A stretch of 64,000 bases of DNA from Dimorphilus gyrociliatus. Its lineage: Eukaryota > Animalia > Annelida. Within the stretch, counting starts at the first letter, position 1; each line of letters begins with the position of its first letter. The notes under the pieces are model-generated. The model had not been told where the DNA came from, made no database searches, and saw only the letters and a list, made by a program, of their open reading frames with translations. Made by a program: the position numbers and the translations under genes. Below are positions 1-64,000 of the stretch, in pieces. The stretch lies in assembly GCA_904063045.1 (NCBI GenBank), contig CAJFCJ010000015.1, forward strand, positions 310,001 to 374,000, in the 5' to 3' direction.

Positions 1-12
1 CTTTTCTAATAG

Positions 13-1102
13 GATCGTTATGCTTTAAGAACATCACCGCAGTGGGTAGCACCAGTACTAGATACACTATTAAGATCAAGAGAAAAACTGGAAATAGAAC
101 TAAATAGTTCAAACGACAATCCTTTAATTGATGACGAAAGAGGTGTTGTAATTCACGGTGGAAACTTTCAAGGAATATCTGTATCTATGGGTTTGGATCA
201 CGCACGACAAGCAATTCAATTGTGTGGAAAATTGCTACACGGTCAATTTCAAGAACTCGTGAATGGTTCAATGAATGGCAATCTTACCCCAAATTTATGT
301 GGTTCGGATTATAATGTAGATATGGGATTCAAGGTTTTTTATTAAATTATTTATTGAATATAAAATAAATTAATAATCAATTTTGTCTTTGACATTCTTA
401 CAATCAGGGTTGCGATACTGCAATGGCAGCGTATTGCTCTGAACTTGACGGCTTAGCAAATCCAGTTACAAATCATGTATTGAGTGCCGAACTCCATAAT
501 CAAGCCATTAACTCAATGGGATTTTTGTCGGCTCGAAAACTTGAAGAATCAATAGAAGTTCTAAAACAAATGATTGTACAGAGCCTAGTAGCAACCTGTC
601 AGGCAATTGACTTGAGATATCTTAAAAATTATGCTGAGGCCATCATTAAGACAATTTTAAATGAGCACAAACTAAACGAAAAGACATTCTACAGAGTATG
701 CCCTTGGTGGGTGTTGGTTTTTTCACCTCCAGAAGCTGAAGTGAGACTGAAAGAGATATCTCCTTTCATGAATGGCCTAAGATTTAAAGACTTTTTAAGT
801 GAGTTTGAAGAAGTGGCTAAGCCCGTTTTGGAGAGTATAAAAAATGGAACACTTGTTGATCGAATATCCGATGAATTAGGATATGGTAACATGCATATAA
901 TTTCTTTATTATATAATTTTGGTTATAATTTATTAATTTCATTTTAGGTACAAAAAAGGTTTATCGATTTCTTCGTCAAGAACTTAATATTAAATTTAAT
1001 ATAGGAGCAAATAGTCTTGATAAAGATATGGAAAAAGTTCTTTCTTGTATCAATTCTCAAAAAATACTCGACCTACTCCAAGAAATTGAGTTATACAGTT
1101 AA
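13..1102 (+). CDS. PAL: Phenylalanine/tyrosine ammonia-lyase-type (MIO-dependent aromatic amino acid lyase) gene, 3' part; 5' end lies before the window
   Basis: Exons 13-333, 408-885 and 948-1102 (stop TAA 1100-1102) join in frame across GT-AG introns 334-407 and 886-947. Translation contains DRYALRTSPQW, NDNPLID, HGGNFQG, DMGFKG, AMAAYCSEL..LANPVTNHVLSAELHNQAINSMG, AIDLR and YRFLRQEL, all recalled plant/fungal PAL motifs. The ASG/MIO motif is upstream and not visible. Confidence 0.9.
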
Positions 1103-1982
1103 CAAAAACACATTCTAATTGTTTCCAAAGTAATTACAAAAACAATTATATTATTAATTATAATTGCCTTAGTTTAAATTCATAAACTGGTTCTTGCAAG
1201 ATTTTGATAGAAGTATTTTTCTCAGGTCAAACGATTTCTTAATATTTCCTGTCACTCGCAATATTTTATTTTGCTATATTTATATTAAAATTATCGTATT
1301 GGATTATTTACTTTTTGTCTGAATGAAGCTCAAAACTCATTTTATGTTTTTGCTGTATATCCATTTTGAAATTTTAAAAGATGAATTACTTTTACTTTGG
1401 AGATACTTAATGAAAATATAGAATATCATGAAATATCATATTCATCTGTTTTTAATTATTTCTTACAAAAATAAGGGAAGGTTTATTACAGGTCGAATAT
1501 AAGAATATATTGGTTGATTCTTAATACTCTCTATATATGCTAGACTAGATATAGAAACATTATATTCACAATGAATATTCAACAACAAAATAGATACAGG
1601 CTAAAGGCATACAATGTTGTTTTCTATGCATATATATTTCTATCCTAATTACTTTGTATTGTAACTTAGAGCAATAGAGAGAAAACAACGAGAAGACCTC
1701 TCATTTAAATGAGATTTGTCACTGCTCAACCTATCGAAACTTATTTAAATGAAAGTGTTACGAGTTGTGTTTATCAGTTTCCCTCAGTAAACGACTTTAA
1801 TAATGAATATTGACTCAAAGGAAAAGGAAAATGTGATTTCTCGCATAACATATCTTGTTTTCGTGTATGAAAATAGTAGAATTGATAATTTTTATTAAAT
1901 ACATTAAGGAAATAAGTCCAGAACAAAAAAGAAAGGAAGCAACATTACAATTGTAAATAAGATAAATTATATTGTAATTATT

Positions 1983-4099
1983 TCAATAGATTACTGATGT
2001 AGGTTCTTCGTAACGATTATAGGTTCTAAATTGTCTTTGCTTCTTAGTTATTATTATCTTTCTTTTACTGTAGAAATAGATAAGAGATTAGTCATTATTT
2101 TTAAAAATACACAAGTATTTAAATCACTTACCAAATTAAGGTTAGAAACACTAAGAGGATAACATTCAAGGTAACAGAAAACGTTACTATTCCAGTATAT
2201 ATAAATAGTTGGAGACCTAATTCTGTTGTTTAGAAAGGGTTAGAAGAGAAAGATATAAAAAATTACTTCTGTTTACAAACCTTTTAAACAAGCGGTTGCT
2301 TCTATTTGCTTATCACACTTTCCGCCTGTCCAATTAAAGTCACATAGCCCATCGGGACATTCGCCAGTAACCGAATTGCAAGATATATCATATCTGCAAT
2401 GTCCACACGGTATATCGCATTTGGGGCCGTAGTAACGACCTTTAAGGCAAACATGTTTTATCTCATTTCCAATAGTACTCTGTTCAGTCACTCTTTCCAA
2501 ATTAAGTGGCACAATTGCCTCATGTTTAAACTTTTCTGGCTCATGAACTATTTCATTTGTTTCGGTTGTTAACAACTCAGTTGTAAGTGAATTTGTGGTG
2601 GCGCTGGGTAACTTAGTTATAGGAATATCACATCGGTTACCTGTCCAACCCACTTCACATTCTTCAAACAAACATTTACCATTGACATAACTACAGACTT
2701 TATGCTTACAATGAGCGCACTGATATTGGCACTTAGCTCCATAGAAATTACCTTTGCAAGCTGTAATTTGTAATAAGTGTTGGTTATTAAAAATATAAAA
2801 ACTATTAATTTACAGATAATTGAAAAAATATAATATATTTGATTGAATAGATAAGTCTATTAAACTTACGCCATTCGCATTCATCACCAAGTTGATTAGA
2901 TGAACAAAAGCCTTTTTTTCTATTATTTTTATCCAACAAGCAATAATGAAAGTATTGTTCGCAAGATGGTGCTTCTACCGGTAAAGATTTTTGACATATG
3001 AAAAAATGAACGTCTTCTGGATTAGTTTTAAACCAATTTAATTCACTGTCTATAACGAAATGTGATATTTCTGAATTATTAATATTAGTTATTCGTAACG
3101 TATCAGCTAATATAGAGGTAGAACAATCTAATTTATTATAAATATGATTGCTAATCAATTTTCCAACTCTCCAAAATTTTTCATTTCCAATTTCTAGAAT
3201 GTAAAGTAAATATACAGATTGTTATGTAATTATAATATTAATATCAATATTTTTACTTTACCTCTTTCTATGTTGGCTTTAAGGAAATCTAGATTAGATA
3301 GACTTTCAAGTAAAACTCCACCATTCTCGAAACAAAATTGAACAGCCTCTCCATAAGTTTTTTTCATTCTTACAAGACTATAACCAACAGTTGATAGATG
3401 ATTATAGGACAATTCAAGGTCATTTGAATTATTTATATCTACGAGTAATATCGAATGCCTTAAGAAATATTGTTAATAAATAAAATATTTAATGTACCTT
3501 TTAATTCATTTCCAAAAACTTTAATATCTTTTATCGTGAAAGTTTCGCATTCGTTAACTACAATGGTCACGTGCCTTCCAATAACTGAATTTTGACATTT
3601 CACAGTTTTTTCATTGAAATGGAAAGGATTAAACTTTTGTTTAAAGTTGGAACAAAAGATTTCTCCTTCATCTTGATAATACGTATTATTAACTTTACAA
3701 TACTGCTGGCCAATGTAAACTTGAAATGTTTTCAAAGTCGTGTTAGCGTCGCAACATTGCAACATATCTACGATAATCTTAGTGATCTCATAATCCTTTT
3801 CCAAAGTAAAACTTAGCCTTAACTCATCTTTAATATAATCCTTACGGCGAGTCACGTGAATACTATCAGTATACTTCGCAACCGAATCGCCTTGAACACC
3901 AAACGACGACCACGCTCTTGCTAATTCACCAATTTCCAATTGCTTCTCTATAAATTACTCAGTATTAAAATCATGTGTCGACTTTATAAGAGTTTATATA
4001 ATATTCAATGATGAAAAAAGTAATAATACCAGTCCTTATTGATGTAAAAATGACCGACATAAGCACGAAAATAGGCGAGAAGAGACACCATGGCGTCAT
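1983..4099 (-). CDS. Type I membrane protein: signal peptide, fucolectin/F5-8C-like domain, C-type-lectin-like domain, laminin-type/MEGF-like EGF repeats, Thr-rich stalk, TM helix, short Tyr-containing tail
   Basis: Seven phase-compatible exons: 4030-4099 (MTPWCLFSPIFVLMSVIFTSIRT), 3498-3947 (GRHVTIV...IKVFG), 3262-3438 (KTYGEAVQFCFENGGVL), 2870-3193 (FWRVG...HFFICQK), 2281-2760 (YGAKCQYQCAHC; YGPKCDIPCGHC), 2132-2222 (TM LFIYTGIVTFSVTLNVILLVFLTLI), 1983-2067 (KRK...YNRYEEPTSVIY*). TATATAAA lies upstream on the minus strand. Confidence 0.75.
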
Positions 4100-4759
4100 T
4101 GTTGTTTTTTGTCGGAATGTTACGCTCCCAATTGTTCTTTTTTTTTTATCTTACATTTATATAGAACTCAACACACATTGCACGTTTATATATATATATA
4201 TACACTTATTCTAGCCAATAAAGCTTTTAAAGTAAATATATACAGAGTTTTAATAAAAATTACTAAATATAACTAAATACTAAGAGAATTAACTAATTAT
4301 TAATAAAAAGAAATTGGAAAGATTGTCTAAAGAATAAAAAAAGGCGGGAGAAGACATATAAAGAAAAAAAAAGATTGGTTAAGCCTAAAACATAGGCAGA
4401 AAAGGGGAAAATTTTTACATAGGCCTAAGAAATTAAAAAAAAAAAGTATAAAAATTCTCCAAAATATAAAGAGAAACTTTTTCTTTACCTATCATTTTCT
4501 TATGTTAAATAATTAAGATAGAATGAATAGAGAAGTTAGAAATATTAATAAGGAGTTAATTTATCACAATTTAATTAATGATTATTGTTTTGTTAAAGAG
4601 ATTATAACTAAAAATGGGATTTATGTGAATAAAGTAAACACCTGTATTTCAATTTATGACTAAAAATTTTATCAGTTATTATCTGTCGCTAGTGTAGACT
4701 TCTTATCAGCATTCAACCTGTATGAAATGGCGGATATATGTAAAAAGTGATCAGTAAAG

Positions 4760-7700
4760 ATGAATATATTGTTTATTATATCAACTATTACTATAATTAC
4801 CCTCTCATCCATTTCATACGTAAATAGCAATTTCTTAGTGGAACAAGACTCGTAAGTATTTAACAGGAAATTTCATACTTTTATCCTAAATACTCTGTAT
4901 TTATCAGTAATCGGTCAGGTTAATAGATTTCTATAATGAAAAAAATAATTAAATATACAGTTAATTAAGGTTTTTAATTAATTTTTAGGTCATACTTTAT
5001 TGCTCTTCCAAACAAAGTCTATCCCGATGAGGTGATTCAGGTCTATGTGACAGTTCTCAAAATGAGAACCCCGTTTTTGAAAATTCGGGTAGCAATTCGA
5101 CTCGGAAATTTAGGGGAAAAATCGGAGGAAAAATGCAGTGTTTCAGCTACATTTACGTATCCTAGTACGAGAATTCTTCAAATGCAGATGTTAGATAACT
5201 CACCGGCTGGTAATTATACTGTAAATGTTGAAGGAACTTCAAGCGAAGGCATTTCCGGTTACCTTTTTCGAAATGAAACCAAAATAATGTTCATGAGGAA
5301 ACAAGTGTCAGTTCTCATTCAGCTAAATAAACCAGTGTATAAACAAGGGCAGACGATTAAACTGCGAATTATGCCAATAATGCCTAATCTTATGTCTAAA
5401 ACTGCAAATATGGATGTAAGTTTAGTGGATGCAACGAATACAACGGTTAAACTGTGGCAGAACTTACAAACGAATGCTGGCGGTGTTCTTGACCTTCAGC
5501 AGAAATTATCCGAGCAACCTCATTACGGAGAATGGAAAGTTTTGGTTTATACTTATGGTGAATATTATGAGAAAAAATTTCCTGTAAATGAATTCTGGGT
5601 GACGGCTATAGACGTCAATGTCAGTATGCCTATGTATTTGTCGGAAAATGATTTTGGAATAGCTGGTGTAATATCGGCAAATTTGAGTTTGGGTCAACCG
5701 GCTAAGGGAACAATTAGAATTGAGATGAGCGTCAAACCTCCTAAAGATATTGAAGCTGCTAAAGAATACGTTAAAGTTCATGCTATAAATTTAAAGGATC
5801 AATTCAATAAGAGTGAAACGGATGATATCAATATTCATTCATTTCAGGATGGTTCAGACAAAATTGTTCGAGAAACTAGATATTTTGCAGGCGTTACTGA
5901 TTTTATGTTTACAATGGACGAAATACGGAACTTATTGGGTGGTCGGAGCCCCGCAAATCACGAAATAGTCGTTGACGCCTACGTTTATGATTGGTTTTTA
6001 GTTCAAGAAGCGTCGGGAAGTTCTCGTGCAGTCGTTTACAGTAATGCAACGTCAATTTACTTACTTGGTGATAAGTCGAGAACATTCAAGCCGGGAATGC
6101 CCACTTCAGTCTATGTAAGTAAATTATAGAACAAACATGGTTATAAAACAATAATATAATTATTCTTATATAACATATTTTGTTTGTAGTTTGCCGTATC
6201 AAATCAAGATGGCACGCCCTTACATTCCCATCGACGGCAAGTGACCGTAAAACGAGTAGAAACCCCTAATTCCGAATTTATACCAGATGCCAAACTAATA
6301 GTTCGAGATGATGGAATTGCAAAGTATACTTTCACCCCAAGTAACGATGCTCGACAAATTCGATTAACAGCTCATTATGATCTCTATCAGTCAAATGCTG
6401 TTGATGTTTACATGACCAGGCATTATACAACTCATGATAGATTCCTCTATATATCATCTTCGACAGAGACTCCGCAAGTAGATCAATACATGGTATTTAC
6501 TGTTCGAAGTAATACTTTGTTAGACAACGTTCATTATATTGTCACGGCCGCTAGCAATATAGTGACAGGAGGAGTGATAGAATTGTACTCCAGCCAAAAA
6601 ACCTTTTCTATTGCCGTTTCTAGAGATATGGTTCCAGAAGCTAGAATGGTTGTATGGACAATTTTCAAAGGAGAAATTCTTGCCGATAGTGTTAATTTTT
6701 TTGTTAATGGAACAAGATTAAATCCGGTTGATTTAAGAGTTAATAGAGGTAAAGATTTTACAGGAGATGTAGTTGAAATAACCGGATGGAGTGACCGATC
6801 AGCTTATATTGGTTTTTCGGCACTTTGTCATGAACTTTATGTCTATTCTGGAGGATCTAATTTTGTCCAAGAAACTGATATAATTAATGAGTTAAGGTCA
6901 TTTGATAGTCACGCCAATACCAGTTTTCGATTTCAATGGACATTTGGAGAGACTTTCCGGGAATTAGTTCATTTCCCTGCACCGACATATGCAATAGACG
7001 CTAACAAAACTTTCGAATTTGCTGGATTGATAGTCTTCACTGATGCCAACGTGACGAGAATGCCCCATAATTGTAATGAAACTTTAGGAGATTATCCTTG
7101 TATGTCCGGCAGACAGTGCTTCAGAATTGAAGAATGGTGTGATGGAGTCATGAAATGTGAGGACGGTGTAGATGAAATGGGTTGCACTAACAGAGTTCCA
7201 AAATATCCCTTCACAAAACCGTTTGACCGTCTAAGTTTATTGACTAGGCACTATAATGAAATGGGCGATTGGGGTTGGTTAGGACACTTTCTTATGCCGA
7301 ACGGGCGTATTGATCTCGAAACCGAAGTACCTGATGAACCAATGCCGTGGGTTGTAGATGCTTTCTCAATATCAAGGGATAAAGGTTTCGGTATGGTTTT
7401 CAATCCATCGAGGCATCAAGCAACAAGACCTTTCTATATGAGAGCCGAGGCACCTGAGTCTGTAATAAAAGGTGAACAAATTGGTGTCAGAATTTCGTTA
7501 TTTAATTATTGGACTGAAAATCTTGAGTGTCTAGTAACTCTGCACGATTCAGATGATTACGCGTTTGTTGTTGTAGAAAAGGACGGTATAGTTTCTTCCT
7601 ATAGCCCTCGTCTATTAAGAGGCGATATACAAACAATGGTTTACATGCCGTCTGGTTTTGTGAGAGAACTACACTTTCCTGTGTTACATTTGAAAGAAGG

Positions 7701-9811
7701 ATGCTTCTCGGTTACCATATCTGTTGCCAATTTTATGTACAAAGATGAAGAAACAGTTGAGATGTGTAGTACTTTCGATGGTGTAACCAACTACCTAAAT
7801 ACACCTTTCGTCATTGATTTAATCAATAAGGGCTCAAGAGCTATACCAGATTTGGAAATACCTGTTCCCGAGAGATTTATTAGACCACAAGAGAGACAGC
7901 ATCTTTACGTTCCAGGTTCTCCGGAAGCTACAATCGGAATAGTTGGAGACATTGTAGGTCCAGGCTTCTTTGAGGACTATTTGGACGCTGAAAATTCTAT
8001 CAGGAAACCTTTCGGAGGAGGTGAACAAAGCCTTTATAATTTAGCTACAAATATTCTTTATCTTCGTTATATGAGTGGAACAAATCAATTAGCGAATGAT
8101 CGCCTTCGGTTGTCAATTGACAAGGTTAACGAAGGACTTCAAAGACAAATGAGTTATTATACTCTGAAGAAAGATTCTAATAACCACGATATAGGATACT
8201 TCTCGCTATTTAGAGACTATCAAGAGGACACTCCTAGTGTTTGGTTAACTGCACATGCCCTAAAGGTATTCCACAAAATGTACTCGGGTAATTATCTAAA
8301 GATTGGTATCAATCAAATTTTCATGGCAACAAAAACTCTTACCGAAATGGGCAGATGGCTATGTGCAGCTGATAAGAGAGATGACGATAGAGGTTTTATT
8401 GAAACTTCTCCTCATTATAATCGAAAAATGTGGTTAAACGGTACTGAAAATTATGATAAAATAGCACTTAGTGCTCATGTTCTAATAGCTTTACAATCGG
8501 CAAGATCAGCTCTACAAGGCTCAACAGGCTGCGATAGCGTAATTTCACAGACTATTCAATATCTTAGGGATAATGCGGCCGGTGACCATTCACCATTCAC
8601 AACCGCTATTTTAGCATATGCGCTACTTTCTAGTGGAGATACCAGCAGCCCAGCTCTAAATAGGTTACGAAAGATTCAAATTGATAAGGAATATTGGGCA
8701 AATAAACGTATTCCAAAAAATGGAATTCGATTTGAAGATAATTTACCGGTTCATCAACCAAGAAAATGGTACGATAATGAAGCATATGGGGTTGCAACGA
8801 CGGGTTACGCAATTTTAGCTTTACTTCAAACTTCTGATGGCTATAGCGAATCCTTCCCAAGCATGCTGTGGCTTCAATCAATGAGAAATTCATTTGCGGG
8901 TCATTCTTCTACTGAGGATTCAATTATTGCTCAAGAAGCACTTGTCGAATATTCCTTGAAGGATATGAACAAAGCGTTTTATCAAATGTATATTGAAGTA
9001 TCACCAACCTCTAATCAGAACTTGACCTATGTACTTCGTTTGAATAAAACGAATTGGATAGATTTACAAGAAATTCCAATAACACCTGTTTGGGGTTACG
9101 TAAGAGGTACAGCAACTGGAAATGGAATAGCTTTAATGCAACTATCTACCAAAGTGAATGTAGAATATTCAAGACAAATTGTGCCTAAACCAGAAGGAGA
9201 CTTCTTTTCAATTGAGTTAAAAGAGAGCTACGGTGGCAAGAATTATTCGTTTGTCGAATTTAATCCTTGCGTCAGATGGGTAAGACCTGATCTATCAAAT
9301 ACTAGCGGTATGACTGTTTTAGAAATGGATTTACCAACTGGTTATAGAATTACCAACGACGTACTTAGATCATATGCTCAATCTGGTCGAGTACCAACAT
9401 TGAGAAGAGCGGAAACTTATGATAGAAAAGTTGTCTTCTATTTCGATTACGTAGGTTATAAGGAAGATACATGTGTAAAATTTAGAACTGATAGATGGTT
9501 TCCAGTCGCCAATTTAACAATTCAACATAAAATTAGAGTCTACGATTATTATGAGCCAGGTAGAACAAACTATAAATTCAATTTTTTCATTCATGTATTC
9601 AAAAATAACTTTCTTTTTCTTTTCAGGTATGCACAATACTTCATTATATACAACACATTACCTAACAAGTTTGCATATTTGCCAAGTTTGCGGGTCATTC
9701 CAGTGTCCATATTGCCCTTTTTACAATCATGCTCCAGTTGTAGGTGGCGCTACCTATTTACTTTTATTTTCAATTTTTTCTATGTTGTTTTTATTTTTAT
9801 TTATAAACTGA
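4760..9811 (+). CDS. Mcr: Thioester-containing protein family member, Macroglobulin-complement-related (Mcr/Tep6-like) type
   Basis: Exons 4760-4851 (signal peptide), 4989-6114, 6190-9559, 9627-9811. A2M-type motifs KPVYKQGQTIKLR, PFYMRAEAPESVIKGEQ, SVWLTAHALK, GMTVLEMDLPTGY, VYDYYEP; LDLa module at 7072-7185; thioester site reads GGGEQ (8014-8028); C-terminal ICQVCGSFQCPYC plus hydrophobic tail matches the recalled Mcr architecture. Confidence 0.88.
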
Positions 9812-10188
9812 CTCGAATTTTAGTTGTTTATTTTGATTTTATTCATTATATATATACATTATATGCAAAAAAAAGACATGGTTGCTATGAATTTTCATTA
9901 TATTTTTATTATTCTTTTTTTTTTCAAATAAAAGAAAGAGAGAGAGAGAAAAAAAACAAATAAAATAAACAAAAAGAAAAGGAAATAGACAAAAAATAAT
10001 AATTTAAGAAAGCTTTTTTTAAAAGTTTTTCTTTATTATTTTTCATAATTATCTACCAGTTTTTTTTAAATATATTTCGTCTTGTTCTTTTTACCAATAC
10101 TAATTATTATAACTATAAATGAAAATACTTCAAACTCATTTAAATATTTGATAGCAAAAACAAACAAACAAACAAAAACATATAAACG

Positions 10189-10971
10189 TTACTGACGTAC
10201 AACAGATGACGGACATTGCGGTACGTGACATTTAAAAGTTTTCTTCGGTCCTACGGATGTTCTCTTTATTCGGCAAGGAAATCTCTTCCTTGTACATGTC
10301 ATCTTCTTTATGCAGACGGCGTAAAGTCGAAGGCATTTATAATCTTTTGGTGAACACTTATTACAGGTACTCTCTGATTCGTGATAACAAGCTCGACAGG
10401 ATGTTAGTTGACAGGGGGCGCTGCATTCTCTTTCAAAAAGAGCTATTCCACTAGAATTAAAGTTAATAAAAATGAAATTTTAAAATAACGAGTTTTAACA
10501 TAATTATTTAATTAACCTTTTAGCAGAACAGATAGCTCTGGGACGTTTTCTACAGTACTCTGGAGAGCATTTAGGATGACATTGATGAGTATCTTTAAAA
10601 GGTTCATCCAATTGTCTTCTACTCTTTGTAATAAACCTGACACAACGACCCTTTTCAGGCCATTTTTTTCGCAATCTATTCTTTTTCTTTATTAATGGTT
10701 TGCAGTATAAACCTTGATTGCATTTGCCGAGATAATAGTATACTCCTCCGCAATTCTCACCTATAACTTTAGCGCATTTGTCACAACATCCGCAAATTCC
10801 TTTCGTCCTCTCTCCTTTACAAGATAAATTTACTTCGGCACATTTAACTCTATTGCAAGGCTGACATTTAACGACTGATGATTTTACATATAATTGCTGA
10901 ACATGCTGCTTTACTTCAAAACATAGTAGGACAAATATGAATAAAGCTAAATTATAGGCTGAAGCGTTCAT
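10189..10971 (-). CDS. Secreted IGFBP-N-terminal-domain protein with a second Cys-rich basic domain
   Basis: Exons 10517-10971 and 10189-10450, separated by a 66-nt GT-AG intron. Hydrophobic N-terminus, then CQPC...GICGCCDKCAKVIGENCGG...GKCNQGLYC (IGFBP GCGCCxxC-like motif); the second half has 16 Cys. Confidence 0.8.
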
Positions 10972-12551
10972 CTTTTATCCTATTTCGATTAACCAAGTAT
11001 ATTTTCAATCCTTTATTTCAGCACTATATACGAAATTAAGCGCCCCCTTTGTTATTTTAGCAAACAAACTGTTTGAATACATAAGGTCAACAACAAATCC
11101 AAGTGTAAGTGTTCAGCGTTAAATAATTACGCAACAATTAATTAGTCTCAACACTGGAATACATTTATTCTTAATTTTCCTTCTACTTTGATAAATTTAA
11201 AAATTCTATATTTTTAACTATTAGTATAGTAACTTTGAGCTATTCAAAAAATTCTCTTCTCCAAGCAAAACATTCAAGTCTGATGTAGGGAAAAAAAGGT
11301 TATCGTATGTAAACACTGAGTTGACATTTTCAAACTTTATAGAAGCATTTTGTTTTTGAACTTTTCCTCATTTCTGATTTCTTTACTGTGAATATAGTCA
11401 AGAATGAATAGTTGAAAAATTAATTGTTCAATATTCTCAAACAGGTCAGTTCTTCGTCCATCTCTACCTTGAATTAAAATTGACTAAGAGAAAGGGAAAG
11501 AAACAGATGATGTAGAAACAAGATGGTGGCAACAACGGGTATAAGATACATACTAGATAAAAGGAATTGAGTTTCTCTTTCTATTTTATGAAATTGTTCA
11601 TACCTGAACAAAAAACTTAACCTATAGCGTTTGCTAATTGTAAAGTTTACATTTTGCAACAAGTTTACTATTAGCTCTTAAATTTTCTAGATTAATTGAA
11701 TAGATTACAAACAAAGAAATAGAGATTGCACGCAAAGACGAAAGGGTACAATTATCTTAAATTAGAATCAATCTCATCTTATGAACTCTTAGATTTGCAA
11801 TTAAAAAATGTTTCAAAGGAAAATACTTAAATGTAATCTAAATTATGAATGGATTGGAGAAAGATGAAAAAGATGTAACTGTGGGAAAATTTACTACTAA
11901 TGAGCAGTTGATATTAATAGTATTTCTCATAATCAACTTGTTCTTATTTAATATTCTCACGTTCATTGAGAAATAGTATTTCTTATGAATATTGATATTT
12001 AGAACAAATATATCATGAAAATCCTTTTAAGAACAGTTCTTGCAAGTACTTTATTCGTATAATGTAACTCATTTCAAATGAGATATTTATTATTATAATC
12101 ACTATTCCAAAATAAGGATATTATTTCACCGTCAGTGTATTAATTCTATACAGCTAGTTAGCCCTTCCAATATGTTAGATGACTACTTGAATCTATTTCT
12201 GTATCTATTATTAACGTACTTGGAGTGTAGTGTGACGTCAGAATTTAACATTGTTCTCGCAATCCTTTCAATCAGACTAGAGTTCTTGATTTAATTATGT
12301 AATATATATTTGCACAGTTTTTGACTCGATCAGGATGAAATAAACAAATATTAGTTAGTAAATTAGCTAATTTGTTAGTGCATATTTTTGAGCTTTTCGT
12401 TAAACTTTTCTTTTTTAAAATAACAATCAAATAAAAAATTAAAATATATTGGTTTTTTTTCTTAGAATTATTTTAAAAACTTTAACTTAAATCCATGGTT
12501 TGACATATAAATTTTAAAATTATATGAACAAAAATACACTTTCTTAACAGT

Positions 12552-15606
<3,055 letters not shown>

Positions 15607-15699
15607 TTATTAAATTGTCCTAAATATCCTTACGACCGATTATTTTCAGACTTCAACGCATTTTAATTTTTCAAAAATTGAACATCATGCACAAGAATT

Positions 15700-15709
15700 C
15701 CGCCATATT
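15700..15709 (-). promoter_or_regulatory. YY1-like motif AATATGGCGG upstream of WDR33
   Basis: CCGCCATATT on the plus strand, 94 bp upstream of the WDR33 ATG; the identical 10-mer lies upstream of DNAJC24. Confidence 0.5.
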
Positions 15710-16568
15710 GTTTTGGAAATGTTTCGTAGAAAATTTAAGATAAAAAAACGTATTTAATAATAAAAGATGTCAAAATATTATAAGTAAACATTATTAATTA
15801 TATGTGCGAAAAAGAGAAAAAAATGACAAAATCACAGAATAAATTGTATGTCAGTAATACTTCTTTTTTGGGTATGACTAAATCAGGGAAATAAGCTGGC
15901 TAGGAGATGTAACTTTCAAGAGAGACTAATAACTTATGATGTAAGATTACTGGTTTAAAGAGTTTTTTTCCTGTTTTTATAGAGTTTTCACAAAAGATTA
16001 CGTAAGATACACTTATTCAAAAAAAGGACGTATTTCCCATTTTTATTGGTTTGCACAAAACACACTTAATTAAAATTATTTTTAACTTTGTTGTTAGTTT
16101 AGATTATTATTTATATAGAATAATAATTTATTTACTCGATAAATAATAGGATCTTTAACACTTTATTTAGTTTGTTAATTAATTAATCAGTGCTTTCATT
16201 ATTTTGTTTTTTTTTTTGCATTTGTTTTTTCTCGATAACGATCTAATTTCTATCTTTTAGACTTAGTAATTGTAGTAATACCATTTATATATATATAGAA
16301 AGTAAATTATATTTTTAAACATAAGTAAATGGCTTGGTAACTATGTAACAGTTTGTTCTTAGTTGCTTAATTTGACCTATAAAATGAATAGATTTTTTTT
16401 ATTTCGAAAGCTTTGAGATTGGTGAAAGCGCCATCTGATGAAATAGAACATTTTTTTCTCTTATATATATATATACGTACTATACAGTATATAGTTGGTT
16501 TTAAATAGGCGGTAAATCCTTAAGTATTTACTAATCAAGTCGAAAAGCGTAAATATATACTTTATATA

Positions 16569-16571
<3 letters not shown>

Positions 16572-16606
<35 letters not shown>
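16572..16606. repeat. (TA)n microsatellite
   Basis: Direct reading. Confidence 0.95.
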
Positions 16607-16608
<2 letters not shown>

Positions 16609-18143
16609 TCTATAAATATTAGACAACACTAATTTATGATTCTAAAGCCTAAAGCCTACGAATTATTATGCTTAGCAATGGAAATGCATCTAAGAAACAA
16701 AATGTTGATAGAATGTAAGGAATTATTGAATGATATTATAAGGATGTAAAGAGAGTATAGAGGATCTTAAAGCTTTTTCCTTAAGTATTATTTATGTAAA
16801 AGGGTTGGAGAAATAAAGCAGGAGACGGCTGTGCCTTATACTTAAATATCCTTTTTTTCTTTATTGAATTATTAGGAAAATTTTAAATTCTTTATACGTA
16901 GTTTATCTAACAAGGTTCTTTTTTCTTAGAAAATAAAAGCAATGTATATTATATTTAACTTAAATATAGTTAATTGATTAATTGAATCAAAATCAGGCCG
17001 TTGACCCCCGGATGTCTTTTAAAAAAATCTCCATAGGATATGTCCTTAAATGCAGTATTTGTGTAGCCCACTATCTATTATTTTAGACGGTAATTAACTT
17101 ATATTAAAGGACGAATTCCAAATTGATGATTATTTATAATTATCGTAGAATTGCAATTTGTATATGGATAATACTTAACATAATGAAAAGGATACTAATT
17201 CGTGTATACCGCATTTTAAAAGATACGAAACTAGCAATTTGCAAGACCTATAGCAATTGTACTTAAATACGTCAATTAACCTAGGAAATTGTAAAGAAGG
17301 AATTGCGAACAGCTTGTAAAACCGACAACTAATTTTAAATAAGGAGCATCTTCTCAGCCTAATACATTTATGACTGAGAAAATATTAAATATAGAATTTA
17401 AAGAGAACAAGAACTGAATATACAATTAAACGTCAAGCAGACTATTTTTATTATATTTCTTAAATATGAATATACTTTACATATACAGTATAAATTTATA
17501 TACTGTATATACCTTTACATTAAACGCATAAATAATATGAATAATACTGAAGAGTAAGCTCTGGATCAAAATTAAGAATGAAAAGAAACAAAGAACGATA
17601 TAATGCTTCCATAGAAATATTCACGTCGTTACACCAAAATAGAAAGACACTTATTAGATACTAGAGTTGAGTTACCGCTGAAAAGAAGTGGGATATTGTA
17701 TGATGATGAAAGAAAATTTACATGCAAATATTTTCTTAGTAACTAGCCGAACAGATAGCAATTATTATGATTAAATCCTTTAGTAACTAGTCCCTTCTTT
17801 TCTTCTAAATCATTTGATAAATACAATATAATATTTATTATATTAGTGAGAAATATACATTTAAGTTATTTATTCACTTGTACGTCTTCTAACCGTTAGA
17901 ATTTAGTACGAAATAACCCCAAAAAAACCTACCTTTCTTTGTAAAAAGCTCAACAGCAATAGGTGATATACTTGGTTGTCAATTTTTAGTGCGTAGCATA
18001 CTTAATAAAGTGCTAGGACAAATTACTTTACATTCTTAAATGTTACTCTGCTTATTTTACATTTAACTCAGAAAAGCGAATATAGTTTATGTCTTAAAAT
18101 GAATCTTTATAGAAATAAATAATTAATAAATGATAAAAATTTT

Positions 18144-18494
18144 TTACAGATGTATAGGTTCTGTATATTCGGTTAAATCCTCAAAAGTTTTTGCTTGAAG
18201 AGAAGGTACAGTTAGAAGAACCATTTGCTTTATTTGTTTCAACTTTTCCATTCTTTCTTCTTCGGTATCTTCCTTTTCTTCGCTATGCTCTTCCGGAGGA
18301 GTTGTAATTAATTTTGGTATTATAAATTTTCTAAATTGAAATCTCTTCTTTGAAGATTTTCCTGATAAATCCAAAATGTTCGGCTTCTGTGTTGAGACTT
18401 TTTCAAATTGTTGAGTTAATCTAAAAACGTTGCAACTGCAACAGATTTTAGATATTGCCGAGTGTTTTTTTTCGAAAGTGCCAGACTTGTTCAT
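18144..18494 (-). CDS. Orphan single-exon ORF, about 116 aa from the first ATG; function unknown
   Basis: Uninterrupted ORF in otherwise stop-rich DNA (MNKSGTFEKKH...PKLITTPPEEHSEEKEDTEEE...), with a CRE palindrome TGACGTCA at 18541-18548 just upstream. No recognisable domain. Confidence 0.4.
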   Translation of the reverse strand: MNKSGTFEKKHSAISKICCSCNVFRLTQQFEKVSTQKPNILDLSGKSSKKRFQFRKFIIPKLITTPPEEHSEEKEDTEEERMEKLKQIKQMVLLTVPSLQAKTFEDLTEYTEPIHL

Positions 18495-19713
18495 TCTCGA
18501 TGCATGTAATGTTAGCTGTAACAATGCCGACGCCACCGAGTGACGTCAGGTCGGTATGAAAGCGAGGTGAACGCCCATTTTAAGCCTATGTGACACGTAA
18601 TAAACTTCTCACTATCTCCTATATTTAGTGATAAAGTATAAAAGGGTGCGATAAATTGCTTGGTTTGTAATTTCTTTATTGGTTGAATTATTTCAATATT
18701 TTTTCAATATTTTTCCTATTTTTCGCAAAATGCTCTATTAGCGAAAAATAACGTTTTGTACTTGTATATATTGATTTTCGTAGAAATGAGAAAAGAGGGA
18801 ACAATATGCAAAAGATTTTTATATAGAATGAGTTTATTGTTTGTTATCTTTCTACACATAAAATATATTTAAAAATATCTATAATTATTAATGGAAGAAG
18901 GCGTAATATAACGCCTTCTATCCTTCTCAAAGCTTTTCCCACTTTACTTTATGCCCCACCATTCCATCGTTATATTTTTCAACCATATTATCTCTAACCC
19001 TTAACTTTTTCAAAGTACAACATTTTTCCAACTGATTATTATAACCTTTATATGAAGACTATATAAAGTTCATCTTAGAAGAGTTTGAACTTTTCCACAA
19101 ATATAATTTTATACCATTAACGCCGTCATCAACAACCGACCAAAAGATGATGGATTTAGGTGTAATAAATACGGATAAATAGCATTATTAAGAGATCTAA
19201 TAAAACTTTAATATAGCCGATAGTTTAGATATTCCAATATATGTTTTTTCTTTCACCAATAAATAGCGGAAGAGAGGAAGAAGAGAATATTAAACAATAC
19301 CGTAAAAAATAAAGAACAAAGTAACTTTATTTCACGCGCATTTTTGTTAATAATAATAGAGACTGGGATAGTGAAACAATGGAATAATCTTTTAAAAGCT
19401 TATTCTCTTTTTCTAGTTTATTTTGTCTATTTTCCTCCTTCAATTCAGTATTTATCCTATTATATAACTATTTCTATTTTTAGATTAAAAGTTGATAATT
19501 ATTTCTTCTATATAGTAAATATAGATACTGTATATAAACATGTATATGTATTCTTTGAATACAGTGTAAATGATGTATATAGACACACTTTGTTTGGATT
19601 CTTTGACATCTATTTATAGATATAGCGTTATATATAAAAAAGTTCTTTCAAGAAAAAAATAGATAGTACATTCAACCTAGTTTTCGTTCAGTGTATATCA
19701 TTGTCCATAAATA

Positions 19714-21052
<1,339 letters not shown>

Positions 21053-21155
21053 TATTCTTTTCTTATAAAAGCAAGAAACGAGAAGAAATGAAGATGATTG
21101 ATAAGCTGATTTGTAATGAAAATATAAAAAGGCAGAATACAGAAAAACAATATAA

Positions 21156-24100
21156 TCAATTCTTTTTTATAATAGAATTAACAAACTTTTCTAATGAATT
21201 ATCAGTTCTGATAACAATTAGAAAAGAGAAAAGTACAAATATACAAACAACTGGAAATGTTGCTATTTCAAATACAAATCTTGGAGCAAATATCTTCCAT
21301 ACCATTAGATGTCTTCTTAATAATCCAGCAGATATTAAAGTGGATAATATTTTTATTGCATGAAATAATAAATATATTATACACACTCGCCATACTTCTT
21401 TTTTAACTAATGCAGTTTCGTATACTGAAAATTCCCCTCTTTCATGTTTTCTTGTAGCAGTCCAAAATGCAATTAAAACTACTGTAACACTGCTTATAAC
21501 GTGAGAAGCGAATGTATTTAAAGCTATCATTATCACTGGTAGTGCGTATACTTCGTGATCACCTATAAAACCTACAAATGCCGATTCCCATTTTATAGAT
21601 GTAAATGTAGCTTGATGGCCCGTTGCGAAGAAGTAGAAATAGGACAGAATAACCCATGTAAGTATACTGAGATTTTTACTATTTTGACAATACGTTATAA
21701 TTTCTAGTAGGCACGCACCAGAGAGAATTTGTAGAGCTGTTTATGGATTCAATTTTTTTAAATTGCAAAATATACAAATATTAACTATTTACCTAACGAT
21801 GGCGTATAACTATCTCCAACCAATAGACTCAGGGTTACTGTTAAACAAATTAGGACTATTAATATGGGGCTCGAGTAGACGGTGAGGAGTCCGAAAACAA
21901 TTGGTGGTGTCTTTTTGGTTTTAAGTCGTTCAAAGATTAATGGAATTAAATTGTTTGTTTGTGGAATTGAGTTGAATTTTGATATTTCCATGACGCATAA
22001 TGGATAGATAAGCGTAAGCAGAATTGATACAGTAATAAGTAAATAGGTAAGTCTTGGTGGAGCGACAATTATCCAACTATCCAATTTTTCATACACATTA
22101 TTGGGTAGTAGTTGAAGAGCCCAATGGACGCAATTAGATAAAATACATATTGGGACAATGTACTTGAAAGAAACAATTGGTGGGGAGAAAGAGTTTAGGC
22201 TACCAACGGCCTTCAACCAAAGGCTAATACCACCAGAAGCCGTTGAAATAGCGGATAAACTTAGAAGGAATCTCATTTGCTTGTAACCTGATAAATTATC
22301 AGATATAGAAGAGAGAGGTTTAAGCCATCTGGTCGCTGTACAATCTTGACCTAAATAGGACGAAAAAAGAATGACAAAAAGGTAAAAAGAAAGTTTTAAA
22401 GGAAAAGGCAAATTCACCTTGTTCTTCTCTACAAGCGCAAAATTCTCTTGAAATTCTAATGGAAATTGAAAAAAAGAAGACTACCAGTAGAAGATGTAGC
22501 TTCTTACTGGATGCGCTTGTTCTATAAGCCATAAACCATACAATCGACGTTAGTAAAAACTGTAAAATCTTATCTTCATGAACCACGAAACTATTTGAAA
22601 GATGAATAATGTTGAATAGGATAGTAAAGAAGCATAATAAGATGTTTTCATTTGTCATTTTGCATTTTGTGAGAGTATAGATGACAGTTGGACCAACAAT
22701 AATGGAAGCAAGTAGATTTGATATCACACAAGATATAAAAACAATGAAATGCACAAAGAAAATGGATGTTATATTTTTAATATCCATTTCCTCTAAATTT
22801 AAGAGAAATATGAAAACTACTATATTCATTAGTAGTAAAATTCCTCCAGAAAGCATCCAATCTGTATCAAATTTAGCCCAAATGAGTCTACACATTTCTT
22901 TAGTGGAGTGTAAATAGGTTTTATAATTTGATTCAATTTCATTTAAAACTTTCGTTACTCCTTCAAATTTTCTATCAATTTTTATTCTTTGTATTATTTC
23001 TTTTAAATCTTTTTGGCATTTTTCCAACAATTTTTCCAATTCTGAATATTGACGATGGTTAAATTCATCGGATTGTTTAATATAAGTTTGCAAATATCTT
23101 GATATTTGTTGAGAATTTATTTGGAGTACTTTTAATCTTTCCAATTGTGAATTAATACTGGATTTACTTGAAAAAAAGTCTGCTAATATTGTACCTAAAT
23201 TTGAAAATGGTATAGGTAAGTCTAAAAGTAAGGAGAGAGTTGGAACAAGATCAATTTGGGAGATAGTTTCGATTTTATCTTTCTCTAAAAAGTCAAATCA
23301 AGTGTTTAGTTTATATTGTTTATTTTATTGTTTATTATACTAACTTGGATTTTCGAACATCTCTTTTGGACTATAGAAAAATGCTGCAGCTTCTACTTCT
23401 TCTGGACTATCGCCTCCGTGATCTCCAGTGGCGGTCATACCATGATCACCGATTACCACAAGAAGAGTATCATTTTTTAACTCTCCGACAATTGATCTAA
23501 GCACATCGTCCATCTGTTCTAATTTTGCTGCCATAGCGGGATGATTAGGACCGTATCTATGGCCACAATGATCAACACCTAAAAAGTGGGCAATAAATAG
23601 ATTCCAATCTCTCTTCTTTAACTCAGGTATTAAGTGTTTTATAACACCATTATCGACGGTGTGAAGATCTTTTACATTGAAAGATGGATATGGGAAAGCT
23701 TTGCGGAAATCATCGAAGAGGCTCACCCACGTATCATCTCCCATAAACGTTATATTCTGAAAATGGAAGAACAAATATTTTAACCCTAGAAAAAGCTCAT
23801 TCTTTCTTGGTCTTTCATAAATAGATAAAAAAAAGACCAACTTTTCCTCTTTTCACCATTTGACGTAGAATATTATCCTCTAGGACTTTGGCACTAGCAA
23901 AATTAGCTCCAGCATCTACAAAGGTAGGTAAACTACCAGTTGTCAGTGCTTTTAGTCGTTGCATGGTTGTTGTTGGAGGATCGGCTATGAATTTATAAAA
24001 TTGGCTGTTATTTCCCTTTTTTTGAAGTAATTCATGAATGATTCCCAAACGATTTTGAAAAGGTAAAGCCATTTTTTTATTTAAACTTGCGTTATAATTG

Positions 24101-24478
24101 GCAAAATCAAAACGAAGGGCGTCGATAAGTATGATAACAGCTTTGTCAAATTTTTTATGTGTCCAACAGGAGGCTTCATTGTTACCTATTTAATAAATTA
24201 ATTTAAAATTTAGCTTATTTATACATTTCGTTACTATCGGAGAAATTAGGTTATTTTTCTTTCGTTTGTAATAAGTAAGAAAGATTGTTTTAATGGGAAC
24301 AAATAACAGAAGTAACTAGGCCTTTACCTTGAATATTTAAATTGTCTGAGCAGGAACTATACTCTTCAATAACTATACGCTTGAGTAAAAAACCCTTTGA
24401 GAATATTAATATAGCTGCGATTGTCGTAATTGTTAGATAAATCAGGGTAAAGAGAAAACATGCCGAACTTTTCTTCAT
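21156..24478 (-). CDS. PIGO: GPI ethanolamine phosphate transferase 3
   Basis: N-terminal TM then GFLLKR; [26 protein letters not shown]; GDDTW; [10 protein letters not shown]; GDHG; multiple TMs; C-terminal [17 protein letters not shown]. Several short introns; stop TGA 21156-21158. Confidence 0.92.
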
Positions 24479-26440
24479 GTTGTTAGATTCTAGCAGACGA
24501 CTATGGTCGAAGAGCCATCTATTGAATATATAGGAAATAATTAACAAATAATAGAAATATCAAAGTTTAAAATAGTTAACTATTCAGTACGATAATTTTA
24601 TTATCAGAGTTATTTATATAATAAATAAAAAAATCTATAAAAATTTGTTAATATAATTAAAAACATAGAAAGTTTATCTAAAAACAATACTACTAAAAAG
24701 AGATACTAGATGGCGTTCCTTGTGTCACATATACAACACGTTTCCAAAACTTTAAATATTGGAGAGTCGTTGCATAAATAGCTTAAATTGCATTTATTTA
24801 ATTCTATAGCTTTGTTATATTTTGATAAACTAGTAGAACTTGTGATAATTTATTAAATTAATCAACAAAACTAAATTAATCTATTATGGACATGGAGATC
24901 GAAAGAAGAAAGTGAGATTGTTTGATAATAAACATACGAAAATAGAAAATAAATAATAAAAAGGAATGACTGATAGAAGCACGGAGGATTAATTGAGAAA
25001 TAGAAATGTATCTTATTATAAAATAACTATTAGATATATACCTACACATATTTAGTGTATAGAGTTTATAAAAATTACAATTATCCTGTAAAAACCTTAG
25101 AGAAGGTTTTTCTACTAATCTTACAGTTGTTATTAGTCAAGAGTATTGTTATTTTGATTATAATTAATTACAAGTATATTAGGTAGAAAAAAAAAGAATG
25201 ACGACGGAGGGGGTGGAAAGATAATTAGAGTAGAAAGATATATTATTATCTCTCTTAGTTTTGTTTCTATATCTTTTCTCTCTGCCACACGCACATACAC
25301 ACATTACACATATACCTATGTCTCATTCTCCCTTTCCAATAAATTTAATTGATGGTACGAGTAAACGTGTTACATAAGGTTTAATCTGGTTCTATTCAAT
25401 TGATTTGCATATAAGCCCTTAGTCATCTTTCATTTTAAATCACCTGTAACTAATTATCATTATTAAAATAGCAATAAAAGGCGAAATAATCGAATTTATT
25501 GTAGTTGAATAAATCTTATAGAACTATTTGTTATAAATTTTTCACTACTCTTACTAACAGATGTTGGGTTTTTGCCTCTTTTTGAAATGCTATAACAATC
25601 TCTCTTTTTTACCGATTTCTGTTCATAATAATATTTCAACTGTATTAAAAAAAACAGCTGTTTTATTTCTTTTTATAAAAGGTTCTCGTATGAATACTTT
25701 TCCAAGTAACATTGATAGAACATAGTCCAGTTAAACATCATATGAACATCGTATTAATATATCGAAAGAAGAAAAGATAAAGATACTTTCCGAGTTGATA
25801 ATCTAAAAAGTCATGTAGTTTATAAATAGGATAAAATTTCAAGGTCTTCATTTTTTCATATAGAACGAATTCGTTGGCAGTATGTATTATATAAATAAAG
25901 TGAATATTAGCCTAATATGATGTTACAAGATCGAGGGATATTTTCCTTTTTTAGGATGTAATTGATGTAAGTATAAAGAATAACATTTTCATATTCAGAA
26001 ATATTAAATATTGTATACATTGTATATTTATAAAACATGAGAAAAGAAAACGAAAGAACTTTATCCTCACTCTCTTCCGCTCTTTCTCCTTTTGCGTCCT
26101 TTCTCATAATTGTTGTACTATACTTTCCTAAGGGTTTATCTTTCATTTTATTCTTGTAATCTTTCATGTGACTCAGTTTTGTAATCAACCGAAAACTTTA
26201 CGATGCTACCTTTTTGATACATCAAAGATTATTTTGTTGCTGTTACAAAATCTCTTGACTGAAATATTATATTAGTTAATAAAGAAAGGGTTATTTTGTA
26301 GTTTTTTTTTAAAAAAAAAATGACAATAACAACACATTAGTAAAAAATTTATAATGATGATGAAAAAAGAGTAGATGGAGATTTTTGTATGAAAGAACTC
26401 TCAAGTGAAATATTCCAATATACAGTATTTCAATACTTAA

Positions 26441-26471
<31 letters not shown>

Positions 26472-27498
26472 GTATACTGAAAGTATATGTATATAAATAA
26501 ATATAGGCTTAAAATAATAGAAGAATTACTTTTTATAATCTATTTGTGAATGAAAAACATAATTGAGTATTGACAATGCGATTAGTTAGATGACTTTACA
26601 TAAAATTAATCTCGTAATCATTCATTATTGACAGTATCCAAGTAAAAACAAAGCCTAATGATCATTTCATTTAAAGGAAAAAAGCAATATCTTCTATATA
26701 TAATGTATATGAAAACTGACGTTTTACATGAATGAATGAATAGAAAATCTATACGCATATAAACAATAGTCATATATATATATATATATATATATATAGA
26801 TATATTGCATAATCATAGAAACAAATTGTTGTAGAAGTATTATTAATAAATGTAAACCTATTCCAAAAACAAATGACTTATAATTAGCCTATATAAATTT
26901 AATTTGTTATTGTTGTTGTTGTGTTTTTTCCAAGAATTTAATAAAAAAAAAAGTAGGAAGTGAAAGCCATGTAGGTGTTTTGTATACATATTATATAAGC
27001 AATACATAAATTAATTAATATTAAATTCATATGTTTTATTAAAGTTTTTAAAAGTGAAAAATTATTTTTCCTTTGGCTCTCCCAAAGCTTTTCGACTTAA
27101 AATCGTTTAAAGATAAGTTCGAAAGACATTTATATTAATTTATCTTTAAAAATATAATATAGATTTTTGATTTTTAATAGAATTTTCATAAGACACGTAG
27201 GCGTAAAGTTTTTATTTCAGCAAAAAATTATGTCTGTCCAATGTGGTCAAGAGATGGCGCTAAAATCACGTAAACATAAGAGTTTAAATAGTTGTGTATT
27301 TGTAAAATGGTGATTGGCTATTGTATATTTGTCGGCCATTTTGATCATACCGGCAATATTGTATTGCCATAATATGGGTAGAATTTAGTTTATGTCTTTA
27401 AACTTCCGGTATAATAGATATATAAAAATGTTGAGAAAGCTGACATTAGTATTTGTCCTTTCATTTTGACAGTGTTGAAGAATAATTATATTATTAAT

Positions 27499-30090
27499 AT
27501 GGTACGTTTCTAGAATATTATGAATGGTTTTAAAACAATATGTTTATATTATCATCTAAGCCGCTTTTGAAACGGATTGAATACGGAATTTAATTTCTTA
27601 AATTTTAGGCAACAAGCGAAACCTCAGTTAAAAGAAAGCCGGAAGATTTTGTTTTTAGGAAAACTCTTGGCGAAGGTAGTTTTTCTACTGTTTATTTAGC
27701 AACCGAAGTATCAACTGAACGTCATTTTGCTGGTAAATATTTCTTCTTGCTGCGCCTTTTATTATACAGCGATATTTAAATATATACAAAACACAATAAC
27801 AGTTAAAGTAGTGGATAAAGCATTAATAAAGAAGGAAAGGAAAACGGAGAATATATTTAGGGAACGAGACGCCTTAAGCCGTGTATCAGGACATCCTTTT
27901 TTCCTTATTCTGTACTATACTTTTCAAGATGCAGATAGACTTTGTATGTATATAGTATTTATATATATATATATGAATTGATAAACATTTTTTTTTAGTA
28001 TAATTATTACTTATATTTTTTATGTTCCTCTAGATTTTGCTATGAGTTTTGCAGAAAGAGGAGAAATATTATCCTATTTAAAAAGACTTGGCTCTTTCGA
28101 TGAAGAATGTACCCAATTCTATTCAAGCGAACTAGTGGTTGCTTTAGAATATATGAAGAGCAAAAAACTAGTCCATAGGTTAATTATTACATTTGCTCTC
28201 TCTATCTGAAAATAGAAATTGAATGATATTTAAGTTATTCTTGAAACATAATACTTTTTATTAATAATCACTTTGTTTTTATTATTATTTTTATTAGGGA
28301 TTTGAAGCCTGAAAATATATTATTAAGTGCGGATAAGCATATTAAAATTAGCGATTTTGGTTCAGTTAAATTATTATCCGACGAAGATGATGGTTCATCA
28401 GTTGCGAAAGAACGGCCTGCGCAACCCGTTAAAGCTGGACCAGCACTACCTGATTTGATACCTTCAGCATCGAAAAATGAAGGTAGAAATTGAATTTTAC
28501 TATATTTATATATATGTAGAAAATATATATTAATTGTTGTAAATGTACAAATTTTATCAGAAATAACTGCCATAAGAAGGACAAGAACTACCTCTTTTGT
28601 TGGTACTGCTCAATACGTTTCCCCTGAAGTTCTAAATCATAAAAAAACTAGTTATAGGTAAATTTTACCAAATATATGTAATATACGTGTACATAGTGTA
28701 TATATATATATACTATAAATAATATTTCCCTCTTTCTATTCCATTCTTTCAAATTAATACAGTTGTGACTTATGGGCTCTAGGCTGCATTATTTATCAGT
28801 TTACCGCTGGTAGTTTCCCATTTTATGGAGAGTAAGTATAAACATATACAGTATCTATATATATAATTTAATTCGATATATTTACTCATTAGCTAGCTTG
28901 TTTTTTTTTATATACATTTGTTTTTCTCCTATACAGTTACGAACTTTTAATTTTCCATAAGATTTCAAAACTAGAATATTCTTTTCCTGAAGGATTTAAT
29001 GAAACAACAAAGGATCTTGTTCAAAATTTACTAGTTAGTATATAATATTTTATCAATTGTGTTCCATTGTTTTTTTTTTTTACATATTCATTGCTTTCTT
29101 ATCAATATTATGATATATTTTACATGTAGTAAGAAATCAAAATCGATTAACTTTTTCATTAAGATATTTATTGTATTTGAGTTTAGGATCAAATGTTTCA
29201 ATTTAGTTATATATGTATTTATTATAGGTAATTGATCCTACTAAGAGGTTAGGTTGCTCCGAAAGAGGTGGACTTGACGAGTTAAAACGTCATCCATTCT
29301 TCGCAAATACTAAATGGGACGAATTACCTAAGACAAAGCCCCCCGAGCTTCTTCCTTATTTACCCGCAAGAGATGAGGCGTCTGAGCCCTTATGGAGTGA
29401 AATTGACAGGGGATTGGACGGCTCCGCTCTAATGAGACTTCACTTACAAACTGAAAAAGGTATGAAGCCGCTTATTCGTAAATCGAGCGCTATTTGGCTA
29501 AGCGACGAAGATAGAAGAAATAAACTCGCCGAACAAGCAAAGAATAATAACTATCATAAATTCGTTGAGAATAATCTTATCCTAAAACAAGGCTTTTTGG
29601 AAAAGAGGCGGGTAAGGATTTTGTGCTTTGTTACAAATTTCTTTTTTATGATTACAAATGAAAAAATATGGATACTATTCTTTTCAATAGGGACTCTTTG
29701 CTCGAAAGCGAATGTTCTTGCTAACAGAGGGACCTAGACTGTTTTATGTCGATCCAGACAATATGAAATTAAAGGGAGAAGTTCCATGGTAAACATCAAA
29801 AAAATCCTCATTTCTAGACATTATAAATAATTGTGTTTTTCTTGTATAGGTCTAGAGACTTAAAAACTGAAGCCAAAAACTTCAAAGTGTTTTTTGTCCA
29901 TACAGTACGTGAGACTAATTAAAATAATAGCCGAGATTTAAGAAACGCTTCCTTTTAATTGCAGCCGAATCGTACTTATTATCTTGAAGATACTAAAAGT
30001 AATGCCTTGAAGTGGTGCGAAAAGATAAACGAAGTTTGTCGTCATTATTATGGAGAAAACGATGATAACGCTGCAACAACTAGTAAATGA
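27499..30090 (+). CDS. PDPK1: 3-phosphoinositide-dependent protein kinase 1
   Basis: [58 protein letters not shown], and a C-terminal PH domain ([26 protein letters not shown]; PNRTYYLED). Stop TGA 30088-30090. Inferred start is an ATG at the end of exon 1 (27499-27501). Confidence 0.95.
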
Positions 30091-31128
30091 AAAATAAGAA
30101 AACTAATAATTTGCAACAATTCAAACCTCATACCTTCTGCATATTTTCTTCTATAGGCTATATAAGTTCAGAATTTTAGGTGATTTCATTGATTTCGGTT
30201 GTTATTGTTATGATTTGTTTTTTTTTTTATTGTAAAACATACTACTACTATTGCAATTTATCACATTAATAATTTATATATTTAGATATATTTAGGTAAT
30301 TTTCATCTATATATTTAAGACATTTTTTTCTAGATTTTATTGAAATCTTGGCATGCGATTGTGATTGTAAATTCAAAGAAAAGAGTTAAAAAAAAAAGAA
30401 CACGCCAACACACACTGTGAAAAAATAATTCCATGGTTTTGAAGGAAAAAAGCATATATATATATATATATGTATAAATGGTAGATTTTTTATTTTATTG
30501 CATGAAAACGAATCATTAATAATCCGTTTTATTCTATTATTTTACAATGTTTATGTGTAAGTTTTATGTTTCTATGTATTGCGTTTAACTTTTCCCCCAA
30601 CTCTCCTTAAAATATTTTTATTCGAATTATGTTTTTTTTTGAAAAGACAACAAAAAAGGGGAAAAAATTTATTTAGCCAACTGAGACAGACAACTAATTT
30701 CCAAGTATGACAGCGATGTTGAGTTAAATTTCTTCTTTTTTTCTATTTTATTTATAAATATGCTTTTTTTTCCTTTTTTGAATATATCCTTTATCCTCCT
30801 CTATTTTAAAAGAAAAAGAGAGAAATCTCGAATCAAAAGTCACAAAATATAAAGAAAAAGGGTGAAAAGAGGATTGTATTGTTTCTTCTCGTGGTGTCTA
30901 ATATGCAACATGTAAAAAATTATATATATATACAATATAATGATTTTTTTTTTCATCATATTGTTTATAACATAGCTTTATTCTGACTGGTTCGTTAGTC
31001 ACATAGAACTTGTGTTGTTAAAGTTCTCTATACTCGTTTTTATATTACACGTTTGGGTCTCTTTTATGACTCACTACTCGATGACAACAGTTGATTAAAC
31101 AAAAAAAAATGGAATATTCTTTTCTCTT

Positions 31129-31678
31129 TTACCTATTTAAATTATCGTATGTTACACCTATAACGAACGAACATTGTATACATTCCAAATATTTCACTTG
31201 ATAGCTAATAAGGTCACTTGTTATTTGATAAACGCCTCCACAAACGCAAGAATGTTCCAAAATATCTTCTTCTCTTTCATTTTTTACAAATTCTCTTATA
31301 TTATAGTTTGCGTAGACTGATAAAGGATTAATATTTTTTACTTGAAATAAATAAGAGTCATATATATTCCTCTTTTCAATACTGTTCAATATCCTGTAAG
31401 CTGAATTAAGTTTTTTAAATATTTCGGTATTTCTTCTTATTGTTTCTTCATTTTCTTCAAGTTGATTTGTCTTATCTGGATGATATTTTAGAGATAACGT
31501 TCTAAAATTTCTTTTAATATCTTCTTGCGAAGCATTTTCATTAAGATTTAATAGACTGTATAAATCTTCTATTCCCAGATTATTATCTTTAGTCTACAAA
31601 GAGAAAAGTATGAATAAATATAAAAAATTAATTAATTAATTAAGTAACATCTAATATATATCTTCTTACTTTATTCAT
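31129..31678 (-). CDS. DNAJC24: J-domain + CSL zinc-finger protein (DNAJC24/DPH4, diphthamide pathway)
   Basis: Exon 31129-31593 encodes DLYSLL...SLKYHPDK...KLNSAYRIL...KRNIYD, then CVCGG...LECIQCS. A putative 9-nt first coding exon ATGAATAAA lies at 31670-31678, followed by GTAAGA. Confidence 0.85.
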
Positions 31679-32386
31679 TTAATTAATTGCTATATTTAAT
31701 CATTTATTTAATCATTGGGATTGTCTTATTTAAAAAAAAAAATCGGACGTCTAAGAAACGTGCTATTATTATTCCGCCATATTACTTCCAAACTAGTCGT
31801 CGTCATATCCCGTACAAGTTACGCCATCTATCACATAATCTTGTCAAAAGTGTTATGTTTTGAAAATACCCAAGCCAAGTTGTTTTTTTCCAATGTAAAC
31901 AAAGGAAAAGTACAATCATAGGTGTGCACAGTTTAAAATTAGCATTTTTTTTATTTTATAAATATAATCCTTATTACTGGACGAAAATATACATTTTTTC
32001 TATTTTATCTTAAGTAACCTAACAAAAGCATGTTTATGCCGTACAATTAAACGTGCCTGTACAGCTCGTTTGGTAATGTCACTTAATGGATTGTTACTTT
32101 ATATATCCACGTGAGATTCACGTGTCGTCCTGACGTAATTATTACAAAGTCACTTGACCTTTCAAGTCTAATCAATATCATTACTCGTGTCACTTCTTTT
32201 GCCATTTGAAAACTTGTCTTGAAATCCTGACATAGTCGAAATTCTACAAAGTGAAAATAAAGATAAAGTTATTCATAAATAGAAGAAATTAATAAAAGTA
32301 ATAATACAGAATTGTGAAAATGGCTGCAAAATTTTGAAAAGTATACTTTTGCAGAAGAAAAGAAAGAAAAGTAGAAAGTATCAACA
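31679..32386. promoter_or_regulatory. Bidirectional promoter region between DNAJC24 and the IR gene
   Basis: Head-to-head genes about 700 bp apart. Contains YY1-like sites 31774-31783 and 32317-32326, a CTCF-like site 31821-31830, and tandem E-boxes CACGTG at 32108-32113 and 32119-32124. Confidence 0.55.
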
Positions 32387-35035
32387 ATGCAATTAAAACA
32401 GATAATTATCTGTTTTATATTCGAATGCAGTAAGTTTTTCTTTAATAAAGAAATTATGAATGAAAAGTAAATGAAACTTTTTTATAGGAATATTTATTGA
32501 AAGTTTATATTTGAGTACCAATCATTATTGCAATCATAGTCATTATGGGATAATTTCAACACTATATCAAACATTGAACAGTCTAGATGTTCGATATGTT
32601 GTAATTTTCCATGAGAATTATCAATTTCCCGATTGTATTGTATCAAGAATTAATAGTTTAGGTAAATATGTTGAATTCGCCAATGAAGGTTACTGGAATA
32701 AAGATTGGGAGTCAATGCCCGATGAATATTTATTTTTAGTATGGACGAACGTATCCCTAATGGAATCTATTATTAAAGAGGTCTCTTGAAAAAAGTTTCT
32801 TTTCATTCTGTTAATAAATATCCAAAGTTCAATAATAAAAACAAGTGTAATATTTTCTGAATAGGGAAGAAAACAAGGACTTTTCAGACCCTTGTTTAAA
32901 TGGATTATTATCTTACCTACAACTTTTTCAATTGAAACTGATATTGGAAATTATTTAACACATTCAGACAGTGTTATACTATTTCATAATGATTTATTGA
33001 AATCTTCAAATGTTTTAATATATAAATGGTCTAATTCAACTGTTGAAAATATTGGACATTTTTCAAATGGAAAAGTACACTCTTTTTTTTCAACTATAGA
33101 TCTTTTCCATATTCTTAATTATTTCATATTTTTTAATAGATTAACCTTCAAAAGCATATTTTTCAAAAGTATCCAAACTTTGAAGATTATCAATTTTTTG
33201 TTGCTATTGTACCTGTTCGTATAAGTTTGCTTTAAATATTAATAACTATAATAAAAAAATATACGTGTCTCTATGATCTACTTCATTAATTGGTTAATAA
33301 TTATTTAAATTAGGTGGATTTTATACAAATGAAGAAGACAAAAATAAAAGATCAAGTCTTTTATGTTGGACTCTTTGTGAAAATATTGGATTTGTTAGCG
33401 GAAAAGTTAAAATTTAGGTATTTTATTTATTGTATATTCATTGTATATTCATAATTATGTTAATTTATTCATATTTCCTTCACCTTTCACAGATATAAAT
33501 TACTAGAACCAGATAATTTACAATTTGGTATAATAGAGAATGGATCTTGGAATGGAGCTATTGGAATGCTAGACAATAAGGTTTGCAAATTATTTAGAGC
33601 AATCAAGTTTACTAGGACAGTAATAATGTGAGATTTTACCAATAATTCTATACTTTTCCTCTGTTTTTACGGTTTCTAGTGTTTCCTTTCTTGAAAAACA
33701 TCATCTATTGTTCGTTGTTTCTTTGAAGGAAAAATGCCAGCTTTGTCCCTATAATTAATTAAACATACACTATGAGAACTAGGAATCAGTCCAATTAATC
33801 TTCAATTTACTTAAAGAGGCTTTATTTAGAAACAAATTGAAATATGATCAGAAATAGATCGTCTGAATATGTCAATTTGGATTTAATGCTATTTTCAAAT
33901 GATAACAATTTATTAACAGAAAGCTGATCTAGCTATTGGACCCTATAACGTTCTTGAACAGCGTCTGGAGGCAGTCGATTTCATGACGGCTGTTGGCAGT
34001 GAAACTCTTGCAATAATCATGAAAAGACCCGATCATAAAGTTCTTTCATCCTTCTTTATTACTAAACCTTTAAAACCGGAAGTATGGTATTCCTATTTAG
34101 CTTTTGTAATCCTGGCGTTCGCTTTCATATATTTATACACGAAATTGGATGTTCATGAAAATAATATGAGGGTTTACTCTGAATATAGTGTGTTTAGATT
34201 GTCCCTGTGGTATGCTATTTGCGCTAGCCTAAATCAGGGAAGCGTGTTACCAAACTCAAAAAATTCATCAGTTAGAATTCTTGTTGCATTTGTATGGATA
34301 ACAACAGTAGTAGTTATTGCCATCTATACTGGAAATCTTATCGCATTTTTGAGGTTTTTATATTTTCTTTCGTCAGCAATATTGAAAAATAAAGCTTCCC
34401 CTTGTTATTTATTACTTAATAGCGTTAGGAAGGCAAAATTACCTGTGGAAACGCTAGAAGACGCGGTTACAAATAGTGAATTCCGTCTAGTAATTCTTGG
34501 TAGTTCGGCTCATGAATTCTTATTTAAGACTGCAAAGACTGGAGTATTTCGAAAAGCTTGGGAAAAGATTGAAAAAGATCTTCCTTATAGCATAGTTTAC
34601 AGCTTGAAAGATGGACTTGAAAGAGCCAAAAATCAGAATACAGGCTTTGTTAATGAAAGATCGGTAATGAACTTAGTTTCCCATATGGATTGTGATTATG
34701 TAACTACTCCAGTTGAAAATGACTTTCATTCGCGTAGTATTGCATTCCCCGTTCAAAAACATTGGCCTTATTTAGAGACATTTAACAATGCACTACAAGA
34801 AGTAGTCATTGAAGGGGGATATGTTGAAAAATGGAAAACCGATTTAAATTTAACGGAGCCAGCGAATTGTGAGAGTCAAGAAAGGATAAGAGAAGCAGTT
34901 CATTTCCATGAAATAATTGGTGTACTTTATCTTTTCTCAATTGGATTAACTATATCTGTTATTGTATTATTTATTGAAAAAACTTTCTATCGAATAAGAT
35001 ATCGATTATTTCGAAATAAAGTGGGTGTTAATTAA
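32387..35035 (+). CDS. Divergent ionotropic receptor (IR/iGluR-like chemosensory channel subunit)
   Basis: S1 lobe GSWNGAIGML|DNKKADLAIGPYNVLEQRLEAVDFM; M1 KPLKPEVW; pore SLWYAICASLNQG; M2 RILVAFVW...IYTGNLIAFL; S2 PVETLEDA...FPVQKHWPYLETFNNAL; M3 GVLYLFSIGL. Hydrophobic N-terminus at 32387; several short introns. Confidence 0.85.
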
Positions 35036-35229
35036 CTAAATTTCATTGTTAATTAGCTAAATTAAGCTGCAAGTTAAGGAAATGCGTGAAATAAGAATTT
35101 TCCCAATCATTCCTTTAATTGTTTATTTTCTTTTACTTCAACTATTCCCATCTTTCTTAAAGAAATGAATTTTCTTATTCCTTTCCTCTCTTGGCCTTCC
35201 CCCCCCCCTCTCTCTCTCTTTCACTTTCA

Positions 35230-35231
<2 letters not shown>

Positions 35232-35263
<32 letters not shown>
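35232..35263. repeat. (CA)n microsatellite
   Basis: Direct reading. Confidence 0.95.
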
Positions 35264-35264
<1 letters not shown>

Positions 35265-37487
35265 TCCCTCTTGAGATTGAAGTTATTTTAATTTATTTAA
35301 TCACTTAATTGATTTAAATATTTCAGTTGTTGGCTAATTAAGTAAAATTCATTTAAAGGTTAAAAAGTTATCTGTACAGGTAATGAAAGAGAATACTTTG
35401 ATTTAATCAATGAAATTGGTATTGAATATTATATAACAATACGTTTAATCTTGTCCCATTATTCGTCCATTAAATATTTCATGAAAATCATCAAATTCAT
35501 TACCAATCAAAATTACATCAACAGATGTCGTTAGTCGTTGCCAAGTCACATTAACTGATTCCTCTATAATTAAGTAAATGATCAAACGATTTTTAGTACG
35601 AGACCTCAATTCTAATTATTTTCATTGGAAAGTTATTTTCTCAGGTCTTTAGATGCCTCAAGATAGACAGACAGACAGATAGACAGTTAGATACTTGTAT
35701 ACTTTTCACATACTGCGCTGTATGTTTCTATATAAATATATAAATATTATATTATATACTTTTTGTGTATATAGTCTATTCTCTATAGAGAAGAAAAACC
35801 ATAGTTTTATTAAAATGATTACGTAATTGATGTTTATCTATAAAGTTTAAATTACATAAGTAAAAATAAAGCATTTATGTTACAATACAAAGTATACAAA
35901 ATGATAATAATAGGGGTTTTTTCAAACTTGTTCCCATTTCCTAACGGAAGAGACGGATAGGATTCCCTGGAAAGGGAATGCGTTATTTTTGCTTTTAAAT
36001 ATAAAAATCATCCGTAAATAGATCGTTAAGTAGCAAAATTCTATTCCCTAATTTGTTCTTATTCCTTTTCTCTGTTTTATAAAGAAACACGTCTAAAATC
36101 AACCTGATATACAATTATTATACAGGTGTATAACACTATTTTAAGAAAATAAGCAATTCTAGATGGTAGAAATAAAGGGAAAAAATAGAAGAAAAAAAAA
36201 TTCTCAGTTTTCCTATAGTTCTCCTTTATAAAAGGTTATTACTAACAGTCGATAAATCATAGAGAAAAAGATATTTGTATTAATTGTTTTTTTTCCTTTT
36301 TTTTTAAAAAAAAAGAAAAAACAAAAGCAAAAAAAAAAAGAAATTGAATTAAACATTTACAATATAAAAAAATAAACATTGGACAAAAAGAATTTAAAAA
36401 CAAATATGATTAGATATCGATTTTATCATACAACAATAGAAACGAACGGAAGTAATCGAATTCTGACATAGTAATTAGGCCTAAATAAATAAGAGACGGT
36501 CGGTAATTATTTACAGGCGACAATAATCTTTAGCCAAAATCGGGGAAAATGATCTTTTCATATTAGTTCACCTCTTGTTATGTATGAGTAAAAAAAAGAT
36601 AACAGCTGAGTGCAAAGACGCATCTAGGCACTTAAGAGTGAACTAAGCCTATCTCTTCTTATTAAACACCCTTTTTTACACTTTCTCACCTTTATGATTC
36701 ATAATAAGTAAACTATATCGAAGGTAAAAAAAGATTAGGATTAATAAGATCATAATAGAAACACACAATTCTGTCCTTAATTAAAAGAGGATTATATTGG
36801 TTAAACAGGAAGAGCAAAATTGAATCCATAACTTCTTAATAATGATTACACACCTTTGTCTTTTCCCTTGTGGGGGAAATTAAATATTAATTATTAGACA
36901 GAAGAGAGGTTAAGACTCTGGTAAACACAAAAGCTTTATTCGTCTGGACTTACAATCATCTCGGTTTGCTTCTTATATTCTCAACTGCAATCATTTAAGA
37001 TTAGTTTTTACACTGTACGTTGTGCATTTCCGGGTGAAGCGTTGTTTTTGATTAAGCATGTAGTTTATATGGATTCTCTGGAACAGAATATCGGTATCTT
37101 CTCACTTACTGCTTAATAGTCTGCTGCTTTCTATTAGACGCAATTCTATTCACACAGAATATTTCATTGACTTTCGTAAGTTTTTTTAATATTACTCCAT
37201 AACTTATCAACCCCGCCTCACCATCTCCCTCCCTCCTGGCTCTCTTTTCCTCCCCTCTCTTTCTTTCATCTATATCCGTCTGTCTATCAGACTGTCTCTC
37301 TTTCCCCTTGATAGAATAAAATATGTATGAAGAGCGAAACGAGAAAGAATATAGGCGTTTTTTTATGTTCTAAAGTGTAGGAGGACGAAGCCGAAGAAGT
37401 TTTAAACAGATTTTAATAAAGTAGATTGATTTTACTCTTCTTTTTTTTAAAAGCAATATAAATGAAGTATGTGGATAGATAGAATGA

Positions 37488-37494
<7 letters not shown>

Positions 37495-37526
<32 letters not shown>
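37495..37526. repeat. (AG)n microsatellite
   Basis: Direct reading; degenerate AGAC/AGTG extensions follow. Confidence 0.95.
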
Positions 37527-37533
<7 letters not shown>

Positions 37534-38009
37534 CAGAGAGTGAGACAGAGAGTGAGTGAGAAAGATAGACTAGAAAAAAAAAGAAAGAGAATAAATGTTT
37601 TGTTTTGTAGGCCTAGAAGCTTTTCCTTATCGAATTCCGTTTCTAGGATAATTTTAGTGTTTGAAATTCGATAGTTAGTTGATCAATTGTAATAACTTTA
37701 TTCTAAAGTTTCAAGTAAAGAAAAAAAGATAAAAAGGGCAATTTTATCATAAATAGAAAGAAAAGAGATTAATTATTATTCATTTTTATAAGTATCTTTT
37801 ATTATCAATGTTAAAAGAAAGAAAGACAGAGAGAGAGAGAGAGAGAGAGAGGATGGAAGAGAGAGATAGGGAATTTTTTCTCCTTGTCGCTCTTATTATC
37901 TATCGATATCAATAGATTTATAACTATTAAACGTAGGTTAAGGCAGATTTAATATGATTGAAAAATTACGTCAAGATAATTGTTAAATTTAATAAAATGT
38001 ACAAGAGAA

Positions 38010-38040
<31 letters not shown>

Positions 38041-41000
38041 ATGAATATATTGTTCCATATAGGCTTAGAGGATTTCACTTTTTATTATCTTCAATAAAAA
38101 AAAGTTTAATTATCCTTCAAATAGATTACTAATCTTACTTAAGAAGAATAAATTAATTAATAACAAGTTTGTTTACGAACAATTAATAAAAACAATATAA
38201 TTAAACTAAATTCATGCTGGTTTATTGTAGAGACTTTTATTATTTATCGATTAATATAAGAAAATAGAGAAGAAAGCTTTACGGTATCTTACAATTAGGT
38301 CATAACTATCAAATAATTGTAGTGTGAAGGGTAACTTTCAGAGATAAAACTCTATGCTCATTAGACTTAAATACAGCCCGAGATCTTCCTGCCTTTTCAA
38401 ATCATAGATCCGATTAGCTTGGCCTTGGTTATAAAAAGTTATTACGTAATAGTATAGAGGTGTTATAAATAAAGAATTAACCGGCTTCTTTTCCTAATTA
38501 AGGAGTAAGGTGCGAACAAATCGCAAGAGAGCTGAATTTTAAATAGAAAGTTGACATCCTACAAGAAGGAGATTAGCTAGCTGTAAGGTTGTTAATTATA
38601 GAATACCCGAATGGCATCTGGTTAAAACGTCCGTTAATGAGTTGTTATGATCTTTCATTAGATCAGTATTTGTTAACATAAAACAATTTTAATTATACTA
38701 ATTGCTTAACTTATACCTTTACCGCCAAAGGGGGATGATCTTTGGAGAAAATATATTAAATAGCTTTGAAAATCTATCGATAAAGCGTTCAATTTCAATT
38801 TGTGAAGAAGCGGACAATTCGAAGTAATCTGATATCGATTGGCAAAGCGTTGCGTTTTTAATGAAGTACTACTTCCTCTAGCCACGAATGAGGGTGTTGG
38901 ATTATTAGCATTTAGAATAATCAGGTCGAGTAATCTGTCGTCAATCTTCCGACGTCTGCAAGAAACTTAAGCAGCAGATTAGATTGACAGGTGATTGTAG
39001 ATGATCCATTGAATAAGACGTTTCTACCAAACTGAAGACGGTTACTTATAAAACGTCATCTATCCTCCCATCAGTAATTCCTTGTCTTGCATTCTACTTA
39101 TCTTCTTTTCTCTTGTTTCTTTTGCAGAAAAAAGCCAACAGCCTTCGGCAAGTCTGGTTGTCTGATGTTTTAGCTAAGATCACAGGAAATTAATATGAGA
39201 TACTAATAAGTTACACTGAGAGAAACACCAGACCGATATATTTATTGAGACAAAATAACGTATACACGCCTATATACACACCAACTAGAAAAAGCAACGA
39301 AACAACCAAAATGAGGCAATCTTTTTCAGATTTGGAAACGGATGTTTATCAAAAATTACAGGTGAATTAATTAGGTTAACTTTTTCCTTCGTTCTATCTC
39401 TTTCTTTTTAATTCCTACTCTATATTTTATTAGTTTTTTTTCTCCCCTTAATTTAAGATATAGTCTAAAAATGCTTTTACACTTGTTGATCATGTGGAAA
39501 GGTAATGAGATTATTTTTCAATCAAACTGAACTAAACTAGACACTTAGCAGTCCACAACAAATGATAATATTTATATCTATATTGCTCATATTTTTCCTG
39601 CCTCTTTCCTCCTTTCTTCTTTGATGTAAAATAAAAAAAAGTACTCTTTTTTTTTTTAAGTATAAACTTTATGTTTTCTTCCTTTTATGGATAATAATTA
39701 GGTTACTTTTTTCAGGTGAACTATTTTTATAAAAGCTTATTCATGCTCCTTTATTCGTACAGTATGTATAAACCGTCGAACCATGCCTATTCAACCTTTG
39801 CGACCCTGTTCTAATGGAAAGTAGGCCTATTCAATATTCCTTTTAAGATAGTTTTCGCATCGACTCTTATAAAATATAAGTCACTTAAATTTAGAAACGC
39901 GATAATTTTTAAAAGATTAAGAGAGATGTAAAAAGAGAGATAACTGAACAATATTGTTTGTGAAGAGAAGGAGAAAGAGAGAGAGGGAGAGAGAAATGGA
40001 AAGATAAAGACATAGAAAGAGAGTGTGTTTGTGAGAGAGAGAGAAGGATACGAGAAAGATATTTAAAATTGCTATTATCAATCTCAAATTCCTTTGTTTT
40101 CCTTCTCTTTTTTTTGTTCCTCTTACGTGAAAACAAGAAGGAGAACTTTTATTACGTGTTGCTCTTTTAAAACTATTTTCATTATCAAGGTCATTGTTCT
40201 TACAAAAATATCTTTAGCAGACATTATTATATAAAATCTTATTAAAGAGAAAGTACTGGAAAATGTGAGAGATTTTCCCTTATAAAAGAAGAAGAAAATA
40301 AAAACAATAACAACACAAGAACAGATTGTAATTACTTTTAATTGCGGATGAACATTTTATCTATCTATATCAGTAATTAATTGATGGAAAATAGGTAAAT
40401 ATTTAAAAAGGGCGATAAGGTCATTTTTTCTTCTAAAATGAAAACAACTTAACCTTTGATTTTTCTTTTCTCTTTTTCTTTTTAGTTGTATTTATTTATA
40501 TTTTTCTTGATTTTTATTATTTAAACGGAAGAAGACTAAAAAAAGATTAATTCTACGAATATCATATAGAAATGGTTATGTAAAAAATATGTCAAATGTC
40601 CTAGAATTAGTTTACTAAATTGTGTTTAAAAATCTTAAATATTTAATTATGTTGTTTAATTTTTTAAAAATGAATTTAGAGTATTTTTGCTCTAAATTAC
40701 CAATATTACTAGGCATATTTTACTCTTAGTGTAAGTTTATATCATATTAGCTTGTAACATTTACCATATTAGGTATGTAGGTGATGTTTTTCAAGTTAAA
40801 TAGGTGAGATAGTATAAGAAAAAAAGTAGGAAGAGAGGGATGAAGACATATTTGAAGACAAAAAAGAAGCAGTCTGACACACTGACAGAGTGATTTGATA
40901 CAATTTTGAGGCTTTTTTCATTAATAAAAGAGAATTATAGAGAGTTTAACCTTATTTTAACCTTTTCTGTTTTTTTACTACAAGACATAAGCACAAATGA

Positions 41001-41868
41001 TTTTGTAAGAAAATAAACGAAATTTAATGCTTAATCCTTAAATGCCATCTACTGGTAAATTTACCAGGGTTTAGCGTACATCAATACATTGACGTTTATC
41101 CCGCGATAGACAATGTAATTTTCTTATAGACGTATATACGGATACATATAAATAAATGTATTAATATATATGAATATTTGTGCTCGCCGTTCATATATAT
41201 ATATATATATATTCTAATATATATGTTAATACATTTATACCCTACATTGTACATTTTGTTAAAATGCGATAGAAGAGTTACAAGAGTCTTACAAAGCTTC
41301 AGAAGCATACTTACTATGTGAATAATATCATATCTACATTATTTGTATTGATATGTATATATATATGTATATTTATATATTTATGTACGTAAATACGTAC
41401 AGTATATAAGTATAATACTGTATATATCGAACAAATAAACTTTTTCATATTTTACAATATTTGGTACGTAGATTACTAATTATATATTCACATATAATCG
41501 GTGTATAAAAGAAGAGAAAGGGGGCTGAAATATGGAACATTCGGCTTACGTACCGATGTATATATATATATATATATATAAATTTATATATATAATTTAT
41601 ATAGATGTGTATATAAATGTATATACACTGTATATTTATATATACAGTATATATATAATTGTGTACTTTTTTTTAGAAGATGGAAATTTATATTAATGTA
41701 TATTAATATAAAGAGAAACGACGTTGTACATTTTTGCACCGATATGACACCGTATACAAAGCGCCATCATCTTCACTTAACTCTTCTACCTGATTTTTCG
41801 AGCGGCGCTCTATTAAGGATAGGAGGTGAAAAAAGCATGTTTCCTCACTCCGTAAAAGCCGTTAGAGG

Positions 41869-44800
41869 ATGATAATAATGATGTATCCGGCTAGTTCGAG
41901 AAAAGCTCGACGTATGAGCTCGGGCGATATCTATCAGGTTGGTGACGTAAGACTTATCTATTGTTTTATATGATTTTAAAATATAGGCCTTAGGAGCATC
42001 TTTTTTTCCCATTGATTTACATTTGGGGAAAGACAGCTGGTAGATTCTCTGGAGAATTATGCTACCACTAGTTGTCGAGACTGTAAATATATAGGTAATA
42101 ATCAATGCAGCGAGGCTGCATTGTATTGAATGATCGTGTCATTTATTAAAAGCAATGTTAACGCAAAAAATTGAACTATCTTTCTTTTATATATATGTAT
42201 ATATATATATAGAGGTATATCCTTATTCTATAAATAAAGGTATATAGCATTTTCGAAAAGATACAAGTTCATTTAAGTATACATCATTTATAAGCTAGAT
42301 ACTTGGATCTTTGGATACGGATGTAGATATATATATATATATATATACAGTATATATTACAAATATATAACGAAAAGTTATAACATCAATTTTTATATGA
42401 ATTATACCATACAAAATTCAACCTATAATAACTGAAAAAGCATTAAATTTAGGTGACGTCACGAAGCTGACTGAAAGTCAGTTGATTATCGAAATATATG
42501 ATGTATATAGAAAAAAAAATTTGCTAGCGATAAATTTACTAATTCAATAGAAAATTGATCAAAAAGAATTGACATTTTATTTAACTTGAAATAATAATTT
42601 ACTTAAAATAGGCCCGATATAACTGATATGTTAAATAAACTAACCGAGCGACGATGCAAAATAATAGGCTAATTTTTAAAAATGTACGAGTAACAAAACA
42701 CGTATCACGCATATATTCTTAGATCAGATTAAGAATGAGAATAGAATTTTGAAAAAATGTCCATTTTAAGAAAAAAACCCCAGTAATAATTATTCTTTTG
42801 TGGGTGTGACAAATAACGATAAATAGATATAGATAGAGTACATATACTTTACATATATTTTATATAACAATTAAGTTTGTAATAGAAAATGTACTATTTA
42901 ATTAAATGAGTAGAGTATACAAAGGACAAAAACCAGTATACTACGTATATATAAATATATATACACACTTTGTACATGTAATAATCACTAAATAAAAAGA
43001 AAATATGAGCAAATTTTATTCATTATAAATATTATTATACTATCATAATGACAATAGTTATTTATATTTTTAAATATTTATACATATTATCGATAATATT
43101 CAGTTTATACAATGTCTATATTGTATCTTTACTACCTATACATTAAATATATTAACCTTTATTGTTTCTATTCGAAATTCTTAAGATAAAGTTGTCAAAA
43201 AATTTCTTTACGACTAAAGAGAAGAACAAAGAATGGAAAATATCTAGAAAATTTTTATAAGACAAAAGTGAATATAATAATTAGGTTTAATAAGAGAAAA
43301 GTGCAACTCATATCACTTTCTATTGTACCTATTTAAATATTAGTCAAAGAATTGACTTCTTTCTGTTTTTATTTTATTCCTTTTTTATTTTCAAGTATCT
43401 ATTACTTTTCCTATAAATATATAAATATATATAAAGAGTTTATATATCCATCTTCTTCTTTAATGCCTTAAGATTAATTTACTTGTAATAAAAGCAGATA
43501 ATTTTCTCCGTATCTTTTACTAAAATTTGGAAAATGAAATGACCATGAGATAACAAATTAAAAATTGAATTGTTCATTAGATTGGAAAAAGGGAATATAA
43601 AGAGAATCGTAATAATAAATAAAGTATAATTATAGATTATGATTATGTCATTAATCAGTTATATAAAAAGCTTTTATTCGTATAGTTATCCCTAAAGAAA
43701 AAAATCTTTCTATTACTCGAAGGTCGTTGTTCAGCTAATTATGCACGTTTACGACAATTTATTTCTTACTAAGTATTACGTATAGCCATCCTCTTTTTCC
43801 CGTCTTCTATCTTTCCTTTTTCCCGCTTACTTCCTCTCTCTCTCTCTCTCTCTCTTTCTAGCCCAGCTTTCGACATATACTCATTTTGACTCAGTTTTAT
43901 TTTCTAGCACTTTAATAATGAAATATAAAAGATTAAAATCAGACAAGATATATAATGGTTACTTGCTCATTCGTAAATATAAAAAAAAAGTACTAGGAGG
44001 AATAGGTGAAATATTTGAAACGTTTGTTCGAAAAAAAAGAAGAGAGTTTTAGCTGTAAATCGATATCAGAGTACTGGGTAGATGTGTACAGTCAAGAATC
44101 TGCGTGTCAGCATTAGATGTTATTTAAAGGGAGAAAGAAGGTGTTGGAGGAGAAGAGAAGAAGGTAGGGCTGTGGAAGAATAAGCAGGGGGTCAAGTGGG
44201 AAATGATATATCTCTAAACGCATGTATATTCTAAAACTTTTACTTTTTTTATAGTATAAAGTAGACATTTTGAAAGGACAAAATTATATTAATGTAAAAG
44301 AGAATAGAATCAGATATAGAGTTTTTCATGCCTGATATATTATTAGATATATATGTACTACATAGAGCAAACCATAAAACATATAACCCCAACTATGCCT
44401 TTGCAAATATAACCTTATAATATATCTAGTGCAAAAAGAACAAAAACTCCTGCTATTTTCCTTACTATATTGTTTTAATAGTTATTACTTATTAATTAAA
44501 AAAGAGTAATAATTTTTCAATTATGAAGTACATAGATCAATTCAAATATCATTAAATTAAATTGTATATACACTAAGGTTTTATATTAATATTTAATAAC
44601 GAATTTATGGATTTTTTTTTTAAATTTCCCCTATTTTCCCCCGTAAACATTAAGGATAAAAATATTTTAATCTTCCTTTTCAAGCCCTCCTTTTCCCTTC
44701 CCGCTTTTTTGTCCTTTGTTTTATATATTTTTGATATATCATTTCGTAACAATTAAAATATCATTATGTCAAACAATTAAAGTTTTTGTTAATAAAGAAA

Positions 44801-45096
44801 ATGGGTGTGTGCGTGTGTGTGTGTTTGTGTGTGTCTTTTAAAGGTATCACTTAGAAAAATGATGTACAAAAAAAGAGAGAGAGAGAGAGAGAGAGTGAAG
44901 GGAGGGGAGGGGAGGGGAGGGGGGCAGCATGGAATAATATAGATTAACTTTAAATGTAAAAGAAAAGACAAAATTAAAAAAGATAATCTTGCGAATACTT
45001 ATGTATATACAGTATTTATACTATATATTTATATATATGTATGTACAATGTTTAATAATATTGCCTATTACTATTCTAATTTGACAATTTATACAT

Positions 45097-45146
<50 letters not shown>

Positions 45147-48100
45147 CGAATAGGTGCTTAGCTATTGGGGAAAAGGTTTATTTTAAATTGGAATTGATAG
45201 GTGCAGCAACAGAAGGAAAATACAAAAGAATAAAAGAGTTGGGCGTAGGGGAAAAAAGTGAGAGAGCGATAGAGCGAAAGAGCGAAAGAGCGAAAGAGTG
45301 AGAGATAGATAGGATGAGGAAGAATATTACGGTAAAAAGAAAACGAATATTAAAAGAAAAATATATTTATGCTGCCTATTTATTCTTCTTCGGAGCATAA
45401 TTTTGTATTTGTTAGTTTTTAGATAAAACAGCTAATTAATTCCCTAGTGGCGGGAAAAAAATTACTCAGTACTTGAGAAAAATTATAATCAATGTACTAC
45501 GACGATAAGAATCGGTTCGCATATATCTTAGATAATTAGATTACGGTATTTGTCTTATCAGGCGTACTGCATTTATTCTAATAATTATTTTACTATTAAT
45601 TTTCGTACTCGTTCAGATTTCTTCATTATCACATGATTTTATTTTAAGTTATGACACACAGATGGCGTACGCTTATTAAACTATATCTGTGAAAATACGA
45701 TAGATTATGAAACAGAGACAAGAATAGCTTACGCAAACAATACTTTCAAAGGGAACTACAAGAATTGAATTGAATTTTATGATTATTAAGAGAGAGGGAA
45801 AAGGAGTAAAAGAATTAGATAGAGAGAAAGGGAAAAACAATGAAAAAAACTTACGAGGTAAAGTGTGAATGAGGGAAATACGTAAAATAAGAGAGAAAAA
45901 AGTGAGATTAAGGTCAAGGTGTTGGAGGTAATATTATAAGATATGTAATATTGCTCCTCAGAAGAAGAGTGAAAGGGTTAAACAGCAAATAAACGGTTGC
46001 TAGATGAAAATTTTTTATCCTAGCCGAAGGCGAGAACAAACATTGTAATCGAAACCAATAATGTTGTATCGTGATGGGGGAATTGATGCCTTATTTTATA
46101 ATTATTATATTTACAAAGTATCTATACTAATAATGTCATAGATTATTAATATATTAAAAAAGAGAGGATATTTGGGTAAATTAGGCCTTTATCTTGCATG
46201 AAAAATTTGAATAGATAAATATTCGTTGCCACTAGTTCATTCATTAAATCATGATGTAAGTAATTGTTATATTTTTTTTTTATATATAAAAGAGTTTATA
46301 GAAATGTCTACATTTCGAGGAAATTAATGTCAACAATTTTTTACAAAACTGTTGAAATACATATAAAAGAAAAAGAAATCATCTATTAGAGAGAAAAGAA
46401 AGGAGACGCTTATTATGACTTGACCTTATCATCTAATTAACTAAATACCGCCTCCTATCTAATAATCGTATTATAAAAGACTATATTAAGTCAACAAGGA
46501 CTATTACACTTGGTAAATAATACATCTATGTACTGTACTATAGCATATGATAATTTGCATACTCAGTAGAATATATTAAAGCATATATTGTATATATTCT
46601 ACTATATCTACTACAGATGTACTGTATATATATATATATATATATATACTGTATATTAGTATATTGGTGATGTATGGGATGATATAAACTTATATATACT
46701 AATACATAAGTATATATGTTTTGTATATAATATATTGTTAATACGGTTTATATACATAAATGAATAGAATAGAGTTACTTTAAAGAGTTAATTGCGGTAT
46801 ATGAAAGAGTTTCATGATAAATCAGGCTTACTTAATATATTATATAGATTTGTGTGGGTGGTTATTTGATATAAAGAGAACTAACATCCGTTTAACTTTT
46901 AGAATTGTTTTTCAGAGATTTTCTAGGAAATTATTAGTAAATTATTTAAGAAATGTTTTGTTTCCAAAAGAACAAGTCATTAAAAAAGCAACAATCTATT
47001 GTTATTGTTATGATTTATAGTTGTTATTATTATTAGATATTATTCAAAATGTCCTTATTCTTTCTTTTAATATACTCTGTACATTTTGAAATATATATTA
47101 TAAGTTTTAAATATGATTTTGATATCTTCATGATTAATATAAACATGAATTTTTTTCTCTTCTCATGTTCTCAATGATCAGAAGCCTGTATCTCAGATGT
47201 ACAATGCCTATCCACATTCAAATGCTTATAAGTCGCCTTCTTTTACTGGGGCATCCTCCGCTAGTCCCTCAGGACGGAGCGACCAACTCCTACTCGTTCC
47301 TGAACTTACGTCCACATATACTTCTTCCTCATGCCTTTCAGTGCCGTCAACACTGGCCGTTGGCCAGGCATTCGATATGGCTAGACGGACTTCCAGTGGT
47401 TGTTCATCGATATTTGATTTAACCTCCGAGGGAGAGGCTCTTGAAAGAGCTATCCGGGACAATGATACACGCGCCACCAAACGGATAATCGAACAACATC
47501 CAGCTGATAGGAGTAGCAGGTACGTGACAACTACAAGTACTCCAAGAGAGTACTTTCACAACTAGAAAGATAAACTTTTACCATTCGCTATTTATCGTCT
47601 ATAATGATTAGTGAAAAAATATCTGCCTTTTTTAGCGAAAAGTTTATATTATACCTAGACGCCATCTGCCAGCAGTTATTAAAATTATATTGCAGATCAT
47701 CAATAGTATATTGACCAAAAATTATCTATGTTTAGCATTATTAAAGACATATGAAGATTCTTTACGTAATAGATATGGTTAATCTTTTCTACAACAATTA
47801 TGATAAAACCGCAATATAAAAAGGGGTGAAAAAAGCTTCAACAGCTCCTTCTTTAGCGAAATGTAATGCCTCTATTTAAAGTATAAACAGCGAAGAGAAA
47901 AGGAAAAGAATAAAAGAAAAAAGGAAGAAAGAAAGAGAAATATGGAGATAGACAGAAAGTATAGAAGATATAAAGCTTTTACCTAGTGAAATATTAATCC
48001 ATAATCCTAAAGTTATGATAATCTCCTCTTAACTTGTTATATTGAATATTTGAACGATTTATCTTTAATGTATTGTTTATTGTATAGAGTATATTAATTA

Positions 48101-51100
48101 ATGTGTATATAGCGTATAGAATTATATAAACATTATGTAAAAATTATAGTGAAGCTTTAATGATTTCTTTTTTCAAACGAATTTTCTAATAATTATAGTA
48201 CATCCTAGGGGTAAGAGTTTATTAGTGTGGCATACATACTTGGACTTTGTTCGTGCTGCTGGGCATTTTTTTTTCATCCATGACTTTGGAATTCTCTATA
48301 TAGAGAATGGTGTGTAAGCGATAGGGGGGTGGAGGGTAGGAGAGGAAGTTAAGGTCATGAACTTTTTAGGTTTGCTCATAATAGCCGTACAAAAGAGAAA
48401 CGGCTACACTTAATTAAAAGAATAGCATTCAGCTAAATTATTTTGTAATTTTTCAGTTGGAGTAGTGGTCCGTATGGTAGTAGTGCTGTTAGTGGGGGTG
48501 GGAGTGCTGGAGCTAGTGCACCTGGAAGTTCGGGCAGCGGAGCAGGAGGAATAGACCGAAGAGAAAGCTATGATCCTGGTAGTGCACTTCATGTAGCTGT
48601 TCAACATGGAGCTAAGGATGTACTTGAACTTCTTCTTAAGTTTGGCCTTGATCCTAACGATCCAGGCTGCCCGCTCGGTGCCATACCAAGAGGTGGCGCC
48701 GTGGATAGTGAAAACTGCAGCTCAGCATCCAACTTCCCATTCGATGTACTCAAGTGTCTACCGCCCTTATTTTTGGCTGTTACGGAAAAGAGGTGAGTAG
48801 AAGGAAGAGAGAATAAAAAAAAGCATCTTTTAGGGAAAACTACTTTAGTAGCGAGAAGAAAAACCTTTTCCCTTCGGAAAAAAAGTAAAATCGAACTGTT
48901 TCAGACAATAATCCGCTAACATTTCTTAAGTAAAACCTTCGAATTGCGGTAATTGTATAATTGATGCCGTAAAAGAGGCTTGTATTTTGGACTTTAGTAA
49001 AGATAAAGCAAAAATTGAAATTCACTGGTTTTTAGTCGTTAATTTATATGATATATTTTTCTTTGATTTTAAATTTCTTGGAATATCCTAGTCACGTAAT
49101 TTGATTGGATATTCTTTAAGTAGTCACATTTCTAAATAATGTGAAATTCTCCTCATTTGTTGCTCTAGAAACGAATTAATATTATAAAGAGAGAACGCCA
49201 TTCTGGAATTAGTTTATTCCCGATTAATTGCAGCTGCTTAATGCCTACCAACGATAGCTGGGCCACGCAAACCGAAATAAGTTATTAAGGGTAATTAAAT
49301 CGACCTCTAGATGGCGCTACTTAACATTTATTTTTGCTTAAAAGCTTTCTATTACCCTTCGAGAAATCTTAGTCTCTATTAGGTTTTTACTTAATTTATT
49401 AAACAGCTCTTCTGTTCGAATTTCTTAGGTCGTGGTTAGAATAATGTCTAAATTTGCAATTATTCTTAATTAATAATTAATACACGATAAGAAAAGGTAT
49501 TGATAAGGCAATGTTACATTCTATCCTTTTTCAGGCCTAATTGTGTGAGAGTTTTGCAAAGTCACGGAGCGAATCCTAATATTCGTGATTCTCGAACTGG
49601 ATGTTCTCCATTGCATTTAGCCGCCAGTAACGCTTTCAGATGCGCCGATTGCGCGAGAGCGCTTCTGTCAGGTGGCGCCCGACTCTGTTTAGCCGACAGA
49701 AGCGGAGTAACGCCTCGGCAATTACAACCCGAACTCGTCGAGGAGCAGCGACGTTTAATTTACGACGCCTTGGCTAGGATCGCCACTTCCGCTTATTTGA
49801 GTGTTATACCTCAGAGTTCAGGTGATACTGGTGGTGACTCGCTCTCCATAGGAGCCCGATTTTTTCGACGACTCGGCAGCGACTATTCTAGACAAAAAAG
49901 AAGTAAAGACTCTGCTAGTGATTACGGACCTAGTACTCAAAATAGGGATAGGACCTCGTCCTTAACTTCAGCTAGGTCGAGGTGGAGTCTTAACTTTCGT
50001 TTCTCGGCTTCACCGCCACCTAATTCCTATAGAGAGGAGAGTATGTGCGAAATGGAACATTCCTGTAGATCTTCCGATCCCGAAAGGGTAAGTTTTTTTC
50101 ATTTTACTCATATATTCATTCTCTGTACCTGTTTTGCCTGGGGAAATTTGTTTACCTGTTTAAGCCTAACAGATTGTTGAGTATTTGTAGAAGTAGAGAG
50201 GCTACCCAATCATTAGTATTTGATTATATCACTGATACGGAATAGATAACTCAAAATAAGTAGGGCTGGTTCTTATATCAACAACCTTGCGTTGAAGGGG
50301 AATAGGAATTGATGGCTTATTAAAAACTCATTTTGGATATTTTTCAATATTCGTCTCTTTGTTTTATATTTTATTTAGTAAGAATAAATCGGCAAAAATG
50401 TAAGAGACCATTTGCCAGCGTCTAAATAACTATGTTATCTAGGAAAAAAATCATTAATTATATATGGACGGCCAGAGAACGGAAGTATATAGCATAAACT
50501 TTACGGTCGAGACGTTTTTGACTGAAACTGATTAATATTTACATTTAATTTCTATTCCTTTTACCCGATTTTTTTAAAAATAGAAACTATCGAAGAAGAA
50601 AGAGCAGATTTAGCCTAATACTTCTATATAACAAGTCTTCTCTCTTCTATTCTTGTTTTTTTATTTGCAATAGTCGTTATTTCATTCTCCGGAAGGAAGA
50701 TGCTAGCAAAATGTTACAATTTGATCTATAAAATCAATACTATACCTATTTAAATAGTAAAAAAAAAAAGAAAAAAAAAGGGAAACGTCAGCTCTCATGG
50801 AAAGAAGATTAGGAAAAGCTAAAGAATTTAAGATGCAAAAAAAGAAAAAATAATAAATAATTTAACAAAGTTCACCAATTAGAAACAAATTCTTTATATT
50901 TAGATCGTTTTTTATGACGAACTTTCCTTATAAATGAATAGTTTAACTAGGTGGTAATTTTCTCTTTTTTACATCCAATTTTTATAGTAAGTTTATACAG
51001 CTCTTATGACTTTTCTCTTTTTTCATTATTCATAAGATATATGGTTGAAATTCTATCTGATATTTGGAGAATAAGGGAGGAAGAGAGAAAAAGAGAATGG

Positions 51101-51129
51101 AATAGAGAGTAGTAGTACAGATAATACAG

Positions 51130-51161
<32 letters not shown>

Positions 51162-54100
51162 GTTAAAGGACAACATTAGAGAAAACTAATAACACTAGAA
51201 AATATTGGACTAGATGTAAAAGAGGGGCAGGTATGAGTTTAAGGTAGAGAGAAAGGAAATATATATCTATGCAGTATTGACTCAAATCGTATGTAATCAC
51301 GTGACTACCGTAGAAAAATATGCCAATAAATTACTCACGAAGTCGGTTTATTTCGACTACAGAAATGAGACGGGTGCTATCCGTCAATCGACGATACTTA
51401 AGTTGAATATCTGTACACCAACGCCGCTTTTCTCCTCTTCAGAAACCGTGTTAGTTGCTATTTTTGGAATTAAAGAATCCGGCTATTCTTTTTTATCCTG
51501 TGGTGAAAATGCTAAAGAATTCTCCCTTTTTGCTAATCTAGCAACCCTTTACTACCGCTTTTACTTCTCTTCCTTTCTTTCAATTTCGGTTATTAGTAGA
51601 GTTTTAATATTGACAAAAAAAGGGAATAAAACGGCCAATAGAACCAATCAATGTTCGTAATTCAGAAACCAACGCCATCGATAAAAAATCCATCTTTTTA
51701 CTCACACTCTCCTAGATAATATATAAACCGCTCAAGGCGTCTAATCTTCGACTAAAAGCGTCTCTTTAGGCCTATAAAAAAGAAGGAAAATAGAAAATCA
51801 CCTAGTAAAGTCGATAGGGATCATCTAATTATAATAGTTGTGTGTAAAATGAGATGCACTTAGAGCCATGACAAAACCATGAAATTAATGTTGCGTAAAA
51901 TAAAGCATTATATAAATAATTTCATATGATATTGTTTAGTATTAATAAATATATCAATAAAGAAAGACAAAATATTCCGTACTACATCTATAAATTATAT
52001 ATTGACTTTCCATTTTACTATATAAACTATTTAAGAAAGTAGACAAAATTCCTAAAAGAAAGAAATAGAAATAATAAAAAGAATACGTTATCAAGAACAA
52101 TTGAATCTACTAATCAGACTGGCTCATAAAATACCTATTTTGGTTTATTTAATAACGTATTTAATACCTTATTAAGAGAGGATTGGGTATCGTTAAGTGA
52201 ATTGAGTAGGACCGTTTCATTTTTTTGCTCTAATAAAAATTTATTCCGTCTTTTTTGTTTTTTTTTCATAAATTTATTACTTTTTATTCTATTTAATTAA
52301 CCCGGCTTTAAACTTTTTGACCTTTACATAGGGCTTAATTTTGTTGATAAATTATAAATTAGTGGAAAATTTATGAAAGATAAGTAATGTTAATTAACAA
52401 TATAGAAACACGATTAACTACATTCCTCTTCTTCCTTTTGCATTTGCATAATCAAAAGAGTGAATGTCTGCTAAAGTAACGTACATCAAAGCATAAAAAA
52501 TGTATAATAGAAAAACAATGAGAAACATCTACACGAGTGGGACGGATAAGAGTGGGAGGCGGGGAGAGAGAGAGAGAGAAAGATAGAAAGAGAGAGAGAG
52601 GATATTAAATGTTAAATATAGGCTGTTTTTTAATTCTATATACTATGTATTACATGTATTATATTATACAGTATATATTTAAGCATAACTATACAAAATA
52701 TTTTCTTTTATTAATTAAATAGTCTACCTGATTAGAAATACGTTTGATAAAGCATTTAAAGAAAATGATATATATATATATATATATATAGATTTATGTA
52801 TGGAACTAAATATTTCTTCTTTAAATATATAATATTACAGATGCTTAAAAATTAAGCCCTTCATAATTGATTAATTATAATGAAATTTTTCAAATGATGT
52901 CGAAATTGATACTATACAGATTGTGGCCTGTTTCTAGGTGTATTCATTTCAAATAAGTAAATACTCATTAAATATACTGTATATACATTTATAGTTTTAA
53001 ACAAAATCAATCATTTAATTTATTCTTTATTAAAGTAATAAATAAAGAATTAAATAAAACACGCTTGAATGTACACTTTTCTTATATATATATATATATA
53101 CATGCATATATACTGTATATGTTAATATATTATATAGTAGGAGAGTACCCCCCCATCCTTTCTTTTAACTTTCGCATGAGAATTTTCTACATAAGAAAAT
53201 CTTGTTGTAAATATAAAGCACTATCAGGCAAGAATAACCTGTAGAAAGTTCGTGACTTTTAAAATAGCTCTAGAAAAGGAGATTCCATCACCCGCTATTA
53301 CTCATCCTTTTATAATGGATTATCATACGAGAGTCTCTTCGTGTTGGATTGTTAAATTTTTTTGCTCGAATTTCACTTCTAGCTAGTGTAATTCCTAATT
53401 ACAATATTCTATCTCATTTTTTTATGCATAAGACGTTAATTTTCATATTTTTATAGCTGTAATAGCAATAGTTTCTTTTCATAAAAAAAAGACATATAGT
53501 AAACGAATCGTGATCTCTTTTCACCTCACTTATATCTATTAGAAAATTTAGTAAGGAATATTCGAAAACAACGGACTAATTTCTGCACGTTGCATGGATG
53601 TAAAAAATTCTATTAAAAAAAGTACAAACAAAACACAAGTAATGTTATTTATTATAAGTATGGGATAAAAAAAAAAGAGGAGGGAGGGAGGGGAGGGAGG
53701 AAAAAGAGAGAAAATGAAGGGGAATGAGAGGAGATATAATTTTTTTATAATTTGGCTAGAAAGAGAAATTACTGTTGGCGTGTTTAGTAAATTTTTTTTA
53801 TATTTATCAATATAGGTTAGTTTTTATTCAAAGTAAACTTTGAAAGAAAAATTGGCTGTGGAGTTCGATGAGTGTATTCAGAATATGGATATTTATAGCG
53901 GAAGGGCTAGAGATTGAGAGAAAAATTTCCGAGTGAGTATAGAGACAGAGGGAATTTTTTCCTAAGAGGGAAAAAAGAGAGACACATTAACAGAAGAATG
54001 ATACACGAGTAGGAGCAGAGAAGGTGCAATATGTGGGAATTTACTTGGAGTTTACTAAAATAGCAAATTGGAAGTGTTCGAAAATTAGAACCAATTGAAT

Positions 54101-57100
54101 AGAATGTTCCGTACTTAAATCGCTTTGCACGCAATAAAACACAAGAACACAAGGGAAAGAAAGGCACTGTTAAAGGAAAAGACCTGTTAACAATTGAAAA
54201 AACGCTTTTAGGCATAGTTAAGGACTAAGACTTATACAGAGAGAGTAGAGGACAGATGGAGCGTTATCTTTATTAAGTCGAAAAAGAGAACAGAAACAGA
54301 TAGACATTTTTCTTTTATGCCCACTGACTTTCTCCTACTATATGCATTTGATTTCTCTTTTAAATAGAATGTCACGTGACAGAAAAGGGAGGAAAGAAAC
54401 ATAATCACAGAAAAAAAATTTGTTCGATTTTTAAATAACTGCTACCATGGTAACAAAAAATTGTTTTGAGTACTTTTGTACAAAACAATTTTTTTTCGTG
54501 GGCCTATTAATTATATTAATTATTTTTTTAAAAACTTTGTAACTCCTAATTAGTGACAGAAAAAATAATTAGAAAAAATATCACGTGATCAAAAGATAAC
54601 AAAAGGAAATATAAAAAAAGAAAAGAAAAGAGAGATATTTTTGGTATTCGCATAGTTTCTCGAAGTATACAGTAAAGTTAGATAGGAGAAAATAAAAAAA
54701 AACAACCACGTTCCGGTCATTATTAAATGCCAAACAGAGTATTTTGATTTCAATGGTAAAAGCTTGTTTATATTCATGTATTTGATTTGTTTAAAAGGAG
54801 AAAAAAAATTGATATATTAGCATCTTATAGCATCTTGTATTGGATTTTTCTTTTTTAATTATAAAGTATAAAAGTGTCTTTAATAATCAACTAACTAGTT
54901 CATATTTACTCCTATATATATATATATATACTGTATAAATTTATATATGAGAATATATAAATGTATGTATTAAGGACGGTAAAGAGGACTTAACCGAAAA
55001 GAAATATGATTATATTTGCTAATCATATTGGAAATAATATTCTATCAACTGGTACTAATTGGGAAAATTATAGTGGAAAGCAACTATGGCCCTTTTTTCT
55101 CTTATACTCTTTCTCGTCTTTGTTATTACTGTATTTCAAAGAATAATTTAATTAATATTCATGTTAAATCAAATTATCACAAAATAACTCAAAGAATTAT
55201 TGATAACAATTGTCTAATGTGAGAGTGTATAGAACGATTTTATAGGATCCAAACAAAACTCTCCTTGATCATAAAGGACAATAAAAAAGATCGTGTGACC
55301 GCAACCTGAGCTAGTTAAAATAATGGCTTTATGGAGCTATATGCTCCCCGTACTTGCTCCTCTTAAATGCAATAAGAAAAGCCACGTGACCAACAACCTA
55401 AGCTAGTTAAAACAATGGCTTAGCAATCGGAACTGTCAGCTCGAGAGGTCAGCTGATCAAATAGAACCGTCTAGGACTGTTATACTGCTAATTTTTAAAT
55501 GGAACGAGAAACGGTAAATCATTCAAAAATAGATGATGACTCTACATACGAACAACATATAAACTCTATATAGATCTTCTAAAAGTAAACAAATGACAAG
55601 TTTAGTTGACAGAACATCAAGGGATAGTTTAAAATATTCCTTTTCGTTTTTTTTATATCTTTAGGGTAGATGCAAATAAATATTCTAATAAAAATAGTTT
55701 TTATGCCTTTTGTAATCGTAATAGACGCATGTTAAATATATAATCAAGCTTTGGCCTATTTGGTTATTAAATATATGTATATTGTTGAAAAAAATATGTA
55801 CTCTATTGGCAATTTATTCGAATTTGTATATATATATATTTATATAATTACTGTAGATTTGCATATGTAAAATTGTTTTTTTTTAAATTGATTGTATTGT
55901 TCATGGGAGAAGCTTGATAAAACCAATGATAGCGTTAAGGAAAACCTTGGGGTTTTTTTCCCATAACCGCCGCGTCTTTTTTCCTATTGATTTTTCGCCT
56001 TCTCGCGTATAAAACAGGGCTTTATCCTTGTACAGAAGCGTTCAAGGCCATTAGTCTTTTTAAGGAGGCGAATAAAGTAGAATAGTTAGTTTGTAGGGAA
56101 GATATACAACTATAATTGGTACCTTGTATAGTTAAAAATTAAAATTTTGTCCTGTATTAAAGAGAGGAATACGTTTCTCTTATACTAGACTTATTTAGAC
56201 GGCCGGAAGAAAAGTCGCAGGCTTATATTGAAAATCGTTAGGAATTTTATTTGGTTGGTGGCCGCCTGATTTTTCTTGTTTAACTGGCTGTCTAAATGAT
56301 ATTGACTCTTGTTATATATACAGTATATATTATACATATACAATCTATACAAACATACTGTACATAGGTATACAAATATCCATGTAAATGTATATACAGA
56401 TACTGTACATATATATATACTATATATAAACATATATATATATATATATATATATATGCTGTATATTAGTATCTACAATATCTACACTTTATATGTATAC
56501 ACAAACATCCATACAATATAATATGTCATATGGTATATAGATAAATCTATAAATGCTCTAATACAGAAATATATTTGTGTACTCACGTGCTCTTATAAAT
56601 TTTTATTTATTTCTCTTTTTTATTATGCTAATTATGTAAAACAAGGCTATAAACAGCTACTTCCGAAAATAATCACCCAACTAACCCAAGGCTCAATTGA
56701 CCAGTGAATTACTTATTAAAAAGAAAAGAGCTGTTGATTCTATTCTAAAAGGGCTGTGACGTCATTTACGAATGATGAAAGTAGAAAAAAAAATCTGTTT
56801 GCTTTCTAATAATTTTCCTATTTTTTCCATTACTCTTTCCATTCGCATTACCGTTATTTTTTTTTCGTTCTTATAACTCTTTTTAAACTGTTAAGAGAGC
56901 CTTCAAAAACCATATGCATTCATTTATTTATTCATCTATATTAAAATGTAACGGTTTCATAATCGATTTTTGAGTGGCTATTTTCCGCAAGAGAGGAGGC
57001 GACGTCCCTATTATTAAGCTTTCAAGTATCCAATGCCAGTGGATCCAAAACTAAAAAAGAATTACAGATAGCCTCCTTAAGCTGAGGCATCTCAAAGAGA

Positions 57101-58399
57101 GAGAGAGAGAGGAGGGGGGGTCTTTTTTTCTTTTAGAATAAAACTTAGAAGAAAAAACAAAGATTACCTAATTTAACTGAAGAGATAGAAAAATAAATAT
57201 ATATGTTTTTTTTCCTATTTAGTCGATTTGGAAAAGTAAAACTTTTTCCAAATCGAGAAAAACCGTGATCAAAGAAGTTGATTGTATTTCGTGACAAGGC
57301 AACACAATAAACTGAACAAAATAGTTTGTCACACTTTGTCGTAAAGCTATACGGTGCTTGGTTTCTTTTTACTTTTGTTTGTTATTTCTATAGTAAAGAG
57401 AGAAAAGAGTTGGTTAATTTTGTCTTGTTAGTTTCAAGTAAAAGTATTTAGAATACTTTTTTTTAAAACAATAATTGAATAAGAAAAGAAAAAGTTATTC
57501 TTAAAAAAGAGCTGTTTGTTCCCAATAAAAAGAAAACAAAAAGTCTGAAAGGTGAAAAGTGATAGCGAGGGAAGAAATTTATAGTAACGTGATAGACGCT
57601 ATGTGTACGGTTGAAGAGAATCTATTTTTTTCCATTACGTAAACCTCAAGTAAAAGAGGAGGAAGAAGAGACAGATAGATGCATTGACGGATGGATGGAT
57701 GGATGGATAGAAGAGAAAGAAAGAAAAAGAAAGAAAAGGGGAAAGAGAGGAGAGACAAATAGATAGATAGTGAGATAGAAAGAGAGAGGGGAGAGGTGGG
57801 AGGAGAGACATAGACAGAAAGAAGGAAGAGAAGAGTCGGAGAAAGTAAAAGATGATAGGAAATTCAGCAAAACTAAACTAATACCTATTGTATATCTATA
57901 TATTGTATTAGCATGTGCCTATTAAGTATATTATACAAAATATGTAAGTAAAACTATGAATTTTTTATCTTTAGTGACGTAATTTAAAAGTATTTTATGT
58001 ATTTTCCCGGGGAATATAATAGTTGATAAGCTTTCATATGCTCAGTATTTTTCATTTCTTCGCATATTTTCTTTATTTCCCTATTGATTTGAAAAAAAAT
58101 AGAAAAGAAACCCTTTCTATATTGTTAACCAATAATAAAGTGTAAGCTAGGTAAGAAGAAAAGACGTCTAATGTCTAGTTTAAAGCGAAAGAAAGACGGA
58201 AAGACTTTTTCTTCCCCACCCGTTTCGGAATATAATTCGGCAGAGTAAACATGAAGGCCAATAAAGAATGAGAATTGCGTCGATAAGACGGTAAATATGA
58301 AACGATCGTAATCAGTCGGTTCTGACATGAAACTTATGGCTGGTATTTCGCTCGTTTAAAACTTAATAAAGACTATTAACTAGAAAAGTTACCATTGGA

Positions 58400-58451
<52 letters not shown>

Positions 58452-59150
58452 AAAAATACTTATACTGTTATATATACAAGCGGACCATTTATATCGTTTA
58501 CATCTGTTTGTAATTGTAAAAATTCTAGTTTTTTCTACCCCCGCTATTTTCTTAAAATCGGCCACGATTTCTACGAAAAAAAAAAGTTAAATCCACAAAA
58601 TCGTATCCGATCATGCGAAAAACGGCTTTGGTTGATCCAAAGATAATCGCTTTAGAATCTTTTTTCAGGTACAGTCTCATTATCTCCCCGTTTACAATTT
58701 CGACTTGAATTGCTGGCAATTAGAATAACAGGAATAACATATCGTTGAGATAGAAAAATTGCCCTTTGATAACTTCCACATCCTATTTTTTCCCTTTTGT
58801 TTTAAAAATAAAATTCCCCTATTTCCTTTTTATCTTAGTTTAATGATTCTATTTTAATTTTTAACTAGTTTATCATGTGAATTTGCTGCGTCCAGAGACT
58901 GCCATTAGGGCTGTCAAAGCAGCAAATATTGCATTTGTACATAATGTATAATAATGCACTTATCCAGGCACTCACTCTCTATGTCTCAGATGTATCTTAG
59001 TGCGTTATTTTACTATCCTTGTTAAATTTATCAATCTTTTCCAGGAACCTCTAACCAGTGAACGATCAAGCCTAATTGCAAGATCTCGATTAGGTTCTAG
59101 AAAAAAAACTGGTAGCAGACCTAAATTTCAAGCTTCCGACCCGCCTACTG
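41869..59150 (+). CDS. Ankyrin-repeat protein with long introns; possible further terminal exon at 62909-62994
   Basis: Phase-compatible exons 41869-41946 (putative first), 47182-47519, 48457-48792, 49535-50087 and 59045-59150. Ankyrin motifs SALHVAVQHGAKDVLELLLKFGLDPN, PPLFLAV...VLQSHGANPN, SPLHLAA...LLSGGA..LAD.SGVTP, then a Ser/Arg-rich tail. Ankyrin exons are solid; the first and last exons are inferred. Confidence 0.72.
42346..42352. mobile_element. Putative Tc1/mariner excision footprint TACAGTA within an (AT)n run (representative of about 30)
   Basis: Context (AT)10-ACAG-TATATAT; TA+CAG/CTG+TA is the canonical Sleeping Beauty/Tc1-type footprint, and AT repeats are the preferred target. 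Confidence 0.5.
45102..45140. repeat. (AT)n microsatellite
   Basis: Direct reading. Confidence 0.95.
49304..49319 (+). promoter_or_regulatory. CTCF-like motif CCTCTAGATGGCGCTA
   Basis: Close match to the recalled CTCF core (CCACTAGRTGGCGC) in an intron of the ankyrin gene; one of seven AGATGGCG instances in non-coding DNA. Confidence 0.55.
55295..55421 (+). repeat. Imperfect direct repeat, two copies of about 35 bp
   Basis: gtgaccgcaacctgagctagttaaaataatggctt (55295-55329) and gtgaccaacaacctaagctagttaaaacaatggctt (55386-55421). Confidence 0.85.
57223..57256. repeat. Perfect 13-bp inverted repeat with an 8-nt loop
   Basis: tcgatttggaaaa (57223-57235) and ttttccaaatcga (57244-57256). Confidence 0.8.
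58404..58447. repeat. (AT)n microsatellite
   Basis: Direct reading; the source of the spurious YIYIYI ORF at 58395. Confidence 0.95.
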
Positions 59151-62100
59151 GTAAGCATTTTTTTACTTTCCTATCCTTCATTTTTACAATCTAACTACAC
59201 AAAAAAAACCCGATGGAAAAACACGTAATTAAGATATAGTTTTTTAAATTATTAATTAAAGTATAGAGTTATAGAATATGCGTAAAATATAAGAGAAAAG
59301 GAGCAATCGTTTCTATGGAAATAGAAATAAAGAGTAGAAAAATACAAATTGCAAAAACTGCATTCAGCGTTTCCTAACGATTAGTGCACAGTTGACGTCA
59401 TGAAAATTTCAGTAGTCGGAGGAAACGCTCCCTACGTGGCTTCAGAAGTTCAGTTCATTCAGTTAGAAAATTGTTACGTTTAAGCTTCCCTAAACTAAAA
59501 ATCAGTTAGGATTCTTGGCAATTTAGTACATTGATAAAGATGCGTTCGATTGCCAAATCATTATCTTTTCTTTTGTCTTTGCCTCTTCATGCATGCAAGC
59601 ATATATAACAAGCATACAGTATATACTGTATATATATCGTATAGAGTTATATAAGTCGTATTTGAAAAACTAATTAATTAATGCATTGTCTACAACTGTA
59701 AATACGTGCAATTAAAAGAAGAAGAAAGGATATAATATTGGTGTGGGTGGAAAACGAGGAGGAGGAATAGGAGTAAAGACAGAGAAGAAACATTACGAAT
59801 AATTGCTATAAAAATGAAACAAAAAAACAAACTATCTTTGATGGTTATTAAGAGAACTACAGAAGAGTTAGGCTCATAAATCACTGTTAATTTTAGCTTG
59901 TAGCCAATTATATAATAAATAGGCCTATGCTGGGCTAATATGTGATATTGCTGTCCATATGGCTATTGATCACGATACCCTAGCGTCTAATGGGTATGTC
60001 GGTTTGATTGAGTGGAAATTAACTAGTTCAAAAATGGGCCACCCATCTTCCTTTAATTGCTCACTGATAGTTTATAAGTTTAATCGAGTAAATATATATC
60101 CAACATCAATACCTATATACTTAACTATAATATACATATATATATATTAGTATATATATTTATATATATTTGTGTCTGCATTTCATATTTATGTCTAGTG
60201 AATATGTGATATATTTTAAACATTTATTGAAAATAGAGTGCATGTCAACTTTCGCATAGTATTGAGTATCTCTCTCCGCATAACTTTTAATATATAAATA
60301 TATATAAATATTATAATATAAACGTAAACCTAATATTCGTACTTAAATAAATTCCTTAGTATTTAAATATGTATACAGTATCCTTATTCAAATACTTGTT
60401 AATTAAAATAATTAACTGAATTAATATACCGTATATATATATATATATAAAGTCCGTACAATATACTATATATACAGTATATATATATATATTCGATCGA
60501 TGTGATAACCTGCAATCGCAAATTATTGGATAATATAGCATCATGTCAGATGCTAGCGACATCTGCACGCGTGCTTAGAATTCTAGGAATCAAAATAACC
60601 AGTATAACTAGTTAATATTCTTTATTCCTTATTTAACATATATATATACTTTATAAGAGGAAACAATTCTTTTTATATCTTAATAATACAAAATTCATTA
60701 TCAAATAATAAATAAAAAGAGAAAATATAGGCCATAATAGGTTGTCTTGCCTAACTGAAGGTTGGTTGAACTTAATACCCTTTTAGATTTTTTCTTAGGT
60801 TATAAAAAGCAATTTTTTTTCTTTCTCTACGTTAATGAACTGACTAAGGAACTTACAAAAAATTCGTAAATATACCACTTGTGGCGTAAATTCTTGTAAA
60901 TTAATCAGAAAAATGTCGTGGTTTTCCTCCTATATTCTCTTTTTCTTCCTTTTATTTCTTTCTCTATTTTCACTTGCCGTTTTCTTTTTAGTCGCAAAAA
61001 AATATTCTTTTTTATTTTACCTCATCAAATAACAATTTATCAAATCTAGGTGTCGCTGAAATCGATTTTTTAACGCTCACGAATTTATAGTCCATTCGTG
61101 GGACACTTAATTTACTAGGGTGACGCTTACGTAATAAATTGAGGGAAATGTTTGGTGCCGATAGTTGGGAATAAGAAGGAAAGAAAAAGCCATATAGATA
61201 AAAGCTTGACATGGGAGAGAATTTGATTTTTATATTCTAAACAAGTCAAGAACTAATATAGAAAATGTTAGAATACATAATGCTAATTAAAAACACCCGA
61301 AATTGGTAATATATGGAAAAATATTTGTATGATAATACTATAAAATAACAGATGTCGCTGTTTCTGTTTTTTGCAAAGAAAGGAAAGGAAATAAAAAGGG
61401 GTAGGGATGGAGGATAAATAGGTTATTCAATTTCAAAAAAGAATGGACATTTTATGTATGAAATTAGACATTATTTCCCTTTATGTTTATTGACTATCAA
61501 CACTTGTTTATTAACTAAATAAGAATGACGCCATCCTTCCATCATCGTATTAGCGTTACTTAAATGTCGTTTAGAAGTAATTTAACTAATTGGCTGTAGT
61601 AATTGGTAAGAATTTTGTAATAGATAAAGTAAGTATATAAGTATAAGATGTCAACTGGTATGCTTTTATTACGAAAAATAAAACTATGCTTCTTTTTTTT
61701 TCTTTCGTTAATGGTTTACGCCATCCTCAATAGAAATGCTTATAAATCAGCAATATGCACCATTTCACTCATATGGTTGCATTTTTTTTATACTTGTTTG
61801 ATCTTTGTTTATTCACATTTTTTAGACACTTTTAGACACCTATTTACATCTTGATTAACATTTAATATGTAGGCCTTTAATAGGAAGATAATACGTCTGG
61901 TTGGTTTATAGCTTTGTAGTAGATTTTGTTCTATTTCTTTCTCTTTCTTTTCCCTTTCACTTAACATTTTAATATATATATTTGTGTGAATATAAAGAAA
62001 ATGTCTTTTAGATGAATTAAGAGCAATATATACAAAAAATAATAATACAAGTTGACAATGTCACATTTGTAATTTATCCAATTGAATAAAGAAATTAGGT

Positions 62101-62908
62101 AGTTAGCTTTTTTTTCCCCTTTACTGTTGCTATGTATAATATTGATAATCGAGATTAATTTCATGTGCTTTTTTTCCCCTTATATTTTCCATTTATTGTT
62201 ACTTCAGTTTGAAAATCAGAATGTTCATAATGGTTGGGGAATTTGCCATTTATCACTAAAATCTCCATTTATATCATTTACCCTCCCATTGATGGAGAAT
62301 AAGAAAGCAAGTTACATGGGCGGAAGTAATTGCATTTCTAGTAATTGCTCTCCCTAACTATGGGATTCAGCTGCAATTTAGAATCCCTAGTTTTCGGCGC
62401 ATACCGTACCATAAGTATAAGGGAATAAACCACGTGACCGAAGTAATTACGAGAGTATCGTACGGGCGCGCATCAGTCGCCTTTTACAGATATGGATTGG
62501 AGAACGGCGAATAGATAATGATTAGTTATAACGGTAAGTACTTGTGAAATTTTCCATGTAAAAAATCAAACATCGGATACTAAAGAATAGAGAATCATTA
62601 GAGAAGAATAAAGTTGTAGGCGTTGCGAAAAAAATGCAGTAGTGTTTATATAGACTGTCACGGCTTAGGCTACAGGCTACTGCATTGATTGCATTCCGCA
62701 CCTGCATGGGTTATCTATTACCTGAAAAAATTCTGTGTTGGGAATGCAAAGAATTTTATACCCTGAAAATGGCCAACTGCAAGGAATTTTTCCCTGTATA
62801 CAGTTTCTTTTATGTTACTTTGAGGGTTAGAATAGTTTCGAAAAATATTATTTTTATTACGATTCCTATTCACTTCGAAACGCCTATATCAAGGATCGAT
62901 ATTCTTAG

Positions 62909-62994
62909 AATTAATATGCCGCCACCTAGTGGATAAAACGCCTCTAGACGCCGTGAGGAGAGAGACGGCGGATATCGATAGCGTCTCTCTATGA
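62909..62994 (+). CDS. Candidate terminal exon of the ankyrin-repeat gene
   Basis: Acceptor TTCTTAG ends at 62908; its phase 1 matches the donor at 59151, giving ELICRHLVDKTPLDAVRRETADIDSVSL*. All six exons sum to 1497 nt (498 aa + stop). Other readings of this island are possible. Confidence 0.35.
62919..62932 (-). promoter_or_regulatory. CTCF-like motif CCACTAGGTGGCGG
   Basis: Reverse complement of ccgccacctagtgg; near-consensus CTCF core. Confidence 0.55.
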
Positions 62995-63811
62995 ATTCGG
63001 TGAATATCGACAGTTTTCTAGCGCCTGTTATTATTCTCAAGGAATTAGCAGTAACAATGCTAGGTAGGACCGTATTTATTATTTACTACCTTATTTACTA
63101 ATTACTCTTTTATTCATATTTTTTCCTATTTATTACCTTTTTTCCAGTTTAAAAAAAAAATGACCAAAACTGTAAAACCAAAAGAAAAAGAAAATTACTA
63201 AAGGAAAAAACAAAATGTGAAGGAACAATGATTCTTTAATTTTTAACGTTTAAAAATATTTATTCAGTCGCATGTGTAGGCCTATTTAAAAATTTATAGT
63301 CGAGATTTTATGCTAAACGGGTGCGATAGCTGTAATTAATTATTTTCCCCACAAACTATCCCTACAGCATGGACGATTTTTTTTGTTTATATTTAAAAGC
63401 GAGTCGACTATATACGCGAATTATCGATCGAGTGGAAATTAAAAGAAGCGGAATTAAAAGTTTGCGGGGTTTCGTAGAAAATCTGGAAAAAAACTTGCAT
63501 ACAGTGCACTCCAGTTAATTGCAGACTCTCAAGGGATCAAAAATAGTTTTAATAATCCAGACCGAAAGGCAATTAAGAAAGAAATTGCCTCACTTTAGAG
63601 AAAAAGAAAAAATTTTATAAAAAAATTACGAATTAAAATATTATTAGATATAATTATTTAAAGATTTTAATAACTGTGCATTAATTTTCTATAAGTACTT
63701 AATTAATTATGAATCCTTTATTAAGTAGTCATCTAATTGATATTTCCTTCTATTAATATATAATATTTAATCATATATTTTAATATACTCTTTTATACGT
63801 GCAGTATATAA

Positions 63812-63814
<3 letters not shown>

Positions 63815-63881
<67 letters not shown>

Positions 63882-63883
63882 TA
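63815..63883. repeat. (TA)32 microsatellite ending in a TACAGTA heptamer
   Basis: Direct reading; the longest TA run in the window. Confidence 0.95.
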
Positions 63884-64000
63884 TAATAAACACCATTTTA
63901 ATAATCATTTAATTCTTTCTTTCTCCGATTTCAACTTTCCCCATCGGTTTTTTTTTTAATGTATCACCTTGAGGTGTATTCATTATATTTTAATTAAGAG

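Follow-up and report, generated by a model that had tools for sequence, protein, structure and literature searches.

A PAL/TAL-type ammonia-lyase gene in the annelid Dimorphilus gyrociliatus and an old, apparently undescribed animal family

Introduction

PAL/TAL ammonia-lyases are the entry enzymes of phenylpropanoid metabolism, and their textbook range comprises plants, fungi and some bacteria. Relatives with solved structures include Petroselinum crispum (parsley) PAL1 (PcPAL1; PDB 1W27/6F6T), Sorghum bicolor PAL1 (6AT7), the Rhodotorula toruloides PAL (1T6J/1Y2M) and the Rhodobacter sphaeroides TAL (RsTAL; 2O6Y). A 2022 review of MIO enzymes lists animals under histidase (HAL) only (PMC9002059). 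According to the same review, which cites Watts et al. 2006, a His-Leu pair at the selectivity switch marks tyrosine-accepting enzymes (ZmPTAL His123-Leu124, RsTAL His89), and a His-to-Phe change in RsTAL turns its preference from Tyr to Phe (PMC9002059).

Here we analyse DgyrCDS10259, a gene of Dimorphilus gyrociliatus, a miniature annelid with a 73.8-Mb genome in which the median intron measures 66 bp (PMC7854359). We consider it likely that this is a resident five-exon annelid gene for a 628-aa MIO-dependent lyase of the eukaryotic PAL/TAL type, with L-tyrosine as its likeliest substrate, and that it belongs to an ancient animal clade.

Gene structure and genomic context

The window, the whole stretch of DNA that was analysed (64,000 nucleotides; positions 310,001 to 374,000 of the forward strand of contig CAJFCJ010000015.1), opens inside the gene. 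Its positions 13-1102 are the 3' part of DgyrCDS10259, exons 3-5 of 5 (Table 1). The 317-residue spliced product of the window corresponds to residues 312-628 of the GenBank protein (628 aa), residue for residue, and exons 3 and 4, the two exons compared, match it with 100% identity. A five-exon model on the scaffold of assembly GCA_904063045.1 (1,425,422 bases) reproduces the whole protein, with four GT-AG introns of 57, 58, 74 and 62 nt. A scaffold extract around the locus (L001) is base-for-base identical to the window from its position 11037 on, which is window base 1. Splicing and expression in D. gyrociliatus are taken here as those of the deposited gene model.

The first-pass annotation, made from the window, had listed the motifs DRYALRTSPQW, HGGNFQG, KLLHGQFQELVN, DMGFKG and AMAAYCSEL...LANPVTNHVLSAELHNQAINS in the spliced product, interrupted by two short GT-AG introns. 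All five motifs are present, and both introns have the lengths that it gave (74 and 62 nt). It had also called these introns host-style, and the lengths of all four fit the median of the species.

Table 1. Coordinates of the DgyrCDS10259 features and of metazoan-type neighbouring genes in the window.
Feature	Window position	Strand	Description
Intron 2, 3' end	1..12	+	whole intron 58 nt (L001 10991-11048); acceptor AG at 11-12
Exon 3	13..333	+	321 nt; residues 312-418, last residue Lys418; DRYALR (Tyr314, Arg317 = PcPAL Y351, R354), NSSNDNP (Asn347), HGGNFQG (Phe363)
Intron 3	334..407	+	74 nt; GTTTTT...CAG; phase 0
Exon 4	408..885	+	478 nt; residues 419-577 plus one base; end of catalytic core (SAELHNQ: Glu446, Asn449, Gln450), then start of C-terminal helical domain
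Intron 4	886..947	+	62 nt; GTAACA...TAG; phase 1; splits the Gly578 codon
Exon 5	948..1102	+	155 nt; residues 578-628; TAA stop at 1100-1102; C-terminal helix pair (VYRFLRQELN...), homologous to the plant/fungal PAL C-terminus
A2M/TEP protein gene	5032-9963		metazoan-type neighbour
IGFBP-like gene	10504-10971		metazoan-type neighbour
WD40 gene	near 14000		metazoan-type neighbour
Lig_chan (iGluR/IR) gene	33983-35035		metazoan-type neighbour

Upstream of DgyrCDS10259 lie an NRF/Acyl_transf_3 gene in head-to-head orientation, a small gene without assignment, an aldo-keto reductase gene and an EF-hand gene. Downstream, a 558-aa gene without assignment is followed by the A2M/TEP and IGFBP-like genes, and WD40, SDR, phosphodiesterase-family, Lig_chan and ankyrin genes are found farther along the window. 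The A2M/TEP, IGFBP-like and Lig_chan genes are the metazoan neighbours that had been named from the window alone. An exact-sequence look-up of the IGFBP-like ORF of the window returned no match. The coding sequence of DgyrCDS10259 has a GC content of 37.3% and a GC3 of 27.3%, against 37.7% and 27.9% in the adjacent A2M gene, and its introns have 16.7% GC. Between 56 and 100% of the words sampled from window positions 1-3000 are present in five sequencing runs from two studies. DgyrCDS10259 is a resident nuclear gene, and its composition and structure show no foreign mark.

We also compared the neighbours at the Dimorphilus, Owenia, Lingula, Ridgeia and Dreissena loci, and found none conserved that would point to a downstream pathway. 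At the other four loci, the Acyl_transf_3 and aldo-keto reductase genes that neighbour the Dimorphilus gene do not recur. A conserved gene cluster around the animal PAL-type gene was rejected, as the flanking genes are different in every species examined.

Family assignment and predicted fold

Exons 3 and 4 both match the Pfam family Lyase_aromatic (PF00221; cut-off 27.3 bits), with 107 bits (E 1e-30) and 62 bits (E 5e-17), respectively. Among solved relatives, exon 3 is matched best by the plant PAL 6AT7 (E 2.6e-30), whereas HAL chains reach only about 1e-8. Exon 4 is matched best by parsley PAL (E 1.8e-23), with no HAL chain among the matches listed. When the full protein is compared with the PDB, parsley PAL scores 371 bits (E 1e-109) and sorghum PTAL 353, followed by Taxus PAM (327-338), Rhodotorula PAL (302-315), cyanobacterial PALs (213-231) and Rhodobacter TAL (160). 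Chains named HAL score 158-204 bits, apart from 3czo, which bears the name HAL and has the length and matched range of the Anabaena PAL entries.

A model predicted with AlphaFold2 from 51 aligned sequences (pLDDT 91, pTM 0.93) superimposes on PcPAL 6f6t over about 660 columns with a TMq of 0.85, the C-terminal helical domain included. A structure search of the Atlas gives a TM of 0.92 over 617 residues for a plant PAL versus 0.77 over 513 residues for a chordate HAL. The model predicts a multi-helix C-terminal domain beyond the HAL-like core (helices in residues 509-623), and the C-terminal motif of the protein aligns to PcPAL 627-706. The initial assignment of the window product as PAL/TAL-type and not histidase is thus upheld by PDB scores, fold comparison, the PAL-type C-terminal domain and the position in the trees.

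DgyrCDS10259 shares with PcPAL1 its MIO triad, its catalytic and carboxylate-binding residues and, by prediction, its fold over the whole length, and in both proteins the C-terminal helical domain ends in a YxFVRxEL motif. The two are about 33% identical. Unlike the parsley enzyme, which has 716 residues, the annelid protein has neither the N-terminal extension nor the short loop that follows the switch. Its C-terminal domain, too, is shorter, and in total it has about 90 residues fewer than plant PAL. The switch is His-Leu in place of Phe-Leu, and Thr422 stands where PcPAL has Ile460.

Sorghum PAL1/ZmPTAL and RsTAL likewise carry a His-Leu switch. RsTAL lacks the C-terminal domain, however, and scores only 160 bits. 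In our trees the animal clade is nested neither in monocot PALs nor in bacterial TALs; the His of the DgyrCDS10259 switch was acquired independently of grass PTAL and bacterial TAL. The fungal PAL/PTAL enzymes (R. toruloides, Aspergillus, Lasiodiplodia) are 33-35% identical to DgyrCDS10259. Like DgyrCDS10259, they have the eukaryote-type C-terminal domain and a switch that begins with His (H-Q, H-H), but long stretches are inserted in the fungal proteins, both behind the switch and within the C-terminal domain. They are sister to the animal proteins in our best tree, a placement that AU tests do not secure. Animal and bacterial HAL/HutH share the superfamily, the MIO chemistry and the Pfam family with DgyrCDS10259, but they are far weaker matches, have another switch and lack the PAL-type C-terminal domain.

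Predicted active site and substrate

Every catalytic residue of parsley PAL is present in DgyrCDS10259. The Ala169-Ser170-Gly171 triad lies in exon 2, upstream of the window, and aligns to A202-S203-G204 of PcPAL. In the same alignment, Tyr82 falls on Y110, Asn224 on N260, Gln311, Tyr314 and Arg317 on Q348, Y351 and R354, Asn347 on N384, Phe363 on F400, Lys418 on K456, and Glu446, Asn449 and Gln450 on E484, N487 and Q488. Each catalytic position is kept in 75-79 of the 79 animal-clade members.

The selectivity switch, Phe137-Leu138 in PcPAL, is His109-Leu110 in DgyrCDS10259 and is also encoded by an upstream exon. The first-pass annotation had left the substrate uncalled and placed both the ASG motif and the switch upstream of the window, and this is where we find them. 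Across the 79 members of the animal clade the switch takes 14 different forms (HL in 40, LL in 14, HV in seven, FL in five, and others including SV and HS).

The activity, substrate, product and physiological role of the enzyme are predictions that we draw from its residues. Since His109-Leu110 is the pair of bacterial TAL and grass PTAL, L-tyrosine would be the likeliest substrate; the rule behind this call derives from bacterial and plant enzymes, from which preferences in the animal clade may differ. DgyrCDS10259 is thus most likely to accept tyrosine, and perhaps also phenylalanine. In the chemistry that we propose, Ala169-Ser170-Gly171 would cyclise to the MIO electrophile, Tyr82 would act as the base, and Arg317, Asn224 and Asn347 would hold the carboxylate. 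An L-arylalanine would then lose ammonia to give a trans-arylacrylate, so that L-tyrosine, and possibly also L-phenylalanine, would be converted to p-coumarate (and cinnamate).

An animal clade with shared introns

A HMMER scan with exon 4, covering 1.84 billion representative proteins, returned no close relative. The best full-length matches are proteins of about 600 aa from Dreissena and Owenia, about 40% identical. A profile search separates a block of about 80 proteins at roughly 600-1130 bits from the best fungal or plant PAL, at no more than 553 bits. Named members of this block come from bivalves (Dreissena, Mytilus, Mya, Ruditapes, Mercenaria, Mactra, Pinctada), annelids (Owenia, Dimorphilus, Ridgeia, Lamellibrachia, Capitella, Helobdella) and a brachiopod (Lingula). 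The original suggestion had been framed around "this animal". A PAL/TAL-type gene in an annelid is what we find, but it is not the peculiarity of one animal, as the family spans several lophotrochozoan phyla.

The caution that PAL-like genes may already be annotated in other invertebrates was justified, and such genes are annotated in Dreissena, Mytilus, Mya, Lingula, Owenia, Ridgeia, Capitella and Helobdella. The Lingula anatina protein named 'phenylalanine ammonia-lyase 2-like' and the UniProt entries named 'Phenylalanine ammonia-lyase' from Dreissena, Ridgeia, Pinctada and Helobdella fall into the same clade. These database-annotated relatives have about 570-680 aa and the same catalytic residues, are 39-52% identical to DgyrCDS10259, and share its last intron in the genes that were read. 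Their switch pairs differ (S-V and H-V in Dreissena, H-I in Lingula, F-L in Ridgeia). Lingula has three copies in tandem, Owenia two, and Ridgeia one plus a fragment. Four Logan contigs of 2.0-2.7 kb (P0171, P0196, P0153, P0155) look like transcripts, since they carry full-length spliced coding sequences of relatives. Two clade loci lie on long contigs of metagenome projects whose eukaryotic ORFs are fragmented; one of these ORFs is a collagen.

The phase-1 intron before the last exon lies inside the Gly of LGxG|T; in Dimorphilus, Owenia, Ridgeia, Lingula and Dreissena it occupies one and the same column of the alignment. At two further loci searched with tblastn, including the deepest branch of the clade, the last exon is found downstream and starts exactly at the position of DgyrCDS10259 residue 578. 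The intron is present in every animal-clade gene whose DNA was examined. About 20 relatives called as ORFs on genomic contigs continue into non-homologous sequence directly after LGxG, as expected when the reading runs into the last intron. A second intron (phase 0, after LRxLx) occurs in Owenia and, within two residues, in Lingula, and the partial Capitella model stops at this position. The other three introns of the Dimorphilus gene, two of which touch the window (intron 3 included), do not occur in Owenia, Ridgeia, Lingula or Dreissena, and so are extra relative to these genes. None of the animal introns is shared with the three fungal and plant genes that were read. The fungal genes are intronless or have one intron at another place, and the one plant PAL gene read, from Dioscorea, is intronless.

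Based on the shared introns, the gene was already intron-bearing in the common ancestor of annelids, brachiopods and bivalves, and its proposed description as old is borne out by the one intron common to annelids, a bivalve and a brachiopod. Judged from these gene sequences, the animal PAL/TAL-type clade would have been inherited together with the shared intron since before the three groups split. This lophotrochozoan clade appears to be under selection.

Phylogeny and origin

Trees were built with FastTree (247 sequences) and with IQ-TREE (LG+C20+F+G4 PMSF; 56 sequences). Several of the rows labelled fungi or plant-like are unnamed representatives, and Amoebozoa, early-diverging fungi and animal HAL are absent from the sampling. 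The animal proteins are monophyletic in both trees (support 99 in FastTree, 100/97 in IQ-TREE). They stand apart from the fungi (100/100), from a group containing the plants (100/100) and from 16 prokaryotic sequences, and a split at 100/99 separates these prokaryotes from a eukaryotic clade of plants, fungi and animals. A phylogeny had been proposed as a check; ours places DgyrCDS10259 within the eukaryotic PAL clade, in an animal group to which none of the plant, fungal and prokaryotic groups in the sampling belongs. Within that animal group, DgyrCDS10259 falls with proteins of Lamellibrachia, Ridgeia, Capitella and Helobdella in a subclade of 14 rows, and the other main subclade consists of bivalves, Lingula and Owenia.

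In the best tree rooted on the prokaryotes, fungi are sister to the animals (95/87). AU tests reject neither animals with plants (p 0.26) nor fungi with plants (p 0.33), and so do not fix the order of the three eukaryotic lineages. We also searched for prokaryotic relatives with the alignment as query. The best of 80 loci is 34% identical, and nearly all of them cover the core only. The gene had been described as old and either horizontally acquired or differentially retained. The shared intron supports its age, and the AU tests do not separate transfer from retention. The gene may descend from the opisthokont ancestor, with many losses, or may stem from a very old transfer.

Alternative explanations

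Two readings would make the gene ordinary or foreign. DgyrCDS10259 could be a diverged form of the usual animal histidase, which converts histidine to urocanate, and membership in PF00221, common to both families, fits this; yet HAL chains stay at 158-204 bits against 371 for PAL, the chordate HAL superimposes far less well (TM 0.77 over 513 residues) than the plant PAL (0.92 over 617), and the annelid protein has both a His-Leu switch and a C-terminal domain of the PAL type. The trees, which contain no animal HAL, also place it in one clade with the eukaryotic PALs and separate it from prokaryotic MIO enzymes; HAL itself was compared by score and structure. A histidase identity is therefore highly improbable; the canonical-histidase reading is excluded at the sequence, fold and tree level, and DgyrCDS10259 is not a HAL orthologue. 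The top-scoring solved structures are plant and fungal PALs, as they would be if contaminating DNA from a fungus or plant, or a gene recently transferred horizontally into this lineage alone, had been misjoined to animal genes. However, DgyrCDS10259 is flanked by animal genes in both directions on a scaffold of 1.43 Mb, it agrees with the host in GC, GC3 and intron length, and more than half of the sampled words of window positions 1-3000 recur in five runs from two studies. Moreover, it is closer to the genes of other annelids, bivalves and Lingula (39-52% identity) than to fungal and plant PALs (33-35%), and has one intron in common with those animal genes. We regard such a history as having almost no chance of being right, and contamination and recent transfer are effectively excluded.

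Other readings accept the PAL/TAL-type gene and differ on its reaction. A MIO-dependent 2,3-aminomutase of the TAM or PAM type would make a beta-amino acid and release no arylacrylate. Taxus PAM structures match the model as closely as PALs do (TMq 0.84-0.87), PAM chains in the PDB score near PAL (327-338 bits against 371), the residues needed for either chemistry are common to both, and two Lamellibrachia relatives bear the NCBI name 'phenylalanine aminomutase'. That name is automatic, however, the best sequence matches are PALs, most enzymes characterised from the eukaryotic PAL-type branch are lyases, and no mutase-specific sequence feature was found in DgyrCDS10259. To our knowledge, no reliable sequence signature exists for MIO aminomutases (PAM/TAM). 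Mutase activity seems unlikely to us. The enzyme could instead be an ammonia-lyase for another substrate, such as histidine, L-DOPA or a tyrosine that carries a halogen or another modification, with a role in catabolism or in supplying phenolics for cross-linking or defence. The high variability of the switch within the clade (14 different pairs), Thr422 in place of PcPAL Ile460 and the multiple copies in species such as Lingula, with three in tandem, and Owenia, with two, which suggest diversification, all speak for this, but characterised TALs and PTALs have the His-Leu pair, and HAL is a far weaker match. We regard a different substrate as rather unlikely, if conceivable, and retain a PAL/TAL-type lyase that would act on tyrosine as the preferred reading.

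Significance

The DgyrCDS10259 model and its relatives are already public, some of them automatically named 'phenylalanine ammonia-lyase', and the sequence itself is not new. In a literature search and the supplements of the genome paper, whose joint coverage is incomplete, we found no description of PAL/TAL-type genes in annelids, molluscs or brachiopods. Matches to queries on an animal PAL/TAL clade were plant papers or concerned animal histidase, and the search found no characterised member among the automatically named relatives. The animal PAL/TAL-type family is old and apparently undescribed.

In its widest form, our proposal is that an ancient and active PAL/TAL-type clade has been passed down vertically in annelids, bivalves and brachiopods, that it would make p-coumarate/cinnamate or related arylacrylates, and that it descends from an opisthokont-ancestral gene or from a very old transfer into the lophotrochozoan ancestor. 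We offer this tentatively, as a real possibility that falls somewhat short of probable. The family can be tested easily, as D. gyrociliatus is kept as a laboratory animal, its stage-specific RNA-seq and CAGE data are published (PMC7854359), and the enzyme is soluble and amenable to simple UV assays.

If the proposal is true, either history would revise the accepted confinement of PAL to plants, fungi and some microbes, and the debated origin of eukaryotic PAL would gain a third deep lineage to test against. Conservation of such a clade in three marine invertebrate phyla, with introns in its genes and an intact active site, would mean that some animals may make arylacrylic acids endogenously. 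Such compounds could, speculatively, serve as UV screens, as cross-linkers, or as starting material for 4-hydroxybenzoate or phenolic defence compounds.

Genomic neighbourhood of the Dimorphilus lyase gene

Upstream of the D. gyrociliatus PAL/TAL-type gene, on the locus that holds all five of its exons (L001), lie genes encoding an NRF/Acyl_transf_3 acyltransferase and an aldo-keto reductase, which together span 2.3-9.2 kb upstream of the window. This arrangement beside the lyase gene was found at none of the Owenia, Lingula, Dreissena or Ridgeia loci. Downstream, a large gene of the A2M/TEP family carries a Cys-rich LDL-receptor-class-A-like insert (CMSGRQCFRIEEWCDGVMKCEDGVDEMGC) and has the same architecture as insect Mcr, here in an annelid. 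The Lig_chan, IGFBP-like and phosphodiesterase-family genes of the window are ordinary metazoan neighbours.

Coordinates of lyase genes, introns and neighbouring genes
Feature	Location	Strand	Remarks
NRF/Acyl_transf_3 acyltransferase	L001 5577-8720	-	Head-to-head neighbour of the lyase gene
Aldo-keto reductase	L001 1805-3906	-	Beyond the acyltransferase as seen from the lyase gene
Dimorphilus lyase introns not in other species	L001 10374-10430; window 1-12, 334-407		After residues 124, 311, 418
A2M/TEP-family gene	window 5032-9963	+	MG2, A2M_BRD, A2M, TED_complement, A2M_recep
IGFBP-like gene	window 10504-10971	-	Single ORF
Phosphodiesterase-family gene	window 21785-23840	-	GPI ethanolamine-phosphate-transferase-like
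Lig_chan exon	window 33983-35035	+	iGluR/IR-type
Two PAL/TAL-like genes and O-methyltransferase	L002 (Owenia fusiformis, CAIIXF020000010.1) 420-3834, 8001-10586, 16732-18586	-, +, -	
Three PAL/TAL-like genes	L003 (Lingula anatina, LFEI02001149.1) 1-2153, 8001-10671, 16790-18671		623-624 aa

Three of the four introns of the Dimorphilus gene have no counterpart in the genes of Owenia, Ridgeia, Lingula and Dreissena and look like lineage-specific gains. The D. gyrociliatus genome has been described as mainly losing introns.

Loci in other animals

In Owenia, an O-methyltransferase with plant-type Dimerisation and Methyltransf_2 domains is encoded about 6 kb from the two PAL/TAL-like genes, which may hint at a partner acting downstream; the loci of the other species compared showed no such neighbour. 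All three Lingula genes fall inside 19 kb, which indicates that the family has expanded locally in this brachiopod. Two further clade members (L085 and L086) are borne by contigs of 1.17 and 1.72 Mb from ENA metagenome projects, on which all other ORFs are fragmentary and short, including one for a collagen. Such "metagenome" contigs are probably unannotated animal host genomes.

Variation of the selectivity switch

Across the 79 members of the animal-clade alignment, the selectivity switch (the residue pair predicting Tyr versus Phe as substrate) takes 13 different forms, among them HL, LL, HV, FL, HI, SV, HS and FF, with two further rows gapped. Paralogues of the same species also differ, with H-S versus F-F in Owenia and S-V versus H-V in Dreissena. 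This variation suggests that the animal PAL/TAL-type clade has diversified in substrate.
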